Source of the DNA: a phage
Assembly (NCBI GenBank): GCA_033664045.1
Contig: GCA_033664045.1_3674.1
Direction: 5' to 3' (one strand)
DNA: 64,000 bases
Numbering within the stretch: position 1 is the stretch's first letter; the number at the start of each line of letters is the position of its first letter. Shown piece after piece: positions 1-64,000 of the stretch. The translations under genes were made by a program, and so were the position numbers. The notes beneath the pieces were generated by a model. The model searched no databases. It was not told the origin of the DNA and saw only the letters and a program-made list of their open reading frames with translations.

Positions 1-2
1 TT

Positions 3-182
3 GATGGTCTAGCCACTTTTGGGTACAGTGACAACATTGATGCAGCCAGAAGCTCGGGTTGGATTGGATTTAAGTTTCAGTGGAACCCTGGTGGTAGAAC
101 ATTAGGTGTTGCAAGCATAGGTGTTATGCTACCTGGTAACCAGCAATACCATCTCGAAGCTTATACAAACTTCCCTAGTTAA
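3..182 (+). CDS. 3' end of a plus-strand gene continuing from upstream of the window (partial, hypothetical)
   Basis: Frame 3 is open from the window edge to TAA at 180-182 (…QWNPGGRTLGVASIGVMLPGNQQYHLEAYTNFPS*); followed by a terminator. Confidence 0.4.
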   Translation, partial: DGLATFGYSDNIDAARSSGWIGFKFQWNPGGRTLGVASIGVMLPGNQQYHLEAYTNFPS

Positions 183-195
183 CAGGAGGAAAATA

Positions 196-226
196 AAAAG
201 GGGCCAAACGGCCCCTTTCTTTTTAT
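196..226. terminator. Bidirectional rho-independent terminator
   Basis: GC stem GGGGCC/GGCCCC (200-215) with loop AAAC, flanked by an A-tract upstream and TTTCTTTTT downstream; sits between convergent genes. Confidence 0.6.
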
Positions 227-228
227 AA

Positions 229-429
229 TTAGTAATATTCCCAACACGACCCATCTTCAGACGGCTGGACACGTTTACCTTCATGATCGACATAGGTGTA
301 ACCACAGCCTTCACAGATAACAGGGGCCGCATAACCTTCCTTCCACTGGTCTTCTGTGATCAGTCCTTTCAGATCTCCGCAGTCACGACCAAACAACTCT
401 TCAGAACAATCTTTGCAAAAATCAGCCAT
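229..429 (-). CDS. Small Cys-rich protein (zinc-ribbon-like)
   Basis: Track ORF; CKDC…CEGC motifs; packed against the next gene; terminator immediately 3'. Confidence 0.5.
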   Translation of the reverse strand: MADFCKDCSEELFGRDCGDLKGLITEDQWKEGYAAPVICEGCGYTYVDHEGKRVQPSEDGSCWEYY

Positions 430-432
430 TTC

Positions 433-840
433 TCAGTCCTCGTATTTAACAAATTTTTCTACAGATCCACCAAGCACAGCTTGTTGTTTGATGGCACTTT
501 CTTCATCATAGTGGATAGACTTATGTTCCGTACCTCCAAACTTACCTGTGTGGAAGGTGTGCACCCAAATCTCTTTAGGAAGGGATTTATTCTCTTCCTC
601 CACCAACTCCCACATACCCCACAGGTGGTCTGTAATATCTTTGATGAAATATCCCTCACCAAGATTTGTATTCACACTATAGGCCGATTCGTGATCTCCG
701 CAAATATAACGGAAGGCAGTGTACTCTTTTCCTGGTGTGAAGTGGGTGTCCATTAGTATAGCTGTTAGAGAATAAGGATCTCGAAAACCTAAAAATTTTA
801 GTTTGACAATTTCAACCTTTATATCTGCAAGACTATCCAT
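433..840 (-). CDS. Hypothetical protein
   Basis: Track ORF, co-oriented and tightly packed. Confidence 0.5.
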   Translation of the reverse strand: MDSLADIKVEIVKLKFLGFRDPYSLTAILMDTHFTPGKEYTAFRYICGDHESAYSVNTNLGEGYFIKDITDHLWGMWELVEEENKSLPKEIWVHTFHTGKFGGTEHKSIHYDEESAIKQQAVLGGSVEKFVKYED

Positions 841-1009
841 ACTGCACCTCCGGCTTGTTTGTTATCGATATGGAGAATAATACTTCGCGAGGTGGAAGAT
901 GTCAAGATTAATTTTAAGCAATTTGAGAGGGTATTTTATTCAGGGGGGTAATCACATAGGGTATGGCAATTTATGAAGGCACAGGCCTCTTTTGAGGCCT
1001 TAAAATCGA

Positions 1010-1390
1010 TTATGACACTTTGACGTAGCGCTCTGACATAGCTGGAAAGCCAAAAGCAGTACCTATACTACCATATGCTACCCACCATTGAAGTTCATCG
1101 TGACACCATTTTCCGATCAGAAAGGTGCTGGGGTAGCGGGTCAGTATTTTGGCATAAGCTTTAGGGTCTGCATCCTCTGGGATAATGATACTTGGAACAT
1201 CTTTGTTATGACCACAGCAGCAGTTTAGAGTTTTCAATCCTGCCGCCCATAGACTCATGATAGGCTTAGCCATGCACTTATCAAGGCATACACGTTTTTT
1301 GCCGTCACGGAGCTTTTTAGGCACATCAACGATAACATTTTGATGCTTGGCACCTTTCACTTTCCAATTATAGGATTTACACTTGCACAT
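1010..1390 (-). CDS. Hypothetical Cys-rich protein
   Basis: Track ORF; GGAG ribosome-binding site upstream of ATG at 1390. Confidence 0.5.
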   Translation of the reverse strand: MCKCKSYNWKVKGAKHQNVIVDVPKKLRDGKKRVCLDKCMAKPIMSLWAAGLKTLNCCCGHNKDVPSIIIPEDADPKAYAKILTRYPSTFLIGKWCHDELQWWVAYGSIGTAFGFPAMSERYVKVS

Positions 1391-1420
1391 TCAATCAGTC
1401 TCCATCTATAAAGCAATACT

Positions 1421-1591
1421 TTACTTAAAATCTTTGTCACCTATTACAATTGCACGAATCCACTCATTGTGATGTTCAATGGCGGTAAGGTGTAACATAA
1501 TGTAGTGATTGTCATTACTAAACACGGTGCGGTAAGCTTTAGCAGCACCATGATATAACTTCCACATCAGGTAATGATATCTTCGCCTCAT
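1421..1591 (-). CDS. Small hypothetical protein (56 aa)
   Basis: Hand-translated ORF MRRRYHYLMWKLYHGAAKAY…; its ATG overlaps the stop of the upstream gene (ATGA). Confidence 0.3.
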   Translation of the reverse strand: MRRRYHYLMWKLYHGAAKAYRTVFSNDNHYIMLHLTAIEHHNEWIRAIVIGDKDFK

Positions 1592-2067
1592 GGCTCTTGC
1601 TCCGGTTCAGGGTCTGGGTAATCTTCAATAATAAAAGGCCATCCATTACGCTTTGCTTCAGACTTATACTTAATCTCCTTCATTGCAAACTCTAATTGAT
1701 TCTTAGCAGGAATGCAAGCCGGAGAATCATCCACCCAGATGTCGGGGTAGATATCGAACTGTGCCAAGTAGGCTGCCTTCTGCACACCTCCTGTATAGAA
1801 CACACCTACGTCCAACTCCTTGCGCCAATACTCAATGTCTACATTGTCTTGAGTGATGAATCGGAAAGTCACAAGGTATGGTGTCCACCCTTCCTTTTTC
1901 AAGTCCCTAATCAGGCGGGAGAAGATGAAAGGGCTCGCATTAAATGTCCCATCAAAGTCAATGGCAATGATGTGTGTTCCGTGGCGAGTCTCATATGGAT
2001 TGCTTGTGGTAAGATTGCTGTAGTTAAAAGGAACTTCTTCCCCGCAGTAGCTGTAGTCCATATTCAC
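1588..2067 (-). CDS. HAD-superfamily phosphatase-like protein (possible 5'-deoxynucleotidase)
   Basis: IIAIDFDGT resembles HAD motif I (DxDGT). Confidence 0.45.
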   Translation of the reverse strand: MNMDYSYCGEEVPFNYSNLTTSNPYETRHGTHIIAIDFDGTFNASPFIFSRLIRDLKKEGWTPYLVTFRFITQDNVDIEYWRKELDVGVFYTGGVQKAAYLAQFDIYPDIWVDDSPACIPAKNQLEFAMKEIKYKSEAKRNGWPFIIEDYPDPEPEQEP

Positions 2068-2339
2068 ACCTTCTCGTTGATAAATTTACGGGCGGTTTGG
2101 TGAGTTGTTTCTGCTGTCTTCAGAATGATATTAATTTTATTGTCAAGATCATTCATCTCAGCAGTTAATTCAGGAATCTCTCCGGCATGCATGGTGAAAT
2201 CATACATAGACATACTCAGGATCTCATTGATTCGGCGGTTGCATTCTGCAGCACGCTGGTTCATTTTCCAAGCTAACACCAGAGCCTCTTGCGTAGCCTC
2301 CAGTGCAAAGTCTAATACGTCAGCTTCTTCTTTCGTCAT
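2064..2339 (-). CDS. Hypothetical protein
   Basis: Track ORF; 4-nt overlap with neighbour. Confidence 0.5.
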   Translation of the reverse strand: MTKEEADVLDFALEATQEALVLAWKMNQRAAECNRRINEILSMSMYDFTMHAGEIPELTAEMNDLDNKINIILKTAETTHQTARKFINEKV

Positions 2340-2394
2340 CTCAGTTTCTCTTGTTGTATTGTTGATAGGTGCATGAACACCTTATATCTCACTT

Positions 2395-2961
2395 TTATTC
2401 AAACTGTAATAGCAAGTCCACCACCGCACTAGGCCTGTCAACAAATTCCCCAGGCCCACATGCCCATAGAGGGTATCCATCAACATACCGCCATATCCAA
2501 CCTGCAGTGTGGAGCTCAAGCAGGGCAGTGCCGTCCTTACTGTCAACTACTCTTTCCCACAGTGTTGGGCAGCGAAGCTTGAGAATAGGATCACCACCCT
2601 TATACCCATCCATGTAGATACCCATTGCAAAGTTCAGCATCATCTTTTTGTGCACTGATCTCTTATTGAGGGTGCTCATCACTTCTTCTTTGTGAATGTT
2701 TGTAAGCTTCTCCCTGGCTACCCGCAGATCGTTGCAACCATTGTTCAGCAGATCTTCCAGGCACTTGATCCGAAGGTCGTGAATGTCTTTGTCGTGTACC
2801 GTTGGCACAGGGTCGTAGCGGTATAGCACTGTTGATACAAGGTTGCTAGGGTGTGGGTCTGACAGCAACCCATAGCCCCAATACTCTTCTGTATCTGAAA
2901 GGACAAGACACCCAATGTCTCTGTCAAGCTTTCCTGTGTTGTAAGCCACATTGACAGCCAT
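2395..2961 (-). CDS. Hypothetical protein
   Basis: Track ORF, 188 aa. Confidence 0.5.
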   Translation of the reverse strand: MAVNVAYNTGKLDRDIGCLVLSDTEEYWGYGLLSDPHPSNLVSTVLYRYDPVPTVHDKDIHDLRIKCLEDLLNNGCNDLRVAREKLTNIHKEEVMSTLNKRSVHKKMMLNFAMGIYMDGYKGGDPILKLRCPTLWERVVDSKDGTALLELHTAGWIWRYVDGYPLWACGPGEFVDRPSAVVDLLLQFE

Positions 2962-2963
2962 GA

Positions 2964-3209
2964 CTATAGCTCCACTAGCAAAGTGCTTTCAAAGTGCCTC
3001 TCATGCAGACCGTTGTAAGGCACCACTTCCACAACGCCATCACGGACATATGGGGCCATCATGGTGGCATAATCTCCAAACGGGTTGGTATTGTCACTAA
3101 CCACAACCACCTTCTGTCCTTCCTTGGCAGAGTGCCAAATAGACCTGCACTTCATCAGGTGTTCGAGAGCTCCGGGTAAAATTTTGTTACGTTCTTTACG
3201 GGTCTTCAT
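2964..3209 (-). CDS. Hypothetical protein
   Basis: Track ORF, packed. Confidence 0.45.
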   Translation of the reverse strand: MKTRKERNKILPGALEHLMKCRSIWHSAKEGQKVVVVSDNTNPFGDYATMMAPYVRDGVVEVVPYNGLHERHFESTLLVEL

Positions 3210-3655
3210 AACAGGTATAGCTCCTTATGAAAGTAGTCTTTTAATTTCTCACTGAGAAACTTCTTGATACCTTCCTCTAAAGTGTTTTCGATGTAGTCCA
3301 GCTTAACTGCTTCGATGGACATATCATAGATCGCCAGCTCTAAGCTGTCAAGTCCCATCATAGCATGAACCATAAGATTTTCATCTTCAGATACATTCAA
3401 GGGACTTCCTATAACATCTGTAGGTAGGATAGTCTCCCAATTATTCTGGGGAGTAGTTCTCCCGCCATCCACTTTCCGGCGCAGTTCGAAGGTGTTCTTA
3501 GTGTAGAACACTTCATAAGAAACGATACGACTGTCACTCTCATAATAAACGAAGTTCAGGTAGGAGCCTAGCCGCAGTCGGCAAACTTCTACCCCAAACC
3601 ATTGTTTCTTATAGGAATTCAGGCTAATGCTGTCGCATTCACGTTTGCTCAACAC
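3206..3655 (-). CDS. Hypothetical protein
   Basis: Track ORF; 4-nt overlap with neighbour. Confidence 0.5.
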   Translation of the reverse strand: MLSKRECDSISLNSYKKQWFGVEVCRLRLGSYLNFVYYESDSRIVSYEVFYTKNTFELRRKVDGGRTTPQNNWETILPTDVIGSPLNVSEDENLMVHAMMGLDSLELAIYDMSIEAVKLDYIENTLEEGIKKFLSEKLKDYFHKELYLL

Positions 3656-3671
3656 GGCTCTCTCCTTTTTG

Positions 3672-3905
3672 TTAATCTTCGTAAATCAGGATTTCTGCTT
3701 TAGGTTTTCGTGCTTTCAAGTCCAGCTCTATCCAGTGCACCATAGCTGTTTCAAGAAAAACAGCTTGGATGCATCCGTCCTCAGCGTGCCCCACCAACAT
3801 AACAAGATCTTCACATTCGTCATCTGCATCACGAACATACAGAATCTCCCCAGATTCAAAGTCTTTCACAACCTGATTGCTGGATAATTTACGAATTTTT
3901 GCCAT
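3672..3905 (-). CDS. Hypothetical protein
   Basis: Track ORF. Confidence 0.45.
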   Translation of the reverse strand: MAKIRKLSSNQVVKDFESGEILYVRDADDECEDLVMLVGHAEDGCIQAVFLETAMVHWIELDLKARKPKAEILIYED

Positions 3906-3906
3906 A

Positions 3907-4170
3907 TCAGAAACCCTCTAAAAAGCTCTTGTAGAAAATAATTTCAGTATCAACACCAGTCACGATCTTGTCGTTCCTGATTTCATCGGTAAGATAGGTG
4001 TCAAAACGCAGAACCTGTGTGGTATTGTCGCACATCCACTCAGCTGTGACCATGGCGAAAATCTTAGCATCTTCATTATCTGGTGTAAATGTTACCACCT
4101 CACCACATTTAAATTTTTCGATAGGTTGCGTGTTAGCTTTCGGTTCTGCAATAGTGATTTTCGTGGTCAT
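3907..4170 (-). CDS. Hypothetical protein
   Basis: Track ORF. Confidence 0.45.
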   Translation of the reverse strand: MTTKITIAEPKANTQPIEKFKCGEVVTFTPDNEDAKIFAMVTAEWMCDNTTQVLRFDTYLTDEIRNDKIVTGVDTEIIFYKSFLEGF

Positions 4171-4436
4171 TACTCTTCCTCCATAGTTTCACCAAATACT
4201 TCGATACGAGCATCGAGCTCGGTTGCTTTCAGCTCCCCAACAAAGTATTTTAGTTCTTTCTCGTCCAGATCGTAAGCCCACACACAAGAAGAACATGCAG
4301 ATTTCACAATCAGCAGCGTAGATACACGACCTGACTCTGTGATCATGCTCACAATGGTTCCCACAGGGAACGTGTTGATAGCTTTTTTAACTGGGCGTTC
4401 AGCTTTAATTACTACCTCTGTTGCCATAAATAACAT
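4170..4436 (-). CDS. Hypothetical protein
   Basis: Track ORF. Confidence 0.45.
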   Translation of the reverse strand: MLFMATEVVIKAERPVKKAINTFPVGTIVSMITESGRVSTLLIVKSACSSCVWAYDLDEKELKYFVGELKATELDARIEVFGETMEEE

Positions 4437-4442
4437 CCTCTC

Positions 4443-5903
4443 TTACTTAGCGTACTCGATTAATTCCACAGTTTTCCCAAAGCTAGGGATATAATTTTTA
4501 TTATACCCTTCGGTGAGAACCCATAAAGTATCGTACTTTTTCCACTTGTTGTCAACAGCCTTTTGTTCAAAGTTATGCTCAAAGTATAGGTCGGTCAGGA
4601 CGATGACATCTTTTGCATTTGGTATGTTGGCATCCAGATACTCGAACACGCAAGCAGCTGTTGTGCCCCATGTTGAGTGGACCTCATAGTTGATCATCTC
4701 GTCTATGTTGCCGCGAGTATATACTTTAACCTCTCCGACTTCAGTTGACCAACAGAACATTGTAACCTTAAACTCTTTATACAGATTGCACAATCCGGTG
4801 ATTTCATTGAACATTTTCTTTAAAGTTCTTTGAGAGATCGAGCCAGAAACGTCTAAAGCTACCACAATATCTATGGTGTTTTCCGGATTACGACCAGGAA
4901 CAATAACGTGCTGGTTCTTGTTTATAGCCCCAACTTTTCGCATTGTGCTGGTCAAAGACCCAGATCGGCGACCAGGTTTTCTGTAGGTCAGTTCAGCCTT
5001 TCGTTTAGACAACATGCGTTGCTTAATGATGTCTATATAGTTGATTACAGGCTTGCCTCTGTTCTTGACAAACTCACGCACCGCCTCAGGGCAACGGCCT
5101 CCGGACGCTTGCATTGCTGCTTCCAGCATGTCACCAGAGTCTTGCATGGCCTGATCTTTATCAGATTGGCTGATTACAGGTTGTGGCTGATCATACCCCA
5201 TAGCCTTTCCAAGATCATCACTGGTACCACCGTTCCCACTCATGTGATCATCTGTTTGTCGCTTATCTCCTTGAGAGTTCTCACCTTTACCGCTCTTATT
5301 TTTACCGTTATTCTGATCTCTTTGCTTATCAAGAACTGCATAGACGTTCTCAGCAATCCATCCATGAAACCTCATGTCGCAGTAGCAGCTGGCTAAGAAA
5401 CCAAAAGGCTTACCTTTCACGAACGTAGTGCTTTTCCCCTTCGGGAAGAAAACACAAGGAGGCTTGCTAAAGTCAACCACAAGTCCTGTGTTGATAACGT
5501 GATCACAAGCAATATTGAACAGTTCCGGCTCAAAGCTTTTACCACGGACCAGGTGATCACAGATAATATGCCCCACCTCATGCGACAGAAGAAAGGCCAC
5601 CTCTTTCACAGATTTTGGGGAATAGAAAACTTCAGCCATCTCAAACTGCTCGTTAGTTAGAGAGGCCTTAAGAATAGCCTTGCGTTCATCAGCCAACCCC
5701 ATAATGAACTCAGGACTGTAATAGATACGTTTATGGTCGGTTGCCATGGTAGAGCACCATGTGTGGTTCTCTACGAACTGCAACCCTGACAGTAGTGTGC
5801 CATAAAACGGCAGCTTTTCAAGAAGATACATACGTGCAGCCTGCAACATTCTCAGGGCATCATCTTTCTGTGAGGCAATGATTTCTGAACTTCTGCTATC
5901 CAT
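4443..5903 (-). CDS. Metallopeptidase-like (HExxH) plus von Willebrand factor A domain protein
   Basis: HEVGHIICDH (HExxH) in the N-terminal half; DIVVALDVSGSIS MIDAS-like motif in the C-terminal half; start placed at ATG 5903 (track start 5924 is TTG) with GGAG site. Confidence 0.7.
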   Translation of the reverse strand: MDSRSSEIIASQKDDALRMLQAARMYLLEKLPFYGTLLSGLQFVENHTWCSTMATDHKRIYYSPEFIMGLADERKAILKASLTNEQFEMAEVFYSPKSVKEVAFLLSHEVGHIICDHLVRGKSFEPELFNIACDHVINTGLVVDFSKPPCVFFPKGKSTTFVKGKPFGFLASCYCDMRFHGWIAENVYAVLDKQRDQNNGKNKSGKGENSQGDKRQTDDHMSGNGGTSDDLGKAMGYDQPQPVISQSDKDQAMQDSGDMLEAAMQASGGRCPEAVREFVKNRGKPVINYIDIIKQRMLSKRKAELTYRKPGRRSGSLTSTMRKVGAINKNQHVIVPGRNPENTIDIVVALDVSGSISQRTLKKMFNEITGLCNLYKEFKVTMFCWSTEVGEVKVYTRGNIDEMINYEVHSTWGTTAACVFEYLDANIPNAKDVIVLTDLYFEHNFEQKAVDNKWKKYDTLWVLTEGYNKNYIPSFGKTVELIEYAK

Positions 5904-5936
5904 TAAAACTCCAGAAGGGGCCAATGGCCCCTGTCA

Positions 5937-6926
5937 TTATTTAACGTGTTTGAAAATACCTGCCAACTCGGTCATTGTCATGCGGGTGGTCTTCATAAGG
6001 TCTGTCATAGCCTTCTCCATAATTGGAGATACTACCATAAAGTTACCCTTGGTGAAACCTTTATTCCAGTCGGTCACTAATAGTGGTTTAAGTCCGACCC
6101 CGAGACGCTCACCAGTTAAAGCACAACATTTTCGAATGTACGTGCTCTTAAATTGACTGAATGACAGATCAACTTTCATACCTGCATCGTAGAACGTCTG
6201 ACAATAGAAAGTGTAAGCTTTGGCAATCTCAACATCGTCAGGCAGTGCAGGAACCTCTTCTGTGAGCTCTTCTTCGTCCCCTTGAGGCTCTTTTTCCTCT
6301 TCGTAAGCCTGTTGCGCCACTTCTTTAATCTCCTCTGCTGCAGGCTCGTTTACAATGTCAGAAATGTGCTTGTTGGCTCCACGGTTAGCCATGAAGTTTT
6401 TAAAATCCTGCATTGGTGACATATCTTCCTCCCATTCTTCGTCAAAGAGTGCCAGTTTATCCTCTTCCGTCCCATATTGCAAGATGAAATCTTCAAAAGT
6501 GTAATCACCTTTCAATTTCTCCATGCGCTCTTCGCTCAGGTGGAGCATCATCTGCTGGACAATTTTTCGATCAGTTTTGTCTTTAATCAAGATTGCGGTC
6601 TTTTTATCTACCAGGCAGTCTTTCAGAGAGTTACACCTCAATCCTACCACACAACAGTTATCAATTGCGTAAGGACCTTCATCATCTATCCGCTCCAGAG
6701 ATGGGTAGAAAGGATTCCCCAGCCCGTTTTCATCTGTGTGCATGTCGAAAGGTATAAGGGTATAGTCGCATACCCCCTCTCCTAAAAGTTTTTTACCAAA
6801 TAGGAGGTATTCTTCCCATGACAGGTTGAACTCTATATCTCGTTTCCGTGCATTATTTTGTTTGCGTCTGTATTTTTTGAGCAGGCGCTCTAACTCTTCT
6901 GGTGTATAATATTTTTCAAGATTCAT
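5937..6926 (-). CDS. Hypothetical protein (acidic central region)
   Basis: Track ORF 5937..7121 trimmed to the internal Met (MNLEKYY…) because the upstream part overlaps the divergent promoter region. Confidence 0.5.
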   Translation of the reverse strand: MNLEKYYTPEELERLLKKYRRKQNNARKRDIEFNLSWEEYLLFGKKLLGEGVCDYTLIPFDMHTDENGLGNPFYPSLERIDDEGPYAIDNCCVVGLRCNSLKDCLVDKKTAILIKDKTDRKIVQQMMLHLSEERMEKLKGDYTFEDFILQYGTEEDKLALFDEEWEEDMSPMQDFKNFMANRGANKHISDIVNEPAAEEIKEVAQQAYEEEKEPQGDEEELTEEVPALPDDVEIAKAYTFYCQTFYDAGMKVDLSFSQFKSTYIRKCCALTGERLGVGLKPLLVTDWNKGFTKGNFMVVSPIMEKAMTDLMKTTRMTMTELAGIFKHVK

Positions 6927-6957
6927 AAGTTGTCTCTTGTGCCCTGTAGGTGAAGAA

Positions 6958-6986
6958 ATCTTATCAAGTGCCTCGACAGATGTCAA
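6958..6986 (-). promoter_or_regulatory. Sigma70-like promoter for the leftward block
   Basis: Minus strand: TTGACA (6986-6981), 17-bp spacer, TAAGAT (6963-6958). Confidence 0.45.
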
Positions 6987-6999
6987 CCTCAAAAACGTG

Positions 7000-7028
7000 T
7001 TGACTTTACTATAAATCCACGATATAGT
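7000..7028 (+). promoter_or_regulatory. Sigma70-like promoter for the rightward block
   Basis: TTGACT (7000-7005), 17-bp spacer, TATAGT (7023-7028). Confidence 0.5.
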
Positions 7029-7068
7029 GCACCCATTCGAAAGAAAACGAACACAGGAGCACTTAATC

Positions 7069-7968
7069 ATGGCAAATCTTAACAGCTTTAGCACTCGGTG
7101 GAAACAAGATATCACAACCAATCTCTCAGCAGGTGATATCCTTTCTGCAATTTACGAGGCTTTGGATGATAAAGCTACTTCAAAATCGGTTTGTACCAAC
7201 CCGCTAATTCCTGTAGTAATGAAGGTTATTGAGCGTAGGCTGGTATCCGGATCTGATAAGTGGACATATCTGGATAATGGAGGCCACACTTACTCCAACG
7301 GCTATGTCGATATAAAAGTAGAATATGCGGTATCATATCGCCGGAGCGGCTCTGTAACTTTCAACTTCTCTGGTGGTTTCCGATCTCTGGCAACTTCACC
7401 TTTTGTTTCCTCAGAGGAGAAGTTTGAACTTCCGTTCCTTTGGATGATGGCTAACGCGACAGGCAAAACCCCTGTAAGCATTCGCGTAAAATACAACTAC
7501 AATGGATCTAGTAAGATCTATGCCGAGAGTGTCTCAGCAAGTTTTTATTTTGTGATGGGGGATGGAATCCTCAAACATATAAAGATGTGTGATATGCATG
7601 ATGTTATAAATGAAGTGACTGATAAGAATGTTCTGGTGAAGGATCTCAACAATTTTTATACACCGGGAGACTATTACGTCAACCGTCCACTGTGCATCTT
7701 TAATGCTGCACACCCTTTAGGTGAGTATTTGATTGCCAATAGTGATATTGCCAATAACCGCTTCGAGGTATCAAGAGTACAGAATGAGGTGTTGACATCT
7801 TGCAAGAGCGGTGATAAGTTTACCGAAGAAGAGATGGGTGTTTTAGAGATGATGGGATATAAGTGTAGCCTTTGGGTAGATGAGGTGTTTAATGACGGCA
7901 TCTATGGACAGGATATTTACCCGTTAAAGAAGTACACTGATTCCAGTTTAATTTACGCGGAGATTTGA
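7069..7968 (+). CDS. Hypothetical protein (299 aa)
   Basis: Track ORF; start at ATG 7069 after AGGAG site, downstream of the promoter. Confidence 0.55.
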   Translation: MANLNSFSTRWKQDITTNLSAGDILSAIYEALDDKATSKSVCTNPLIPVVMKVIERRLVSGSDKWTYLDNGGHTYSNGYVDIKVEYAVSYRRSGSVTFNFSGGFRSLATSPFVSSEEKFELPFLWMMANATGKTPVSIRVKYNYNGSSKIYAESVSASFYFVMGDGILKHIKMCDMHDVINEVTDKNVLVKDLNNFYTPGDYYVNRPLCIFNAAHPLGEYLIANSDIANNRFEVSRVQNEVLTSCKSGDKFTEEEMGVLEMMGYKCSLWVDEVFNDGIYGQDIYPLKKYTDSSLIYAEI

Positions 7969-7970
7969 CT

Positions 7971-8243
7971 ATGATGAAGTCATGTGGTAGTGTATATTAT
8001 GTTGGTGAGAATGTTCAGGCAGATAGTGTGTGGAAATCCATTAAGTCCACCACCGATGATGCCTTCTTGAGCGGGTTATGTTTCCCCAATCCCGGAGACA
8101 TTCTCCCTCACCCTGGGGATTTTGTTGTCAACAAGACGGACGGTTATACAGTGTGCCTGATGGTTGAAAAAATCTTTTTAGACACTAGACACAATCACCG
8201 TCTTGTGTTAAAATTTCAAGAATGTAAAATGACAATTGCCTAA
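7971..8243 (+). CDS. Hypothetical protein
   Basis: Track ORF; ATG 7971 preferred over TTG 7965. Confidence 0.5.
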   Translation: MMKSCGSVYYVGENVQADSVWKSIKSTTDDAFLSGLCFPNPGDILPHPGDFVVNKTDGYTVCLMVEKIFLDTRHNHRLVLKFQECKMTIA

Positions 8244-8256
8244 GGAGGCCTTACCT

Positions 8257-8613
8257 ATGTCTAAAGTTACTTATCGTGCAGCTATTTACTGCAATGAGCA
8301 CCCAATCAATAATGATGGTCACTGCCTTTTTAAAGAAAATCAGTTGGGCTGCATTGTCCTCCCTGATGAAGGGGAAGGTTATCTGATTGCATTGACAGGG
8401 TTTGAGCCTGAAGCTCTGGAAGCCAATCTGGACTACCTGGTGGAAGAGGGTGCTGCAGACTTGGTTGCCAATGGCCTCTCTGTAAGCCTTGACGAAGTGG
8501 AGCGCTTCATGGGCAATTACCGTGTAGTGCGTGAGTTTACTATCGAGGTGGAAACTCCAGAGTGGGGTAGCACTGAAACTAATGCCGAAGAAAAAGAAGA
8601 GGAGGTAGAATAA
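8257..8613 (+). CDS. Hypothetical acidic protein
   Basis: AGGAGG site then ATG 8257. Confidence 0.55.
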   Translation: MSKVTYRAAIYCNEHPINNDGHCLFKENQLGCIVLPDEGEGYLIALTGFEPEALEANLDYLVEEGAADLVANGLSVSLDEVERFMGNYRVVREFTIEVETPEWGSTETNAEEKEEEVE

Positions 8614-8870
8614 TGAAAGTACAGATCTTGACTAATGCCGAGAAGATGTTTATTGAAGATACACCTTTTGAAGCTGGTGAGCTCCAGTTTGTTTATTTTG
8701 TTGACTTAGATAAGGTGTTTCCTGCACTGAATCTGGGTCTGGATGAAGTTCCTCATAAGGTTTTGTGTCAAGTTGTTCGTGCCTTAGCGGCAGATGGAGA
8801 GTTCCACACCCTTCAAGATATCCAGACCTACGGGTATCTTGAACTACAACGAGAAGAAGAGGTGAACTGA
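8613..8870 (+). CDS. Hypothetical protein
   Basis: GAGGAGG site; overlapping stop/start. Confidence 0.55.
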   Translation: MKVQILTNAEKMFIEDTPFEAGELQFVYFVDLDKVFPALNLGLDEVPHKVLCQVVRALAADGEFHTLQDIQTYGYLELQREEEVN

Positions 8871-8872
8871 TA

Positions 8873-9253
8873 ATGGCCCGGTGGAAGACAACAGTTGACC
8901 TGCATGATCAGTGGTTAGGACGCATCACTGAAGACGGGAAACTAGCGGAGTGGGACAATAAGCATGTTAGCGAGTTGGCAAGCATTGTGGCTGGCAAGTT
9001 ACGCTCCAAGTTCCCTGAACAACTGAATCCTGATAGTTCAAAGTTCGATCCTGAGTTGGAGGATGTTGTATACTACTTCGATACCGTGGATGACTACGAT
9101 GCGTGGCTTGCAGCACGGGAGCTTTACCCACAAGGCTCTGCTATGCGCCAGATGGAAGAAGATTATCCTCCGTGCGAGCAATTTAATAGCGCAATGACTT
9201 GCCTCTACGATTGGGCAGATAAGAACCTTGTCTGGATTCGGACTGCATTCTAG
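8873..9253 (+). CDS. Hypothetical protein
   Basis: Track ORF. Confidence 0.5.
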   Translation: MARWKTTVDLHDQWLGRITEDGKLAEWDNKHVSELASIVAGKLRSKFPEQLNPDSSKFDPELEDVVYYFDTVDDYDAWLAARELYPQGSAMRQMEEDYPPCEQFNSAMTCLYDWADKNLVWIRTAF

Positions 9254-9259
9254 CAGGCG

Positions 9260-9562
9260 GTGGCAAGGATGCCACTTAAAAGAGTAATGAACATGTTATA
9301 CCAGAAACACGAACTTTGTGCAGAAAAAGAGTTAAATTTTGACAAAGTTATCCACAGATATTGTTATGGAAAAACCGGAAGACAACTAAGAAGATGCACT
9401 CCAGCATTCTTTCACCCCAGCAGGCGGCTAAGTCCTGAAGAGGCGACAGCAGAAAGGGTTGCATACAACTGGGAAGTTGTGTACGATATTGACAGATCCG
9501 ATGTGACATCTGTTTTGGAAAACTTTGAAAACACTTACACACAAGTAGAGGACTTTTACTAA
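9260..9562 (+). CDS. Hypothetical protein
   Basis: Track ORF; exact start uncertain. Confidence 0.4.
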   Translation: MARMPLKRVMNMLYQKHELCAEKELNFDKVIHRYCYGKTGRQLRRCTPAFFHPSRRLSPEEATAERVAYNWEVVYDIDRSDVTSVLENFENTYTQVEDFY

Positions 9563-10746
9563 TGTCAAGAAACGTATTTGAAAGTGGTCAAATCACTGTC
9601 CGTGAGTTGCCAGCTATCATTCAGTTCGCCCAGCGTCATAACCGATCTGTCCTGATTTTAGGACCAATGGGCGTGGGTAAGAGCCAGGTGATGAAGCAGA
9701 TTGCAGATAATATGTTCGGTGAGCGAGATGACAACCTGGTTGACGTGCGACTGTCAGATAAAGATCCTGCTGACTTATCTGGGCTACCTATCCCTGTAGA
9801 AGCGGATGGAACTACACGTACAGTGTTTGCAATTCCAGAATTTTGGCCTGCAGATCCGGACTGGAGCGGAATTATCTTTCTAGATGAGCTTACCCATGCA
9901 GATAATTACCTGCAGAAGGTTGCAATGCAAATTATGCTCGACCACAAGTGCGGCACTTATGCATTCCCTAAGGGCTCTGTTTTTGTAGCTGCAGGTAACC
10001 GTTCTACAGATGGTGCTGTTCTTTCAGCGCTTGAAGCACCTCTGGCTAACCGCTTTATCATTGTAGAGGTTACAAGCAATGCAGAGGTGTTTATTGAGGA
10101 CTATGCATTCCTCAACGGGGTGCACTCCTCTGTAATTGGGTATTTGAAAAGAGTTCCATCAGCTATCGATAATTATGAGGCTATGGCTGAGATTAATTGT
10201 CCATCTTTTGCCACACCGCGATCTTGGGTTGCTGCATCTGATATCTTGCACGATTTTGACAGCGGTATTATTTCTGACGCTATGGCCCGTGTTCTTCTGC
10301 AAGGTGCTATTGGTCACACTGCAGCGGTAGAGATCTGGACTTACCACACCAAAAAACGCAACTTACCGGAAATCGGTCGGATTATGGCAGGAGGTTGCAA
10401 AGAATACGTAGGTCCTAAACAGCCAGACATCTTGTGGATTCTTGGATCTGAAGGTTGTATCGCTATTCGTAATATGATGGAAAATGCAAGTATCTCCGAC
10501 GAAGATCTTGTTAGCTGTGTGGCAAACTTCCTCGATTTCCTTTGGGAAAATTTCAAGGACGAGAACCGAGATTTTGTATTCTCAGTCTTTATGGCGATGA
10601 TGAAACCTAATGCCTTAGGAAATGCCTTGCTTATCGGTAAAGGGCGTGACAAGATTGTTGCTCAGCTGATCAAAGCATACCCAAACCTGATGAAGATTGT
10701 AAAAGAGTTTGGTGAAGAGTTTAGCGCCATTTTGGCTAAAGCTTGA
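9562..10746 (+). CDS. MoxR-like AAA+ ATPase
   Basis: Walker A GPMGVGKS, Walker B IIFLDEL, sensor/Arg-finger-like AAGNRS and LANRF. Confidence 0.8.
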   Translation: MSRNVFESGQITVRELPAIIQFAQRHNRSVLILGPMGVGKSQVMKQIADNMFGERDDNLVDVRLSDKDPADLSGLPIPVEADGTTRTVFAIPEFWPADPDWSGIIFLDELTHADNYLQKVAMQIMLDHKCGTYAFPKGSVFVAAGNRSTDGAVLSALEAPLANRFIIVEVTSNAEVFIEDYAFLNGVHSSVIGYLKRVPSAIDNYEAMAEINCPSFATPRSWVAASDILHDFDSGIISDAMARVLLQGAIGHTAAVEIWTYHTKKRNLPEIGRIMAGGCKEYVGPKQPDILWILGSEGCIAIRNMMENASISDEDLVSCVANFLDFLWENFKDENRDFVFSVFMAMMKPNALGNALLIGKGRDKIVAQLIKAYPNLMKIVKEFGEEFSAILAKA

Positions 10747-10755
10747 GGAGGTTGT

Positions 10756-11136
10756 ATGGCTAAAGTAGGTAAGCGGGGAAACTACTTGGTAGTATTGACC
10801 GAGGAGCCGGAGAAGGAGTACGAATGCAGCTCCACTTGCGTGATCGATATCCGAGAAAAAGATGTAGATGAAATCTGGTTTGAAATATTAGATGCTTGCG
10901 ACAGCAGTGATTATTTCTTCATCTATGTCAACGATAAAGCTGGGTTCTTCCATGACGACGGAGAGTTGCCGTATGAAATCTATGAACTTGTAGAGGCTTG
11001 CCATCGTGGAGATGCGGAGTTGTTTGGCTTACGGCTGAAAAGCGGTAAATTCTTCTATCAAGATGAGTGCATGAATCTTCATAACTTTGTAGAGGGAACT
11101 TGCAACGATGGAGAGATTTTGGCACACTACGATTAA
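10756..11136 (+). CDS. Hypothetical protein
   Basis: GAGGAGG site; terminator follows. Confidence 0.55.
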   Translation: MAKVGKRGNYLVVLTEEPEKEYECSSTCVIDIREKDVDEIWFEILDACDSSDYFFIYVNDKAGFFHDDGELPYEIYELVEACHRGDAELFGLRLKSGKFFYQDECMNLHNFVEGTCNDGEILAHYD

Positions 11137-11148
11137 TTTCTAAGACCA

Positions 11149-11175
11149 CCCCGCTTCGGCGGGGATTTTCTATTT
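11149..11175 (+). terminator. Rho-independent terminator
   Basis: CCCCGC-TTCG-GCGGGG hairpin followed by ATTTTCTATTT. Confidence 0.65.
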
Positions 11176-11184
11176 GGAGTTATT

Positions 11185-11685
11185 GTGAAAATTAAGATCT
11201 TTGCTATTATTTTGAGCGCATTTTTATCGCTGCCTGTTGTTGCAGCACCAAAACAAAAAGTATACCATACTTGCAAGCCATCAGATACTAAGGAAAACAT
11301 TCTAGCATGCAATATCTACAGGGAAGCTAGAGGGGATGGCACGATGGGTATGCTGGCATCTGGGTTTGCCACATTAAACAGGAAATCTCACCCTAAATAC
11401 CCAGACACTATAAGAAAGATTGTCTACCAGCCTAACCAGTTTTCGTGGACAAACCACGGCAAAACTTTTAAGGTGACAGAAAAAGATTCATGGGATCACG
11501 CTAAAAGTCTTGCAAAGATGCTTCTAAAGGTCTACAATAACAACCATGTTGCATACATGGCTATGGACATAACAGGTGGAGCAACACACTACCATACAAC
11601 CAAAGTACGACCGAAATGGGCAAAAAAGATGCAGAGGACAGCTCAATTCGGGAGTCATATCTACTACAAGGAGCGCAATAAATGA
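11185..11685 (+). CDS. Secreted SleB-like cell-wall hydrolase (Hydrolase_2 family)
   Basis: N-terminal signal peptide MKIKIFAIILSAFLSLPVVAA; NIYREARG…LNRKSHPKYPDTIRKIVYQPNQFSW matches conserved SleB/CwlJ motifs; GTG start. Confidence 0.6.
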   Translation: MKIKIFAIILSAFLSLPVVAAPKQKVYHTCKPSDTKENILACNIYREARGDGTMGMLASGFATLNRKSHPKYPDTIRKIVYQPNQFSWTNHGKTFKVTEKDSWDHAKSLAKMLLKVYNNNHVAYMAMDITGGATHYHTTKVRPKWAKKMQRTAQFGSHIYYKERNK

Positions 11686-13664
11686 TTGTAAACAGTAATG
11701 AAACTAAAGCAGTACTAACCGGAAATATGGAGGTCACCAGGGGCTCAATTTCTCTGAACAAAGAGACTTTTGGGCTAATCATTAAAGGGATTTACGAAGA
11801 TAAGGTGCTGGCAAGCTGCCGTGAACCAATCTTCAATGCTGTGGACTCTCATGTTGAGTCTGGACGGAGTGATGTACCGATCATCATTCACTCTCCTACA
11901 GACCTTGAACCATACTTCTTTGTGCAGGACGTTGGATTGGGCATGTCAGAAGAGATGGTCCGCAACACGTTCATGAACCTTGGAGAGTCAACCAAACGCA
12001 ACAGCAACGCCCTGGTAGGTAATAAAGGTGTTGGCTCAAAGGCTCCGTTCAGCATGGTGGACACTTTCGATGTTATCAGTGTGCACAATGGTGTTGAAAG
12101 CACATATCTATTGTTCTTGGATCAGGGTATCCCAAACGTTACCAAGATCCGAGAGCGGAAGACTGAAGAGCACAACGGGGTAAAAGTTCAGTTCCATGTT
12201 AAGAAAGAGCATGTCCTGAAATATCGCACCGCTATTGCATCATGCCTACGCTATGCAAAATTCCCGTTCACCGTCACTGATCCGATGACGAGCAAGATGC
12301 TAGAGGGTGACAAGGTAGAGGCGCAATACTATTACGAAAAAGATGGTTGGAAGATGACCATCTTGAAGGGCTATACCAGCTCTGACGAGAGTCGTGTGGT
12401 AATGGGCCACCAACCTTACCGCTCTAAGTTCCTGGAGACATTGACCGATTACCCTGCAATCTGCGTGGAAATTCCTATTGGGGATTGCAATATTAACCCT
12501 GGGCGTGAATGGACCATAGAGGGCCATGACGACGGTGGATTCCAGGATCGCCTGGAGGCCTTTGTCAAAGAAGGTATACGTCTTCGCGGGGCAGAAGTTG
12601 TTGCAGAACTGGAGACGGCAAAAACCTCCGCAGAAGCACGTGAGATGATGAAGAACAGTGGAGTGTTCGGGCACATCTTCGGTAAGAATTTTATGTGGGA
12701 CCGATGGGAAGAGACAGGACTAGGAAGTTTGGGAGATTGTGAGATCTTCGCTGGAGGCTTAAATAAAGGCCGCATAGGTTACGCTTGTTACGGAAAGGTA
12801 GAATTCTTACGGGGAGTCTATTTAGTATTTAACGACGGAGACGGCAAATATAACCGAAATAAGTGTAACTACTTAAGCGAGATCACCGGACGCAACGTTT
12901 TCTATTGCCGTAACACGGATCTGGTGAAAGAGTTTAAAGAGGCGGCACACCATCCGTTCTTTGCAGATACGGTAAAATTGTTATCAGAGCTACCTCGCCG
13001 ACCTGCGAAGAAAGGTGAAACAAAAACTCATTATGAGCCAGGTTATTGGGTTAAAAAACTTGAGAAGGATGGTTACTTCCGTCGTGAGCGTATTACTAAG
13101 GCAGAGTTCAAGAAGATTAAGCACTGCATTCCTTATGAGGGTGATATCCAACGTGGAAGTTGTTGGCTGGGACAGCTGAGTAACATCTACCAGCAAAATT
13201 ATGATCGTGTGCGTGCGGCACTCCAGATTCCTGAAGGGGAAGATCTGTACCTGGTATCAGAATCCCGTCTGCTTTGGACTGATCCTGATTGCCAGTATGT
13301 TACAGAGAAAAATGTGGAACATTTGTTGAAAGAGGACGCCTGGAAATTCTTACTGACTCGCGCAGCAAATGAAACTTCATATGACAGCCTGTATAGACAA
13401 TTAGGGAAAATTATCCCCATGCAAGATTTTGGAAATTATCGGCCACATTTCCACAAGTGGGAAGGTAACACCGCGTGGAAGCACAGTGAGCTAAATCATC
13501 GTGCCAAAATCTTAATCGCCAACCGAGTCAAGTGCGGGAAGGCCTATATTGCAAGATTGGAAAAGAAATACCCACTTTTGAAGCATGTAGGCTTGAAATA
13601 TTGGGACACTCCTGCTATGATTGAATACCGTGAACTGATCGATACAAAGAATAACATCAAATAA
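11682..13664 (+). CDS. GHKL/Hsp90-like ATPase domain protein, possibly rIIA-like
   Basis: N-box REPIFNAVDS, G1 box DVGLGMS, G2 box GNKGVGSKAPF; 660 aa; followed by a 401-aa partner as in rIIA/rIIB. Confidence 0.55.
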   Translation: MIVNSNETKAVLTGNMEVTRGSISLNKETFGLIIKGIYEDKVLASCREPIFNAVDSHVESGRSDVPIIIHSPTDLEPYFFVQDVGLGMSEEMVRNTFMNLGESTKRNSNALVGNKGVGSKAPFSMVDTFDVISVHNGVESTYLLFLDQGIPNVTKIRERKTEEHNGVKVQFHVKKEHVLKYRTAIASCLRYAKFPFTVTDPMTSKMLEGDKVEAQYYYEKDGWKMTILKGYTSSDESRVVMGHQPYRSKFLETLTDYPAICVEIPIGDCNINPGREWTIEGHDDGGFQDRLEAFVKEGIRLRGAEVVAELETAKTSAEAREMMKNSGVFGHIFGKNFMWDRWEETGLGSLGDCEIFAGGLNKGRIGYACYGKVEFLRGVYLVFNDGDGKYNRNKCNYLSEITGRNVFYCRNTDLVKEFKEAAHHPFFADTVKLLSELPRRPAKKGETKTHYEPGYWVKKLEKDGYFRRERITKAEFKKIKHCIPYEGDIQRGSCWLGQLSNIYQQNYDRVRAALQIPEGEDLYLVSESRLLWTDPDCQYVTEKNVEHLLKEDAWKFLLTRAANETSYDSLYRQLGKIIPMQDFGNYRPHFHKWEGNTAWKHSELNHRAKILIANRVKCGKAYIARLEKKYPLLKHVGLKYWDTPAMIEYRELIDTKNNIK

Positions 13665-13674
13665 GGAGACCAAG

Positions 13675-14880
13675 ATGATTTTCATCTACGAACATTTCAA
13701 AACCCGTAAAGAAGCACGAGACCGCCGTGCAGAACTGGAGAAAAAGGGTTTCACATGTGCCATTGAGAAAGGCGACACAACCTGGACACTGGCAGTGGGT
13801 GCCCCAGAGTTGTTCGATCCTGACCGTGACAGCGTCTGCTACACCCGTGAGGATTTTGAAACCCGCGAAGAGGCCCGTTTATTTCGATATGGTCTGGAAG
13901 ATAACGGCAAGTACGCTATGATCTTAGATTTAGGCGAAGGTTCCGTTAAACGTTGGGGCGTGGTATATCCCCTGTGTGTTGTTCACGGTGTGGGGTTCAC
14001 TGGGGTGGCAATCAAGTCAGAAGAACCTTTAGTAGAAGTCAAAGATCCGGTGCTGGAGGTGGTGAGCAGTGTGTCTCAGCAACAGACTCGAAGCATCGAG
14101 CCTTTGGTAGTTATTTGTGGGGAACTCCTCCAGATCACCTGCAACGAAGGTATTTTTGAAATTCGCCGCAGTGAAAGTGAGGAAGTTTACCAGAAAGTCT
14201 TCGACCATATCTCTGTTCAGGAATATGATGAGGCAATTGGTGAAATCCTTGTCTGGCTGGAACGCAAGAATGAGTTCACCACACTTGCAGACAACCTGAT
14301 CATGAAAGATGGTAAGCTCTACTACTACGGTGTAGAGATGCGATCCACCATTGCAAAGAAAATTGAGAAAGACTATGCAGACGGAACACTGGATGACCGC
14401 TATGTGAAATTCCTCGTTCGCCTGCTACGCAATCCTTCTGCAAAATCTGTAAACATGCTCTACGATTTTATGCAGGCCAACGATATCCAGATTGCAGAAG
14501 ATGGTCGAATCGTTTGCTACAAAGGTGTTCAGTTTAACGGCAGCAAGTGGGTGGATTGGCACAGTGGTAAAGTTCCACAATACCAGGGTGCTTTTGTATC
14601 CATGCCTCGTAACTTTGTAGAGGATGATCCGGAAGCTGCGTGCTCCTATGGCTTACACTGCGCCAGCAAAGAGTATGCAAAAAGCTACGGCACTGTAATG
14701 ACTGTTATGGTTGACCCTGCAGATGTGGTTAGTGTGCCATACCAACACAATAGCGCCAAGTGCCGTGCATGCCGCTATGAGATTGTGGTAGCTCCGGAAG
14801 CACGCAAGGACGGAGACCCGATTGAATACGTGGTTGACAGAGATGGTAACACTATCGACATTCTTTACGAGGAGGTGTAA
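13675..14880 (+). CDS. Hypothetical protein with N-terminal tandem repeat, possibly rIIB-like
   Basis: Track ORF; two repeats FKTRKEARDRRAELEKKGF / FETREEARLFRYGLEDNGK; translationally coupled to both neighbours. Confidence 0.5.
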   Translation: MIFIYEHFKTRKEARDRRAELEKKGFTCAIEKGDTTWTLAVGAPELFDPDRDSVCYTREDFETREEARLFRYGLEDNGKYAMILDLGEGSVKRWGVVYPLCVVHGVGFTGVAIKSEEPLVEVKDPVLEVVSSVSQQQTRSIEPLVVICGELLQITCNEGIFEIRRSESEEVYQKVFDHISVQEYDEAIGEILVWLERKNEFTTLADNLIMKDGKLYYYGVEMRSTIAKKIEKDYADGTLDDRYVKFLVRLLRNPSAKSVNMLYDFMQANDIQIAEDGRIVCYKGVQFNGSKWVDWHSGKVPQYQGAFVSMPRNFVEDDPEAACSYGLHCASKEYAKSYGTVMTVMVDPADVVSVPYQHNSAKCRACRYEIVVAPEARKDGDPIEYVVDRDGNTIDILYEEV

Positions 14881-16250
14881 TGGAAAAAGGGCAGTATGAT
14901 GTAGGCACAGATGCTGCCCTCGTTGCAATCATGAGCGGTGAGAATGTCTTCGTTTCAGGACCCGCAGGTTGTGGGAAGACGTACCTCATCAACATGATCC
15001 AGTCAATGTATGGAGACTCTTGCATAACGGTTGCCCCGACAGGGGTAGCCGCTTTAAACGTTAATGGAGCAACAGCACACCGAACCTTCGATCTTGCAGC
15101 AGGTGTGAGCATGGAGTCAGACTGGACCGCAATAAGGGCAAAAACAGCAAAGCCTTTGAAAAGCAAGGCATTTACCATCCTAATTATCGATGAAATCTCT
15201 ATGATCCGTGCTGATAAGTTTATAGAGATGGATAGGAAACTTCGCTTCCTTCGAAAAAATGACAAACCTTTCGGAGGCATACAGGTCATATTGTTTGGCG
15301 ACTTTTACCAGGCACCTCCTGTTGTCTCTTCTATGGAGAAGGAAGCCTACTTCAACTTCTACCATACGGACCTGTGTTGCTATACCGAATCTTGGAAAGA
15401 GCTTGACCTCCACAACATAGCCCTAGTAGATCAGTTCCGACAGGAGTCTATTCGATTTGCCACAATGCTCAACTGTGTTCGTGAGGGTCGTCGCATAAAA
15501 GAGGTTGTAGCAGAGCTTAATGCTCGCTGTTACAAAGGCGGTGTACCAACAGACGCTCTCACAATTTGCGCCACCAACAAACAAGCAGAGGAAGTGAACA
15601 GAAGGTTCTATGATGCCATCAACGCCCCAGAGAAGGTATACACTGGTGAAATGAAGGGTAAGTTTCCCTCCACCCTACCAGTTGAGCAGGAGATGAAGTT
15701 GAAAATTGGCATGAAAGTTATGATAACCGCCAACGATGTTGACCCAACGCACAAAGTACCTTATTATGTTAACGGAACACGTGCCACAATTGTTAAATTT
15801 AAGAACAAGGCAGTGGTGGTAGAGCTTGAAGATGGAACACAGGTTGACATAGAGCAGATGTTGTGGGAGAATAACGAATATAAGCCATCTCAGAGATACA
15901 ACATTGCAGAAAGGAAGATGGAGAAGTTTATAGAGAGGGTAGTGATCGGGTCATATAAGCAACTCCCTCTGAAATCTGGGTACGCCGTAACATCTCATAA
16001 AAGTCAAGGACTTACACTAGATTGTTACAACCTAGACCTTGGAAAGAACGGAGCTTTCTCTCCTGGGATGACGTATGTCGCTTTGAGTAGAGTTAAGACA
16101 ATACAAGGAATAAACTTGTTGCGTCCACTAAGAGAGGTTGACATTATTGTTGACCCGCGAGTCGTAGAGTTTTACAATACAACATTCCCTGACTTAGACA
16201 AAATTGTCAGGAAAGATTTTGAAACCAGAGCCGAAGAGGGGGACGTATGA
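14880..16250 (+). CDS. Pif1/RecD/Dda-like DNA helicase
   Basis: Walker A GPAGCGKT, Walker B LIIDEISM, GDFYQAPPV, VTSHKSQGLT. Confidence 0.85.
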   Translation: MEKGQYDVGTDAALVAIMSGENVFVSGPAGCGKTYLINMIQSMYGDSCITVAPTGVAALNVNGATAHRTFDLAAGVSMESDWTAIRAKTAKPLKSKAFTILIIDEISMIRADKFIEMDRKLRFLRKNDKPFGGIQVILFGDFYQAPPVVSSMEKEAYFNFYHTDLCCYTESWKELDLHNIALVDQFRQESIRFATMLNCVREGRRIKEVVAELNARCYKGGVPTDALTICATNKQAEEVNRRFYDAINAPEKVYTGEMKGKFPSTLPVEQEMKLKIGMKVMITANDVDPTHKVPYYVNGTRATIVKFKNKAVVVELEDGTQVDIEQMLWENNEYKPSQRYNIAERKMEKFIERVVIGSYKQLPLKSGYAVTSHKSQGLTLDCYNLDLGKNGAFSPGMTYVALSRVKTIQGINLLRPLREVDIIVDPRVVEFYNTTFPDLDKIVRKDFETRAEEGDV

Positions 16251-16588
16251 GTTTGTGGAGAAATATAGTTAACTACGTGTGCGGCAATCCAACTCCTGAA
16301 GAGAAGGATGTTGTGATTCACGATTTTACTAAAAGATCTCGTGAAAAAGATCTACTGCTAACAAAGGTGACTGATAAAGATCCTGCAGTAGGGGACTGGG
16401 CAGGTTTTGCGTTTACATCGGACAAATACACCTTTAACAAAGGTGACTACCTTGTTGTAGATTTTAACGAAGACATCGAGGGTGCTGAACCTTACTATCA
16501 GACCCTTATTGTTGCAGGGTGTGTTGATCTCTCTGCAGGCATGCACAGTTTGATTCTTTTTGAGCTTGACTCTGAAGACCTTGAGTAG
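16247..16588 (+). CDS. Hypothetical protein
   Basis: Track ORF; 4-nt overlap with helicase. Confidence 0.5.
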   Translation: MSLWRNIVNYVCGNPTPEEKDVVIHDFTKRSREKDLLLTKVTDKDPAVGDWAGFAFTSDKYTFNKGDYLVVDFNEDIEGAEPYYQTLIVAGCVDLSAGMHSLILFELDSEDLE

Positions 16589-16648
16589 TAAGATGTGAGT
16601 ATAAAGGGGAGGCACTCCTCCCCACAAAAACTAAGGAAGCACTAAACG

Positions 16649-16951
16649 ATGAAACGTTATAAACCATACACTTTTGAAATCGATTTCGAACTTGACGATA
16701 TGTTTACTGTAGAAGCTCAGGCAGTTGTCCAGTTGCCAGACCCGGAGTGCCGTGATTCTGATGTTGACTATTACGGATTTAGACAAATTACCGATGTGCA
16801 TGTTTACCACAACGGTGAAGAGGTGGACTTCCACCAACTGCCAAACGATTTGCGACACTCAATTTACAAACGTGCAGCCCGTGAACTAGAGTCCTATCTG
16901 GATGCAGCGACGACAGCAGCTGCATTTGCTGAAGAAGTGGGAGGTTTCTGA
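16649..16951 (+). CDS. Hypothetical protein
   Basis: Track ORF with ribosome-binding site. Confidence 0.5.
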   Translation: MKRYKPYTFEIDFELDDMFTVEAQAVVQLPDPECRDSDVDYYGFRQITDVHVYHNGEEVDFHQLPNDLRHSIYKRAARELESYLDAATTAAAFAEEVGGF

Positions 16952-17349
16952 TGATTACAGGTGTGAAGATTATCCAATACCACTTAACCAAATTGGAAGA
17001 TGCTGAAAAAGAGCTTGCAGAAGTTCTGAATAGTGGATATACTTTACTATCATGCGCCTGCTCAGACACCTACGTTGTGTGGACACTTATCCGGAAGGAA
17101 GAGCCTGCGGGGATCTTGGTGCCAAACCCTAAGATCCTTAGTGAGGTGGATGACTACGCTCAGGACGGCCTGCCAGAAGGCTGGGAAGTATGGGAAGGTG
17201 GTGAAAACCCTGCACCAGGTAAGTGGGTAAAATACAAACTACGTAGCGGTGCGCAGTACGCTGACTACTCTGATGACCTAGACTGGAGTCATTCTTCACC
17301 AGGATCGTCTGCAAGTTCATATGATATCGTTGCTTTTCAGGAAGAATAA
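16951..17349 (+). CDS. Hypothetical protein
   Basis: Track ORF. Confidence 0.5.
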   Translation: MITGVKIIQYHLTKLEDAEKELAEVLNSGYTLLSCACSDTYVVWTLIRKEEPAGILVPNPKILSEVDDYAQDGLPEGWEVWEGGENPAPGKWVKYKLRSGAQYADYSDDLDWSHSSPGSSASSYDIVAFQEE

Positions 17350-17361
17350 GGAGATAGTGTT

Positions 17362-17844
17362 ATGTCAGATTTTATGTGGAAAGTAGGTTACGCAGCTCCT
17401 GAAATGTGTGAGGCTTGCTTTGTGAAAATAGGCCGCGAGGATATCGACAAAGTGATCCTTAAGTTTCGTGATGTAGCTGTGATCGGCAACCGAGTGCTTA
17501 AGCACTTAAAGAATCTGAAGCTCACCAAAAAGAAGTTCTTCGGACTTTTCGAAGAGAAAGTTGATGCTTGGACCCATTGCATTCAGGAAGCTAAATCTCA
17601 CTACAGTGCTATCGTTACCCCAGAACGGGTAGCCAAGATGGAAGGACTCATCAACAGCACAGAGTTTGAGTGCCTAAAGGCTGCCCTTGATAGTTATCCG
17701 AAATGCCTCAAGCACTTGGACAAGTATGTGGAAAAGGATGGGGAAATGTATCTCACCCTGGACGCATATTATGAGATGCAAGAAATTTTAAATTTAGATT
17801 TGACATTGGTATCCACCGAGTATACAATAGGTATCCGGGTTTAA
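17362..17844 (+). CDS. Hypothetical protein
   Basis: AGGAGA site; terminator follows. Confidence 0.5.
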   Translation: MSDFMWKVGYAAPEMCEACFVKIGREDIDKVILKFRDVAVIGNRVLKHLKNLKLTKKKFFGLFEEKVDAWTHCIQEAKSHYSAIVTPERVAKMEGLINSTEFECLKAALDSYPKCLKHLDKYVEKDGEMYLTLDAYYEMQEILNLDLTLVSTEYTIGIRV

Positions 17845-17850
17845 CACTAG

Positions 17851-17878
17851 GCCCTGCCCGAAAGGGTGGGGCTTTTTG
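17851..17878 (+). terminator. Rho-independent terminator (copy 1 of a conserved hairpin)
   Basis: GCCCTGCCC-GAAA-GGGTGGGGC followed by TTTTT; identical 22-bp core at 28658. Confidence 0.7.
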
Positions 17879-17895
17879 CATTAGGAGACAGCAAA

Positions 17896-18657
17896 TTGAA
17901 ATTTATCTACAAAGAACACTACCACAAAGGTGTTGTGTGGAGTCTATTTGACGGGTCTGGTGGTGCAGTCATTGACTGGGCAAAAGCTGGATATCTGTGC
18001 CTGTGCTTTAATGCAGAAGGTGCTGATCACGGCAGCTATGCAGAGGTGATAACCGATCATCCCAACATTCACTACGTGGATTATTGGATTGACCCATGGT
18101 TCCCTCAGGAAACTTTTTGCATGTACCCAGCTCCAGACTTTATTCTTGCATTTCCTCCGTGCACGCATTTAGCGGTATCAGGTGCCGCACATTTTAAGAA
18201 AAAGCTGGCTAAGGACCCCATGATCCAAATTAATGCTGTAAAGGATGCTCGGGTTGCGGAAGAACTGGGAGAGATTTACGATTGCCCGTGGCATGTAGAG
18301 AATCCTGTTGGTGTTATGTCCACACTGTGGCGCAAACCTGATTACCGTTTTCATCCTTCTGACTATGGCGGGTATTTACCGGAGGATGATGTAAACCCCT
18401 GGTTTCCTGAATTTATAGCTCCACGTGATGCCTATCCAAAAATAACTTGCGGCTGGATAGGTAATGGATTTATAATCCCGGCCACAAAACCTGTCCCGCA
18501 AATAGTTGACGCGGTTAGCGGGTATTCCATGCAACACGCCAAGCTGGGTGGAAAGAGTGCAAGAACGAAGATGATCCGAAGCCTTACACCACGTGGCTGG
18601 GCAAAAGCCGTATTCTTAGCAAACGAGCCTGTAGTAAGGAGAAGGGCCAATGGTTGA
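17896..18657 (+). CDS. DNA cytosine-5 methyltransferase-like protein
   Basis: LFDGSGG (motif I-like), FPPCT (motif IV Pro-Cys-like), ENPVG (motif VI ENV-like); TTG start after AGGAGA; short for a canonical enzyme. Confidence 0.4.
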   Translation: MKFIYKEHYHKGVVWSLFDGSGGAVIDWAKAGYLCLCFNAEGADHGSYAEVITDHPNIHYVDYWIDPWFPQETFCMYPAPDFILAFPPCTHLAVSGAAHFKKKLAKDPMIQINAVKDARVAEELGEIYDCPWHVENPVGVMSTLWRKPDYRFHPSDYGGYLPEDDVNPWFPEFIAPRDAYPKITCGWIGNGFIIPATKPVPQIVDAVSGYSMQHAKLGGKSARTKMIRSLTPRGWAKAVFLANEPVVRRRANG

Positions 18658-19321
18658 CTGGAGCAAGTATTTCACCTACAGTGACGGCAAACTGTTCTGG
18701 GCGTACACTGCAAAAGCCGGAAGGGGCAGGGTTATACATTACGCAGGTGAGGAGGCCACAGGTACAGATAAAAATGGCTATAGAGTGATATATGTGTCAG
18801 GTGTTGGGAGTGTTCGTAGGCATAGAATAGTTTGGGAGATGCATTACGGGGAGATACCCGAAGGACTTGTTGTGCGGCACAAGAACGACATAGCAGGCGA
18901 TGATAGGGTAGAGAACTTAGTCCTAGGTACACAGGGCGATAATGCACGAGACATGATCTACAGTGACAAACTGAGCATTAACAATACCTCAGGGTGTCGA
19001 GGTGTACGCTACCATAAAGGCATAAAAAGATGGATTGCATCTGTTGGAGACATATACTTAGGATGTTTTAAGACAAAAGAGGATGCAATTGCATGCAGAA
19101 AGTTATGGGAGAAGGGAAAATTCGTCCCGCAAGAGTTGGATGTTAGAAACACTAGCGGTGTAACAGGAGTGTTCTATGTGCCGAGCTCTGGAAGGTGGAG
19201 AGTAAGAGTGCAAAGCGGCAAAAAGAGAAAGAGCTATGGCACTTACAATACTTTAGAAGAAGCAAAAGCTGTAAGAGATAGAGTGATGAAAGAGATTGAG
19301 GAGTTTAAAGATGGGGAATAA
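18650..19321 (+). CDS. HNH homing endonuclease with AP2 DNA-binding repeats
   Basis: HRIVWEMHYGEIPEGLVVRHKNDIAGDDRVENL (HNH); two AP2-like repeats (GCRGVRYHKGIKRWIASV…, GVTGVFYVPSSGRWRVRV…). Confidence 0.75.
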   Translation: MVDWSKYFTYSDGKLFWAYTAKAGRGRVIHYAGEEATGTDKNGYRVIYVSGVGSVRRHRIVWEMHYGEIPEGLVVRHKNDIAGDDRVENLVLGTQGDNARDMIYSDKLSINNTSGCRGVRYHKGIKRWIASVGDIYLGCFKTKEDAIACRKLWEKGKFVPQELDVRNTSGVTGVFYVPSSGRWRVRVQSGKKRKSYGTYNTLEEAKAVRDRVMKEIEEFKDGE

Positions 19322-21389
19322 GTTTATATCCTCTGCATATAGCCGCTATGGAGAACCCAACCCGGTTGCAACAAGATACAAAAGTGGGGGCAGTATGAAA
19401 CGAGACTATCGTGATGAAAAAGAGGTTGAAACTGTAGAGACTGTTTTAGAAAATACTAAAATTGTCCCTGTTCCACAACAGAATATAGGGCTAATGGCTG
19501 CTCAATATTTTGGTGTGCGATCAGCATTATCCCAAGAAGATGGTGTGACAGTCACTGCAACATATTTTCCATATTATGACCGCTACGGAAATCTGTCTGG
19601 TTTCAAAAAACGTGATTGGTCTAAGCCGAAAGAGCAGAAAGGACACTGGTCTGTAGTAGGCATCGTAAAGGCTAACTCCCAGATGTTTGGTCAAAAGCTG
19701 TGTGCATCTTCCAACAACCGTAAGCAGATTAACGTTTGTGAGGGGGAAGGTGATGTTATTGCAGCATGGCAGGCTGCATATCAGATACAAGTAAAAGGGA
19801 TTCTCACCAACGCTAAAGCCCCGGCAAAGGTGAAGCAGTGGGCTAAAGAGGTCCAAGACGGGATCGACGCAGTTATCAACGGTGGTGATCTGGCAGGAAA
19901 ACCCTGCCTGCCTTTTGTTGGAATTAACTGTGGATGTGCAAACGCAGTAGATACTTTTGCAAACAATGAGAAGTTTATCCGTAGCTATGGAACAGTTGTG
20001 CTGGCAATGGATAACGATGCAGCTAACGAGGTAGAGAAGCAAAAACACGTCATCAAAGGTGTTGAGGCCACGCACAATATCGCAGCATTTTTGATGGCTG
20101 ATAACGTTTACCACGTAGAATACCCCGGTGAAGTAAACGACCCTGATGGTGTAAAAGATATCCGAGACATGCTGAAGGCTAAAAAGCTGGAAGATATTGT
20201 CAACATGTTCCGGCATCCTGTTAAATATGTACCTGATGCTGTGTCGGATTTAGAAGACTTCTCTATCGAGTCTTTGCGGAAAAAGACTTCCAACGGGGTA
20301 GATATCAGTGCAGAGTTCCCAAAACTGCAAAAAATGCTAAAAGGCTTGCACAAAGGGACACTCGTAATGCTTACAGGTCCATCAGGCGGCGGTAAAACAA
20401 CCGTGGCTAAAAAACTGGAACACTGTATTGCAAGATACCTAATGGACCCGACATGCCCGAAGGCCGATGACTATGAAGAGGATGATCGTCTATGTATGAT
20501 CCATCTTGAGGAGGATCCAGAGGAAGCAATTAACTCCTTGTATGCAAACCAGTTAGGGTTTGATGTTAAAGAGTTTGTTGAAGATCCTAGCCAGTTTTTA
20601 ACTGATCAAGAACACGCAGAGATTCACCAATCATGGGCAAAAGCTGGAAAAATCAAAGTGTTCAAACATTTCGGGTCTATTCCGGTGGACGAGTTGATTA
20701 CCAAGCTTAAGCAAATGGTTTGCCTGTACCATTGTCGTTATATTGTGCTGGATCACCTGTCCATGGTAATTTCAGGGCTTAATGTTAAGGATGAGCGAAA
20801 AGAACTGGACATGGCTATGACCCAACTGGCTGCGTTTTGTAAGCAGTTTAACGTGTTTATCTTGGTGATCGCTCACCTCAAACGTACAGAGATTGTGCCT
20901 CCTAAAGACAAGGATGGTAACCCGTTACCTTTCTGGTATCCTGTGCGAAAAGAGAATTTGCGAGGATCGGCTGGGCTTGAACAGTTGAGTTGGGTAGTCA
21001 TAGGTGTCGAGGCCGAAGAAATGGTGGATCGTTCTCGTGGGCGTGTCCGTTTAGTAGGTCTTAAAAACCGTCCAGCAAAAACATTGGGTATTGCAGACAC
21101 TTTGGTTATGGACCCACATACAGGTAAGTTCCATGATGCCAGTAATTGGTACTGGGACAAAGAAATGCAAATGTTTACAGATGGAGAAGGTGGGGAGGTT
21201 GTTTGGAGACCTCAGGCTATGTTTGAGGATCAGGAGCATGCAGTTGTAGAAACACCTATGGGCAAGGTTGTGGCTGATAAGGTTGTAACTCCTACTGTTA
21301 AGCCTGTTGACACGCAGGAAGACCTCCAGTACGATGATCCGTCCTCTGACCATGTTCCTGGTTTTGAGGATGATGAAACACCTTTTTAA
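19311..21389 (+). CDS. Primase-helicase (T7 gp4-like)
   Basis: TOPRIM-like EGEGDVIAAW / AMDNDAANE; helicase motifs LTGPSGGGKTT, YIVLDHLSMV, LVIAHLKR. Confidence 0.85.
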   Translation: MGNKFISSAYSRYGEPNPVATRYKSGGSMKRDYRDEKEVETVETVLENTKIVPVPQQNIGLMAAQYFGVRSALSQEDGVTVTATYFPYYDRYGNLSGFKKRDWSKPKEQKGHWSVVGIVKANSQMFGQKLCASSNNRKQINVCEGEGDVIAAWQAAYQIQVKGILTNAKAPAKVKQWAKEVQDGIDAVINGGDLAGKPCLPFVGINCGCANAVDTFANNEKFIRSYGTVVLAMDNDAANEVEKQKHVIKGVEATHNIAAFLMADNVYHVEYPGEVNDPDGVKDIRDMLKAKKLEDIVNMFRHPVKYVPDAVSDLEDFSIESLRKKTSNGVDISAEFPKLQKMLKGLHKGTLVMLTGPSGGGKTTVAKKLEHCIARYLMDPTCPKADDYEEDDRLCMIHLEEDPEEAINSLYANQLGFDVKEFVEDPSQFLTDQEHAEIHQSWAKAGKIKVFKHFGSIPVDELITKLKQMVCLYHCRYIVLDHLSMVISGLNVKDERKELDMAMTQLAAFCKQFNVFILVIAHLKRTEIVPPKDKDGNPLPFWYPVRKENLRGSAGLEQLSWVVIGVEAEEMVDRSRGRVRLVGLKNRPAKTLGIADTLVMDPHTGKFHDASNWYWDKEMQMFTDGEGGEVVWRPQAMFEDQEHAVVETPMGKVVADKVVTPTVKPVDTQEDLQYDDPSSDHVPGFEDDETPF

Positions 21390-21447
21390 TGTTTAACAAA
21401 GAGTGGGAGGGGTAGTACAACCGCCTCCCCTTTAAGGAGAACACTTT

Positions 21448-24225
21448 ATGAGTATGTATAGCTTCGATTTTGAGGCCTCTGGGCTTTTGGAAGATCCAGA
21501 CCTTTATTATCACTGCGGCCTGTTTAAAGCGTTGAATAAGAACCGTTTTATGCTGTTCCTTCCTCTGAATGACCGCACACACTACTCCGAGGAGGATATA
21601 GAGAAGGCTAAGAACTTTATTCTGGCAAAGAAAACTCTTTATAAGGATTTTGAAGTTCGCATAGCAGATTTTTCGGAGTTGGAAGGGTGGCTTACAGGAA
21701 ATTCTGACTGGTCACCCACAGCTTTGAACTGCCACAACTGCTACAGCTACGACTTTATGCTGATGGAGAGATTGTCCGGTATTCATTTTGATATGTTCCG
21801 TGATCCTAAGTGTATGGGGACTATCAACGACCACCAGGTTAATCTGTTTGATACATTGGCTATGAGCCGAATTTTGTGGCCTGACCGACCTTTGCCAAAA
21901 GGTTGTCCAGACGCTGTATTCAACCCGGTTACTAAGAAAATGCAGCCTGTTGGTCCTCACGGCCTTATGGCATGGGGCTACGCTCTTGGTAACCAGAAAG
22001 TTCAAATTGATGACTGGCGCGATCTTCCGTTGTGGAAGTATGTGGATCGTGTATTCGAGGACGTTATCATCCAGGAGCTGCTCTGGAAAGAGCTGGTAGC
22101 GGAATCAAAAGGTGTATTCTACGGCAAATCTGACATGCAGAACTTTATGTACGATCCTGCCAAAGAGAAGCCGAAAGGATTCAAGAAGATCACCTGGAAG
22201 AACGCATTACGTCGAGGCATGCTGCAGCACTTCCTGATGGAGCTGCAGGCCCGTCAGGGCGTATACTTCGACATAGATGGAGCTATTGCTTTACGTGACC
22301 GTTGCGATGCGTGGATGAAAGAAATCGCTGATCGTGTTGAACCACAACTGCCTTTAAAAGAGCTGTCAATGTCTCAGCGGCCCAAGTTCCCTGAAAAGCC
22401 GTTTAACCAAGACGGGACAATCTCCAATAATGGTTGGAAATGGTTAAAAGATAAGCTTGGCTATCCTGTAGACATGAGCGCTTTAGAGTTCAAAGCCCCG
22501 CCTAAGAGAGCATTTACCTCTACAGGAGATGTCAGCAAGATGGGGATAAAATGGTGTGAAGAGATGGGATGCAAAGACCCCGATAAGATGGCTGATTTCT
22601 TGAGAGGCTATATTAAGGGCACTTCCACACCACACCCTTTGCCTAAAGAGCTGATGGATCAGGCAATAAGTGATCTACAGCAGAAGCGAATGCCGGACTG
22701 CAAGATACCTATGAAAATCAGCAACCAGGACGACATTAAGCGATACCTGATCAGTGCTGGCTGGCTTCCGACAATGTGGAGAACTAAGGATGTAACTAAA
22801 GACAGCAAGAAGAAAGCTTTACCTGATGCAGATGTTGATGCACGAGTATATGCATATATGGACGAGCTTTTGGAGTCAGAGTATTGTGACCTAATTATCA
22901 ACTTCTGGAACAAAACTGATGCTAAGTTCCAGACAACCGTGCACAAGTTCCGAAGCTTTCCTAACTCCGAAAGGATTAAAAAGGAAGTATTCGGGAAAAT
23001 ACGTAGAAAAGCTAGGGCACTTATTACTTCTCCGCAACTGAAAGATACGTTTGGACACCTATGCCCAAATCTTGAAAAATTGAACGGAGAGATGGCTAAA
23101 GATATCGTCTTGTGGTTATCATTGCGAAACCGCAGATCGGTCCTTGATCCAATCAAGGAGGATAAGGTTGATACTGGTCTTCTTAATCACCCACGCTTGA
23201 AGATTGACCATAAGCTTCCTGCTAAAAGTTCTGGATTAACAAACACTTCCCGACAGAAACACAGTATTTGTGCAAACATGCCTAAACCATCTCCTAAAGT
23301 GGTTATGGGTAAAGAGATGCGTAGTCTGTGGGGTGTTCCTCCAGGATACTTTGAGATCGGTATTGACGGGTCCAACTTAGAGCAGCTTATCGGGGCTTGG
23401 GGTGCCTTTGAGTTCGACAACGGCTTGTATTATGATGTTGTAAGTAACGGGGACGCACACCAAAACAATGCTGAGGCATATACAAAAGTAGCAGGCAGAG
23501 AGGTGTCTCGTAACGACGGTAAACCTATCACGTATGGGGTTATGTACGGGGCACAAAAAGATAAAGTTGCAGACATGCTGGATATCTCTCCAGAGTTGGG
23601 GCAAAGGGTAATCGATGCGCTTTGGGATGCCAACCCAGGTCTTAAGGGGCGTAAAGAGGATCTGGAGAAATTCTGGGAAGCAACTGGTAAGAAGTTTATC
23701 TACTCTTTTGATGGTCATGCCATCTGGACCCGATCTAAACACTCTTTACTTAATGCATACCAACAAAATGGCGGTGCATCGTTGTGTGATTTAGTTGGGA
23801 TACTCATGCACCACCAAATGGTGAGGCGTGGGTGGTACGATGAAGGTGTTCGTCGTATTATCTATTACCATGACGAATATCAGCTTCAAGTACCTGACAC
23901 ACCGAAGTATAAGACTGTGTACACCTTCGACACAATTGAAGAATTGGAAGCATTTAAGGCAGAGCAGGAGGCCAAACTTCATGTGTTCGACGGTCATAAG
24001 TACAAAAAGGCACGCAAGGATGAAAACGGAAACGAAGTGGTTGACAGAGACGGAAACACGGTGTACGATCCTATCTTGAACGATGACGGAAAGCTTGAAC
24101 TTATCTGGAGTCCTGTGGGCGAAATGGTGGTACATTGCTTCTGGCAAGCTTCTAAAATGATGGGAGTCCCGTTCCAGATCACAGGTGAATACTTGTGTGG
24201 TCGTAATTGGGGTGATTGTCACTAA
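21448..24225 (+). CDS. Family A DNA polymerase with 3'-5' exonuclease domain
   Basis: Exo I-like FDFEASGL; motif B RNDGKPITYGVMYG; motif C YYHDEYQLQV; 925 aa. Confidence 0.9.
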   Translation: MSMYSFDFEASGLLEDPDLYYHCGLFKALNKNRFMLFLPLNDRTHYSEEDIEKAKNFILAKKTLYKDFEVRIADFSELEGWLTGNSDWSPTALNCHNCYSYDFMLMERLSGIHFDMFRDPKCMGTINDHQVNLFDTLAMSRILWPDRPLPKGCPDAVFNPVTKKMQPVGPHGLMAWGYALGNQKVQIDDWRDLPLWKYVDRVFEDVIIQELLWKELVAESKGVFYGKSDMQNFMYDPAKEKPKGFKKITWKNALRRGMLQHFLMELQARQGVYFDIDGAIALRDRCDAWMKEIADRVEPQLPLKELSMSQRPKFPEKPFNQDGTISNNGWKWLKDKLGYPVDMSALEFKAPPKRAFTSTGDVSKMGIKWCEEMGCKDPDKMADFLRGYIKGTSTPHPLPKELMDQAISDLQQKRMPDCKIPMKISNQDDIKRYLISAGWLPTMWRTKDVTKDSKKKALPDADVDARVYAYMDELLESEYCDLIINFWNKTDAKFQTTVHKFRSFPNSERIKKEVFGKIRRKARALITSPQLKDTFGHLCPNLEKLNGEMAKDIVLWLSLRNRRSVLDPIKEDKVDTGLLNHPRLKIDHKLPAKSSGLTNTSRQKHSICANMPKPSPKVVMGKEMRSLWGVPPGYFEIGIDGSNLEQLIGAWGAFEFDNGLYYDVVSNGDAHQNNAEAYTKVAGREVSRNDGKPITYGVMYGAQKDKVADMLDISPELGQRVIDALWDANPGLKGRKEDLEKFWEATGKKFIYSFDGHAIWTRSKHSLLNAYQQNGGASLCDLVGILMHHQMVRRGWYDEGVRRIIYYHDEYQLQVPDTPKYKTVYTFDTIEELEAFKAEQEAKLHVFDGHKYKKARKDENGNEVVDRDGNTVYDPILNDDGKLELIWSPVGEMVVHCFWQASKMMGVPFQITGEYLCGRNWGDCH

Positions 24226-24274
24226 TGTAAACTATCAACACATGGAAGTGTTGTTGAGCAAAGAGGAGACTTTT

Positions 24275-24559
24275 ATGGTAGTAGAGCCAACAAAAACATT
24301 TACATCCATGACCATTCCTGTTATTATGCAGGTGGAGTGTGTTCAGGTATCTCAAGTGTGGCCTGGCACCAAAATCCCAACAGGGCCTGATTTCTTTCAG
24401 GTTGGGAAAGTGTACAATGTCTGGAAGGCACCAGATTGTTACCCTTTCATTAAAGATGACCGTGGGATGCTGTGGTATCTTGGAAATGACTTGACACTGC
24501 ACCTTGGGAATGCTATTATTGCAGTATTCAGACTTAACAAGAAGGAGACCGATCAATGA
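24275..24559 (+). CDS. Hypothetical protein (paralog set, KDxxGxxWF motif)
   Basis: AGAGGAG site; IKDDRGMLWYL motif shared with the next two genes. Confidence 0.5.
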   Translation: MVVEPTKTFTSMTIPVIMQVECVQVSQVWPGTKIPTGPDFFQVGKVYNVWKAPDCYPFIKDDRGMLWYLGNDLTLHLGNAIIAVFRLNKKETDQ

Positions 24560-24783
24560 CGACTTTGGTTAAAGCTACCTTTGTAGAAGAAAAGATGACA
24601 GACCTGTCATTCTTTAAAGAAGGAAAGACCTACGAGGTTTATTACGATAAAAATCGTGCAAACAAGATGATTAAAGACGAGGAAGGGATTGCCTGGTTTA
24701 TCTCCCATCTGGCAAACGGTGAGTATCATATCTACGGAACCACCCTGCTTGCCAAGTTTGTAGCTGTTGAAGAGGGCCTATGA
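24556..24783 (+). CDS. Hypothetical protein (paralog set, KDxxGxxWF motif)
   Basis: IKDEEGIAWFI motif; overlapping stop/start. Confidence 0.5.
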   Translation: MTTLVKATFVEEKMTDLSFFKEGKTYEVYYDKNRANKMIKDEEGIAWFISHLANGEYHIYGTTLLAKFVAVEEGL

Positions 24784-24974
24784 AAGTAAAGTATCTGGCT
24801 GAGGGTATGAGTAGGTATTTCACCCTTGGTGAAGAATATTGGCCCTTTACAAGCAACGGCGATGTCTACGTGAAAGATAATTCCGGCACGCCGTGGTTTC
24901 TGCACTTTAATGGGCTGGGATACTCCATTTACTGCGGTGCAGTGAACAACACAACACTTGCAGAGTTTGTATAG
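24780..24974 (+). CDS. Hypothetical protein (paralog set, KDxxGxxWF motif)
   Basis: VKDNSGTPWFL motif. Confidence 0.5.
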   Translation: MKVKYLAEGMSRYFTLGEEYWPFTSNGDVYVKDNSGTPWFLHFNGLGYSIYCGAVNNTTLAEFV

Positions 24975-24984
24975 GGGAGGCAGG

Positions 24985-25356
24985 ATGTTAGTAAAAGGTA
25001 CTCACACAGTCAAACAGCGTATTGAAGTTGAGATTGATGATTGTGAGCTGAAGCATATTCTACGGTCATGTTCTAACGTTTTGCTCCTTAGCATTCTTCA
25101 GGAGCGAGCAGAGAACGAGTTCTTAAATGCACTGGCAGGCCGTCCTGGTGACTTCTGTGTGCGTAAGCGTGGTGACAACAAGTCATGGCTGTGGGAAATC
25201 GATGCCGACTGGGATTACCACAAAAATGAGGGTATAGATGAGCCTATTCGTGAATTGACAGACAAAGAGGTTCAGATGTACAATGAAGTTTGTCATTGGG
25301 CAACACGCCAACAAATTTACCTCGACCCTGTGTGGCTGATTGAAAATAGTCATTGA
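24985..25356 (+). CDS. Hypothetical protein
   Basis: GGGGAGG site then ATG 24985. Confidence 0.5.
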   Translation: MLVKGTHTVKQRIEVEIDDCELKHILRSCSNVLLLSILQERAENEFLNALAGRPGDFCVRKRGDNKSWLWEIDADWDYHKNEGIDEPIRELTDKEVQMYNEVCHWATRQQIYLDPVWLIENSH

Positions 25357-25432
25357 CAAGAAGTAAGATTAGATATAAGATGTTTCACACAAACAGAGCG
25401 TTGATTTTTAAATAACTAAGGAGACTGCCAAG

Positions 25433-25687
25433 ATGAAAATTACTTTGAAGCCAGAATGCGTTGAAAATGACCGAGCTTTTAAAGATTGCACAGTCGGTGC
25501 AATTTATGAAGCAGAGTTTTGTGAGAACCCTCTGGTAAAAGCCCTTCTGGAAGAAGGGGCCCCTTTATCACAAGAAGAGATCGATGAGCTGGAAAACTCA
25601 GCACAGTGCCTTACCTTTAAAGATGATGAAGGAGACTCTGTCTGGTGCACTGTTAATGAAGTAGTTTTTGTAAAACCTGAACATTAA
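25433..25687 (+). CDS. Hypothetical protein (paralog of 25751..26023)
   Basis: Shares AFKDCT…KDDEGD…CT pattern with the next gene. Confidence 0.5.
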   Translation: MKITLKPECVENDRAFKDCTVGAIYEAEFCENPLVKALLEEGAPLSQEEIDELENSAQCLTFKDDEGDSVWCTVNEVVFVKPEH

Positions 25688-25690
25688 TAC

Positions 25691-25719
25691 TTGACAACAG
25701 TGATAGGGCCTAATATAAT
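25691..25719 (+). promoter_or_regulatory. Sigma70 consensus promoter
   Basis: TTGACA (25691-25696), 17-bp spacer, TATAAT (25714-25719). Confidence 0.65.
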
Positions 25720-25750
25720 GGCCCTATCAAAACGAAAGGGGACCACAGCA

Positions 25751-26023
25751 ATGACCAAACAATATCAACGAATTAAAGCCAAGGTTAAGCCAGACTATCT
25801 GGAGAAGGACTCTGCTTTTCGGGACTGCACAGCTGACAAAGTTTACACAGGTGCCGTCCTGTTGAACGATGAACTTGAAGTAGATATTCTGGGTAAAGAG
25901 GCCACTATTAAGGACGACCAAGGCGATTATGTTTGCTGCACCACACGTGAGCTAGAAATCTTAGAATACTTCGGTGAAATCTTCACCTCTCTTGATGATT
26001 ACTTAGACGACGAGGAAGCGTAA
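25751..26023 (+). CDS. Hypothetical protein (paralog of 25433..25687)
   Basis: Start ATG 25751 downstream of the promoter. Confidence 0.5.
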   Translation: MTKQYQRIKAKVKPDYLEKDSAFRDCTADKVYTGAVLLNDELEVDILGKEATIKDDQGDYVCCTTRELEILEYFGEIFTSLDDYLDDEEA

Positions 26024-26412
26024 TGAAAAATATTTGGGATATTGATATCTTTGAAGCCTCTAAGCTTGACGGTGCTGATGGAGTGATTATGGTGTCTGAT
26101 GGCAAGGCAACACTAACTTCCGGAGATATCATCTATGCCTTGGACGAGCTGGCGCTTCTGAAGTCTACCGGTAACACTCTAGAGGAGCGTCTTCAAGGCT
26201 TCGCCTTCAAAGAAGGCACAAATACCGCCATGATGTGCACCACACGGACAGTTCAGGTGGGTAACGGTGTCTATATGATTATTGCTGTGTGTCCTAAATT
26301 CAGCAACGTCAACAAAGATGATGCTGACGCGGTAAACGATGTGGTTGTTCTCTTCGTGGGTGACGCTATGGCAGATCTGATGAATGCAGGAGAAGCAGCA
26401 AATGAAGACTGA
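26023..26412 (+). CDS. Hypothetical protein
   Basis: Track ORF. Confidence 0.5.
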   Translation: MKNIWDIDIFEASKLDGADGVIMVSDGKATLTSGDIIYALDELALLKSTGNTLEERLQGFAFKEGTNTAMMCTTRTVQVGNGVYMIIAVCPKFSNVNKDDADAVNDVVVLFVGDAMADLMNAGEAANED

Positions 26413-26704
26413 AAACATCACCCCAGCAGGGTTCTTAAAAGTATACCGTGAACTGCTATATACTACAGAGGACAGTGTTCTGGAGTATCCAGAATATCTT
26501 TTGCTGTATAAGTATCTACAGGAGGCTGGTGAAAATCTGCCAGTTAATGCAGAAGGCGGTCCGAACTGGGTATACAGCGCATGGAGAAAGGTTGACATTC
26601 TCCCAGATCCAGGTAAAGATATGGTAGTTTGGCAGCTTATCAACAACATCGGGATTCCAATCTTCGATGAGGCTGTTAAAATCTATTTTGAACTTGACGA
26701 TTAA
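26402..26704 (+). CDS. Hypothetical protein
   Basis: AGGAGA site; start ATG 26402. Confidence 0.5.
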   Translation: MKTENITPAGFLKVYRELLYTTEDSVLEYPEYLLLYKYLQEAGENLPVNAEGGPNWVYSAWRKVDILPDPGKDMVVWQLINNIGIPIFDEAVKIYFELDD

Positions 26705-26721
26705 TATCAGGAGACCTTAAG

Positions 26722-26967
26722 ATGACTGAAGTAGTTGCTCGCGCAGGACAGAAAGTACGTTGTGTTGAAGTAGGTTTTGGTGGCAAAGGGTGTCAAAACT
26801 TGACTCAAGGTAAGGAATACGCTGTTATCTCTGGTGGTGGCGACGAAAGTATTGTGTTCGAGGGCCACATCCTGGATGCTGAAAACTTTGAAATCTTTGA
26901 CGACGATGGGGATCCGATCACCTGCCTGCTGGACGGGAATTGGGGAACTTTCGAAGTGATTGGCTAA
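26722..26967 (+). CDS. Hypothetical protein
   Basis: AGGAGA site. Confidence 0.5.
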   Translation: MTEVVARAGQKVRCVEVGFGGKGCQNLTQGKEYAVISGGGDESIVFEGHILDAENFEIFDDDGDPITCLLDGNWGTFEVIG

Positions 26968-27050
26968 CAAATACCTATTGTAATTTACAGAAGGGGATGC
27001 TAAAATAGTGTCTCCTTCTATGTTGTTCAAATAAAATCGGAGATTCCATA

Positions 27051-27416
27051 ATGGAACAAATGAACGATCAAGCGTCGGTTGCGATGAACGAGCAAGAACA
27101 ACCTCAAGAATTTTTCTTAGGGTTAAGTAAAGATCAAGTGTCTCTTCTGCTAGTGCTTTCTTCTTTCATGGGAAGACTTCAGGAGCTCACACAACAGCCA
27201 GAGGCTGAACAATTATTCCAAGCTTTGCGTGAAGAAGAAAAATATCGTCGTTTGGACTATGCCTTAGGTTGGGTAGCTCAACAACGAGATATGCTAATGG
27301 CCCTCTCTGGGACTACAAGTTTTGCAATGGGCCTGTTGGCTCAAGTTCAGGACAAATTAATTCAAGCAGGGTTTGCACACACGGCAAACACTAACGAAGA
27401 ACAAGGAGATAAATAA
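27051..27416 (+). CDS. Hypothetical protein (Q/E-rich)
   Basis: Track ORF. Confidence 0.5.
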   Translation: MEQMNDQASVAMNEQEQPQEFFLGLSKDQVSLLLVLSSFMGRLQELTQQPEAEQLFQALREEEKYRRLDYALGWVAQQRDMLMALSGTTSFAMGLLAQVQDKLIQAGFAHTANTNEEQGDK

Positions 27417-28642
27417 TGAGCGTTATTCAACAATTCGCTAACCCAATGAATCCGCGTGAAACTGTTTTACTGGCTCACGGCATGATTAAACGTGTTAGCA
27501 TCAAGCCTATCAAAGGTGCTGATCCTACAACAGGTATTAAAACCACTGTGTGGCAAGGTAAGAAAATTGAATCCAGCCACACCATCTCTTTACTGATTTC
27601 TGAACTGGATTCCTCTGATAACCTGCTTCAAGGTGGTGAAGAAGTCTGGATCAGCATGGGTGATAAGCTGCTTAAACCAGGTCATCAAGACTCTGTCTCT
27701 GTTAAGATTGATGACAAGTGGGAAACCGTAACGCCAGGATGGATCGTAAATATCCCTTTGAAGGCAAACGAGCATAACGGTAAGACCTATTACAAGGGCT
27801 CACTGGCTAAGATGGTTAAGCTGGGTGCAGGAGAGGCTCCAGCAGCGACTCAGCAGCAAAAACAGCAACAAGGTGCACAATCACAAGGCCAGAAGCAGAA
27901 ACCTCAGCAGAATGCCAATCAGGACGTTTTACGCATCTATGGTGATGTGACTCAGATTGTTGGCAACGTGGTTACTGTTAATGACCACAAGATTGGCGAA
28001 GGTGCTATGGTTGTAACTGATGAGCAGCTTAAAGACCTGGTGGTAGGTGGTCGTGTTGCAGCCATTGTTGACAAAGACACCGGAAACATTATCAGTGGTT
28101 TCAAGGCCTATCCCCCTAAGGCAGAGAACGGCACTCAAGGCTCTGGTGGCAAGCGTAAATCCTCTTACGACCCTATCGGTGTGGAAACGGGGCATAGCAT
28201 CAATGCGTTGCAGATCATCCTGGATCGCGGGTTTAAGGTAGACGACCCGCTGGGCGTGGCTAAAACACTGCACGTAGTCACCATTGAGCTTAAGAAAGAG
28301 TATGCTCAAGCCACCAACCGAACTGAAGATGAAGTAGGTGCCAGTGTCGGTAATGCGGTGTTGAACGCTTGTCGCCGTATTGACAAGAAAACGAAAGTTG
28401 ATGATTTTGCAGCGGCAATTACTGCAGAAGCAAAAGATGTCTTGACTAATCTGGCTGAACCGTTGTACGATTGGATCAAGAACGGTGCTGGGTCAACCGA
28501 CCATCAAGAACCTCAGGCTGCCAAACAGGAAGCAGCTCCACAGCAAAACACTGTAGACGCTCCTCCTGTAAATGATGAGGAAGATGACCCAATGGATCAG
28601 AATCCAGCACAGTACGCCTTTGATGATGACATCCCTTTTTAA
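27416..28642 (+). CDS. SSB-like ssDNA-binding protein candidate
   Basis: Ends …FDDDIPF, the same hexapeptide that ends E. coli SSB; Q-rich linker QQQKQQQGAQSQGQKQKPQQ; located beside polymerase and primase. Confidence 0.55.
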   Translation: MSVIQQFANPMNPRETVLLAHGMIKRVSIKPIKGADPTTGIKTTVWQGKKIESSHTISLLISELDSSDNLLQGGEEVWISMGDKLLKPGHQDSVSVKIDDKWETVTPGWIVNIPLKANEHNGKTYYKGSLAKMVKLGAGEAPAATQQQKQQQGAQSQGQKQKPQQNANQDVLRIYGDVTQIVGNVVTVNDHKIGEGAMVVTDEQLKDLVVGGRVAAIVDKDTGNIISGFKAYPPKAENGTQGSGGKRKSSYDPIGVETGHSINALQIILDRGFKVDDPLGVAKTLHVVTIELKKEYAQATNRTEDEVGASVGNAVLNACRRIDKKTKVDDFAAAITAEAKDVLTNLAEPLYDWIKNGAGSTDHQEPQAAKQEAAPQQNTVDAPPVNDEEDDPMDQNPAQYAFDDDIPF

Positions 28643-28657
28643 CAATTAGTTAACATA

Positions 28658-28686
28658 GCCCTGCCCGAAAGGGTGGGGCATTTTTG
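28658..28686 (+). terminator. Rho-independent terminator (copy 2 of the conserved hairpin)
   Basis: GCCCTGCCC-GAAA-GGGTGGGGC followed by ATTTTTG. Confidence 0.7.
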
Positions 28687-28704
28687 TATAAGGAGATCTG
28701 AAAA

Positions 28705-29121
28705 ATGACATTAGAAGATATCATTGTTAAACCTGAGAACTATGACCAATACAACCTGTCAACTCAATCTGTAGACCTCGGATGCGCCACAGTCAGTGCA
28801 TGGCTGGTTAACGGAAAAGAGCTTGACGAGTGCCTGGAAGCACACATGTCGGTGAATAAATTTCTTGATGAAAATACCCACTGGCTAGAGGGTGCAGGAG
28901 TATATGCTTCATGGTTGGAGAGTATGGGATTCGACTACCAATCTGAAGAGGGGTGGTGGAGCTATTTAGCTATCTGCCCAGAGACGCTGCAATGCTTCAT
29001 GAAATATTCTGAAGATTTGGAGTACCGGGCGGTGGTTGATAGTGCCATTGCCCGTTATAGCCGTAAACCTTTTTCCCACGACATTAAAACTGTGGAAGAA
29101 TTTGTTGAAGTTTTCTGTTGA
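28705..29121 (+). CDS. Hypothetical protein
   Basis: AAGGAGA site. Confidence 0.5.
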   Translation: MTLEDIIVKPENYDQYNLSTQSVDLGCATVSAWLVNGKELDECLEAHMSVNKFLDENTHWLEGAGVYASWLESMGFDYQSEEGWWSYLAICPETLQCFMKYSEDLEYRAVVDSAIARYSRKPFSHDIKTVEEFVEVFC

Positions 29122-29217
29122 CACAGGTTGAAAGGTGTGCAATTATAACTTCATATAACGGGAGGACGCGATGAACGAAGAAAACTGGGATGTATAACTA
29201 ACAGGAGGCCACTGCCC

Positions 29218-29415
29218 ATGATTTATCGAATCCGTGTAAGAGAAGATGCACCAGGCTGTTACTTTGACTGGCGTGGGTGGTGGTTTCTCCACCCAATGGA
29301 TGGACTCACAGATAGAATGCTGGATGCTGCCCTTTATACAGATATCGACATAGAATATAATCTCTATCTGAAGGACGGTATAGATAACGGCCTGTTTGAA
29401 GCAATTCCTGTATAA
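29218..29415 (+). CDS. Hypothetical protein
   Basis: AGGAGG site. Confidence 0.45.
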   Translation: MIYRIRVREDAPGCYFDWRGWWFLHPMDGLTDRMLDAALYTDIDIEYNLYLKDGIDNGLFEAIPV

Positions 29416-29483
29416 GAGACTGTGATAGCCATGTTTTATGATCTCCCTGTAGCACCACCCCCTGTTGAACCCGGAGAACTAAG

Positions 29484-29909
29484 ATGATCTATGAAATGCC
29501 AAAACTGATTCGCGACGATGCCCAAAACGCTCACACCATTATTATGGGCAAGCGCATGGATATTATTTGTCATAAAGATTTCTGGGAAGGGAGTTACTTC
29601 ACAGAATATTTTGGTAAACTGGATAATGGTCTGCTGATCCAGTTCTACACCGATGCGGAAAACAACATTCACTGGGAGTTCGAAACTGAAGATATCCATA
29701 AACTTTTCACCTTCCTAGGTATTAAGGTTGAGGCCAAGTTCGAAGAAGGTGAGTGCGACGATTGTGGATTCTACGAGGTAACAGATTTCTATCTCCCAAG
29801 TGGTGAGAACCTTTACTATGAAAGCCACTTCGGCAACTCAAATATGCCACAAGGTTGGGATGAGTTTTTTGAAATTGCGGAAGAGGAGCTGGCATACCGT
29901 GATTATTGA
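29484..29909 (+). CDS. Hypothetical acidic protein
   Basis: Track ORF. Confidence 0.5.
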   Translation: MIYEMPKLIRDDAQNAHTIIMGKRMDIICHKDFWEGSYFTEYFGKLDNGLLIQFYTDAENNIHWEFETEDIHKLFTFLGIKVEAKFEEGECDDCGFYEVTDFYLPSGENLYYESHFGNSNMPQGWDEFFEIAEEELAYRDY

Positions 29910-30357
29910 TACTGTAGAGGGAGATCTAATCTCCATTTTCAAGAAAGGGTCAGGCCACATGATCCACGGTTGTAACTGCTTTCACACAATGGGTGCAGGT
30001 ATAGCGAAAGATATTGCCCGTGAGTTCCCTCAAGCACTGGCAGCCGACAAAGAGACTGCCTATGGTAATCTAGACAAGCTGGGTATGTTTTCTTGTTGGG
30101 AGCATTTTGCCAAGAACAGGGTTGTATATGGGATCAACCTGTATACCCAGTTCTACCCAGGGCCCAATGCTGAATACTTCTCAATCATGAAAGGTTTTGA
30201 GCGAGTCAACGAGGTATTCAAAGGTGTGTCATTGCCGTTCTACATCCCTAAGATCGGGTGCGGCATAGGCGGTTTGAAGTGGGAGCACGTGGAAGATGTC
30301 ATTAATCTTGCAACCACGGATATTGATGTGGTTGTAGTAGAGTACAAAAAGTGTTGA
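29899..30357 (+). CDS. Macro domain protein, TARG1/DarG-like (ADP-ribose processing)
   Basis: HGCNCFHTMGAGIAKDI and YIPKIGCGIGGLKWEHV match the TARG1 pattern (CxxxMGAGIA … PRIGCGLDRLxWExV); GTG start at 29899 with AAGAGGAG site. Confidence 0.75.
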   Translation: MIIDTVEGDLISIFKKGSGHMIHGCNCFHTMGAGIAKDIAREFPQALAADKETAYGNLDKLGMFSCWEHFAKNRVVYGINLYTQFYPGPNAEYFSIMKGFERVNEVFKGVSLPFYIPKIGCGIGGLKWEHVEDVINLATTDIDVVVVEYKKC

Positions 30358-30382
30358 CGACCATCTTCTGAGGTGATATATT
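30354..30382 (+). promoter_or_regulatory. Sigma70-like promoter
   Basis: TTGACG, 17-bp spacer, TATATT. Confidence 0.5.
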
Positions 30383-30411
30383 CTCCACAACGACTAAGAG
30401 AGGAGAGCGCT

Positions 30412-30582
30412 GTGGAGACTAAAATCTTAATTCTTGCTGTGGTAGATACAACCGAAGGAGCTATATTCGAATCTGCAGGAGGGTATTTCTATCTACCATA
30501 CGGAAAAAGAACTTCCGAGCCAAGTAAAGATTCAATCCTCAAAGTGTTCCCGTGTGCTTTCTGGCTGGAGATTTTGGTATAA
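30412..30582 (+). CDS. Small hypothetical protein
   Basis: GTG start after AGAGGAGAG site, downstream of the promoter. Confidence 0.3.
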   Translation: METKILILAVVDTTEGAIFESAGGYFYLPYGKRTSEPSKDSILKVFPCAFWLEILV

Positions 30583-30608
30583 GATTGCATAGGATTTGAG
30601 AGAGAATT

Positions 30609-30803
30609 ATGAGAAACAAGAGAGAGCTTTACTCTGGAGAGTGGATAAACGATCAACAGGTTGGAGAGGTAACCTGCTTCCGGTGTTTTACTCGGTACAA
30701 TCTTAAAACTGCACCAAAAAGTGTTCCAAAGACTGATGGTTATTACATAAAAGAACCTCATTGCCCAAAATGTAAATGCCGATTATACTGGAGTAACCTG
30801 TAA
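30609..30803 (+). CDS. Small zinc-ribbon protein
   Basis: CFRC…CPKCKC. Confidence 0.45.
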   Translation: MRNKRELYSGEWINDQQVGEVTCFRCFTRYNLKTAPKSVPKTDGYYIKEPHCPKCKCRLYWSNL

Positions 30804-30807
30804 AAGA

Positions 30808-30835
30808 TTGACATCTTAAAACTACAGTGTATAAT
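30808..30835 (+). promoter_or_regulatory. Sigma70 consensus promoter
   Basis: TTGACA, 16-bp spacer, TATAAT. Confidence 0.6.
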
Positions 30836-30866
30836 ATACGCACAGACTAACAGAGAGCGACGTATT

Positions 30867-31058
30867 ATGGTAATTTTTAACCGGGATGGCATCATAGTTA
30901 GACAGCACCCCTTCCTTGAATACTATCAAATTGAGCAATGGTGCTACGGAGATTGCAGTCACTCCTATGGGCAAAGTTGGGGATATCGCACAGTTTTTGA
31001 ATCAACAGACCTTGACAAAGTAAGACAGAAAGTTTTAGAACTTATTAACAACAAGTGA
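30867..31058 (+). CDS. Hypothetical protein
   Basis: Track ORF. Confidence 0.45.
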   Translation: MVIFNRDGIIVRQHPFLEYYQIEQWCYGDCSHSYGQSWGYRTVFESTDLDKVRQKVLELINNK

Positions 31059-31067
31059 GTATGACAT

Positions 31068-31400
31068 ATGGTAACATTAGAAAGACGTAAAGCTATCGCC
31101 GCAACACTGGCAGACATCTTTTGGGATTGCAACTTAAAAGATACCCGAAATTGTGGCGCATCTGTAGATGTATTATTCCCACGGCCCACCATTGTTGCAA
31201 TGGGAAACCTGTTAAACGTAGTGTACGGAGCATGGGACAAAGAAGGTGGATTCTATATCTGGCAACCTGACTACGGAGCCTGGAAAGAGGTAAGGGGTGC
31301 GGATGACTTTGGGCCTACAGTTGCTAAGATGGACGGCTGGGAAATTTATGTTGGAAACGACATGAAGCTGAAAGGCGAGATTGTTTACTGGCTACCTTAA
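31068..31400 (+). CDS. Hypothetical protein
   Basis: Track ORF. Confidence 0.5.
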   Translation: MVTLERRKAIAATLADIFWDCNLKDTRNCGASVDVLFPRPTIVAMGNLLNVVYGAWDKEGGFYIWQPDYGAWKEVRGADDFGPTVAKMDGWEIYVGNDMKLKGEIVYWLP

Positions 31401-31409
31401 GGGTAAAGT

Positions 31410-31655
31410 ATGAACACAGAGTGGACATCTGTAGACGGCGTTAAAAACATGCCTCTTGGAAAGTATATCGTAGCCATGGCTGATGAGGATGGCAATGTAG
31501 ATTTCGGAGCTTGCGAGGTTATTCTTGCAGGATCTGGTAACTATGTAGACAAAACCGGGATAATTAACGGTCAGTTCTACTTTGATCACAACCCTGTTGT
31601 AGCGTATATGGCTATGCCAGAGTTTAAGTTCCCAAAGGAGGGTGCTGATGTTTAA
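31410..31655 (+). CDS. Hypothetical protein
   Basis: Track ORF. Confidence 0.5.
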   Translation: MNTEWTSVDGVKNMPLGKYIVAMADEDGNVDFGACEVILAGSGNYVDKTGIINGQFYFDHNPVVAYMAMPEFKFPKEGADV

Positions 31656-31845
31656 GCTTAAATCCGCATGGAACATTGCTGTAGGTGACGAGATCCGTAT
31701 CCCCGGTGGGAAGACCATTATGAAGATATCTCGTATTGAGTACGAAGGTGACCGTGTATTCCACATCTTCGCAGAAGATGGTCGAGAAATTTATATACAG
31801 GCAGGTTCTCACATTTATATCCGTAAGAAAGGGGACGACAAATGA
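31642..31845 (+). CDS. Hypothetical protein
   Basis: Track ORF. Confidence 0.45.
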   Translation: MLMFKLKSAWNIAVGDEIRIPGGKTIMKISRIEYEGDRVFHIFAEDGREIYIQAGSHIYIRKKGDDK

Positions 31846-32171
31846 CAGAGATCATCATTTCAACTGCAGGGTATGTGTTCCTGACAATCATTGCACTGAC
31901 TATTTTGGTGACAGTGTATGGGTTTGTTATCCTTCCTATCCTTGAGACATTTAGTTTGTGTCGGTGTTGGAGAAAAGCTTACGGTCCACAACCATGGAAG
32001 GACTGGCCCCACCTGGTGCGCTTAGCGTTCTCTTATGCTTACGATCACTCCAGTAGTGCATGCATAACCGGATACCACGCCCACAACTGGAGCTGGGAAG
32101 GGTTGAGGAAATGGAATGTTACAAAGACCATACCTCTGCGCATGTACAAACCTAAAAACAAAGACAGCTGA
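31842..32171 (+). CDS. Membrane protein (N-terminal transmembrane helix)
   Basis: IISTAGYVFLTIIALTILVTVYGFVILPIL hydrophobic segment. Confidence 0.5.
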   Translation: MTEIIISTAGYVFLTIIALTILVTVYGFVILPILETFSLCRCWRKAYGPQPWKDWPHLVRLAFSYAYDHSSSACITGYHAHNWSWEGLRKWNVTKTIPLRMYKPKNKDS

Positions 32172-32480
32172 TACTTGAAAATTCCTGGCATATCAAGTAT
32201 AAGGGGGATTTCTAAAATGGATTTCCTCCTTTTGATATTTCACCGGGCTGGATATTTTAAAATTCTTAGAAAATCAGAAAATGGATCGAAAACTAAAATG
32301 GATTTTTCAGAGTAGGCGCGACAAGCTGAATAACTCATCCTATCGTTTGCACCATATTCCAGGCCACAATTACAGATTTCCAGCACATGCTCCCACCCTT
32401 CTACTAGAACTTCCTCCACTTACCCTTTACCTTCTATGGTAACAATCTAACCACTATCTTGAAGTTGCGGTGCAGCTTTC

Positions 32481-32665
32481 CAGGTACTCGATCTACTTTT
32501 CATTTCAGGGCTTGGATTTTCTGAAAATTTTTCTCGATAAATTTCTCAGTACTCGATCTGTTTTTCGTTTTCTGAATCGGATTTTCTGGAAATCGTTCCG
32601 GATCTCGACCTGAAATTTTTGGGGACGAAATCGATTTTTCGTTTTCAGAAATGGATTTTTAAAAT
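32481..32665. repeat. Iteron-like imperfect direct repeats (three copies of about 45 bp)
   Basis: CAGGTACTCGATCTACTTTTCATTTCAGGGCTTGGATTTTCTGAAAAT (32481), CAGTACTCGATCTGTTTTTCGTTTTCTGAATCGGATTTTCTGGAAAT (32546), partial copy at 32626. Confidence 0.6.
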
Positions 32666-32773
32666 TTGTATATGGAAATATTTTAGGAGGTATTATTTTA
32701 TATAGAATTGTCACGGTAGGTAATTAGCATGCTAACTAAATTTATGAAATGCGAAAAGTTCTCATTTAGAATT

Positions 32774-32792
32774 TTGAATGATAATCATTCTC
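32774..32792. promoter_or_regulatory. Fur-box-like site
   Basis: TTGAATGATAATCATTCTC, about 15/19 to the Fur consensus GATAATGATAATCATTATC. Confidence 0.4.
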
Positions 32793-32801
32793 GTTTGCAG
32801 A

Positions 32802-32830
32802 ATAACGGGCACCCCCGGTGATTGTCTCCC
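32802..32830. repeat. Left arm of a perfect 29-bp inverted repeat
   Basis: ATAACGGGCACCCCCGGTGATTGTCTCCC; exact reverse complement at 41615-41643; a degenerate direct copy at 32937-32965. Confidence 0.8.
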
Positions 32831-32893
32831 GGCCCCTACTGCCCCGGCTTGTTATTATAGTAACACACAGGACAAAGAAAGCAAGAAGTTTTT

Positions 32894-32929
32894 TGCATAA
32901 ATTTTTAGACGATAATGATAATCGTTCTC
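32894..32929 (+). promoter_or_regulatory. Candidate Fur-repressed promoter
   Basis: TTGCAT, 17-bp spacer, GATAAT; the -10 lies inside GATAATGATAATCGTTCTC (32911-32929), 17/19 to the Fur consensus. Confidence 0.45.
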
Positions 32930-33187
32930 ATTTTATGCAGCGCCCATCCCCGGTGGTTGTCTCCCTGTCACCGGTGCCTGCCGTCCTTTCGATATGTATA
33001 TTGTGCCACCTGGCGGGGCCGCTGTCAACACTTTTCAAAAAATTTTTCTAACCTGATGCGCTAACCGCTGCAACCTGGCGGGGCCAGCCTGGCAGGACCT
33101 AACTGACCAGGTAGGAGAGAATGAAGGCTTGCAAACCTGGTGGGCCTATGCTATAGGATAGGTAACAATTGAAGAGGAGGTACAAAA

Positions 33188-33364
33188 ATGAAAGGTAATA
33201 TAATCCCCCTGGAAAATGTAGCTATTAATGACGCTGAGGCTATCGCCCTGGTTGAAAAGGCTATGGCGGGAGCGTTGGAACATAAAGAAGAGTACGAAAA
33301 AATGATGGTTAACCTGGCAGGGGCGGCGGCTGGAGAATTCTACCCAAAAAATAATTTTAACTGA
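33188..33364 (+). CDS. Small hypothetical protein (58 aa)
   Basis: Hand-translated; GAAGAGGAGG site 7 nt before the ATG. Confidence 0.5.
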   Translation: MKGNIIPLENVAINDAEAIALVEKAMAGALEHKEEYEKMMVNLAGAAAGEFYPKNNFN

Positions 33365-33367
33365 TGG

Positions 33368-33396
33368 TTGACAGCTCGTACAGTTATTGTTATTCT
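33368..33396 (+). promoter_or_regulatory. Sigma70-like promoter
   Basis: TTGACA, 17-bp spacer, TATTCT. Confidence 0.45.
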
Positions 33397-33448
33397 TATC
33401 CTCGCAAGGTGAACAACACCACACCAATTAACAGAGAGGATAAAAATC

Positions 33449-33646
33449 ATGAACGCCTACGGAATCAAAGTACGTCGCAACACTCGCCAGGTGGTCACCG
33501 ATCAAATGGTTTGCCGGGTGGATGTAACCATCAACAACGGGCAAGGCCTTTATAAATTCCGTCGCGGTCAGAGCTATACCCGGCAGCAGCTTAATCGTTG
33601 CGCCCTGACAAAAGGTCAGATAAACCACTGGTTTAATAAAAAATAA
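33449..33646 (+). CDS. Small basic protein
   Basis: AGAGAGGA site. Confidence 0.5.
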   Translation: MNAYGIKVRRNTRQVVTDQMVCRVDVTINNGQGLYKFRRGQSYTRQQLNRCALTKGQINHWFNKK

Positions 33647-33649
33647 GTA

Positions 33650-33678
33650 TTGACATATAGTCCGACACCAAATACACT
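33650..33678 (+). promoter_or_regulatory. Sigma70-like promoter
   Basis: TTGACA, 17-bp spacer, TACACT. Confidence 0.5.
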
Positions 33679-33710
33679 AAAAGCACAAAAGACACTAAGA
33701 GGATAAAATC

Positions 33711-34109
33711 ATGAAAACCACTACCTTTAATTTTGATAATGCGGACTTTTCTTTTTCTGATGTCAAGAACTGCCGCCGTGATCGTGGATTTTACAAGGCC
33801 TATAATCTGGTGGGCCTGGACGATGACAATAATTTGCACGAAGTAGCTGAGATCCGGTATTATGCCGCCGCCAGCGGGAACACTCACTACTGCGTTTTTT
33901 GGATACACGACAACAAGAACAATAAGTACGGCTATACTGGAGGCAAGGCGAGCGGTCACGGTTATGATAAAGCCAACGCAGCACTTCAGAGCGCATTAAA
34001 TGCTATGGGGATCACTGCCGACGGCTGGATCTACGAAGAAGAGTTTTTGTCGGCACTTGCTGACCGCCTGGGCTATAAAAAGCACATTGTAACATGCGCC
34101 CACGAATAA
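33711..34109 (+). CDS. Hypothetical protein
   Basis: AAGAGGA site. Confidence 0.55.
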   Translation: MKTTTFNFDNADFSFSDVKNCRRDRGFYKAYNLVGLDDDNNLHEVAEIRYYAAASGNTHYCVFWIHDNKNNKYGYTGGKASGHGYDKANAALQSALNAMGITADGWIYEEEFLSALADRLGYKKHIVTCAHE

Positions 34110-34115
34110 AAATTG

Positions 34116-34143
34116 TTGACACGCTGCAAAATTCAAGTAAACT
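34116..34143 (+). promoter_or_regulatory. Sigma70-like promoter
   Basis: TTGACA, 16-bp spacer, TAAACT. Confidence 0.45.
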
Positions 34144-34191
34144 GGGCACAAAAGGCGGGAATGTTTCCCGCCAACATAAAGGAAAAAGATC

Positions 34192-34596
34192 ATGAATAAG
34201 AACGTACGCCGCATCATGAACGAACTGGCAAACGATGAAAAAATTATTGATATGCATTTGGTCAACATTTGCCGCCGTTGTGTAACATACAACAACCGCG
34301 CCGCAAAAGCGCGTGAGATGAACGCAAAAGGCACCTTAAAGCCATTCCAGGTGGTGGTAAAGGCCATTAAAGATGTAACTAATACGGCAAACCAGGTACA
34401 GGGGAACACCAACGAGAGTACCAATATTGATCCGTCTTACGTAATGAAACGGATCCGGACTTGCAAGAATAAAGAGCAGGTGTATAACGTCATAGATTGG
34501 CTGGACTCCCTGGGCGATGTGGTTTACAATAGGTTTTCTGCAGCTATTGAGATTCAGTTAGACAGGTTGGACGGGAAAGTACTAAAAACTTACTGA
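34192..34596 (+). CDS. Hypothetical protein
   Basis: AAAGGAAAAAG site. Confidence 0.55.
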   Translation: MNKNVRRIMNELANDEKIIDMHLVNICRRCVTYNNRAAKAREMNAKGTLKPFQVVVKAIKDVTNTANQVQGNTNESTNIDPSYVMKRIRTCKNKEQVYNVIDWLDSLGDVVYNRFSAAIEIQLDRLDGKVLKTY

Positions 34597-34643
34597 GTTT
34601 ATTTTTAGATGGCCTTGACTTCAGGGCCATCAATAAAGTAAAC
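34597..34643. repeat. Conserved intergenic element, copy 1
   Basis: ATTTATTTTTAGATGGCCTTGACTTCAGGGCCATCAATAAAGTAAAC with stem ATGGCC/GGCCAT; begins right after the stop codon. Confidence 0.75.
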
Positions 34644-34676
34644 TAGTCTCAACTAAGCGAAAAAGGGGGCTTTAAG

Positions 34677-34796
34677 ATGAGCACTACACGCCAATACACA
34701 AAGGTAACTATTATCGTTTGCGTTGTCGGTTACATCCTGGCGCAAATGTTAATGAGTAGCGCCAACAGTTTTGCAAAATTTTTCTTAAATTTTTAA
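34677..34796 (+). CDS. Small membrane peptide (39 aa)
   Basis: Hand-translated; AAAGGGGG site; hydrophobic core VTIIVCVVGYILAQMLM. Confidence 0.4.
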   Translation: MSTTRQYTKVTIIVCVVGYILAQMLMSSANSFAKFFLNF

Positions 34797-34825
34797 TTGA
34801 CAAGCTAACCCAAATCGGTATACTT
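34797..34825 (+). promoter_or_regulatory. Sigma70-like promoter
   Basis: TTGACA, 16-bp spacer, TATACT. Confidence 0.55.
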
Positions 34826-34875
34826 AAACACGTAAACGGGAAAACTTCCCAGAACACACAAAAGGAGAAAACACC

Positions 34876-35217
34876 ATGACTACTATGACCGCCACAGAAA
34901 AAGCTATGCAGATCGCCGCGCTGAAAAAACAGATCGCAGACCTTGAGAACAAGATCGATAACTTTGAAATCGACGAGGACAAGTACGACGAAAACTATGA
35001 CGAATGGTTAGACGAGATCTACGGCGAAATTATGATCGGAAACATTTCTTTTCTTCCGTCGCGTATCCTCAAGGAGCTGGATCCTATCGCTTACCGCTGC
35101 GGATTTAGCGACTACATCGACAGCTTGGATATTGAGGACGATGAAGAGTACCAAGAATTACAGACAGAGCTCGAAGAAGTGAAAGAAGAGCTTGCAGAAC
35201 TGGAAGAAAACGAGTAA
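34876..35217 (+). CDS. Highly acidic protein (DNA-mimic candidate)
   Basis: D/E-rich throughout with a coiled-coil-like N-terminus; AAGGAGAAAA site. Confidence 0.55.
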   Translation: MTTMTATEKAMQIAALKKQIADLENKIDNFEIDEDKYDENYDEWLDEIYGEIMIGNISFLPSRILKELDPIAYRCGFSDYIDSLDIEDDEEYQELQTELEEVKEELAELEENE

Positions 35218-35265
35218 AATTTATTTTTAGATGGCCTTGACTCCAGGGCCATCAATAAAGTAAAC
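35218..35265. repeat. Conserved intergenic element, copy 2
   Basis: AAATTTATTTTTAGATGGCCTTGACTCCAGGGCCATCAATAAAGTAAAC. Confidence 0.75.
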
Positions 35266-35307
35266 TTTATACTGTTAACACTGAACTAATGCATAGGAGT
35301 TAAAACC

Positions 35308-35553
35308 ATGGCAGCACTAATCACCAAATATTATGCCCCTACCAACACCAAAAGCGCCCGTATCATGGTAAAAGGCTTCGGACGTAAAAAGGTTTACACC
35401 TGGGATTATGCCTTAGACACAGAAGACAACTACACCAACGCGATGACCGATTTTATTAATGATCTGAACACGCGGATCTTGACAAATTATCAAATTACCG
35501 ATATTGCCTATATAGGGGAAGGCGGGATCTGTTTTGTCGGTATCGTCAAATAG
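35308..35553 (+). CDS. Hypothetical protein
   Basis: ATAGGAG site. Confidence 0.5.
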   Translation: MAALITKYYAPTNTKSARIMVKGFGRKKVYTWDYALDTEDNYTNAMTDFINDLNTRILTNYQITDIAYIGEGGICFVGIVK

Positions 35554-35630
35554 GCTGTTTTTTCGGTGGTCCTGGTAGCAGGGCCATCTATAAAGATAGT
35601 TTATCAACACAATGAAAGGAGAAAGTACAC

Positions 35631-35984
35631 ATGATCAGCGGGGCTAGTTTTATTATTGGCGCTATTGCTACGGCTTTAATTGTAAACAAGATCCAGGATA
35701 AAAAAGAAAGAGGAAGTACCGCCCTTGCAGAATATCCATTTTGGACATTCAACGATAACGAAGATTATATTATAAAGTATAAAAATAAAGAAGGCGACCA
35801 AGTAACACCGCGACCGATCCCGGCTTACAAAATGCAGGAAACACTATACCGCCTGGAGGCGGGGGGCGCAAAAATTGTGGACTTTTGGGGATACGACCAC
35901 ACAGATCAGGAAGTTATAAAGCGCCGTATCCGGGCTATTCAGGCCAATATTGAAGTTAGCAAGGGTGGAATATATGAAAATTAA
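35631..35984 (+). CDS. Membrane-anchored protein
   Basis: N-terminal helix ISGASFIIGAIATALIV; AAAGGAGAAA site. Confidence 0.5.
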   Translation: MISGASFIIGAIATALIVNKIQDKKERGSTALAEYPFWTFNDNEDYIIKYKNKEGDQVTPRPIPAYKMQETLYRLEAGGAKIVDFWGYDHTDQEVIKRRIRAIQANIEVSKGGIYEN

Positions 35985-36171
35985 TTTCGAGAAAATTGTA
36001 AAGCGCCCTCATGATTCCGAAGAGCTGCCAGAACGCCGACAGCGTAACAATAAACTGAATAAGCCAAAAAGATTTGGGAAGATCTGGCGGAATCATTATG
36101 ATCGTAAATTGCCCGGCCTACTTTTGGAACGTGAACGACAGGCAGAACGATACCGCCATAAAGACAAATAA
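35974..36171 (+). CDS. Small basic protein
   Basis: Overlaps the stop of the previous gene; R/K-rich; terminator follows. Confidence 0.4.
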   Translation: MKINFEKIVKRPHDSEELPERRQRNNKLNKPKRFGKIWRNHYDRKLPGLLLERERQAERYRHKDK

Positions 36172-36179
36172 CAACCAAC

Positions 36180-36206
36180 GCCCCGCCATTGTGCGGGGCT
36201 TTTTAT
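36180..36206 (+). terminator. Rho-independent terminator
   Basis: GCCCCGC-CATTGT-GCGGGGC followed by TTTTTATTT. Confidence 0.65.
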
Positions 36207-36330
36207 TTCTATCCTACGAATAGCGCCCCTGGTTGGCCCTGTAAGCGCCAAAAAGGCCCCCACCTATGCAATCGCCCCCCTTTAACCTGAAAACATCGCC
36301 CAGGGCCGTTTTATGGCGTTAAAAATATCA

Positions 36331-36358
36331 TTGACATCGTCAACAGGTTAGCTATACT
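36331..36358 (+). promoter_or_regulatory. Sigma70-like promoter
   Basis: TTGACA, 16-bp spacer, TATACT. Confidence 0.55.
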
Positions 36359-36390
36359 AACCACATCAAAGAGAGAAAGGAGTAAACGCC

Positions 36391-36651
36391 ATGCGTAAAT
36401 TAAAAAATTTTGATAAAGTTGATGTTATCCTGAATAATTTTTACTACTGCAACAATAAGGCTATTTGGTGGCGTGATAGTTCCACCGATAAAGTCAAGGC
36501 GCGCTTTCTTCAGGGGCACTGGCAAGGCCGCCCAGTGATTAAAATCATGGGGCAATTGGTAGCGTTTAAAAATTGCCGCCGTGTTGATGACGTTGAGGAG
36601 ATTTTAAACATTTTGCGCCACAATAATTTAAAAAATAGTGTTGACAAGTAA
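36391..36651 (+). CDS. Hypothetical protein
   Basis: AAAGGAG site. Confidence 0.5.
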   Translation: MRKLKNFDKVDVILNNFYYCNNKAIWWRDSSTDKVKARFLQGHWQGRPVIKIMGQLVAFKNCRRVDDVEEILNILRHNNLKNSVDK

Positions 36652-36668
36652 ATCTCAATAAGTATAAT
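36641..36668 (+). promoter_or_regulatory. Sigma70 consensus promoter
   Basis: TTGACA, 16-bp spacer, TATAAT. Confidence 0.6.
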
Positions 36669-36725
36669 TAAACACACAGGCGGGAAAACTTCCCGCCACT
36701 AACAAAGAAAACAGGAGAAAATATC

Positions 36726-37349
36726 ATGACCACCGTTAACATTACCACAGGTTACAATTTATCTTTCGACGTGCTGACCGATGAACAAAAAGAAAAAGCT
36801 ATTGAAATGGTCCGCGAAAGAGAAGAACACAGCGGGGATAACTTTTTTGCAGAAAGTGTAATTGAAGACTATAAAGAACATATCTTTCCAGAGTATGGCC
36901 TTGAAGATACCAAGGTACATTGGTCCGGATTTTGGTGCCAGGGCGACGGCGCATCAATCAGTGCGGAAAACGTGGATTTAGAAAAATTCTTGCGTAAAGT
37001 AAAGGCCCTTACCAAGTTCCGATCAATTCGTCACTTGTTCGGCACAATGCACGATGGCGAACTATCCGCAAGCGTTGAGCGTGATCCATATAGCCGCTAT
37101 AGTCACGAAAACACTGTAAGCGGGTACATCGATACTACATGGCTAGACCTGACCGCCAAACAAGAAAATAAAGTGGAAGATCTGGAAGAGCTGATCACCG
37201 AGACGGTACGGGAGCTATCCCGCAAGGTTTACGTAGACCTGGAGCAAGCTTATCTTGAACAATTTACTACCGAAAACCTGATCGGCCTTATCGAGGCCAA
37301 TGATTGGCGGTTTGATGTGGATGAATATGGCGAGATGACTTTTTCATAA
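36726..37349 (+). CDS. Hypothetical protein (207 aa)
   Basis: ACAGGAGAAAA site; largest gene of the small-gene block. Confidence 0.55.
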   Translation: MTTVNITTGYNLSFDVLTDEQKEKAIEMVREREEHSGDNFFAESVIEDYKEHIFPEYGLEDTKVHWSGFWCQGDGASISAENVDLEKFLRKVKALTKFRSIRHLFGTMHDGELSASVERDPYSRYSHENTVSGYIDTTWLDLTAKQENKVEDLEELITETVRELSRKVYVDLEQAYLEQFTTENLIGLIEANDWRFDVDEYGEMTFS

Positions 37350-37438
37350 ATAAAGTGTTGCAATAACCTAAAAACCTGCTATATTAAAACTCAAGGGGCA
37401 AGACGTTTGCCCCCACACAAAACAAAGAGGAAAACATC

Positions 37439-37819
37439 ATGAAAAACACCACTAAAGCTATTGACACCGTTATGTTTAACCTGGTTACCTTTCGCGAGGA
37501 TATGAAAGATCTTCCGCGTGAAACAGTGTGCGACCATATCGAAAACTATCGCAAACTAATCAAAGAGTTGCCTTTAAAACGTGATCAGTATGCGGCTAAC
37601 GCCATGCTTAATGCCATGATCAAAAAGATGATCCAGTGTGATTTAACTCTGGCCTATGACTATGCGGGTGGTCGTTTTGCAGTATACAATCAGCCCGTGC
37701 CTGGTATGAGCACCACCGAAGAATTGCACGCGCTCAATCTAAAACAAGACGTGTGGGATAGTATGCCTCGCGTGGTGGTATGGGTAGAAAGCGGAAAGAT
37801 TTACGGCGATAATTTTTAA
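37439..37819 (+). CDS. Hypothetical protein
   Basis: AAGAGGAAAA site. Confidence 0.5.
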   Translation: MKNTTKAIDTVMFNLVTFREDMKDLPRETVCDHIENYRKLIKELPLKRDQYAANAMLNAMIKKMIQCDLTLAYDYAGGRFAVYNQPVPGMSTTEELHALNLKQDVWDSMPRVVVWVESGKIYGDNF

Positions 37820-37883
37820 TCAGGTAACAGGCGGCATATTTGCCGCCTTATTGTTAATCAGAACTGTAAAAGAGGTACATAGA

Positions 37884-38255
37884 ATGGAATTTATTATTTT
37901 GGCTGTACTGGTTGCCTTGTTTAACGCCTGGATCGCTGGCAAGATGGGAAGATCCGCCTTTTTATGGTTTATTATATCTATTTTCCTGGGGGTGGTTGCA
38001 ACTATTGTATTGGTTATCCTTGCAATTGTTGACAAGGGGAATAATAGAAAGGGTAAAGTATTTTCAGACCTGTACGACGCTCAAACGTTTGTCAACGCCT
38101 ATTATAGTGATCTCCCAGTCTCCCTACGTTGCAGCCTTGCACAACAGGTTTTCGATGAAGCTAAAACCAGAGATCACGCCCATGAGATTTGTTTAACTGA
38201 GGCGGATCGCTTATTTGAGAGGAATAGAAAATATGTGGGCCAGCCGTTTAAATAA
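37884..38255 (+). CDS. Membrane protein (two transmembrane helices)
   Basis: MEFIILAVLVALFNAWIA and FLWFIISIFLGVVATIVLVILAIV; AGAGG site. Confidence 0.5.
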   Translation: MEFIILAVLVALFNAWIAGKMGRSAFLWFIISIFLGVVATIVLVILAIVDKGNNRKGKVFSDLYDAQTFVNAYYSDLPVSLRCSLAQQVFDEAKTRDHAHEICLTEADRLFERNRKYVGQPFK

Positions 38256-38454
38256 TACCACGTTAATTAATCCGCTTAGTGAAGATTTGAGGCCAGCCGC
38301 CTGGCGGGATGGATTCAATAATGAAAGCTTTATTTTCAGGCCTGATCTTAAGGAATTTTATAACAATGGATCGGACAACGACAGAGATAATTTTTCTTGT
38401 AATGTGCGTGGTGATAATACTCCTGGGGGCCATTGCAAACCACGTAACTGCTAA
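38233..38454 (+). CDS. Hypothetical protein (uncertain)
   Basis: Track ORF trimmed to ATG 38233; overlaps the neighbour; competes with another ORF in a different frame. Confidence 0.3.
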   Translation: MWASRLNNTTLINPLSEDLRPAAWRDGFNNESFIFRPDLKEFYNNGSDNDRDNFSCNVRGDNTPGGHCKPRNC

Positions 38455-38474
38455 CAGGGGGAAGGGGGGAGACG

Positions 38475-38594
38475 ATGACAACCAAGGATAAGCCCCGCAC
38501 CGATAAGGCGCGCCGTGCTATGGTATGGCTTGAGATCATCGCCCTTGAAATATTGTTAGGTGTAGGGATGTATTTTATCGCTGTAAGTAACTGA
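38475..38594 (+). CDS. Small membrane peptide (39 aa)
   Basis: Hand-translated; GGGGGGAG site; hydrophobic WLEIIALEILLGVGMYFIAV; terminator follows. Confidence 0.4.
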   Translation: MTTKDKPRTDKARRAMVWLEIIALEILLGVGMYFIAVSN

Positions 38595-38598
38595 TAAC

Positions 38599-38640
38599 GG
38601 CCCCCGATCCCTGGGGGCCTAACTTTTTAAAATTTTTTTC
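38599..38640 (+). terminator. Rho-independent terminator
   Basis: GGCCCCC-GATCCCT-GGGGGCC followed by TAACTTTTTAAAATTTTTTT. Confidence 0.6.
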
Positions 38641-38650
38641 TCCTTGGGTG

Positions 38651-38678
38651 TTGCAATCCGATCCAGAATATGGATAAT
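38651..38678 (+). promoter_or_regulatory. Sigma70-like promoter (conserved AATATGGATAATA core)
   Basis: TTGCAA, 16-bp spacer, GATAAT; nearly identical -10 region at 39482-39497. Confidence 0.5.
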
Positions 38679-38737
38679 AACAATCAACGGGGAGACACTC
38701 CCCACCACACAGACAAAATTCCAAAAGGAGAAACAAA

Positions 38738-38938
38738 ATGAGCAACAATATCCGCGTTATTAACTTCAAAAAAGAAGAAAAAATTGCTGTGCTGGTTGAT
38801 GGTCAAGAAATCTTCAAGGGCGACTATGAAGATCATCAAACGGCGATTAGTATCACTCGCGTGATCGGTTACCATAATTTCTACCCCCAAGGCGCTGAGG
38901 CAGCAGTTAAACGAATCAAAGAGATTGTAGGCCTGTAA
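38738..38938 (+). CDS. Hypothetical protein
   Basis: AAAGGAGAAA site. Confidence 0.5.
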   Translation: MSNNIRVINFKKEEKIAVLVDGQEIFKGDYEDHQTAISITRVIGYHNFYPQGAEAAVKRIKEIVGL

Positions 38939-38986
38939 AATTTATTTTTAGATGGCCTTTACTTCAGGGCCATCAATAAAGTAAAT
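38938..38986. repeat. Conserved intergenic element, copy 3
   Basis: AAATTTATTTTTAGATGGCCTTTACTTCAGGGCCATCAATAAAGTAAAT. Confidence 0.75.
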
Positions 38987-39029
38987 TTAAACCCTGTTAA
39001 AATAATCAGTGCAAAAAGGAGTAATGATC

Positions 39030-39329
39030 ATGTTTATACCCGCCAATAATCTTTATTTCTTTGATGGTCAGATCGTAGACGGTGTGGAAGTGGAGATCAC
39101 TGGGTGCCCTGGTGGTCAGGCTATGACTTTTCGGAATAATGCCTTTGATGATTCTCATATCGTTATGAGAATGGAAGTTACAAAGCTGGACGACAAGAAA
39201 ACGCTTATTGACTATTCCGTGAAAGATCATCCAGACTACCACATGATCTATGGTGATTTGTGTATTGTTGACCGTGACAAGGTGGGCGGCATTGTGATCG
39301 CTATTGTGAACGATGTTTTCTCTGAATAA
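39030..39329 (+). CDS. Hypothetical protein
   Basis: AAAAGGAG site; ATG 39030. Confidence 0.5.
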   Translation: MFIPANNLYFFDGQIVDGVEVEITGCPGGQAMTFRNNAFDDSHIVMRMEVTKLDDKKTLIDYSVKDHPDYHMIYGDLCIVDRDKVGGIVIAIVNDVFSE

Positions 39330-39469
39330 TTCCGGCAAATGATGCAAAATAAGGCCCCTAGCAGGGCCTGCAGCGATATAATCACATAAAGGCTATGCGG
39401 TTGCATGGCCTTTATTATTTTAGCGTTACAGCGGCCCCCAAGGCGCTTAAAAAATTTTTAAAGAAGTAC

Positions 39470-39497
39470 TTGCATCAAGCCCTACAATATGGATAAT
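39470..39497 (+). promoter_or_regulatory. Sigma70-like promoter (conserved AATATGGATAATA core)
   Basis: TTGCAT, 16-bp spacer, GATAAT. Confidence 0.5.
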
Positions 39498-39553
39498 AGG
39501 ACGTGTCAGGGGGGCGGCCCCAATCATTAACCGGATAGATAGGAGTTAAAACC

Positions 39554-39838
39554 ATGGCTATTGTTACTGCTGGCGATGTAGTAGAAATGGAAGCAAAATA
39601 CTTAAAAGCGGGTATGCATATCCTACGGAATGATCAAGAGTTATTATTAACGATGGTCGACTATAATCCCGGCCAGGATTATCCAAGCATCGACTACTTT
39701 TTTGAGTATGTTGATGAAGAATTAAAAGAGGATGAGGCCTATTGCGGTGAGTTCTGCAATTTCTTTTGTCCTGATGAGGTTGTAAAGGTTATCTATCAAC
39801 CTGGCGTAGCTTTCCCTCTGCACGCTATCAATAAATAA
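39554..39838 (+). CDS. Hypothetical protein
   Basis: TAGGAG site. Confidence 0.5.
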   Translation: MAIVTAGDVVEMEAKYLKAGMHILRNDQELLLTMVDYNPGQDYPSIDYFFEYVDEELKEDEAYCGEFCNFFCPDEVVKVIYQPGVAFPLHAINK

Positions 39839-39903
39839 ACCTGGCGGGGCCGAAAAGGCCCCTACAGCATAAAATCATAAAAAATAAAGAGAGGCAAATC
39901 ATC

Positions 39904-40137
39904 ATGATGGAACAAATTAAACGCGCTGAGGCTATTAATGGCAATGTGATCTATTTTGTCAGCAAAAACGAAAAAGGCGTACCATATGCGGCGGTAATAG
40001 TACAGCCTGACGGAGATTATTGGTTTACTGTATACGGATCTTATTCTTTTGGGCGTCCAGTGCATGATAAAATTTTGAAAGTAGCGAACCCCACCGGGAA
40101 GAATATCACGGCAGAAAAATTTTTTGAAAAGTGTTGA
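39904..40137 (+). CDS. Hypothetical protein
   Basis: AAAGAGAGG site. Confidence 0.5.
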   Translation: MMEQIKRAEAINGNVIYFVSKNEKGVPYAAVIVQPDGDYWFTVYGSYSFGRPVHDKILKVANPTGKNITAEKFFEKC

Positions 40138-40164
40138 CATGACCATATAAAACTGTAGTATATA
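40134..40164 (+). promoter_or_regulatory. Sigma70-like promoter
   Basis: TTGACA then an AGTATATAA -10 region. Confidence 0.45.
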
Positions 40165-40212
40165 AATCAAAGGGGGCAACAAGCCCCACCAACCACAAAG
40201 AGGATAAAAATC

Positions 40213-40392
40213 ATGGCTATTATTGCAAAAACTGAGATCGTAGGCTTAGATTCTATTCTCCTCGCATATGAGGAAGCTATAGAAATGTATGTGGTTTCCT
40301 ATGGTGAGTATATCCGTGAATATAAATCTATTGATCTGGCTTTTGAATGTTATATTCGCCAGGTAAATAAAGCATATGATGATTATCGTTAA
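40213..40392 (+). CDS. Small hypothetical protein (59 aa)
   Basis: Hand-translated; AAGAGGATAAAAA site. Confidence 0.45.
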   Translation: MAIIAKTEIVGLDSILLAYEEAIEMYVVSYGEYIREYKSIDLAFECYIRQVNKAYDDYR

Positions 40393-40488
40393 AATAGTTT
40401 GACAACAAACAACCATCTAACAAAGCATAATACATAAGGTGGTAGAATGATCTGATCCGCCACCTGGAACAAAGAAGAGGTAAACACC

Positions 40489-40593
40489 ATGAAACAGAAA
40501 TTAATTGATGCAGTGATCTTGGTTATTGCCCTAGGTATTGGCCTGATTGCAACCATGGCTAATGTGATCTTGTCTTCCAACGGTATCGGGTGA
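40489..40593 (+). CDS. Small membrane peptide (34 aa)
   Basis: Hand-translated; AAGAAGAGG site; AVILVIALGIGLIATMANVIL. Confidence 0.4.
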   Translation: MKQKLIDAVILVIALGIGLIATMANVILSSNGIG

Positions 40594-40602
40594 GGTTGAC
40601 AA

Positions 40603-40818
40603 ATGATCACTAACAAAACAGGCAAAACGGAATTTTTACGCAACTTGCAGATCGGCAAGCCTGAGATCTGGTATTGCACTAAAACACCACGTGACGAAAT
40701 GAAAGACTTCACCGCCACGCTGCAACGGGTAAAGATATCTATCACGCAGAAAAAGGCCTTACTAGTGGTGGAAGGGGAGATCCCCCAAACCGTTGTTATA
40801 GTTGAGCGTACAGCATAG
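40603..40818 (+). CDS. Hypothetical protein
   Basis: Track ORF. Confidence 0.45.
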   Translation: MITNKTGKTEFLRNLQIGKPEIWYCTKTPRDEMKDFTATLQRVKISITQKKALLVVEGEIPQTVVIVERTA

Positions 40819-40907
40819 TTTAATCTATACCGTACGCCCCATTAACTAACAAAGCATAAACAGGCGGCGGTAACCGCCTTAAACGCAGCAGAAAGAGGAT
40901 AGACAAC

Positions 40908-41192
40908 ATGAAAAAGATGATCGCAGTGGTTGCCCTGGTTATTGGACTTAATGCGCCTGTAATGGCTAAAGAGCTGGCAAAAGAGGTAGATCTAACTGAT
41001 ATCCATGCCGTCAATCAAATCGGTGTTACTTATCGGTTATGCCTTGCCGCAAAAACTTTCCAGGATGGCACAACAGAGTACTACGGATTCGAAGGCATCC
41101 GGTGCGGTGAGCTTGCTCGCGACCTTAAAGAAGATCCAGACCTGGAGGATCTGCCGATAACCGTAAACGGGAAAACTTACGTGAACCGTTAA
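40908..41192 (+). CDS. Secreted small protein (signal peptide)
   Basis: MKKMIAVVALVIGLNAPVMA signal-like N-terminus; AAAGAGGA site. Confidence 0.5.
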   Translation: MKKMIAVVALVIGLNAPVMAKELAKEVDLTDIHAVNQIGVTYRLCLAAKTFQDGTTEYYGFEGIRCGELARDLKEDPDLEDLPITVNGKTYVNR

Positions 41193-41194
41193 CC

Positions 41195-41329
41195 ATGAGA
41201 AAGATAATTATCACCATGGGGATCGTGGCGGGATCGCTGGCGCTCTTTCTCCTTATGGTTAGGTATGTGCTGATCAGTATTGTCCTGACAGTCAGTGATC
41301 TATTGGAAACGGTTGGCACCTTGTTTTAA
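41195..41329 (+). CDS. Small membrane peptide (44 aa)
   Basis: Hand-translated; starts 3 nt after the previous stop; two hydrophobic segments. Confidence 0.4.
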   Translation: MRKIIITMGIVAGSLALFLLMVRYVLISIVLTVSDLLETVGTLF

Positions 41330-41342
41330 AGAGCGATAGAAA

Positions 41343-41534
41343 ATGAATATCGAACAAGTTAGAAAGGTATTAACGGTACTGCGTTATCATAATCATAGAA
41401 AGGTCATAGACGATCCTGATTATGTTGATTCAAGCCTGGAAGGGGATACACTGCAAGCCATAAGCAACATGCAAGAATTGCTCAAGCGCATGACAGAGAA
41501 AAACCGACCGGACTACATAGGCGAAAAAATATAA
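41343..41534 (+). CDS. Hypothetical protein
   Basis: Track ORF. Confidence 0.45.
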   Translation: MNIEQVRKVLTVLRYHNHRKVIDDPDYVDSSLEGDTLQAISNMQELLKRMTEKNRPDYIGEKI

Positions 41535-41550
41535 TCCTTATAAACTACAA

Positions 41551-41580
41551 AACAGGGCTTGCAATGGTCCTGTTTTTTGT
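41551..41580 (+). terminator. Rho-independent terminator
   Basis: AACAGG-GCTTGCAATGGT-CCTGTT followed by TTTTTG. Confidence 0.6.
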
Positions 41581-41614
41581 TATACTTGTTTCACGGGTGG
41601 CACCTGGCGACGGG

Positions 41615-41643
41615 GGGAGACAATCACCGGGGGTGCCCGTTAT
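41615..41643. repeat. Right arm of the perfect 29-bp inverted repeat
   Basis: GGGAGACAATCACCGGGGGTGCCCGTTAT is the reverse complement of 32802-32830. Confidence 0.8.
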
Positions 41644-41663
41644 ATAAAAAACTATAAAAACCG

Positions 41664-41692
41664 TTGACATCTGCCGGGTGGTGGGGTAGCAT
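41664..41692 (+). promoter_or_regulatory. Sigma70-like promoter
   Basis: TTGACA, 17-bp spacer, TAGCAT. Confidence 0.55.
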
Positions 41693-41746
41693 TTACCTTG
41701 AAGGGGCAAAAGTGCCCACACAACAACCAGAAGAGAGGAAAACACT

Positions 41747-42019
41747 GTGTCAAGCTGGATTAATCAAGAAGTAGAATCACGTTTTAATGCTATTTGGGAT
41801 CTCATCGAAAAAGAGGACGGAACATCAAGCCCCTACCTCAACAATTTGGAATTCCATTTTGTGGAAGCGATGAACGCAGAACATGATCACGAAGGTGGCG
41901 CGGATGATTTCGCTAAAGGTTATGGCTTTAACAATGCCAACGAAATGATCGAGTCGGTCGTACTCCAGGCTGAGGAAGATTATCAATTAAAAACGCTTGA
42001 ATTCTGCCGCCATAAGTAA
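41747..42019 (+). CDS. Hypothetical protein
   Basis: GTG start; AGAGAGGAAAA site. Confidence 0.5.
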   Translation: MSSWINQEVESRFNAIWDLIEKEDGTSSPYLNNLEFHFVEAMNAEHDHEGGADDFAKGYGFNNANEMIESVVLQAEEDYQLKTLEFCRHK

Positions 42020-42080
42020 TAAGATAATGACACGGGCCAAAAGGCCCACCAATCAGAACCGCACAAAGAGGAAAAACATC

Positions 42081-42344
42081 ATGAAACGTCTTGACCAGCT
42101 CAAATTAGTTCAATATATGGCTTATCGTGTTCTTGAAGTCCAAAAAGGTAGCAAAAAAGAGGTTTGCGAGAAAGCATATAAGATCTTTACCCGTAAAAAA
42201 GATGATTGGATGTTACGCCAGACCAAAAAGGCTGACATCTTGGGGTACCTGGAAGAAGAGATCCGGCTTGAAGAACAAGAAGAGATCCGCCGCAGTGAGG
42301 CAGATTATCAGGCAGCTTGGGAAAACTGGATGAGCAACAAATAA
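42081..42344 (+). CDS. Hypothetical protein
   Basis: AAGAGGAAAAA site; ATG 42081. Confidence 0.5.
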   Translation: MKRLDQLKLVQYMAYRVLEVQKGSKKEVCEKAYKIFTRKKDDWMLRQTKKADILGYLEEEIRLEEQEEIRRSEADYQAAWENWMSNK

Positions 42345-42411
42345 TACAACAAGTTACATGGTCAGGGGGCAATAAAGCCCCTTTATCGCATAAAAATTAT
42401 GCTATCCTTGG

Positions 42412-42440
42412 TTGACAGGGATCGGCAGTTTTGCTATATT
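42412..42440 (+). promoter_or_regulatory. Sigma70-like promoter
   Basis: TTGACA, 17-bp spacer, TATATT. Confidence 0.6.
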
Positions 42441-42489
42441 CTTTTTTGAAGGGAAGTTGTAAGAAAATTAACTAAGAGGTAAAAACACC

Positions 42490-42909
42490 ATGAACATTAA
42501 ATCTAATAATCCGGCATATAGCTTTGATAACGCTTTTTGTCACGGTCCGGCGGCGAAAGGATTCGAAATCGATGGTAAACTAATTATTGTCAATGTTGAC
42601 GGGGAAGAGGTTGCAGTATATCCGGTGGCAGACGTTAAAAGCCGTTTGCAATGCCGCATGGATGTTACCGCCTATCAGCTTGATCCGGTCCGCATAGTTG
42701 CCCTGGTCCTGGAAGAAGAAATTAAAGCCATGCACCATAGCAACAGGTTTATTGGTGACGCACAGGATAATATGAAGGTATGCCGCCATAAAGTTAATGA
42801 AGTGCTTAAAGAATATGGCTTTAAAGATCTGATGATCAAACGTGAGGAAAAATTCCGTTATCGTAACGACCTGGCAAATCGGATTTTTGAAATATACGAA
42901 TCATTATAA
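42490..42909 (+). CDS. Hypothetical protein
   Basis: AAGAGGTAAAAA site; terminator follows. Confidence 0.55.
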   Translation: MNIKSNNPAYSFDNAFCHGPAAKGFEIDGKLIIVNVDGEEVAVYPVADVKSRLQCRMDVTAYQLDPVRIVALVLEEEIKAMHHSNRFIGDAQDNMKVCRHKVNEVLKEYGFKDLMIKREEKFRYRNDLANRIFEIYESL

Positions 42910-42929
42910 TTTATTAACTGAATTATCAA

Positions 42930-42954
42930 GGGGCTTAAGGCCCCTTTCTTTTTG
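42930..42954 (+). terminator. Rho-independent terminator ending the rightward small-gene block
   Basis: GGGGC-TTAAG-GCCCC followed by TTTCTTTTTG. Confidence 0.65.
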
Positions 42955-43570
42955 TTTGCTCTTTTCCTACCACAAACGGCCCAGCCTGGCAAGTGGAATA
43001 ATTGACTAGCCATCAATCCCGCACACTGTACAAATATACATATAAAATAGATATTGCATAACCTTTCATTGTGTGGTAGCAGGGCCATTTTTACACGTTT
43101 TTCCTTCCAAAATTGCACGTAATGCAGCTATTGCACAAAATTTAACCTGATGCACATCTTCAGTATACTGTCAACAATTAAAAACCCTTATAAGTCATAC
43201 ACTTACACAAACCAAAAAGCGTGTCCTACGTGAAAAATCGGGTGTAACTATAGCCGACAGATCTCAGAATCCACGTACGATCACCATTCTATAGCCTGCA
43301 AAGTATTTATTCCAACCACAGAATAACGGAATAGTCAATACCTGTATAAAATAATTATTCGTATAAACTGCATAACATAAACCCGCCCAGGTGTCAACAT
43401 TTTTCGTAAACAGTCCGAAATTGTCACGGTGAGTTATCATAAATAGAGAAATATTTAGTCGTCTAATGTTTACTGTACATTACTATACTGACTGGAATCA
43501 TTAGATGACTAAGAGAAAGATAAGAAATAATTAACAATGTAAGTATTTTACCTGCAACAATAAGGCAACT

Positions 43571-43803
43571 ATGCAAACGAATGTCATGGCGCGACGGAGT
43601 CGCGACATAATATAAAAGCAGTAACCATCACCCCCGTGATAGTTTGTCTGCAAACTATTAATCAGATCATAGTTGCCTTGTATTTAGTTAATCATGACAT
43701 AACAAGCAAGGCAACTATAGATCTTCTAATAGTTGCCCTGCTTTTATATTATGTCATCTATTGTAAATCAGTTAATTGTTTTCATGCAAACGAATGTCAT
43801 GGC
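43571..43803. repeat. 20-bp perfect direct repeat pair and ATAGTTGCC repeats
   Basis: ATGCAAACGAATGTCATGGC at 43571-43590 and 43784-43803; ATAGTTGCC / GGCAACTAT at 43564, 43669, 43710, 43729; palindrome AGTTTGTCTGCAAACT at 43641. Confidence 0.7.
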
Positions 43804-43830
43804 TTATCATTTTTGAGTAAATAGTTTGTT

Positions 43831-44030
43831 TGTAAACAATCTATACGTAAACAGTTAACTATGTAAACTATTAGATATGTAAACTATTGGTTATGTAGAC
43901 TATCAGGAATGTAAACAGTAAAGCGAGTGAATAGTGAGAGCGTAAACAGTCAGGCATGTCAATTATGTTTAATGTGCCCAGTATGTCACTATTGTGTCTA
44001 AAGTGTCATAGTATGTCACAGTATGTCAGA
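43831..44030. repeat. Arrays of short direct repeats
   Basis: Seven copies of TGTAAAC-like motif at about 15-bp spacing (43831-43950), then four to five copies of GTATGTCA (43955-44030). Confidence 0.7.
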
Positions 44031-45446
44031 CAAGTTTTTCTCCTCTTTGTCAAGTGCTGCATGAAAAATTTACAAACTGGTATGGTAGCATTTTTGCGGC
44101 CCTGTTTACATTCAGTAATGTATGTATAATCCTTGTTGTGTGGGCGTTTGGACGTCTAGACGGTTGGAAGTCTGCAGGTCAATATCTAATCTATTGGCTG
44201 CTAACTATATCCCACACAAATAGTAAGAAATATGATTGTTATATGCGTAAACAGTAACTCATGTTATCAATCCCTGTATGTATCGCCAGTGGTGCGCATA
44301 ATGGGTATTATGTTAAATTGCCCGTAATGATAACTATTCTCACAATGATAGGTATTCTCATTCACCCCCACAAGATAGGTTGCAAATGTTGTGCCACTGT
44401 GTGAACGGCCTCACCTATTAATTTGCCTCACTGCCTCGATATTTGAGAATTGTTATAAGAATGAGAAGTATTCCCATTCCGTCCGCCTGGCAGCACTCCA
44501 GTCGCTACGGCTCATAACAGGGCAGAACTGGGTCCATTCAGATATTTCTGGCTGGCTCTTCAGGTCTGTGTGGGAAAAGCCAACCTCTCCTGCGGCGGGG
44601 AGGGGGTCAATTAAAAAATTTACGTGGTATATGTAGCGCTGTTCAGGTAAGGCATGTATTATGGGATGAAATCCTCTTCAGGCAATGATATTTGTGGGTG
44701 TGATATTTGCTGGAAAGCCAGATATGACGGGACTCCCGGCGGGGCAGGGGTGGTACAGACAGGGAAAATATGGAGGATGTGGTTGGGTGAATTGATCAGA
44801 CAGGTAGAGTATGGAATATGTTACAAGTATGTTAAATATGAAGGGTGAATATCTGTAGGATTTGTGTGTAAAATCAAAGACTTAAGTAGTGTTGTGGTAT
44901 TTTCTATAAATAATTCAAGTTTAATAGGTAATATTTGTCTCTATCCACTTTGTGTGGTAAACAAATTCAGATGAGATTGGTTTACAAGTGTATACATAAT
45001 ATACAAATTAAAGATACAAGAAACCCCCCTCCCCCTTCGGCTACCATTCACCTTTTCCTCTGACTGGTACTTAAACACTTATTCAGACTCTTCAGGTTAT
45101 CACCCATATATCATATGGCAGTGACTGGTGTCCTCCGGCCCCTCTTTCGTCACCCGTCCGCTTCGCCATGCTAATGCCATAGCCAAATGTTCGGTTGTTC
45201 ACCCTGTTCACTCAGGTGTATCTCCATACCCCTTCAAACCGAAGAGAACAGAAAACCCGAATTACTCGGTAAAAGAAAAGAGAAGAACTTAATTTTATCA
45301 AGATAGGCAAGAATGTCAAGGCATGACTGCTCACTAAACAAGCAAACAGTCATGTGCGGTAGGTAAGTGATTGTGGTTGTAGGAAATTTAATTGAAAGAT
45401 GTGTTATAGGTGCTTCCAGCACTTTAGCCTGGCAGCTAATTGTGTG

Positions 45447-45662
45447 TCAGTCCAGCGGTTCATCCTCTACTTCACTGAAATCAATGTTCATGGTCTCTTC
45501 CCAACCATCGATCTCAGCACAAGAGTGGAGTTCTTTAGGGTTTACTCCCAAAGCCTCAGCAACAGAGTCTATATTTAACACCTCTGGCAGGTATGATTCA
45601 TCGAATTCAAGGTAAATCAGGCCACGAGTGTTGTCAGCTCCACCAAATATTTCTATCTTCAT
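45447..45662 (-). CDS. Hypothetical acidic protein
   Basis: Track ORF; last gene of the leftward block. Confidence 0.45.
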   Translation of the reverse strand: MKIEIFGGADNTRGLIYLEFDESYLPEVLNIDSVAEALGVNPKELHSCAEIDGWEETMNIDFSEVEDEPLD

Positions 45663-45783
45663 GAAATCTCCTCTGGAAATGAGAGTGTGAACAGGGTTTC
45701 ATACGTTCCAGTGCACAGGAATTATGCACGTTTGCCTCTTCAGGCCATGCTTTAGCATGAGAAACCTGTGTGGGCTCGGTGCT

Positions 45784-46089
45784 TCATAGTCTACCACCTC
45801 TGAACTCCTCGTGCTCAGGCATAATAGAGAACCAGATATCTACGATGTCTTCCCACGTTAAGTCATCAGCCTCAGGATCTACCTGGAGCGAAGATGGAGA
45901 ATCTTCAGAATCGAAGTTTTCCTCTTTAACTGGCTCATCCAAGGGACATATAGTCACTCCTTTGGATGTCTCTTCAGATGCATGTGTGTTGATCATGTTC
46001 CACCAGTGAGTATTCCTGCAACAGCCGCTATGGACGTAATGATCATCAGGATCACCACTAAAACTTCGGACAATGTTTTCATTGTGCAC
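45784..46089 (-). CDS. Hypothetical acidic protein
   Basis: Track ORF; candidate minus-strand promoter at 46115-46143. Confidence 0.45.
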   Translation of the reverse strand: MHNENIVRSFSGDPDDHYVHSGCCRNTHWWNMINTHASEETSKGVTICPLDEPVKEENFDSEDSPSSLQVDPEADDLTWEDIVDIWFSIMPEHEEFRGGRL

Positions 46090-46299
46090 TCCATATTCTC
46101 CAGACTATGTGTGGATACTATCACGAGAGTAGCAATGTGTCAACAGAAACGCCGCGAGGGTTTGGTTAAAATCCGAGCGTATGGTGATTTGGGTCAAAAC
46201 GGACGTGCGTTCTCGCTACGCTCGAAATATGGAGTTGTTTGTAGAAAGCTCTTAAACGCTCTATAATGAGATTATCTGTCCAAGGTATGCAATCGTGCA

Positions 46300-46331
46300 C
46301 TAGATAAAGAAAAGGACGCCACAGAGCGTCC
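46300..46331 (-). terminator. Rho-independent terminator (minus strand)
   Basis: Minus strand GGACGC-TCTGTG-GCGTCC followed by TTTTCTTT. Confidence 0.55.
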
Positions 46332-46356
46332 TAGGTGTCTTAAATTTGATATTTTG

Positions 46357-46668
46357 CTATACCCATGAGGGCTTATCAAGGTTGGAGTAGCTGAAAGGTG
46401 TCAAAAGGTGATTGTCAAAATCTCTCAAACTATCCAGATCTTTTTCCTCGTCCTGACACCATCTGTGCCTACATTTATTGTTGTAGTGCATAGAATGCAT
46501 AGCGTTCTGCAACTTAACAGGCACAAGTGATTCGGGAGTAGATAGTATTGTTGGGTATGCCAGAACCACCTCAAACAGTGGAAACACATCGAAACTAAAG
46601 TCTACCTCTGCAGAGGTTGATGGCATGTAGGAGTATTTAGCCGCCTTTGTAGACATAATCCACCTCAC
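46357..46668 (-). CDS. Hypothetical protein
   Basis: Track ORF. Confidence 0.5.
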   Translation of the reverse strand: MRWIMSTKAAKYSYMPSTSAEVDFSFDVFPLFEVVLAYPTILSTPESLVPVKLQNAMHSMHYNNKCRHRWCQDEEKDLDSLRDFDNHLLTPFSYSNLDKPSWV

Positions 46669-46991
46669 ACAGGTTTGATAATACCTTCACCGAATAGCTC
46701 TTCGTATCTAATCTTGTCAGGATCCCACTCCTGGATAATTTCGAAGACAATATCCAACCCTGGGATAATCACTTCTCCAGTGTCAAGTTTAGCAAGAACA
46801 AAACCAGAAGGCTGAATGGTTTCCCAGTTGCGACGATTGGAATAGAAGACCTCGAAAATATCACCGACCTTGATCTGTTGATCAAGATGTTCAAGATTCT
46901 CTTTCATGTAGACGCAGCGTATTTTTCGTGCAGGCCATAGACCACCTGCATCACGTTCATTTAATTCTTTTACAGTGATCGGTATACCCAT
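46665..46991 (-). CDS. Hypothetical protein
   Basis: Track ORF; 4-nt overlap. Confidence 0.5.
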   Translation of the reverse strand: MGIPITVKELNERDAGGLWPARKIRCVYMKENLEHLDQQIKVGDIFEVFYSNRRNWETIQPSGFVLAKLDTGEVIIPGLDIVFEIIQEWDPDKIRYEELFGEGIIKPV

Positions 46992-47009
46992 CTCAAATCT
47001 CCTTCATAG

Positions 47010-47037
47010 ATAGTAAAAGAGGGGCCCAAGCCCCTCT
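47010..47037 (-). terminator. Rho-independent terminator (minus strand)
   Basis: Minus strand AGAGGGGC-TTGG-GCCCCTCT followed by TTTTACT. Confidence 0.55.
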
Positions 47038-47045
47038 CTTTGTCA

Positions 47046-47351
47046 TTATTCCACAGAGCGTTTGAACAGAATGTCTGCCTCGGACATGTGCTCAACCTCT
47101 TCTTCGATTTTAGCTCGACGTTTTTCAGCCTCATATCGAATATCGAACTCGGTAGCCACCAGAGATTTGATGAATTTAGGAGAATACAGATGATCCTGCT
47201 TCTCAACGAGAATGATATCCTTGATGGCATCTTTCAGATCTTTAATCTGAAGTTGGAGTTCCACCAGTTCTTCGATTGTTTTGCGAAGGCGATCACGTTC
47301 TGCAGTGTCAGAAGGAAGAGAGGTGAACAGTTCAACTTTAGATTTAGCCAT
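47046..47351 (-). CDS. Hypothetical coiled-coil protein
   Basis: Track ORF; charged heptad-like sequence. Confidence 0.5.
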   Translation of the reverse strand: MAKSKVELFTSLPSDTAERDRLRKTIEELVELQLQIKDLKDAIKDIILVEKQDHLYSPKFIKSLVATEFDIRYEAEKRRAKIEEEVEHMSEADILFKRSVE

Positions 47352-47379
47352 AGTAAGAGTCTCCTTATGTTGTTTTAAA

Positions 47380-47631
47380 TTAACGTTCTACAAAAATACC
47401 GTTCAGTTCAATAACCAGGAATTTCTGATCTTCACTATCGTCTCGTGCCAGCACCTCACATACGTATCGGTCATCCCCATCATCATCGCAGTCAAATACA
47501 AGACTGAGAACTTTATCATGGTAAACCTTCGCCACTACCGCCTCGTAAGTATTGCCGATTGTGAATCCAAGATAATCTCCGATGCATTTGACAACAACAT
47601 GGTCTCCAGCATTTAAGTCAATCTTCGTCAT
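47380..47631 (-). CDS. Hypothetical protein
   Basis: Start placed at the internal Met (MTKIDL…) preceded by AAGGAG. Confidence 0.5.
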   Translation of the reverse strand: MTKIDLNAGDHVVVKCIGDYLGFTIGNTYEAVVAKVYHDKVLSLVFDCDDDGDDRYVCEVLARDDSEDQKFLVIELNGIFVER

Positions 47632-47786
47632 TACTGCGCTCCTTGGGTAATAATACTGTATGTAAAACTTTAACCAGAGATGTGAATAACGCCCCAAAAC
47701 ACACCGATAGCGCTAAAACAGACAAGGCCATCATTAAAGCTTCAGTAAAATCAGTCATTCCTCACCTCTTGTTAGTCACTATACTA

Positions 47787-48050
47787 TCATTTATCCTCGC
47801 CGTCAAGAACTTTTTTAAATCTTTCAGGTATATCACCCGTTCTTAGATAGTTCATGACCTCACAAGGTTCCCACTTGAATTTCTTACAGAGCAGGGCGGC
47901 TGAGATTGTTTCATTGCGAAAAGAAAGGATATTAATATCCCACTCTGAGAACCCCAACTTCCGAAGGGTAGCTACAGAAATCCTCACCGCAACCCAGCAG
48001 CAAAAACATGCAACAAAAGCCACTGCTACAACCCACATCAGGATGTTCAT
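47787..48050 (-). CDS. Membrane protein
   Basis: MNILMWVVAVAFVACFCCWVAV transmembrane segment. Confidence 0.5.
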   Translation of the reverse strand: MNILMWVVAVAFVACFCCWVAVRISVATLRKLGFSEWDINILSFRNETISAALLCKKFKWEPCEVMNYLRTGDIPERFKKVLDGEDK

Positions 48051-48139
48051 ATAAGCACCTTACTGAAATACAAGACATAGGGTTAAGGTTACTGACCAGC
48101 AAATAATTAACAGTGCCGTTGCAACCTTGGCAAGATTTA

Positions 48140-48427
48140 TCATAGTGCCTCTAAGATTTCATATCCTTCGGGTCGGAATACAAGCCACTCCGTGGCTCCG
48201 TTTGGTCGATACGCTTTATACAGAACAACCTGATCTCGGCACATGCACATAGCTACATAGTTTTCATCCACACCTGCAGCCTGCATTGCAGCTTCTTCTC
48301 CGGCAACTGCTTTGCTTACAACCTCTTTGGTAGGCAGGTGTGCGATCAGCTCGTCACCATCATTAATTCCAAAATGGCTGAGTTCTCCATTGGTATCTTT
48401 AATCTTAATCTTAACCAGATCTTTCAT
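48140..48427 (-). CDS. Hypothetical protein (loose member of the MKxK…VEE family)
   Basis: Track ORF. Confidence 0.5.
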   Translation of the reverse strand: MKDLVKIKIKDTNGELSHFGINDGDELIAHLPTKEVVSKAVAGEEAAMQAAGVDENYVAMCMCRDQVVLYKAYRPNGATEWLVFRPEGYEILEAL

Positions 48428-48756
48428 TAGTCTTCCTCCAGGTTCAAAGGTCCTAAGATTTCATATGCCAGATTAGAAGTTACCAGAGGATCTTCTGCAT
48501 CTTTAGTATTATACCACCCGTGAATAACCAGAGTCCCACTCTGTTTCATATCTAACTGGAACTGTTCTGCAGTTTCCTCATCCATCTCTAAGATCTCCAT
48601 AAGGTATTTGATGTTAGGGAGGTATGCAGCTGTTACAGTCCCCTCTACCAGACCTTCAGGCCAACCTACATCTGGATGACAAGTAGGAACCAGGTTGGTC
48701 AGCTTAATGGTGTACGCTTTTTCTGCACGAGCCTTCAGTAACGGGTCAATCTTCAT
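48427..48756 (-). CDS. Hypothetical protein
   Basis: Track ORF; 1-nt overlap. Confidence 0.5.
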   Translation of the reverse strand: MKIDPLLKARAEKAYTIKLTNLVPTCHPDVGWPEGLVEGTVTAAYLPNIKYLMEILEMDEETAEQFQLDMKQSGTLVIHGWYNTKDAEDPLVTSNLAYEILGPLNLEED

Positions 48757-49106
48757 TATTCGTCCTCCTCTTCGGTGCCTGCTTCCAGTAATAAGTTAAG
48801 AATATCTTCTGCACAAGGCTCATAGAACTCTTGGCCTTCATTATCGATGATTTTGTAGTCATCTCCACGAATAATCAGTGGATCACTCTCAAAATTATCG
48901 AGACCTTTAACAACGACAACACGATCGATTGCCATCATTGTAAGAACTTTATCGACATTTTCCTCTGCTACACCATACTGCAGCAGAATGTCTTTGGTAG
49001 GAGGAACAGCATCCACAACAACACCGTTACCAAAACCTTCCGGAAGTTTAGCTAAAATATCTTCCGGAACCGCATTCACATCAAAACCGGTAATTTCTAC
49101 TTTCAT
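48756..49106 (-). CDS. Hypothetical protein (MKVE… acidic-tail family)
   Basis: Track ORF. Confidence 0.5.
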   Translation of the reverse strand: MKVEITGFDVNAVPEDILAKLPEGFGNGVVVDAVPPTKDILLQYGVAEENVDKVLTMMAIDRVVVVKGLDNFESDPLIIRGDDYKIIDNEGQEFYEPCAEDILNLLLEAGTEEEDE

Positions 49107-49367
49107 TTACAGCACCTCTTCGTCAACTACTTCATAAAAATGGCTTGGGATTGCAATAGCGTTCTCACCTTCACCTACAAACACAGTTCCGTCAAGAATC
49201 AACATCATAAGAATTTCTGGAATATCCTCTTCCGGAACGTTGCCAAAACCTTTAATCAGCTTGTAGGTTGGAAGATTTACCTCTAAGATGTCACCATCTT
49301 TAGAGCGGAAATCAACACCATCCTGAATCTCTGCCATTTCAAGGTTTTTCAGTTTAATCTTCATCAA
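49107..49367 (-). CDS. Hypothetical protein (MKIK… acidic-tail family)
   Basis: Track ORF. Confidence 0.5.
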   Translation of the reverse strand: MMKIKLKNLEMAEIQDGVDFRSKDGDILEVNLPTYKLIKGFGNVPEEDIPEILMMLILDGTVFVGEGENAIAIPSHFYEVVDEEVL

Positions 49368-49443
49368 TCAGTCTCCCGTCTTGTTAAGATGAAGGTATTA
49401 TTTCACACAGGGTTGGCGTTGTCAACACCTGTGTGCAAGAAAA

Positions 49444-49839
49444 TTACTGAAACAGTGCGGATAAATTACCTTCTGGTGGGAACTTATCTGCCAAAAACGG
49501 TGTTAGCACAGTAGCCTTCTGAAGATCTGGGGTCCACTCGTTGTTCAGAACATCCCAGTAGTACGCAATGTTGCTGTGTGGGTGCCGCATTACGAACTTT
49601 TTCCCTTCGTAGTCATCTGAAACCTCTACAGAAGAAATAACAACAGAATCTTCAAGGGTTTCTTCATAGAAAGATCCACCTTCAAATTTCCAACGAGATG
49701 CAAGAGCCCCTGCCTTGAACGCTGCAGATAACGGACTGTCGGCAAGAACATACATTTCTTGCACTCTGTCGCTGCGATCTTTGCTTCTTACGTTGTATAC
49801 AGTATCTGAGCTATACTCAACACGGTATAGGCTTACCAT
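49444..49839 (-). CDS. Hypothetical protein (paralog of 51649..52047)
   Basis: Shares the …FV(I/M)xHPxS…YWxxxxxxWTP pattern with 51649..52047. Confidence 0.5.
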   Translation of the reverse strand: MVSLYRVEYSSDTVYNVRSKDRSDRVQEMYVLADSPLSAAFKAGALASRWKFEGGSFYEETLEDSVVISSVEVSDDYEGKKFVMRHPHSNIAYYWDVLNNEWTPDLQKATVLTPFLADKFPPEGNLSALFQ

Positions 49840-50198
49840 TACCGCACCTCCTCAATAACTTCCACATCTGAACCTACCACAAATGCAAAAGGACAGGTTT
49901 CATGAAAGATATCCGGATCGCCGCCAAGCTTGCTAACAATTTCTCCACCACTAATAAACACAAGCTCACCGATATTCATCAGATTGCTGAAATAGTACCC
50001 ATAATGATTAAAGAATGCAGCAGGGTCAGGTAGACTAGTGGCCTCAAGCACTACATCGGTTGAGGTTACTTTCTTATCATAACCTCTCGCCTTTTGAGAT
50101 GCAAGATCTGCAGAATCCTCAGGAGACCGGAGATGCACAGGAATTGTTTCACCAATAAAGCGTACTTTCATATTATCACCCAACAACCATAGCTTCAA
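49839..50198 (-). CDS. Hypothetical protein
   Basis: Track ORF; true start may be the internal MKVRFIG at 50171. Confidence 0.45.
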   Translation of the reverse strand: MKLWLLGDNMKVRFIGETIPVHLRSPEDSADLASQKARGYDKKVTSTDVVLEATSLPDPAAFFNHYGYYFSNLMNIGELVFISGGEIVSKLGGDPDIFHETCPFAFVVGSDVEVIEEVR

Positions 50199-50439
50199 AA
50201 GGAGTCATGAACGAATAAACGGCATCATCATCTGCTTCAGGGAATGCTCCCAAAGACTTCATGTCTGAGCCCTTGACAAATACAAGGTTTTGATCAAAAG
50301 CTTCTTGGGGGTCAATCCGATACATATTTCGTAGAATATCGCTTACCTCCTCATCAAGAGGTGAGTATGCTGTGCACGTTTTTCCGATCAAGCTTTGAGA
50401 ATCAGGGTAGCCACCTGAAGTTTTAAAATAAACAATCAT
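50176..50439 (-). CDS. Hypothetical protein (loose family member; KGSDMKSLGA)
   Basis: Track ORF. Confidence 0.5.
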   Translation of the reverse strand: MIVYFKTSGGYPDSQSLIGKTCTAYSPLDEEVSDILRNMYRIDPQEAFDQNLVFVKGSDMKSLGAFPEADDDAVYSFMTPFEAMVVG

Positions 50440-50533
50440 ATAGTATCACCTCTGGTAAGAGATTGGGATTCCTTTCCCATAAATAATTACAAATCTTCCT
50501 TAGCGAGGAAGTAGTATGCTAATCCAAGCAGGA

Positions 50534-50803
50534 TTATTCCTCTACAATCTCATACACATCAGGAGTTACAATCAACTCTTCTCCGTTACCCGGTGCAACA
50601 AACACCACCATTCCTTCAGGTGTGTGCTTTTTAGCCATCTCGATAACATCTTCTCGCAGAGCTGGCTCCATCAGATCAAAACCTTCACCCAGGGCATCAC
50701 GAACCACCTTCATATAGTCAACTGGTTGTGCTTCGACAATCATGCCTTCAACCAGTCCACAGTTTTTGTCTGCCAGCTCAGTTTTGAATAATTTAATTTT
50801 CAT
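50534..50803 (-). CDS. Hypothetical protein (MKIKLF… acidic-tail family)
   Basis: Track ORF. Confidence 0.5.
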   Translation of the reverse strand: MKIKLFKTELADKNCGLVEGMIVEAQPVDYMKVVRDALGEGFDLMEPALREDVIEMAKKHTPEGMVVFVAPGNGEELIVTPDVYEIVEE

Positions 50804-50940
50804 TTAGAGGTCTCCTCAATTATTTGATATTAATAGCCGTAACCTAACACATTAACTACAACTGCGATTGCAAACATAATTTCAAAGCATGCAATCTCTA
50901 CATTTGGGACTAATTTCTTAATCACGCCCATTGTAGCACC

Positions 50941-51258
50941 TCATTCTCCAAAGTCAATCTTTACTTTGCCTTTCCTCTTACCTTTCTTTCCACCACATTT
51001 AGCCAGCTGACGTGCTGCAACATCTACCATACGGTCAGTTGCCTCGTAAGCATCACCTCCTTTAGCCTTGGCAATAACTTCTTTTCCAGAATTGTCAAAA
51101 ATGAACGCCATAACTTCCTGGCGATCATTTTCAACTTTTACACTCACACGTGCATGATTTACAGAAGGATGTAGACGCTCCAGTTTTGACATTTTTTGGG
51201 AAATGAAAGACACCATGCCTTCGGTGATTTCTACGTTGCCAGTGATCTCAATTTGCAT
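50941..51258 (-). CDS. hpf: Ribosome hibernation promoting factor (HPF/RaiA family)
   Basis: MQIEITGNVEITEGM…KLERL…VSVKVE…AKGGDAYEATD…AARQLAK aligns along its length with E. coli HPF (MQLNITGNNVEITEAL…KLEQY…VVLKVE…AEGQDMYAAID…LARQLTK); basic C-terminal extension. Confidence 0.8.
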   Translation of the reverse strand: MQIEITGNVEITEGMVSFISQKMSKLERLHPSVNHARVSVKVENDRQEVMAFIFDNSGKEVIAKAKGGDAYEATDRMVDVAARQLAKCGGKKGKRKGKVKIDFGE

Positions 51259-51340
51259 AACGTGTTCCTTTTAAAGAAGAGGGAACCAAACCCTCTTTGA
51301 AAACAATGATACTAAATCTGAAGCGTTGTGTCAACAGTTT

Positions 51341-51631
51341 TTACAGCTTGTTGTCGATAGTATCCAAAATATCTACAGCAAGATCTGCCATTTTTCGAAC
51401 ATACTCTGCAAACTCAACAGGGTCCTTGATTAAAGAATTCACAGGGTCGTACCCTAGAGCGTTCAAAATGGCTGCAGCATCTACAACCTTCTCATCATTT
51501 GCAAAGATCTCTCCGTCAAACTTATAGGTCCCTTTTGAGTCAATCTTGGCAGGGCATGGTTGGTCCATGCTTATTACACCATCTTTTTTAAACGATTCGG
51601 TGTTATCAGTATCCAAAACTAAATCCATCAT
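51341..51631 (-). CDS. Hypothetical protein
   Basis: Track ORF. Confidence 0.5.
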   Translation of the reverse strand: MMDLVLDTDNTESFKKDGVISMDQPCPAKIDSKGTYKFDGEIFANDEKVVDAAAILNALGYDPVNSLIKDPVEFAEYVRKMADLAVDILDTIDNKL

Positions 51632-51648
51632 GTAAGTACCCCACTGTT

Positions 51649-52047
51649 TCAGCTTATTTTTTCTTCAACAACCCCGTAGCTCGGGGCAGAGTCAAGAGCT
51701 TTCTGGTTTAAAAGTGGTGTAGCAGAATCTGCAAACGGTGTCCAGGTTTTTGTTCTGGCATTCCAGTAATGCTTCACTCTGGAATCAGGATGCACTATAA
51801 CAAAAACTTTTTCACTTGTCAACACATTAATTTCTTCCACACCCCTGCTGATAATTTCTCCGTCATATCCCCCGGTCTGGTATCCTTCGTACCAGGTTCT
51901 TGCATAGGCATAGCCAGCCTGCCAGCATGCAGCCTCCTCCGAGGTGGAGACTACGTAGAAGTCTTTCTCAAATTCTGGGATACGCCCTTGCTTTACGCTC
52001 CAAGCTCCGCGAATTTTCATTGTAACTTTGAACAGTTTATTTTTCAC
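51649..52047 (-). CDS. Hypothetical protein (paralog of 49444..49839)
   Basis: Track ORF. Confidence 0.5.
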   Translation of the reverse strand: MKNKLFKVTMKIRGAWSVKQGRIPEFEKDFYVVSTSEEAACWQAGYAYARTWYEGYQTGGYDGEIISRGVEEINVLTSEKVFVIVHPDSRVKHYWNARTKTWTPFADSATPLLNQKALDSAPSYGVVEEKIS

Positions 52048-52059
52048 AACGGTTACCCA

Positions 52060-52314
52060 TCACAGCTCTACAATATCTGCATCTGACCCTGCCCCAAAGG
52101 CATAATATGACTCTTCCCCGAAATAATATTCCGGTGCACCAGCCGCGATCAGGTCTGATCCCAAGATGAACACCACATTGTGGCCTACATAGCTGTGATT
52201 TTGCCGCACAGGATCATCCCACGGCAACCCTTCGAAGTATACAGCAGGTACGATCTTTCCCTTCAGGAATGATTGCCCCAAGTAGACGTTAGAGTCAAGA
52301 ATTTTAACCTTCAT
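52060..52314 (-). CDS. Hypothetical protein (MKVKIL…GSDLIAAGA family)
   Basis: MKVKILDSNVYLGQ…GSDLIAAGAPE. Confidence 0.55.
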   Translation of the reverse strand: MKVKILDSNVYLGQSFLKGKIVPAVYFEGLPWDDPVRQNHSYVGHNVVFILGSDLIAAGAPEYYFGEESYYAFGAGSDADIVEL

Positions 52315-52528
52315 GATCGTCCTCCACTACCTCTACATCCTCGCCTAGGGCAAAGTTGTAATTCCACTGACTGTCAAAGCATTCCTGAGATGCGCCAGCG
52401 GCAATAAGATCTGACCCTTTTATTTTTAAAAGGTCAGGGTAATCTTCATTAGGAACAGCGGTAAACACTTTTCCAACCAAAGGCTCTTGACCAATATAGA
52501 AGTTTGAATCTAAAACTTTAACTTTCAT
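52304..52528 (-). CDS. Hypothetical protein (MKVKVL…GSDLIAAGA family)
   Basis: MKVKVLDSNFYIGQ…GSDLIAAGASQ. Confidence 0.55.
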   Translation of the reverse strand: MKVKVLDSNFYIGQEPLVGKVFTAVPNEDYPDLLKIKGSDLIAAGASQECFDSQWNYNFALGEDVEVVEDDHEG

Positions 52529-52812
52529 CAGCGGTCTCCATCGGGCGGCTGTGGAACGTAAACACTGTTACGAATCTCGTCAGCAGTGTAGTAACAAGTT
52601 TTCCCCTCTCTGTCTCTGGCAGCAATGTATTCAGCTATACCAATAAGTGCCATAGACTTGGTGGCGTATCTTTTAAGCTCGTTAGCTCCCCAGCAAAATC
52701 TCTGCCAAAACGGTATGAAACCGAATAGGTACACCTTCTGTTTCACTATCCAATAAGTTCCTTTACAGATCACTTTAAACTCTGCAGCACTGTTACTGAC
52801 ACCATTGCTCAT
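52528..52812 (-). CDS. Hypothetical protein
   Basis: Track ORF. Confidence 0.5.
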   Translation of the reverse strand: MSNGVSNSAAEFKVICKGTYWIVKQKVYLFGFIPFWQRFCWGANELKRYATKSMALIGIAEYIAARDREGKTCYYTADEIRNSVYVPQPPDGDR

Positions 52813-52824
52813 TATCTTCTCCTT

Positions 52825-53109
52825 TTATTTTTCTAGGTTTGGCAGATATTGCACATTGGCAGGAGGAACACCGGATAGCTCCCAAACAACCATAGTGCTA
52901 TACCCTGGCACACTTCTAACATTTAAAAGAGTAGGAGCACCAACACATTTAAACTTCCTTTTCCCAAATCCGTTCTCCATCATAACCCAGTATCCGGTAT
53001 CCTGATCACCTGGAATTTGTGTTCCATCATCGTCCACCCAGCGGACGGTCCATTTCGATACAGCAACTGATCGGTATTTAAACTTTTTAAACCACTCAAA
53101 CAGTTTCAT
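52825..53109 (-). CDS. Hypothetical protein
   Basis: Track ORF. Confidence 0.5.
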   Translation of the reverse strand: MKLFEWFKKFKYRSVAVSKWTVRWVDDDGTQIPGDQDTGYWVMMENGFGKRKFKCVGAPTLLNVRSVPGYSTMVVWELSGVPPANVQYLPNLEK

Positions 53110-53204
53110 AATTCAGCCTCGCATAGCCATAATAACTATAAACAGACAAATAATGAATCCGAATGCCACGCCACCCATAAACGTTAATATTGATGCGACC
53201 ATAA

Positions 53205-53390
53205 TCAATCATCCTCGTTTGGCAGCTCTTCCATTTTGACATACCGAAAAGTGTTGCCGTAATAGTTGATCCATGACATCAGCTCGCTTTCTTGCTCTTC
53301 CTCTGGAATTGACTCTCGGATACTGACAAGTTTTAAGAAAATCCAATCACAATCCACACCCATCCTACCAGACAGGCAATAGTGCTTCAT
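53205..53390 (-). CDS. Hypothetical protein
   Basis: Track ORF. Confidence 0.4.
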   Translation of the reverse strand: MKHYCLSGRMGVDCDWIFLKLVSIRESIPEEEQESELMSWINYYGNTFRYVKMEELPNEDD

Positions 53391-53408
53391 AGAACCCTCC
53401 CGCCTGGT

Positions 53409-53603
53409 TTAGAATATTGCTTCTTCCATTACGCCTGAGAGCAATAAAGAGGTAATATGACTAACATTCATCTCAGACTCTACTTCCTCTCCTTTGAAAG
53501 GTTCGCGGCAGAATAGGACTGTTTCAGGACTTTTACTTCGAACAATATAATACAAATCATTCAAAGTGTTGTAGTAATAAGTGTTAAAACGTAAGTTTTT
53601 CAT
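53409..53603 (-). CDS. Hypothetical protein
   Basis: Track ORF. Confidence 0.45.
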   Translation of the reverse strand: MKNLRFNTYYYNTLNDLYYIVRSKSPETVLFCREPFKGEEVESEMNVSHITSLLLSGVMEEAIF

Positions 53604-53887
53604 TTTCTAGTCCCCTTCTTAGATTTTTGTGCAGAAACGCTTTCTGCAATACGAGACAGGCGTTCTTCTGAAGCTTTACCTACCCCAGGTTTCTTGAGCG
53701 GGTTATCTTTATGACCGCAATCCAATTGGATGCTAGATACCTCCCCAACCTTGTAAGTCAATTCTAACAAAAGGTTGTCGTCCTTGTCAAATGTTTTTAC
53801 GATAAATTTTTTATCGTCCTCCTGAACTTCGTACCTAGTACCTGCAGTATACAGCATGGTGCCATCAGCATAGGATATCCAGATCAT
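53600..53887 (-). CDS. Hypothetical protein
   Basis: Track ORF; 4-nt overlaps on both sides. Confidence 0.5.
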   Translation of the reverse strand: MIWISYADGTMLYTAGTRYEVQEDDKKFIVKTFDKDDNLLLELTYKVGEVSSIQLDCGHKDNPLKKPGVGKASEERLSRIAESVSAQKSKKGTRK

Positions 53888-54249
53888 TGAGCCTCCTTCT
53901 GCTGCAACAGCATTAACTCTTTGTTAGAGATCTTTACTGCTGTTTTTATTGTTCCATCTTTGCGGAACCACGACCAGAACTCTACAGTGTCCCCATTATC
54001 AAGCAAAGCATACCCGTGGTAGAAGTCTTTGTCCTTAGACAGTTTCTCATCTATGTCTGCATCGACACATTCGTGATCCATAGCATTTTGCCTGAATGCA
54101 TCGGTTATGCCAATGCACGCCTTGCTCTCAAGACTGGTATATCCAGTATCTTTTAATTCGGTTTCCCAAACCCAGTATCCTACAAAAGCTACGACGGTTA
54201 CCAGCCCCATAGCAGCTACCCACATTAATATCGACTTAATATTTGGCAT
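53884..54249 (-). CDS. Membrane-anchored protein (N-terminal helix)
   Basis: ILMWVAAMGLVTVVAFVGYWVW. Confidence 0.5.
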   Translation of the reverse strand: MPNIKSILMWVAAMGLVTVVAFVGYWVWETELKDTGYTSLESKACIGITDAFRQNAMDHECVDADIDEKLSKDKDFYHGYALLDNGDTVEFWSWFRKDGTIKTAVKISNKELMLLQQKEAQ

Positions 54250-54309
54250 TCTCTCTACCTCTTTCTTAGTTTAATTAATCATGGCACATCCTTTGTGCCT
54301 TGTTGTACA

Positions 54310-54771
54310 CTACTTAAACAACAGTTCAAGATAGTGCAAAATTAACAGAAGTTGAATTACGCCTAGCACAACGGCGAGTATGTTAATCTTAGAATCAAAA
54401 AACTTCTTAACTTTTACCCTAAAAGGCTCTTTAATGTCCTTTACGATCCTATTTATAGATGATTTCATATCCCTGATTACCATCCTAAACATTAGAGACG
54501 GATCCTCCTTCTCTGTAACAGAATCGAAAACATACTCTCTTCGGTCATAAGGCCCTCCAGATCTGCGTATTAACCTCTCCACAGAGACCTCGTACGACAC
54601 ACCTGTAACGTAATCATCTATGACAAGTAGTGACGGGTCTTTATCATCCAAGGGTATTAAAGTTATCTTTCCAGATTTTGTTAAAATTTCTCCTTTTTCA
54701 AGCAAGGTGTACCAATGCTCTCTACCAAGATTGTTGAGGCACGTTTTTACATATTTAACAAACATCGTCAC
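54310..54771 (-). CDS. Tail-anchored membrane protein (C-terminal helix)
   Basis: C-terminal ILAVVLGVIQLLLILHYL. Confidence 0.5.
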   Translation of the reverse strand: MTMFVKYVKTCLNNLGREHWYTLLEKGEILTKSGKITLIPLDDKDPSLLVIDDYVTGVSYEVSVERLIRRSGGPYDRREYVFDSVTEKEDPSLMFRMVIRDMKSSINRIVKDIKEPFRVKVKKFFDSKINILAVVLGVIQLLLILHYLELLFK

Positions 54772-54971
54772 CCCTCATCGCACGTCTGATATAACCATTC
54801 TATGAAATCTTGATACCACTCTCCCTCTGAGCGCTCCGTAGGCCAATAATCTTCCCCCTCTCTTGCATTAAAATCTGAGTATTCAACTTTCCACTCCTTT
54901 ACCAGCTCGTGGAGAAGGTTTTCGGCCTGTTCTAAGGATTTATTTTTTGTCATTACTGTCCCCTTTTTCAA
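54768..54971 (-). CDS. Hypothetical protein
   Basis: Track ORF. Confidence 0.45.
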   Translation of the reverse strand: MKKGTVMTKNKSLEQAENLLHELVKEWKVEYSDFNAREGEDYWPTERSEGEWYQDFIEWLYQTCDEG

Positions 54972-55173
54972 GATAATTATACATCAGTGCCGCGCCACCC
55001 AAAATGGCTACTAGCAGTAATACTCCAGAGAGCATTTCAATAAACATGGCTTGAAACATTAGAAGGCCCCCTCTAATTTTACGCACCATTTTAAATACAC
55101 ACTCTTTTCCCATGAAGATGCTGAACTAAGGTCTGTATGGAATGCAATCTCCCTAAGAATAGTGTAAACAGTT

Positions 55174-55410
55174 TCAGGCACTGTTACCATCCTTATCTGC
55201 CTCCTTCATTTTCCTGACGGTTTTACAGTGATCTACCAAGCACATAACAACAATGAAGAGAACGACAGGCCAAAAAGGTGCGGCAGTGATTATAGTTATA
55301 AAGTCGTCAAACTTAATTTTTCTACAAGATATGATGCAAAGAGTTGCTAAAACAACCATTGTCAGAAAGGTCAATGCGCAATACCAAACCAACACAGTAT
55401 CTATGGCCAT
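55174..55410 (-). CDS. Membrane protein (two hydrophobic helices)
   Basis: VLVWYCALTFLTMVVLATLCII and AAPFWPVVLFIVVMCLV. Confidence 0.5.
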   Translation of the reverse strand: MAIDTVLVWYCALTFLTMVVLATLCIISCRKIKFDDFITIITAAPFWPVVLFIVVMCLVDHCKTVRKMKEADKDGNSA

Positions 55411-55411
55411 A

Positions 55412-55939
55412 TCACATCTCCTGGTTCAAACTGTTAAGAAAGGATACTCTGTCTTCGCTATTTTTCTCTGTGATATACCCTCCAAACATGGAAAGAATCA
55501 CATGCTTCAAGTAATCTTTTTCTGGGTCGCTTAGATGATTGCGTGGCTTTATTTCCACATCATGGTAGTCATACAATCCACAATCATGATACCCCCAGTA
55601 TCGACACACCTCAATACTGATCGGGAGTTTTTTGTCACACGAAACTTTCCAACGGGTTACGTTGTTACCAGGGGATAAATCCTCGCCCACCTTCACGAAT
55701 GACAAATCGTAATTCATAAACTTTTCGTACAGTTTAAGTACAAAACCCTCGACCTGTGGAGAAACACCAGCCACTAGCTGGGCGTATCTATATTTACTTT
55801 CAATAATTTTTCGGCGCTTTGCTGTAAGGTTTATTGCAGCAATTTGACTCTCTGAGTATCTCCAAGGCTTGTATATAAATGCTTTCGGGTCTTTATCGCC
55901 ATAAAAATCTTTCCAATCAACTAGCAGCATACCTGTCAC
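55412..55939 (-). CDS. Hypothetical protein
   Basis: Track ORF. Confidence 0.5.
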   Translation of the reverse strand: MTGMLLVDWKDFYGDKDPKAFIYKPWRYSESQIAAINLTAKRRKIIESKYRYAQLVAGVSPQVEGFVLKLYEKFMNYDLSFVKVGEDLSPGNNVTRWKVSCDKKLPISIEVCRYWGYHDCGLYDYHDVEIKPRNHLSDPEKDYLKHVILSMFGGYITEKNSEDRVSFLNSLNQEM

Positions 55940-56169
55940 TCCTCCACAACTTCAAGGCCTTTTCCGCCTCGTTCTGGTAGATTACTTAAAGACAGGTAAT
56001 ACGTATAGTCAGGAGAGATCCTGCCAGACTCTGCACCTGCAGATAGTAAATCTTTTCCCTTAACCATGACAACATTATCGTTTGCAGATAGTCGTTTTGC
56101 TTCCACAATTTTACCAACGCAGTCAACCAAGGAAGGGTACCCTAAATCTGTAAGAAATTTAACTTTCAT
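55936..56169 (-). CDS. Hypothetical protein (MKVKFL…GKDLLSAGA family)
   Basis: MKVKFLTDLGYP…GKDLLSAGAES…EVVEE. Confidence 0.55.
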   Translation of the reverse strand: MKVKFLTDLGYPSLVDCVGKIVEAKRLSANDNVVMVKGKDLLSAGAESGRISPDYTYYLSLSNLPERGGKGLEVVEE

Positions 56170-56208
56170 GCTACCTCCTACTTCTACCGTCCCTGGTAAG
56201 ATAAATTA

Positions 56209-56607
56209 TTACTGAACAGAGCGCGGAGCTGGGAAGGATAACTCTTCTAAAGAGAAGATTTCATTCCCCACAATCCATGTTGCAGGATCATCTGGGTTTA
56301 CTGGATAGATAATCATCACCTCGTCAGTGTTACATACCCGCTTTTTACCTGTGGAGTCATCAGCAACCAGCATGCGCGGTTCTTCAGAAATGCACAGGTA
56401 GCCTCCTCGGCCCACTGTTCCTTCCACAGGATCTTGTCCTTTGATCACGATGATTATCTTCTCTCCTGAGGCGATATTACCTTGCACACTCACCGTTTGA
56501 CCAACCTTGGATGTGCCAATCTTAGTGACTTCGAACATTACATCCCGAATTACTGTTGCATAATCGCCAGACACTTTCTTACCTTCTTTAGTGATCTCAA
56601 TCTTCAT
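56209..56607 (-). CDS. Hypothetical protein
   Basis: Track ORF. Confidence 0.5.
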   Translation of the reverse strand: MKIEITKEGKKVSGDYATVIRDVMFEVTKIGTSKVGQTVSVQGNIASGEKIIIVIKGQDPVEGTVGRGGYLCISEEPRMLVADDSTGKKRVCNTDEVMIIYPVNPDDPATWIVGNEIFSLEELSFPAPRSVQ

Positions 56608-56870
56608 ACACTGGGCTCCTTAAATGAATCTATGTAATCAATTAAATCCCAAGCATCCCTATGACCTGTCAGAGGGTATACTTCTCCAAGAGGGATCATA
56701 GCAATAAGTCTATCAAAAACCCAATCTGGACGCAACATTTTATGGTGATATTCCCACTCACCTTCTACAGATTTTTTCTGAGTAATCAGGATCTCTGTGT
56801 AGTGTTTCGCCTGTCTTGAGTAAATTGAAAATGACTTGTACATAAATGACCCCCTTGTTGAGAACAACAA
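56604..56870 (-). CDS. Hypothetical protein
   Basis: Track ORF. Confidence 0.5.
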   Translation of the reverse strand: MLFSTRGSFMYKSFSIYSRQAKHYTEILITQKKSVEGEWEYHHKMLRPDWVFDRLIAMIPLGEVYPLTGHRDAWDLIDYIDSFKEPSV

Positions 56871-56877
56871 TACACAA

Positions 56878-57162
56878 CTACCAAGTTACTGTCAAGTAGG
56901 CAACAGTGTTATTTTTCTCTGGAGAGATGCCAACAACATCTACCTGCAGACCTCCTGCCCTCAAATCCCCAACAATATGCGGGAAGTAATCTGAGAGATG
57001 CGAGGGTAGATTTATCGAAAATCCGCATCCCAGAAAGCCTGCTAACGCTTTATTTTGTATCTCCCCTACAATCGCATCATAAATGGAGTTAAGCTCGTCA
57101 GGGAGCGTTACAGGACGTTTTAGCGCTAACTGGTGTAATTTGTCCTTAGCACTCATTTTCAT
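56878..57162 (-). CDS. Hypothetical protein
   Basis: Start placed at the internal Met that overlaps the Dam stop (ATGA). Confidence 0.5.
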   Translation of the reverse strand: MKMSAKDKLHQLALKRPVTLPDELNSIYDAIVGEIQNKALAGFLGCGFSINLPSHLSDYFPHIVGDLRAGGLQVDVVGISPEKNNTVAYLTVTW

Positions 57163-57692
57163 TTCAGGTCTACCTCTGGGGGTGCCAACCACATAAACGG
57201 CGGCAAGTCTAAACGGTTTTTCTTATCCCACACAAAATATGCATATGCTTGCCCGTCAGTTCTGCCATTTGATTGAAATGATGGACGCTTAGATATTGTG
57301 ATCACAGTGGTAGGTGCATTATCAAGCCACCATTCAAATCTGGCTTTGCTTTCCAGAAAATTAAGACGCAAAAGCATAATAACTACGTCAGCATCTTTCA
57401 ACGCCTTGTCTACGAACTCACGAGCCAGACTGTACGGTGGGTTGGTGATAATACAGTCAACATGGTTGTATTCTGTATTCAGATAGTCAACACCTTCTTG
57501 GATTTCTCCCCATGCAGATCCTAACGGCATACGGGAGTAGAACACACCTGAGGCACTATTCCTGCAAGGCTCTAAGTAGGTCCAGTCCTCTGGGAACGGA
57601 ATAAGGTCATACAGCCCTTCTGCACACCACTCCGGTGTCACATACTCATCGTATGCGTTACGTTGTTCATCAGGTTTTCTAGCACAAGTCAT
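57159..57692 (-). CDS. dam: DNA N6-adenine methyltransferase (phage Dam-like)
   Basis: Catalytic motif IV ITNPPYS; about 177 aa. Confidence 0.7.
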   Translation of the reverse strand: MTCARKPDEQRNAYDEYVTPEWCAEGLYDLIPFPEDWTYLEPCRNSASGVFYSRMPLGSAWGEIQEGVDYLNTEYNHVDCIITNPPYSLAREFVDKALKDADVVIMLLRLNFLESKARFEWWLDNAPTTVITISKRPSFQSNGRTDGQAYAYFVWDKKNRLDLPPFMWLAPPEVDLK

Positions 57693-57705
57693 GCAAATCT
57701 CCAGA

Positions 57706-57731
57706 TCATAAAAGCCCTCCGAAGAGGGCTT
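57706..57731 (-). terminator. Rho-independent terminator (minus strand)
   Basis: Minus strand AGCCCTC-TTCG-GAGGGCT followed by TTTATGATC. Confidence 0.5.
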
Positions 57732-57743
57732 TAGAATTAATGT

Positions 57744-58793
57744 TTAAGCTTCTTCGACAATTCCTGCACCCAGGATTTTTTCATTGAGCTCTTTTGCTGT
57801 TTTAATGATATTGTCCATCAGACGCTTGCGGGTCTTATCTTTCACCTTAATCTCTTCACCGCCGTTCAGAGTAGTCTTCAATTGAGACAGAATATCCTGA
57901 AGTTCGACGACAGAGAATCGCTGCAGATCTTCTGAAGTAATTTCACCCAAGGCGATCCGGACGGTCTCGCCACTTTCCATCTGCAGATTCAGGAACACAG
58001 TGTGAACATCGCCTTTCGTACCATTTGCTTTTGCAGACTCAACAGCATGAACCAGCTCGTCCAGAGATGTGCATTGGTGAATCTCTGGCAGGCCTGCTTC
58101 GCCTAGCACACCTTCTTCATCACTTTTTGCCAAAAGCTTTTTCGGTTTCTGTCCATTCTGAATGCGCTGAATGTTTTCATCGTCCAGAATGATAGCACCA
58201 GTTCTAGATGCCAGCTCTTCTCCATCTAACCACACTTCACCGCCAGCTGTAATGGATGCGATCTCATCTTCTGTTAGCACCCCACCGTAGTATTTTTCAA
58301 TCAGGCGTTCAAAACGTTTCTTCCAGTAGTTGATCTGAGTATTCATGTTCACACCGTTACCATAGGTGCCACCTTGATAGTAGTGGAACATAAACTCTGT
58401 GTCCGGAGCCACAGTGCGTTCTTTGCAACCCAGCCATAGGATTGTTCCAGCAGAGCAGCACATACCTTCAGCATGTGCAACAACGCTTGCCTGAGACTCG
58501 CGGAATGCCTGCAGATAAGCCATTGCAATGTGCACGCAACCACCAGGACTATTGATGATCACCCGAATGCTTTCTTCAGGCTGAGCCATACGGATCGTCT
58601 GCAGACGAGACATATGATCTTGTAAGTCTTCCAGATCGTCGATATAAAGAACGTGGTCAACAACAGGTGTTGGGTAGCTGTATGTCTCCATAATACCACC
58701 CGGCATACCAAACATTTTATTACTCATAGGTTCAAAACCGTTCTGTTTTTCTTTCATACCGTGTACCATGGTGCTGCGAGGTGTTAAATTCAT
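57744..58793 (-). CDS. ClpP-like serine peptidase with C-terminal extension
   Basis: VIINSPGGCV, GMCCSAGT, FMFHYY resemble the ClpP core; AAGGA site. Confidence 0.7.
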   Translation of the reverse strand: MNLTPRSTMVHGMKEKQNGFEPMSNKMFGMPGGIMETYSYPTPVVDHVLYIDDLEDLQDHMSRLQTIRMAQPEESIRVIINSPGGCVHIAMAYLQAFRESQASVVAHAEGMCCSAGTILWLGCKERTVAPDTEFMFHYYQGGTYGNGVNMNTQINYWKKRFERLIEKYYGGVLTEDEIASITAGGEVWLDGEELASRTGAIILDDENIQRIQNGQKPKKLLAKSDEEGVLGEAGLPEIHQCTSLDELVHAVESAKANGTKGDVHTVFLNLQMESGETVRIALGEITSEDLQRFSVVELQDILSQLKTTLNGGEEIKVKDKTRKRLMDNIIKTAKELNEKILGAGIVEEA

Positions 58794-58852
58794 GAGAAAT
58801 CCTTAATATTGGAAGTTGAAAGCTATTTATTAAACCTGATTCACATTTACCT

Positions 58853-59164
58853 TTATTTAGCAATCACTATAGAATACTTACGATTGTCAGAAGCATCACA
58901 GCTCAAGGATTGCCAGTCTACCACATACCACGTATCATTGTCAACAATTACTTTATCGCCTGTTCTGTAGCAGGTGCTGCTTTCAATAATCCGAGACTCG
59001 ATAAAGAATCTGTGTCGGCGCTCACGTAGCAACGCTAAGTTGATTATATTACCACCACTGTCCTTGATCCACACATTCTTGGATCCTTTATTTGCCAAAA
59101 TTGTCTCTCCGTTATAGACAAACAGGCAGTATATTTTATTCAGTCTCTCTTGTATTGTAGCCAT
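58853..59164 (-). CDS. Hypothetical protein
   Basis: Track ORF. Confidence 0.5.
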   Translation of the reverse strand: MATIQERLNKIYCLFVYNGETILANKGSKNVWIKDSGGNIINLALLRERRHRFFIESRIIESSTCYRTGDKVIVDNDTWYVVDWQSLSCDASDNRKYSIVIAK

Positions 59165-59267
59165 ACTATCTCCTTCTACTTGTCTTGTCCGATAATAATA
59201 TCTAAAGCTTACCTGTTTGTCAACAACTGTTTTAGATATTTAAGGGTGGAATAACCACCCTTCTGTA

Positions 59268-60056
59268 TTACTCGGAAACAGGGGTCCAAATATGATTTGC
59301 ACGATCCTCGATAAGATTGAGTGCAATCTGACGACCCAACCCGGAACGAACGACATCATCTGGACTATCAAAGCTGATCATTCCAACCTCAGGATCTGGA
59401 TGGCGAGTAAAGAAATCCGTCACCCATGCAAGGCCAGATTTACCAGGGATGTCACGTTGGCTATTATCGCCCATAATTACAAGGGTGGCCTGATCAGAGA
59501 TCCTTGTGATAATTGACAACATTTCTTCAGGGTTAGTTTGCTGTGCCTCGTCAATCAGGACAAAGCATCGCTCATCGAAACTACGACCACGAATGCTTTC
59601 AACTTCACAAATCTCGATACGGCTGTTCTGACCGTCTCCCAGCATTGCGGCAAAAGCACCTTTGCCAACACGACGACAAATAGTGTCCATCATACTACGA
59701 AGGTAAGGCCAAAGCTTCTGCATTGACGTTCCCGGTTTGTATCCGCTTGATTTTCCGGTCTGTACATAAGGACGTGCAACAATGATCTTATCAATCTCGT
59801 TCTTACGCAGAAGATCACCTGCATATGCAGATGCCATGAACGTCTTACCAGACCCAAACACACCGTTTACAATAATAATCTTACGTGACCCTAGATAATC
59901 AAGATACTTTTGCTGCTTCTTATTCATTGGTCGGAGAGCTGGAGCGGTGTGCTCTCGTTCGTCAGCAAATTTCTCAGCAGCCTTGCGCAAGCGATCAGAT
60001 TTGCGAGCCTCTCTAGCTTCATCACGCATGCGTTTTGTTTCTTTAGCTCGACCCAT
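59268..60056 (-). CDS. phoH: PhoH-like ATPase
   Basis: Walker A GVFGSGKT, Walker B VLIDEAQ; AAAGGAG site. Confidence 0.85.
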   Translation of the reverse strand: MGRAKETKRMRDEAREARKSDRLRKAAEKFADEREHTAPALRPMNKKQQKYLDYLGSRKIIIVNGVFGSGKTFMASAYAGDLLRKNEIDKIIVARPYVQTGKSSGYKPGTSMQKLWPYLRSMMDTICRRVGKGAFAAMLGDGQNSRIEICEVESIRGRSFDERCFVLIDEAQQTNPEEMLSIITRISDQATLVIMGDNSQRDIPGKSGLAWVTDFFTRHPDPEVGMISFDSPDDVVRSGLGRQIALNLIEDRANHIWTPVSE

Positions 60057-60094
60057 GTTGGGACTCCTTTCAGATTGAGATGTGCCAAGTACTT

Positions 60095-60445
60095 TTACTG
60101 CAACAGTTTTTCAATAGCCGCTTCCATGCTGCTTGCAACAGCCTGAACTCGGATATTCATCTCTTCTTGGTGGATCAGCTCCTTAAGCTCTTTAATGGTA
60201 AATTCTTTAGAGAAACCTTCCACCATAATCTTGTGTAAGGCTTCTTGCGTATCTACTTGCAAGAACTTTTCCAGTTTGTCGGCAGAGGCTTCTAAATCAG
60301 CCCGAATACGAGGGTCATCTGTGCGATTCAGCATTAGACGTAAGCCATCAAGATTAGTAGAAATAGCGTCTGCATGTTGAGTAACTAACCGTGGCAAAAT
60401 GAGATCTACAAACTTATTAGCCAAATCGATACGTTCTTGTGTCAC
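60095..60445 (-). CDS. Hypothetical protein
   Basis: Track ORF; GTG start. Confidence 0.45.
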   Translation of the reverse strand: MTQERIDLANKFVDLILPRLVTQHADAISTNLDGLRLMLNRTDDPRIRADLEASADKLEKFLQVDTQEALHKIMVEGFSKEFTIKELKELIHQEEMNIRVQAVASSMEAAIEKLLQ

Positions 60446-60555
60446 TGCTGCACCCCCTCTTCATCCTCATGATGTTTCTTTTCACGCTTGTGTTTTTTCT
60501 TAAGCTCAAGCGCAATCTCTTTTTTGTACGCCTTCTTCAAGGCTTTTTTAGCCAT
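60442..60555 (-). CDS. Lys-rich mini-protein (37 aa)
   Basis: Hand-translated MAKKALKKAYKKEIALELKKKHKREKKHHEDEEGVQQ; GGAGG site 6 nt upstream; stop overlaps the next start. Confidence 0.4.
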   Translation of the reverse strand: MAKKALKKAYKKEIALELKKKHKREKKHHEDEEGVQQ

Positions 60556-60619
60556 TTGGCACCTCCTCTGCTTTCATTTTACGATAATTATACCTATCTA
60601 AACAAAGCTTTGTCAACAA

Positions 60620-61093
60620 CTAGTCTACCTGGACCCAACCGCCTGCTACTTTTTTAAACATTCTTTGGTTATCGCTACCTCGGAACGGTTTCTTGGTTGG
60701 TAAGTCTTTTACATACTTACCGTCAATGATGATATCAGCCAGTTTAAGAACATCACTAGAGATATGGTCAAATGTGAACCCAGTATATACAAGAATAGTT
60801 TTCTTGTCACCAAATTTTTCCTTAATTTTCTCCATCAGACTAATAATATCTGGCTCATTATAGTATGCTAAGGGTTCTCCACCCAGCAGAGAGATACCGC
60901 ACACAGACGGGTTATCTAAATCTGACAAGATTTTTTGCAAGTCTTCTTCAGTAAACTCTCTCCCCTTATCTTTTGACCAAAATGCCTGATTAAAGCAACC
61001 AGGGCAAGCGTGTGGGCACCCAGATACCCATAAGGCAGTTCTAATACCTGGCCCTTCGGTGTAAGATATTTCTGTGTATCCGGCAATGTTCAT
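60620..61093 (-). CDS. nrdG: Anaerobic ribonucleotide reductase activating protein (radical SAM)
   Basis: CPHACPGC radical-SAM cluster motif and GGEP; size and context match NrdG. Confidence 0.85.
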   Translation of the reverse strand: MNIAGYTEISYTEGPGIRTALWVSGCPHACPGCFNQAFWSKDKGREFTEEDLQKILSDLDNPSVCGISLLGGEPLAYYNEPDIISLMEKIKEKFGDKKTILVYTGFTFDHISSDVLKLADIIIDGKYVKDLPTKKPFRGSDNQRMFKKVAGGWVQVD

Positions 61094-61206
61094 AGATACT
61101 CCGCATCACATTTAGGGCAATGCCAAATAAAATCGTCCAGTGCCTTGCACCAACGAAGATTACAATGACAACCGCACTTGCAGATTTTATAGATACCCGA
61201 TGACAT
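61090..61206 (-). CDS. Cys-rich mini-protein (38 aa) coupled to nrdG
   Basis: Hand-translated MSSGIYKICKCGCHCNLRWCKALDDFIWHCPKCDAEYL; AAGGAGGTG site; ATGA overlap with nrdG. Confidence 0.4.
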   Translation of the reverse strand: MSSGIYKICKCGCHCNLRWCKALDDFIWHCPKCDAEYL

Positions 61207-61258
61207 ACTGCACCTCCTTAGTTAATAGCATATTTAAGATATGCATATCTTTCTACGA

Positions 61259-62191
61259 TCATTTACCACAAATCTTCTTGTATACCTCTTCTACCGTGTC
61301 AAACACTTCAGGCCTGTAGTAGAAAAACTCAGTGCTACCGTCAAATTTTACAGGAAAGTTTATTTTATACTTGCTGAAGGCCTTATGCACAGATTTTTCT
61401 AAATCTACCATGTTTTGAGTTGATCCGCTCCATGTTTTTACTACGTGAAGAGTGTGGACACCTGCGCCAGATTTACGAGCACTGTTAAGCACCTCATTTT
61501 TCCTCCTGTGCATTTTAACGCATACACCGATTTTCATAAGTGTTGGCACTTCTAAGTCATCAACCATAATGTAGAGTTTACCGTACTCATGAGATAAGAA
61601 TCCATTTTGTGCGCATTTACAGCAGCCACGACCACTTTTTAGGTTATTAGGTTTAGCAGACCACTTATACCCACAAATTTTGCACCTACATTGCACTTTT
61701 GTGTTATCATTGGCAATTTCCTCTAATATTTCTATATCTGGGTTGGCTTTGTGGATAATTGCAGCATGCTCCTTATGGGTTAACGCTTGACTTTGCCCAC
61801 GTCTTAAGTCATAGCACTCTGGGCAGCCGTTTCTTTGGTATAAGTGGTTTTCAGGGTATTGTTCAAACACACCGTGTTCAGGGCAAACAATTTTTACAGG
61901 CGTTCTCATGTTCACATATTTGACTAATGAGTAATCGTACTTGTCCCCATGAACAGCCATAGCCTCTTTTATGAACTCTTCAGTGTTCTTTTTCGCTGAC
62001 CCACCACACCTTGGACAACCATGCTTCTTGAAAGCATGTGCCACAGGGGTTTGCCAGAACTCACCGTGCTCAGGACAAATTATGCACACAGGTGTCTTGT
62101 TGTTTTTATACTCCACTTTGAAGTAATCATATTTGTCACCATGTATAGTCTGAGCTTTTTCTATAAACTCTTCGGTTGTTAGTCTCCTCAT
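61259..62191 (-). CDS. Free-standing homing endonuclease-like protein (GIY-YIG-like/T5orf172-type C-terminus, two zinc-binding repeats)
   Basis: Two repeats …EEFIxKAxxxHGDKYDYxxVxY…CPEHGxFxQ…GCPxC; C-terminal KLYIM…MKIGV…R…E…H pattern. Confidence 0.55.
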   Translation of the reverse strand: MRRLTTEEFIEKAQTIHGDKYDYFKVEYKNNKTPVCIICPEHGEFWQTPVAHAFKKHGCPRCGGSAKKNTEEFIKEAMAVHGDKYDYSLVKYVNMRTPVKIVCPEHGVFEQYPENHLYQRNGCPECYDLRRGQSQALTHKEHAAIIHKANPDIEILEEIANDNTKVQCRCKICGYKWSAKPNNLKSGRGCCKCAQNGFLSHEYGKLYIMVDDLEVPTLMKIGVCVKMHRRKNEVLNSARKSGAGVHTLHVVKTWSGSTQNMVDLEKSVHKAFSKYKINFPVKFDGSTEFFYYRPEVFDTVEEVYKKICGK

Positions 62192-62230
62192 TACCAGACC
62201 AGACCCTTCCGCTATTCACTTTATATTGCA

Positions 62231-62259
62231 TACTATAGAAAAGAGGAATAGAAGTCAAT
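62231..62259 (-). promoter_or_regulatory. Sigma70-like promoter for the endonuclease gene
   Basis: Minus strand TTGACT, 17-bp spacer, TAGTAT. Confidence 0.45.
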
Positions 62260-62289
62260 AAAAACAAAAATGAGAGCATCCTTGCTCTC
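62253..62289 (-). terminator. Rho-independent terminator after nrdD (minus strand)
   Basis: Minus strand GAGAGCA-AGGA-TGCTCTC followed by ATTTTTGTTTTT. Confidence 0.55.
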
Positions 62290-62300
62290 AATCTCTTTCC

Positions 62301-63602
62301 TTATTTACTCAACGGACAACAGTCTACATTCCCAACATGTTTAACACGTTCGATAACCTCTGCTTGTTTACCTGTGTTATACGGTCTACTGTTCGGGCTG
62401 GAGAGATAGCCAGACACTCTTCGGATCACTGAGATATATTGTTCATCGTGGCATCCACACGCAGGGCAGCAGAACCCTTTAGCTGTTGCACTGAACTCAC
62501 CAGAGAAACCACACTTAAGACATTTATCCACAGGTTGGTTAATACCAAAATACATAATGTGTTTATACCCGAAATCGACAAGGGCTTCCAAAGCATCCAA
62601 GTTGTTTTTCAGGTTAGGTGTTTCTATGTATCCAATGTTGCCGCCAGAAGAGATCATAGCAAAACCTTCCTCATACTTCCACTTATCAAAAGGCGAGCTG
62701 TTGATCCATACTGGCTGATGGAAACTGTTGGTGAGGTATTCATGCTCGTGCTTCAACACTTCTGGGTATTCACGATCCAGACAGGTTGCAGCTTTATAGC
62801 ATAAACTCTCAGAAGGTGTGCCGTACAAGCTAAATGCTAGTCCACTTTCCTTCTTATATCGATCACAAGCATCTTTCATATGCTGAAGGATTCCAAGAGC
62901 TAAAGCCTTGTCACCCTCTCTGCCCAAAATTTGGCAGGTTTCATACACACCAATATACCCAATACTGATGGAAGCGTACCCGTCATAGAAGAGTTTATCG
63001 ATACTCTCTTCAGGATCCAGGCGAGCAAGAGCTCCTTCACACCACATGATAGGGTTCTGCCCAGCCTTGGTGCCTTTCAAACGATTAACTCTTACAAGGT
63101 GAGCCTCATATGCCAAATCCAAGTATTCGTCAAGAACGGCAAAGAAATCAACACCTTCCGTCTTAGCTTTTGCCGCAATCATTGGCAGGTTAAGACTAAC
63201 AACCCCCAAGTTGAATCTGCCGAGGTATTTCTCCTCACCTGTTTCCAAGTCATTGTATTTGCTAAGAAAACTCCGGCAACCCATGCTCGTTACTTTGCCA
63301 TCTGTAGAGCCTGTCACTTTACGATTTAGTGGAACAGAAACAAAGTCAGGATAAATCCGCTCTGCAGAGCATTCCAGAGCTAATCGTTTCAAATCATAGT
63401 TAGGATCTCCAGGGTTCATGTTGACACCTTCTTCTAGGAAGAACAGCACTTTAGGGAACACAGGTGTGATACGTTCTTCACCAAGACCCATTTTGTGGAC
63501 TTTCAAGTAGTTTTTGGTAATCATTCTACCAAATACTGAGGTGTCCAGACCTAAACTTAATGTGATGAATGGAGTCTGCTGTCTCCTCCCCTGTGTTTCC
63601 AC
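62301..63602 (-). CDS. nrdD: Anaerobic ribonucleoside-triphosphate reductase, C-terminal portion only
   Basis: C-terminal zinc ribbon CLKCG…CPACGC and glycyl-radical motif RRVSGYLS; ORF begins at a GTG three codons after an in-frame stop and is shorter than a complete NrdD. Confidence 0.8.
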   Translation of the reverse strand: METQGRRQQTPFITLSLGLDTSVFGRMITKNYLKVHKMGLGEERITPVFPKVLFFLEEGVNMNPGDPNYDLKRLALECSAERIYPDFVSVPLNRKVTGSTDGKVTSMGCRSFLSKYNDLETGEEKYLGRFNLGVVSLNLPMIAAKAKTEGVDFFAVLDEYLDLAYEAHLVRVNRLKGTKAGQNPIMWCEGALARLDPEESIDKLFYDGYASISIGYIGVYETCQILGREGDKALALGILQHMKDACDRYKKESGLAFSLYGTPSESLCYKAATCLDREYPEVLKHEHEYLTNSFHQPVWINSSPFDKWKYEEGFAMISSGGNIGYIETPNLKNNLDALEALVDFGYKHIMYFGINQPVDKCLKCGFSGEFSATAKGFCCPACGCHDEQYISVIRRVSGYLSSPNSRPYNTGKQAEVIERVKHVGNVDCCPLSK

Positions 63603-63618
63603 AGGGCCAGACTATCTC

Positions 63619-63951
63619 TTACTCTACTTCAATAAGATAATAACCCTTTATTGTGAGATGCTTACCTTCGGCATTTCCTTCGATAGCCCTATGAACGTTA
63701 CCTACGTTCAAATTTAAGGCTTTTGCACAGGCATAGAGTGAAGGATATTCACCCACCAAGGTTTTCCCTTTGTATGCCTGCACTTTCCTATAGCACTTGC
63801 CTGGGCAAAGCCCTGTTCGGAAAGCATGTCTCTTATTATCTTCCGGCAAAACCCACTCTAGGTTAGACGGATGATCATTCAATGTATTGCCGTCTTTATG
63901 ATTCACTTCCCAGTTTTCAGGGTCTTCTGGGACATCTGGCAAACAATACAA
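63619..63951 (-). CDS. HNH homing endonuclease
   Basis: WEVNHKDGNTLNDHPSNLEWV HNH motif; ends 16 nt before the nrdD fragment, in a different frame. Confidence 0.7.
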   Translation of the reverse strand: MYCLPDVPEDPENWEVNHKDGNTLNDHPSNLEWVLPEDNKRHAFRTGLCPGKCYRKVQAYKGKTLVGEYPSLYACAKALNLNVGNVHRAIEGNAEGKHLTIKGYYLIEVE

Positions 63952-64000
63952 GGCAACAATCCTTGAGGTTTGGATTCGAATCTTTTTACCTTTGTGGTTG

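Follow-up and report, generated by a model that had tools for sequence, protein, structure and literature searches.

The window analysed here, a 64,000-nucleotide stretch of DNA, is phage DNA sharing about 96% nucleotide identity with rV5-like coliphages, and it carries on its minus strand a gene resembling hpf (50941..51258). The open reading frame stands exactly where the initial annotation had described a 105-residue protein aligning with bacterial HPF/RaiA: it runs from an ATG to a TGA stop codon (50941..50943), and its 105-amino-acid product begins with MQIEITGNVEIT and ends with GKKGKRKGKVKIDFGE. A Shine-Dalgarno-like AAGGA (51266..51270, minus strand), read from the sequence, lies 7 nt 5' of the ATG, and a ribosome-binding site is annotated at the equivalent position in the record of phage Murica. 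The 2.5 kb around the gene are 95-96% identical to rV5-like coliphages and are present in 119 phage records. The source phage is a Vequintavirus, an rV5-like coliphage, and the gene is the orthologue of rV5 ORF144/gp139 (YP_002003641, ABI79209).

The HPF homologue of rV5-type phages is already known, being annotated in more than 100 records and published in 2019 and 2020. In the rV5 genome record (NC_011041) the gene is ORF144/gp139 with the note 'similar to Klebsiella oxytoca probable sigma(54) modulation protein', and the 119 records label it variously as 'ribosome hibernation factor', 'sigma 54 modulation factor', 'ribosome-associated translation inhibitor RaiA' or 'hpf'. Mizuno et al. (2019, Nat Commun 10:752, PMC6375957) listed the 105-aa rV5 protein ABI79209 among virus-encoded ribosomal proteins, placed it among the gammaproteobacterial HPFs, and put forward the idea that the viral HPF, by competing with its cellular counterpart, might keep ribosome dimers from forming. 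After pBAD24-driven expression of the rV5 protein in E. coli NM522, its peptides were detected in the crude extract and were absent from sucrose-gradient 70S and 100S fractions isolated at high salt, and its expression had no discernible effect on 100S abundance (PMC6375957). The possible reasons given by those authors were a wrong growth phase, a real loss of binding, and dissociation in the salt washes (PMC6375957). The initial annotation had read the gene as acting on host ribosomes and had named a product without ribosome association as an outcome that would speak against this reading; such an outcome is, in part, what Mizuno et al. observed. The presence of hpf in rV5 phages is mentioned again, 'as already described', in a 2020 paper (PMC6969025). 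Our literature searches found no functional study of a Vequintavirus HPF after 2019 and, with Vequintavirus transcriptomics included, nothing on the timing of expression of the hpf homologue. Since the gene has been public from the rV5 genome record onwards, was tested in 2019 and is routinely annotated, its rediscovery adds nothing; the additions made here are an analysis of selection, an orthologue from a sister lineage, a map of contact residues, a set of tail variants and the rejection of a leader hairpin as a regulatory element.

The hpf homologue belongs to an extended cluster of small genes for non-structural proteins; the paper on the rV5 genome counts 88 ORFs, mainly small ones, in the surrounding block and gives the number of consensus promoters as 33 (PMC3606486). 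On the same strand lie genes for a Lon/ClpP-like ATP-dependent protease (57744..58793, phrog_5410), a PhoH-like phosphate-starvation-inducible protein (59268..60056, phrog_170) and the anaerobic ribonucleotide reductase NrdD (62301..63602, phrog_487), which are host-like stress and metabolic genes; the replication genes are on the opposite strand, and the 64-kb window contains no tRNA genes. The gene is flanked by two families of small minus-strand ORFs that are paralogous among themselves. One consists of ORFs of 131 aa (49444..49839) and 132 aa (51649..52047), which are 28% identical (E=4e-11). A second paralogous family comprises ORFs of 84 aa (52060..52314, minus strand) and 74 aa (52304..52528, minus strand), which are 42% identical (E=2e-17), and a weaker third member of 87 aa (50176..50439, minus strand; E=3e-4), with a GSDLIAAGA-like motif in common. 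None of these flanking paralogues has a Pfam match, and all are 'hypothetical' in rV5.

The presence of a second S30AE gene nearby was considered and rejected: an 89-aa ORF (50534..50803), two genes downstream of hpf, has no Pfam match, and the label 'sigma 54 modulation factor' placed on it in some public records is a shifted annotation. Several public records mislabel the hpf homologue itself as 'ATP-dependent protease La Type I'; the records bearing annotation errors are OR062525, OR062528, OR062530, MT884008-MT884010, KR698074, PQ510733 and the MN850xxx series. In addition, 18 records (MG065635-MG065690) carry the name 'Campylobacter phage' and list Campylobacter jejuni as host; across this region they match rV5-like coliphages at about 95% identity, and the host assignment seems doubtful, with contamination or mislabelling among the conceivable causes.

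The gene is preceded by a sigma-70-type promoter, TTGACA-17-TATCAT, at 51306..51334 (minus strand), which a consensus scan scored at 11/12. This site corresponds to the 'Sigma70-type promoter; P144' annotated in rV5 (NC_011041), it is also predicted by PhagePromoter in phage Gotham, and its -35 hexamer together with an AAACTG prefix (AAACTGTTGACACA) is conserved both in Vequintavirus and in the sister lineage described below. The initial annotation had credited the gene with a promoter of its own, and a strong one is indeed present, but 11 nt away from the range proposed: 51295..51323 takes in the -10 hexamer and part of the spacer and misses the -35 hexamer. The strict pattern TTGACA-N17-TAYNAT occurs nine times in the window versus 0.14 expected from shuffles. 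The other eight sites are at 877..905, 3323..3351, 17800..17828, 21307..21335, 24041..24069, 24491..24519, 25691..25719 and 59195..59223, and some of them are internal to long ORFs, the DNA polymerase gene for example. Judged from these motifs, the phage clearly appears to use consensus sigma-70 promoters, that at 51306..51334 among them, and the nine strict sites fit the genome-wide consensus sigma-70 promoters of the rV5 paper.

A 7-bp stem-loop of doubtful function, AAGAGGG-TTTGGTT-CCCTCTT (51277..51297, minus strand), separates the -10 hexamer from the Shine-Dalgarno sequence. The leader hairpin of the initial annotation thus exists as a stem, yet its predicted minimum free energy of -9.9 kcal/mol (z=-0.95) is equalled or bettered by 44 of 200 dinucleotide shuffles. 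Its GGG:CCC pairs are disrupted in two related loci (L009, L001), the hairpin is missing from the shorter leader of the sister lineage (L003/L005), and a search of the leader against Rfam returned no match. With a stability at shuffle level, no compensatory conservation, a sister lineage that does without it and no Rfam family, the hairpin was rejected as a regulatory element.

Family membership and fold of the window protein

A profile search against the HPF/RaiA family, which the initial annotation had proposed as a check, placed the window protein above the cut-offs of two family models. Pfam PF02482 (Ribosomal_S30AE) matched it with E=4.7e-13 and 50.1 bits against a cut-off of 23.7, residues 3-89 aligning with positions 1-84 of the 88-position profile, and NCBIfam TIGR00741 (HPF/YfiA family) was passed with 50.8 bits against a cut-off of 40.9; phrog_12469 matched with E=2.6e-66. 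Neither equivalog model was passed, the scores being 58.1 bits against a cut-off of 125 for NF007780 (HPF, E. coli YhbH type) and 20 bits against 158 for NF007654 (RaiA/YfiA). BLASTP gave 42% identity with E. coli HPF over residues 1-91 (residues 1-90 of the HPF query agree with the PDB alignment) and 25% with E. coli YfiA. A phmmer search of the PDB matched E. coli HPF 2rql with E=1.3e-12, and the best solved relatives are 2rql, 4v8h and 6h4n (E about 1e-12). By these comparisons the protein is nearer to short HPF than to RaiA, and the RefSeq name RaiA was rejected at the equivalog level (20 versus 158 bits). Long HPF of the Firmicutes type is characterized by a C-terminal dimerisation domain after a linker; the window protein, with a single Pfam domain in 105 residues and a tail of 16 residues predicted to be disordered, lacks such a domain.

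The AlphaFold2 model, built with 54 sequences, has a mean pLDDT of 81.7, and most 10-residue blocks of residues 1-80 lie at 86-92. Its predicted secondary structure has the order beta-alpha-beta-beta-beta-alpha, with strands at residues 2-7, 33-43, 46-55 and 60-67 and helices at residues 13-29 and 70-89, and the model together with Foldseek delimits a folded HPF domain of residues 1-89 (50992..51258, minus strand). The best Foldseek match in the PDB is V. cholerae HPF 4hei (TM 0.82/0.94, rmsd 0.9 A), followed by E. coli HPF 2rql and 6h4n, the last of which is a ribosome-bound HPF structure; every one of the top 36 PDB matches is an HPF, YfiA, pY or RafH chain. Because the profile scores, the identity to HPF and the match to solved folds all point to the HPF/YfiA family, we regard it as nearly certain that the window protein is an HPF-family homologue.

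Distribution, age and selection

A tblastn search with the window protein identified 119 phage records at 87-95% identity; the homologue is present in all 119 records that hold the flanking region, and in none of them is the domain's reading frame interrupted. When E. coli HPF served as the tblastn query, a detectable homologue was found in only 130 of 50,697 phage records, 119 of them Vequintavirus. The remaining matches are scattered, coming from XaC1 (a jumbo phage), one bacterial record and a handful of small contigs, and the BFVD adds phages GAP32 and PBECO4 at the level of fold. A word-indexed homologue search yielded five close relatives and a scan of IMG/VR two loci, so that the diversity described here was drawn from annotated phage records and an exhaustive HMMER search.

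A sister lineage of Vequintavirus-like phages (L003-L006, on Logan/ENA contigs of up to about 137 kb) is about 73-76% identical in local DNA over a third of 8 kb, and is absent from the phage collection searched. Its orthologue, P0004, has 103 aa and 63% identity and is found at the syntenic position, within a comparable series of small ORFs that share one strand. NCBI lists this protein under E. coli (EFM7019398.1, EMB7054210.1), which points to phage sequence within bacterial assemblies. Beyond the phage group, an exhaustive HMMER scan of 1.84 billion representatives found nothing more than 45% identical. A nearest non-phage relative at or below 45% identity argues for long residence in phages, and the hpf homologue is an old resident of this phage group. 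Recent capture from a host is unsupported, as the nearest non-phage relative is 45% and E. coli HPF 42% identical.

Across seven Vequintavirus copies dN/dS ranges from 0.01 to 0.27; the window copy and L002, for instance, are separated by 29 synonymous and 8 non-synonymous differences (dS 0.65, dN 0.033). These substitution patterns show strong purifying selection, which maintains the gene in every sequenced member of the genus. They bear directly on the idea that the gene is a passenger without function, acquired from a host by chance and kept without selective value. Such a passenger would be compatible with the lack of any reported phenotype and with the frameshifted tails of some isolates, but it is contradicted by dN/dS values well below 1, by a domain frame intact in 119 records, by the persistence of an orthologue and a conserved promoter in a lineage only about 75% identical in nucleotides, and by the long residence implied by a nearest non-phage relative no more than 45% identical. 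We consider it very improbable.

The ribosome-facing residues and the C-terminal tail

The window protein was aligned with 53 bacterial representatives and with E. coli HPF and YfiA, and ribosome contacts were taken from a 2025 cryo-EM preprint (10.1101/2025.10.07.680626). At the 23 most conserved columns of the family the phage protein keeps 18 residues, has one conservative change and replaces four. In E. coli numbering the replacements are E51 to M, M70 to A, K80 to V and K89 to G, three of the four being named ribosome contacts, and T53 (of the m2G966 motif) and H55 (which contacts the uS9 C-terminus) are both Phe. The conserved columns that are kept include K23, K26, R83, Q84, K87 and K91, and among the other named contacts K26, Q29 (now R), E60, V/H62 (now I), R83, K87 and K91 are kept; the retained contacts correspond to K25, R28, E60, I62, R83, Q84, K87 and K91 in phage numbering. 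E. coli HPF and YfiA share four identical basic residues that touch 16S rRNA, and three of these are R83, K87 and K91 (10.1101/2025.10.07.680626). The basic series of helix alpha-2 (K80, R83, K87, K91, K89) is preserved at R83, K87 and K91 and altered at K80, now Val, and at K89, now Gly. In the sister lineage these two positions are Thr and Ser, respectively, and Val occurs at position 80 in 6 of the 53 bacterial representatives. The MAFIFD segment is invariant among the Vequintavirus copies, and its F54 is shared with the sister lineage.

In this pattern the core of the fold is intact and most changes affect ribosome-facing residues, and such a contact face would fit either an altered or weaker mode of binding or a new target. 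A one-residue length polymorphism among isolates was also seen in the beta1-alpha1 loop (51235..51237 region, minus strand), which reads GNVEIT in the window, rV5 and most relatives and GNNVEIT, as in E. coli HPF, in Murica, A6-1 and V18. Residue 8, in this loop, is a 16S rRNA contact in some species (10.1101/2025.10.07.680626).

The altered contact face raises the alternative that the S30AE fold has been neofunctionalised and that the protein acts off the ribosome; its dsRBD-like fold and its basic tail would then serve a different ligand, for instance RNA of phage or host origin, a nucleotide signal of the kind captured by Acb4 sponges, or a host protein, the type of target that T7 Gp1.2 has. 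The fixation of family-atypical residues at named contacts (MAFIFD, with F54 also in the sister lineage) and the absence of ribosome association in the published experiment (PMC6375957) would be expected of such a protein. Weak Foldseek matches were obtained to T7 Gp1.2 (7u66_G, E=2e-3, TM 0.48) and SPO1 Acb4 (9e4w_N, E=1.8e-2, TM 0.48), and the authors of the Acb4 work report a structural similarity of Acb4 to V. cholerae HPF 4HEI. However, R83, Q84, L85, K87, K91, K23, K26 and R29 are kept, and the only cellular role known for these residues is contact with rRNA. The sequence similarity to HPF is strong, whereas the likeness to Acb4 and Gp1.2 is weak, lies at the level of fold, and is absent from a PDB sequence search at E<=10, in which 9e4w gave no match that would place the protein among the Acb4 nucleotide sponges. 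Moreover, the high-salt wash offers a trivial explanation of the negative ribosome result, as its authors acknowledge (PMC6375957). Taken together, departure from the ribosome is an improbable account of the protein, though a better one than that of a passenger.

Beyond the folded domain, residues 90-105 form a basic tail (50944..50991, minus strand) encoded by a purine-rich run. The Lys/Gly-rich character that the initial annotation ascribed to it is borne out, the tail having a net charge of +5 in 16 residues, compared with +1 in 6 for E. coli HPF and -4 in 24 for YfiA; the isoelectric point of the whole protein is 9.3, versus 6.5 for HPF and 5.95 for YfiA. AlphaFold2 predicts the tail to be disordered, with pLDDT below 50 for residues 91-100. 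The purine-rich run is a hotspot of indels and frameshifts among isolates (L010, L011, L009, L002): shorter forms occur in YN3 (103 aa) and L002 (104 aa), and frameshifted forms in Murica (99 aa) and APCEc02 (101 aa). The proteins of V18 and A6-1 have 106 aa, one added Asn restoring the GNNVEIT of E. coli HPF. The APCEc02-type variant recurs as P0003 in a Logan (public sequencing-run) assembly and may therefore be more than the sequencing error of a single record. The tail of the sister lineage differs in sequence and is also basic, and comparable short basic tails are present in a few bacterial homologues. Since the tail varies in length and frame and differs in the sister lineage, its last residues are not strictly required, and the tail is dispensable in some isolates.

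The 3' end of the gene adjoins a 33-aa hydrophobic ORF (rV5 ORF145/gp140; 50830..50931, minus strand), which follows hpf after 9 nt. A promoter-like TTGACT-16-TACAAT (50930..50957, minus strand) lies inside the last hpf codons (I-D-F), with its -10 hexamer overlapping the ATG of the 33-aa ORF, and PhagePromoter made a prediction at the matching place in phage Gotham. Given this site, the conserved 'KIDF' end of the tail might be constrained at the level of DNA.

Proposed function and comparison with known systems

The reading that we favour is that the phage protein binds idle ribosomes and parks them as 70S particles, and we put its probability at about 0.45 to 0.5. Host RNA polymerase would transcribe the hpf homologue during infection, the timing being suggested by the promoter type and the gene neighbourhood. 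By analogy with HPF and YfiA, the product would bind vacant, mRNA-free host 30S or 70S ribosomes in the channel of the decoding centre, through the retained basic residues of helices alpha-1 and alpha-2. The remodelled contacts (E51M, T53F, H55F, K80V, K89G) would probably make this binding weaker or more sensitive to salt, for which the basic tail might partly compensate by adding non-specific affinity for RNA. In the model the tail leaves helix alpha-2 where that of YfiA does, and would by analogy run toward the platform and the RMF site. [quoted passage not shown] Such parking could protect ribosomes as host mRNA disappears, independently of the host RMF/HPF dimerisation pathway.

Several lines of evidence are consistent with 70S parking: the family score, the HPF fold, the kept contacts, dN/dS, presence in 119 of 119 records, the sister orthologue and the conserved promoter. 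The unchanged 100S abundance of Mizuno et al. is as expected of a factor that does not dimerise ribosomes, and their negative mass-spectrometry result would be accounted for if the interaction is lost at high salt. Against it stand the peptides missing from 70S and 100S fractions in the sole direct test, the replacement of four conserved columns with Phe at T53 and H55, and a score of 58 versus 125 bits for the HPF equivalog. The tail is not homologous to that of YfiA and is opposite in charge, and it is truncated or frameshifted in some isolates, so that a mechanism dependent on the tail cannot hold for every member.

The same published result can be accommodated by an anti-hibernation decoy, an idea of Mizuno et al., in which the phage protein competes weakly or transiently with host HPF, RaiA or RMF for one ribosomal site and promotes no dimers, and the ribosomes of starved or stressed hosts stay available for phage mRNA or return to it faster. 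The remodelled contacts, with loss of K80 and K89, fit a lower affinity; the protein was not stably bound to ribosomes after the salt wash, and 100S particles did not increase (PMC6375957); and the basic tail exits the domain where the RMF-blocking tail of YfiA does. A weak binder would, however, need great abundance to out-compete the host factors, any occupant of the A/P-site channel blocks translation until it departs, and ribosome binding is assumed here just as it is for 70S parking. We regard the decoy as unlikely, though somewhat less so than a role off the ribosome.

A broader formulation is that the protein is a phage-adapted derivative, and not an unaltered host HPF, whose remodelled face (M50, F52, F54, V80, G89) and basic tail confer a different activity, which we advance tentatively as a possibility of rather less than even odds. 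It could be a low-affinity ribosome occupant that excludes RMF and either counters the hibernation imposed by the host or shields idle ribosomes against nucleases or defence toxins; alternatively, it could be an off-ribosome factor that has departed from the ribosome for a new RNA or nucleotide ligand. Whichever applies, a phage hibernation factor could in principle set whether host ribosomes are parked, protected or working, and control of ribosomes by a phage bears on how lytic phages fare when facing starved or dormant bacteria. The map of changed and kept residues, together with the tail variants, defines concrete mutants and conditions for functional testing of 70S parking and the other readings.

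Among known proteins, the closest to the window protein is rV5 gp139/ORF144, with 94% amino-acid identity, the same length of 105 aa, the same neighbours and the same annotated promoter P144; the two differ at six amino acids, which in the window copy are Q21, V33, H35, R46, G68 and R95. Short HPF of E. coli (YhbH; 2rql, 6h4n, 4v8h), which turns RMF-induced 90S dimers into 100S particles, is likewise a single S30AE domain of the same fold, 42% identical from residue 1. In contrast to it, the phage protein carries E51M, T53F, H55F, K80V and K89G at ribosome-contact positions, has a basic tail of 16 rather than 6 residues, and scores below the HPF equivalog cut-off, and promotion of 100S particles was not observed with the rV5 protein (PMC6375957). 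With E. coli YfiA/RaiA (protein Y) it shares an S30AE domain followed by a C-terminal extension past helix alpha-2, as well as the RefSeq name RaiA, but the identity is 25% and the tails are unrelated in sequence and charged +5 versus -4. Other phages also encode an S30AE fold, namely GAP32 of Cronobacter (K4F6Q6), PBECO4 of Escherichia (L7TII8) and XaC1 of Xanthomonas. These HPF-like proteins of jumbo phages differ in being only 20-26% identical in structural alignments and in having been missed by tblastn with the window protein at E<=1e-5, and the GAP32 protein was placed elsewhere in the tree by Mizuno et al. (PMC6375957); the HPF-like genes of the jumbo phages look like independent acquisitions.

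Follow-up and report, generated by a model that had tools for sequence, protein, structure and literature searches.

The class III ribonucleotide reductase locus of this phage raises the question of whether nrdD, of which one ORF carries the C-terminal part and an HNH endonuclease gene adjoins the upstream side, is a gene split in two or a gene interrupted by an intron. The window, i.e., the whole stretch of 64,000 nucleotides that was analysed, comes from a Vequintavirus, an rV5-like E. coli myophage. All genes of the locus lie on the minus strand in the order nrdD, small ORF, nrdG. The preferred reading, to which a probability of roughly 90% is given, is that nrdD is one gene with a mobile group I intron containing an HNH gene, and that a separate selfish gene of the T5orf172 type lies nearby, so that the operon bears two independent selfish elements, one inside nrdD and one free-standing and homing-endonuclease-like. 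The features of the locus are as follows.

60620..61093, minus strand: nrdG, radical-SAM activase of the class III reductase (Pfam Fer4_12, E = 9e-43; Radical_SAM)
61090..61206, minus strand: 38-aa Cys-rich ORF with nine Cys, overlapping the nrdG start (61093) in ATGA; phrog_20137
61259..62191, minus strand: putative homing-endonuclease-like gene, 310 aa, with three DUF723/CapR-type zinc-finger repeats and a C-terminal T5orf172 domain (GIY-YIG superfamily)
62230..62290, minus strand: terminator-like hairpin at 62290..62271 and, after it, a sigma-70-like sequence TTGACT-17-TAGTAT at 62258..62230; both stand ahead of the 310-aa ORF
62319..62438, minus strand: divergent nrdD 3' end, which travels with the downstream 310-aa gene
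62301..63578, minus strand: nrdD exon 2, 1278 nt with 425 codons and a stop; its product begins QTPFITL and has the zinc ribbon and glycyl-radical motif
63602..62301, minus strand: nrdD C-terminal ORF as read from the window (Pfam NRDD, E = 1e-111, profile positions 155-562 only; Gly_radical, E = 4e-24)
63619..64000, minus strand: C-terminal 126 codons and stop (TAA, 63621..63619) of a predicted HNH endonuclease, start at window-equivalent 64152
63579..64000, minus strand: 3' 422 nt of a probable 798-nt group I intron, from comparison with intron-less phage I29, the 257-nt form in CM1, contig L129 and RF00028

The NRDD, Gly_radical and Fer4_12 matches identify the two proteins as class III NrdD and NrdG.

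Exons and alleles of nrdD

The initial annotation held that the ORF in the window encodes only the C-terminal part of NrdD, as the partial profile match confirms, and that the N-terminal part must lie past position 64000. The sequence there was taken from L129, a public 79.6-kb contig (Logan SRR26825137_44) with 0 mismatches to the window in the 4001 nt from 64000 to 60000; exon 1, the 5' half of the intron and helix P1 all lie outside the window and are described from it. The missing segment was found on this contig: exon 1, of 287 codons with ATP-cone and NRDD domains, stands immediately upstream of the HNH gene and is followed by the 798-nt insert and exon 2, and removal of the insert leaves an open frame of 712 codons. 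Joined in silico at the GGT/CAG junction, the 712-aa NrdD is identical to the uninterrupted NrdD of I29 at 701 residues. The insertion follows the Gly287 codon in phase 0 (SVNG/QTPF), and the first three bases of the insert give an in-frame UAA at the end of exon 1.

The exact boundaries were placed by comparison with alleles that lack the intron or have its ORF-less form. In megablast, genomes lacking the intron match the query from position 422 onwards, corresponding to 63579 in the window. About 120 related phage records share one exact site with three alleles, i.e., no intron (I29 and about 77 other records), a 257-nt ORF-less intron (14 records, CM1 among them) and a 797/798-nt intron with the HNH gene (28 records), such that the region covered by a 1200-nt junction probe measures 1200, 1457 or 1997/1998 nt depending on the genome. 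The distribution is patchy, with an intron in 35% of the records. A second intron is seen at this locus in JEP1. The truncation of the locus at the window edge, with nothing further, might raise the suspicion that assembly or windowing joined unrelated pieces. However, dozens of complete genomes, each sequenced independently, show the arrangement, as does the identical contig, and these genomes exclude an artefact, the probability of which is practically nil.

Probable ribozyme core and predicted intron-encoded endonuclease

Judged by its sequence, the insert is probably a group I intron, IA2-like and T4 sunY-like, with a layout closest to that of the T4 nrdD (sunY) intron. The full intron corresponds to window-equivalent 64376..63579 and so extends with its 5' half past the edge of the window. 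The core elements, for which a search of the junction had been proposed, include the following within the window.

63579, minus strand: omega-G, the terminal base of the intron by the boundary with intron-less alleles; 3' splice site between 63579 and 63578
63589..63606, minus strand: P9 hairpin CCCUGUG-GAAA-CACAGGG, 7/7 pairs
63610..63620, minus strand: J8/7 (AAGAGA) and the P7 3' strand (UAGUC), conserved 'S' element of the catalytic core
63621..63627, minus strand: 3' strand of P8, GUAGAGU, which shares bases with the HNH stop codon; both nomine and L129 form 7/7 pairs

In L129, the 5' exon ends in U, and P1 (CAACGGU/GCCGUUG) forms 7 of 7 pairs, of which the terminal one is U·G. The 3' end of the intron reads GGAGACAG/CAGACU, with the omega-G as its last base, and the alignment of the J8/7-P7 element with the Rfam consensus AAGAUAUAGUC has a high posterior probability. 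Helices P3, P4, P5, P6/6a, P7, P7.1, P7.2, P8 and P9, with 5-8 pairs each, can be drawn in a model that was hand-built by homology and is not an independent prediction. As in T4 sunY, P2 is absent, P7.1 and P7.2 are present, J8/7-P7 is nearly identical, and the joining segments correspond (UAAAA-P3-UAA, ACGGGGAA, CAAUCCCGU, AACGACUA, GAAAC-P3' and AAGAGAUAGUC). However, the model has to place two extra hairpins, which T4 sunY lacks, after the P3 5' strand and before J3/4-P4, and the overall sequence similarity between the two introns is low (alignment z about 4-5).

Covariation was read from two diverged intron lineages only, which limits its support, and comprises compensatory changes in P1 between exon and guide (A-U to C-G; AAACGGU/GCCGUUU in the ORF-less lineage), in P3 (CUCUGC/GCAGGG vs. 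CUCUCC/GGAGAG), in P9 (U-A to C-G; CCUUGUG/CAUAAGG in the ORF-less lineage) and in an extra hairpin (A-U to G-C), while P7.1, P7.2 and P8 are replaced wholesale between the lineages and are still hairpins. RF00028 was the sole Rfam family match, with 27.7 bits for both the window (E = 4.6e-4) and nomine and 29.3 bits for CM1 (E = 1.8e-5), all below the gathering score of 50 bits; the T4 sunY intron, used as a control, scored 105 bits, and no hit was obtained with the 5' half of the intron by itself.

The HNH gene lies entirely within the P8 loop, with its AUG in one strand of the P8 stem and its UAA in the other; the partner strand beyond the window, GCUCUAU, includes the A and U with which the start codon begins. 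The initial annotation correctly had this gene directly upstream of the nrdD ORF in a different frame (ORF end 63619; Pfam HNH_3, 29.8 bits vs. a cutoff of 24.8). However, the start that it gave at 63951 does not hold, as the ORF runs off the window end and its full length, from L129 and relatives, is 177 aa. The product is predicted to be a homing endonuclease like I-HmuI, the HNH nicking enzyme (174 aa) encoded by the DNA polymerase intron of Bacillus phage SPO1: the ORF aligns with I-HmuI over its full length (PDB 1U3E, E = 2.7e-4), both are intron-encoded, and in both an HNH motif (HKDGN…NL.WV…N) precedes a NUMOD-like DNA-binding tail, although the similarity is distant, the host gene and phage differ, and the I-HmuI_NUMOD-like profile scored 18.6 bits, under its cutoff of 27. 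The ORF also matches phrog_59 (E = 1.5e-26). Among five alleles, 20 variable codons are synonymous-only and 2 change the amino acid, with 20 of the 22 variable sites at third codon positions; the HNH ORF is thus under purifying selection.

According to the proposed mechanism, the nrdD pre-mRNA would self-splice, with guanosine attacking after the U of the P1-closing U·G pair, and exon ligation after the terminal G would yield a single NrdD of 712 aa. Since the HNH start and stop codons lie in the P8 strands, the folding ribozyme is expected to compete with translation of the HNH gene. In a mixed infection, the HNH enzyme would nick or cut intron-less nrdD near the insertion site, and repair would copy the intron in; the patchy distribution of the intron and the purifying selection on the HNH ORF are indirect evidence for such homing.

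Two other readings deny splicing. Aeromonas phage Aeh1 reportedly has an nrdA split by mobE, an endonuclease gene with no ribozyme around it, and NrdD might likewise be made as two polypeptides that reassemble. In both phages, an HNH endonuclease gene interrupts the gene of the large reductase subunit and annotators list two CDSs, as many GenBank records do for nrdD; the UAA closes exon 1 in frame, a GTG-start ORF covers exon 2, and a non-splicing HNH 'intron' has been reported for a related member of the subfamily (PMC7344957). However, the GTG start that had been placed after an in-frame stop is not a start. The stop itself is there, as a TAG at 63614..63612, three codons ahead, but the GTG at 63602 belongs to the 5' arm of the P9 hairpin, and no convincing Shine-Dalgarno sequence precedes it; it is a spurious start, an artefact of the window-derived ORF, and exon 2 truly begins at 63578. 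Moreover, the split falls within the conserved NGQTPF segment, and the insert here carries a complete group I core with the U·G pair and omega-G and exists at the identical site in an ORF-less version. Neither a bare endonuclease insert nor a separate downstream translation start is found. Since a ribozyme surrounds the HNH gene, the boundaries are precise and an ORF-less intron exists, splicing rather than protein reassembly is expected, and two reassembling polypeptides are judged highly improbable. Of the two possibilities initially offered, an intron is thus favored, and a split gene finds no support. The apparent starts of the HNH and nrdD ORFs are the sole errors of detail in the initial annotation, whose other features are all present at their given positions.

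The second of these readings is that the ribozyme has decayed and no longer splices, which would make nrdD a pseudogene and leave the phage dependent on class I NrdAB. The Rfam scores below threshold would fit such decay, as would the NrdA, NrdB and glutaredoxin genes that the phage also carries just upstream. However, both exons are intact, the protein is 98% identical to the uninterrupted allele, the helices are fully paired with compensatory changes, the HNH ORF is under selection, and the intron is fixed in 42 independent isolates, so that decay appears, by a little, even less probable than reassembly. The single intron-containing gene remains the preferred reading.

Genes between nrdD and nrdG

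Between nrdD and the small ORF stands the 310-aa gene, a putative free-standing homing-endonuclease-like gene of the T5orf172 type. Its product scored 30.5 bits for T5orf172 (cutoff 20), 50.2 for DUF723, 40.3 for CapR and 39.9 for DUF4379 and matches phrog_681 'endonuclease' (E = 7e-66), and a sequence search of the PDB returned no solved relative. Relatives occur in 641 phage records, 19 of which carry this allele (at least 95% identity). Among near-identical genomes, the gene is absent from HeinrichReichert and frameshifted in CM1, and WalterGehring has a 53%-identical paralogue in its place. Over the last 120 nt of nrdD, identity to HeinrichReichert declines from about 93-97% to 82% and further to 67%, and the C-terminal peptide of NrdD differs as well. 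This divergent 3' end is presumed to be an altered target site or a co-conversion tract; the gene product would most likely cut the nrdD 3' end of phages without the gene, which would spread by co-conversion. The terminator/promoter-like segment is missing from the allele without the gene and belongs to the inserted cassette. The initial annotation had given this gene its own promoter: the gene is present, while the promoter amounts to a consensus match at 9 of 12 positions, a sequence match that is no evidence of function.

T5orf172 genes with CapR/DUF723 repeats, known from ICP1 and many other phages, adjoin ribonucleotide reductase genes in 33% of cases (Barth et al. 2023; PMC10448857). The gene described here shares their domain architecture, their preference for reductase neighbourhoods and their place at a sequence-divergence boundary (PMC10448857), whereas its allele is specific to Vequintavirus.

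The overlap of the 38-aa ORF with nrdG was present as claimed, and through its ATGA the two are translationally coupled. The ORF was found in more than 120 Vequintavirus records; 14 of its variable codons are synonymous-only and 3 change the amino acid, with all Cys invariant, so that it is conserved and under purifying selection. A speculative idea, with a low chance of being right, is that the ORF is no mere filler and that its product is a small metal-binding protein, so far unrecognised, which partners the class III reductase or the activase; equally speculative is the second possibility that the two hairpins between P3 and J3/4 form a peripheral element undescribed for T4-type IA2 introns.

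Known systems and significance

T4 has the order nrdD (group IA intron with I-TevII), mobC, nrdG (PMC2988022). There too, the nrdD intron bears an endonuclease, and a free-standing endonuclease gene separates nrdD from nrdG, so that the present locus is real but ordinary. The NrdD proteins share about 45% identity. However, the insertion here is 32 nt downstream, after Gly287, whereas that of T4 lies inside a Tyr codon 10 residues earlier; the intron endonuclease here is an HNH type in P8, rather than the GIY-YIG enzyme I-TevII downstream of P9; and the free-standing gene is of the T5orf172 type, in contrast to the HNH gene mobC. Other Vequintavirinae contain HNH group I introns in the rV5 terminase gene and in terL, pol, nrdA and nrdB of Pectobacterium phage CB7, the splicing of the CB7 introns being proven by RT-PCR (PMC3606486, PMC7344957). 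Subfamily, kind of element and class of target gene are all shared with the present phage, whereas no nrdD intron is described in PMC3606486 or PMC7344957 and CB7 nrdD is uninterrupted. In the BASEL GenBank records, nrdD is already entered as a two-piece join around a 'putative homing endonuclease' (PMC8594841), with a spliced length of 1911 nt for both the 797-nt and the 257-nt forms.

For annotation, the finding means that many rV5-like records list two 'nrdD' genes and a stray HNH gene where one intron-containing gene exists. The locus opens no new question and repeats independently the lesson of T4 that selfish endonucleases preferentially target ribonucleotide reductase genes. For a phage genus in therapeutic use, it offers a clean natural series for the life cycle of homing elements, from no intron through the ORF-less and HNH introns to the second intron of JEP1, together with three states of the T5orf172 gene.

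An insert at one nrdD site

All genes of the anaerobic ribonucleotide reductase locus are read from the minus strand of the window.

Genes of the locus in the window
5′ part past the window end, ends 63619, minus strand: HNH ORF; Pfam HNH_3 above cutoff, with a weakly matching I-HmuI NUMOD-like tail
63602..62301, minus strand: nrdD-like ORF; Pfam NRDD (E 1e-111, profile positions 155-562 only) and Gly_radical
62191..61259, minus strand: 310-aa ORF; Pfam DUF723/CapR/DUF4379 zinc-finger repeats, then T5orf172
61206..61090, minus strand: 38-aa ORF with nine Cys; ATGA overlap with nrdG
61093..60620, minus strand: nrdG; Pfam Fer4_12/radical-SAM

The initial annotation described an in-frame TAG three codons ahead of the GTG of the nrdD-like ORF, an HNH ORF in a frame other than that of nrdD, and an ATGA overlap between the 38-aa ORF and nrdG, all of which are read in the sequence as described. 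The HNH ORF is present, but it does not start at 63951, as had been proposed, and continues off the window end. The N-terminal part of nrdD, predicted to lie beyond 64000, was found in L129 (Logan SRR26825137_44), a 79.6-kb public contig retrieved via the exact 310-aa protein, which is identical to the window across all 4001 shared bases and carries sequence beyond its end. Upstream of the HNH ORF, this contig encodes the N-terminal part (287 codons, ATP-cone and NRDD), with a glutaredoxin gene, nrdB and nrdA in front of it. A full nrdD is not encoded elsewhere.

A megablast search against phage genomes returned 120 Vequintavirus (rV5-like E. coli myophage) records at 90-97% identity. Over the locus, eighteen MG0656xx GenBank records named "Campylobacter phage" share 96-97% identity with E. 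coli Vequintaviruses, and their Campylobacter jejuni host labels look doubtful. Among the related genomes, three alleles occur at exactly one nrdD site, i.e., an uninterrupted 712-aa nrdD (I29 and about 77 other records), a 257-nt insert without an ORF (14 records, e.g., CM1 and HeinrichReichert), and a 797/798-nt insert with a 177-aa HNH gene (28 records, e.g., nomine, FV3, FFH2 and WalterGehring). A 1200-nt junction probe correspondingly covers 1200, 1457 or 1997/1998 nt in the intron-less, ORF-less and HNH-intron classes. An assembly artefact is excluded, since dozens of independent genomes show the arrangement.

By alignment, the 5′ boundary is …GTCAACGGT|TAACAAACTGG… and the 3′ boundary is …GGAGACAG|CAGACTCC…, with intron-less nrdD of the I29 type reading …AACGGGCAAACTCC… around the site. 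In the window, the intron ends with the G at 63579, and exon 2 spans 63578..62301. In silico removal of 798 nt from L129 yields one open frame of 712 codons (…SVNG|QTPF…, splice junction GGT|CAG), the product of which is identical to the intact I29 NrdD at 701 of 712 positions. In BASEL records, precisely this nrdD is joined from two pieces around a "putative homing endonuclease" and is spliced to 1911 nt for both the long and the short intron, with boundaries set by comparative annotation (PMC8594841). No paper characterising this particular nrdD intron was found.

A group I core modelled on T4

RF00028 (Group I catalytic intron) was the only Rfam family matched, with E 4.6e-4 for the window and, for the form lacking the ORF, 1.8e-5; these scores of 27.7-29.3 bits lie under the gathering score of 50 (the T4 nrdD intron, as a control, gave 105 bits), so Rfam alone is not sufficient for a group I assignment. 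No Rfam match was obtained at the gathering threshold over the whole window, or on the intron 5′ half alone, and when the form with the HNH gene was aligned by cmscan, the 5′ part of the alignment was rejected as spurious because it falls within the ORF. The true 5′ half was instead defined by comparison with the ORF-less allele, and the intron model was built by comparison with the T4 nrdD intron (sunY, NC_000866).

A search for group I elements at the junction, as had been suggested, allowed the full core to be drawn (P1, P3-P9, U·G and terminal G). The 5′ exon ends in U, where U·G closes a 7-bp P1 with the internal guide (CAACGGU/GCCGUUG), and the terminal base of the intron is G. Both this intron and sunY begin with UAAC, lack P2, carry UAAAA before and UAA after the P3 5′ strand, and continue with P4 ACGGGG/UCCCGU, J4/5 AA, J5/4 CAAU and then P6/P6a. 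The 3′ order is likewise common to both, running from AAC-GACUA (P7) through P7.1, GUA, P7.2, GAAAC and the P3 3′ strand to P8, followed by AAGAGA-UAGUC (J8/7-P7) and the P9 hairpin. All modelled helices pair fully or almost fully, and compensatory changes between two intron lineages are found in P1 (A-U to C-G, exon vs. guide), P3 (CUCUGC/GCAGGG vs. CUCUCC/GGAGAG) and P9 (U-A to C-G).

In sunY, P3 runs directly to P4, whereas two extra hairpins, CCUC-AUAA-GAGG and GUCGG-UAAAU-CCGGC, are present here between the P3 5′ strand and J3/4-P4 (L129 3847..3876, intron nt 32..59), and one of them shows a compensatory A-U to G-C change between the two lineages. These hairpins are probably responsible in part for the low Rfam score. 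The 3′ arm of the second, GCUGGC, was suggested as the P3 5′ strand by Rfam and by plain sequence alignment with sunY, but it pairs poorly with GCAGGG/GGAGAG and was rejected because CUCUGC/CUCUCC pairs 6/6 and covaries. The P4/J4-5/P4′ core AACGGGGAA…AATCCCGTG was also found in at least 120 viral contigs by an IMG/VR pattern scan, suggesting that introns with a T4-type core are very common in uncultivated phages; none of these at least 120 loci resembles the present intron outside about 45 nt, and they added no covariation.

The window covers no more of the ribozyme than its 3′ end.

Ribozyme elements in the window, from the intron model
63627..63621, minus strand: P8 3′ strand
63620..63610, minus strand: J8/7 and P7
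63606..63589, minus strand: P9
63588..63579, minus strand: tail and omega-G

An intein was rejected, as the insert holds stop codons and is defined at the RNA level. Non-splicing "genes in pieces", as in Aeh1 nrdA, would leave two separately translated nrdD fragments. This is unlikely, because the insert has a full ribozyme core, an ORF-less form occupies the identical site, and the sole candidate start codon of the downstream fragment, the "GTG start" at 63602, is buried in the P9 5′ arm. Of the two possibilities in the initial annotation, a split gene or an intron with an endonuclease ORF, the first is thus not upheld; judged from the exact-site alleles, the restored frame and the group I core, the nrdD insert is an intron with predicted splicing.

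The two endonuclease genes

The 177-aa HNH ORF lies wholly inside the P8 loop, such that the first two bases of its AUG are in the P8 5′ strand GCUCUAU and its UAA shares one base with the 3′ strand GUAGAGU. The protein matches phrog_59 (HNH endonuclease) and can be aligned along its entire length with I-HmuI (PDB 1U3E, 174 aa), the nicking HNH enzyme from the intron of the SPO1 DNA polymerase gene; the HKDGN…NL.WV…N motif is kept. In a comparison of five alleles, every ORF is intact and 20 of the 22 variable sites fall at third-codon positions, so the protein is maintained by selection. A sigma-70 promoter for this gene was sought in the intron, and the candidate TTGACA-17-TAGTGT failed the promoter scan. 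A dead intron, which would make nrdD a pseudogene, is unlikely given that both exons are intact, the helices are paired with compensatory changes, and the endonuclease gene is under purifying selection.

The second endonuclease-like gene, initially annotated as having its own promoter, is present between nrdD and the 38-aa ORF, with a promoter-like TTGACT-17-TAGTAT. By its domain content, the 310-aa product is a putative homing endonuclease of the T5orf172 class, in which CapR/DUF723-type zinc fingers are repeated. This class was described by Barth et al. 2023, who reported that a third of such genes adjoin ribonucleotide reductase genes (PMC10448857). A PDB sequence search with the 310-aa protein gave no match. 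Relatives are present in 641 phage records, frequently as multiple copies, and this allele in only 19. The gene is present in I29, nomine and the window; in HeinrichReichert, nrdD is followed directly by the 38-aa ORF and nrdG; and WalterGehring carries a 53%-identical paralogue at the locus. The CM1 copy (L002 5437..6246, annotated CDS 810 nt) is frameshifted by one extra A in an A-run and looks like a decaying gene.

The T5orf172 cassette includes the promoter-like site and a terminator-like hairpin and brings a different nrdD 3′ end, the identity of which to the gene-less allele (HeinrichReichert type, …AAGCACTACGGAAGTTGTGGTTGCTGA) falls from about 95% to 82% to 67% within the final 120 nt, with an altered C-terminal peptide. 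Such divergence is the pattern expected of a free-standing homing endonuclease gene targeting its adjacent gene, from which we infer activity. The T-run after the terminator-like hairpin (window 62262..62270, minus strand) differs in length between genomes: it has 5 T in the window but reaches 14 T in I29.

The nrdG junction and related systems

The 38-aa ORF occurs in all Vequintavirus records and forms its own PHROG. Its variable codons (14 synonymous-only vs. 3 amino-acid-changing) and nine invariant Cys mark it as a real gene under purifying selection. Record names range over "ribonucleotide reductase", "minor capsid protein" and "hypothetical protein". In a library-wide search the only close relatives were two proteins of 41 and 54 aa; the other matches were a fusion variant and two false positives of repetitive sequence. 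The ORF is confined to Vequintavirus and these two relatives. About 390 extra bases separate it from nrdG in nomine (6917..7300) and WalterGehring (6356..6738), equivalent to window 61093/61090; they bring a 78-aa ORF (phrog_3249) and a different nrdG 5′ end, and break the ATGA coupling. Library protein P0005 joins the first 21 residues of the 38-aa ORF to the tail of the 78-aa ORF. A perfect sigma-70 consensus (TTGACA-18-TATAAT, 12/12; window 60587..60616, minus strand) directly follows nrdG and precedes the next small ORFs.

The layout is that of T4, in which a group IA intron that encodes I-TevII interrupts nrdD, and mobC, a free-standing HNH gene, separates nrdD from nrdG (PMC2988022). However, in homologous coordinates the intron here is inserted 32 nt further downstream than in T4, the endonuclease ORF is in P8 rather than 3′ of P9, and the two endonuclease families have exchanged places: HNH is in the intron and the GIY-YIG-superfamily T5orf172 outside. 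In the same subfamily, the rV5 terminase has an intron with an HNH gene (PMC3606486), and introns with HNH genes in CB7 terL, pol, nrdA and nrdB were proved to splice by RT-PCR (PMC7344957). JEP1 (MT740314) carries a second nrdD group I intron of 798 nt with another HNH gene (L132, the JEP1 locus, 2872..3669, minus strand), inserted at …TSMG|CRSF… just ahead of a conserved Cys codon, where the window equivalent (63279|63278) is uninterrupted. Its core is very T4-like (RF00028 32.9 bits, E 2e-6), and at least two further records give three-piece matches to the window nrdD region.

Taken from sequence comparison, the anaerobic reductase operon of this phage holds two selfish elements paired as in T4, i.e., a group I intron with an HNH gene and a free-standing T5orf172 gene, for which splicing and cleavage are predicted. 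The arrangement is ordinary, and public records already annotate the nrdD insert as an intron.
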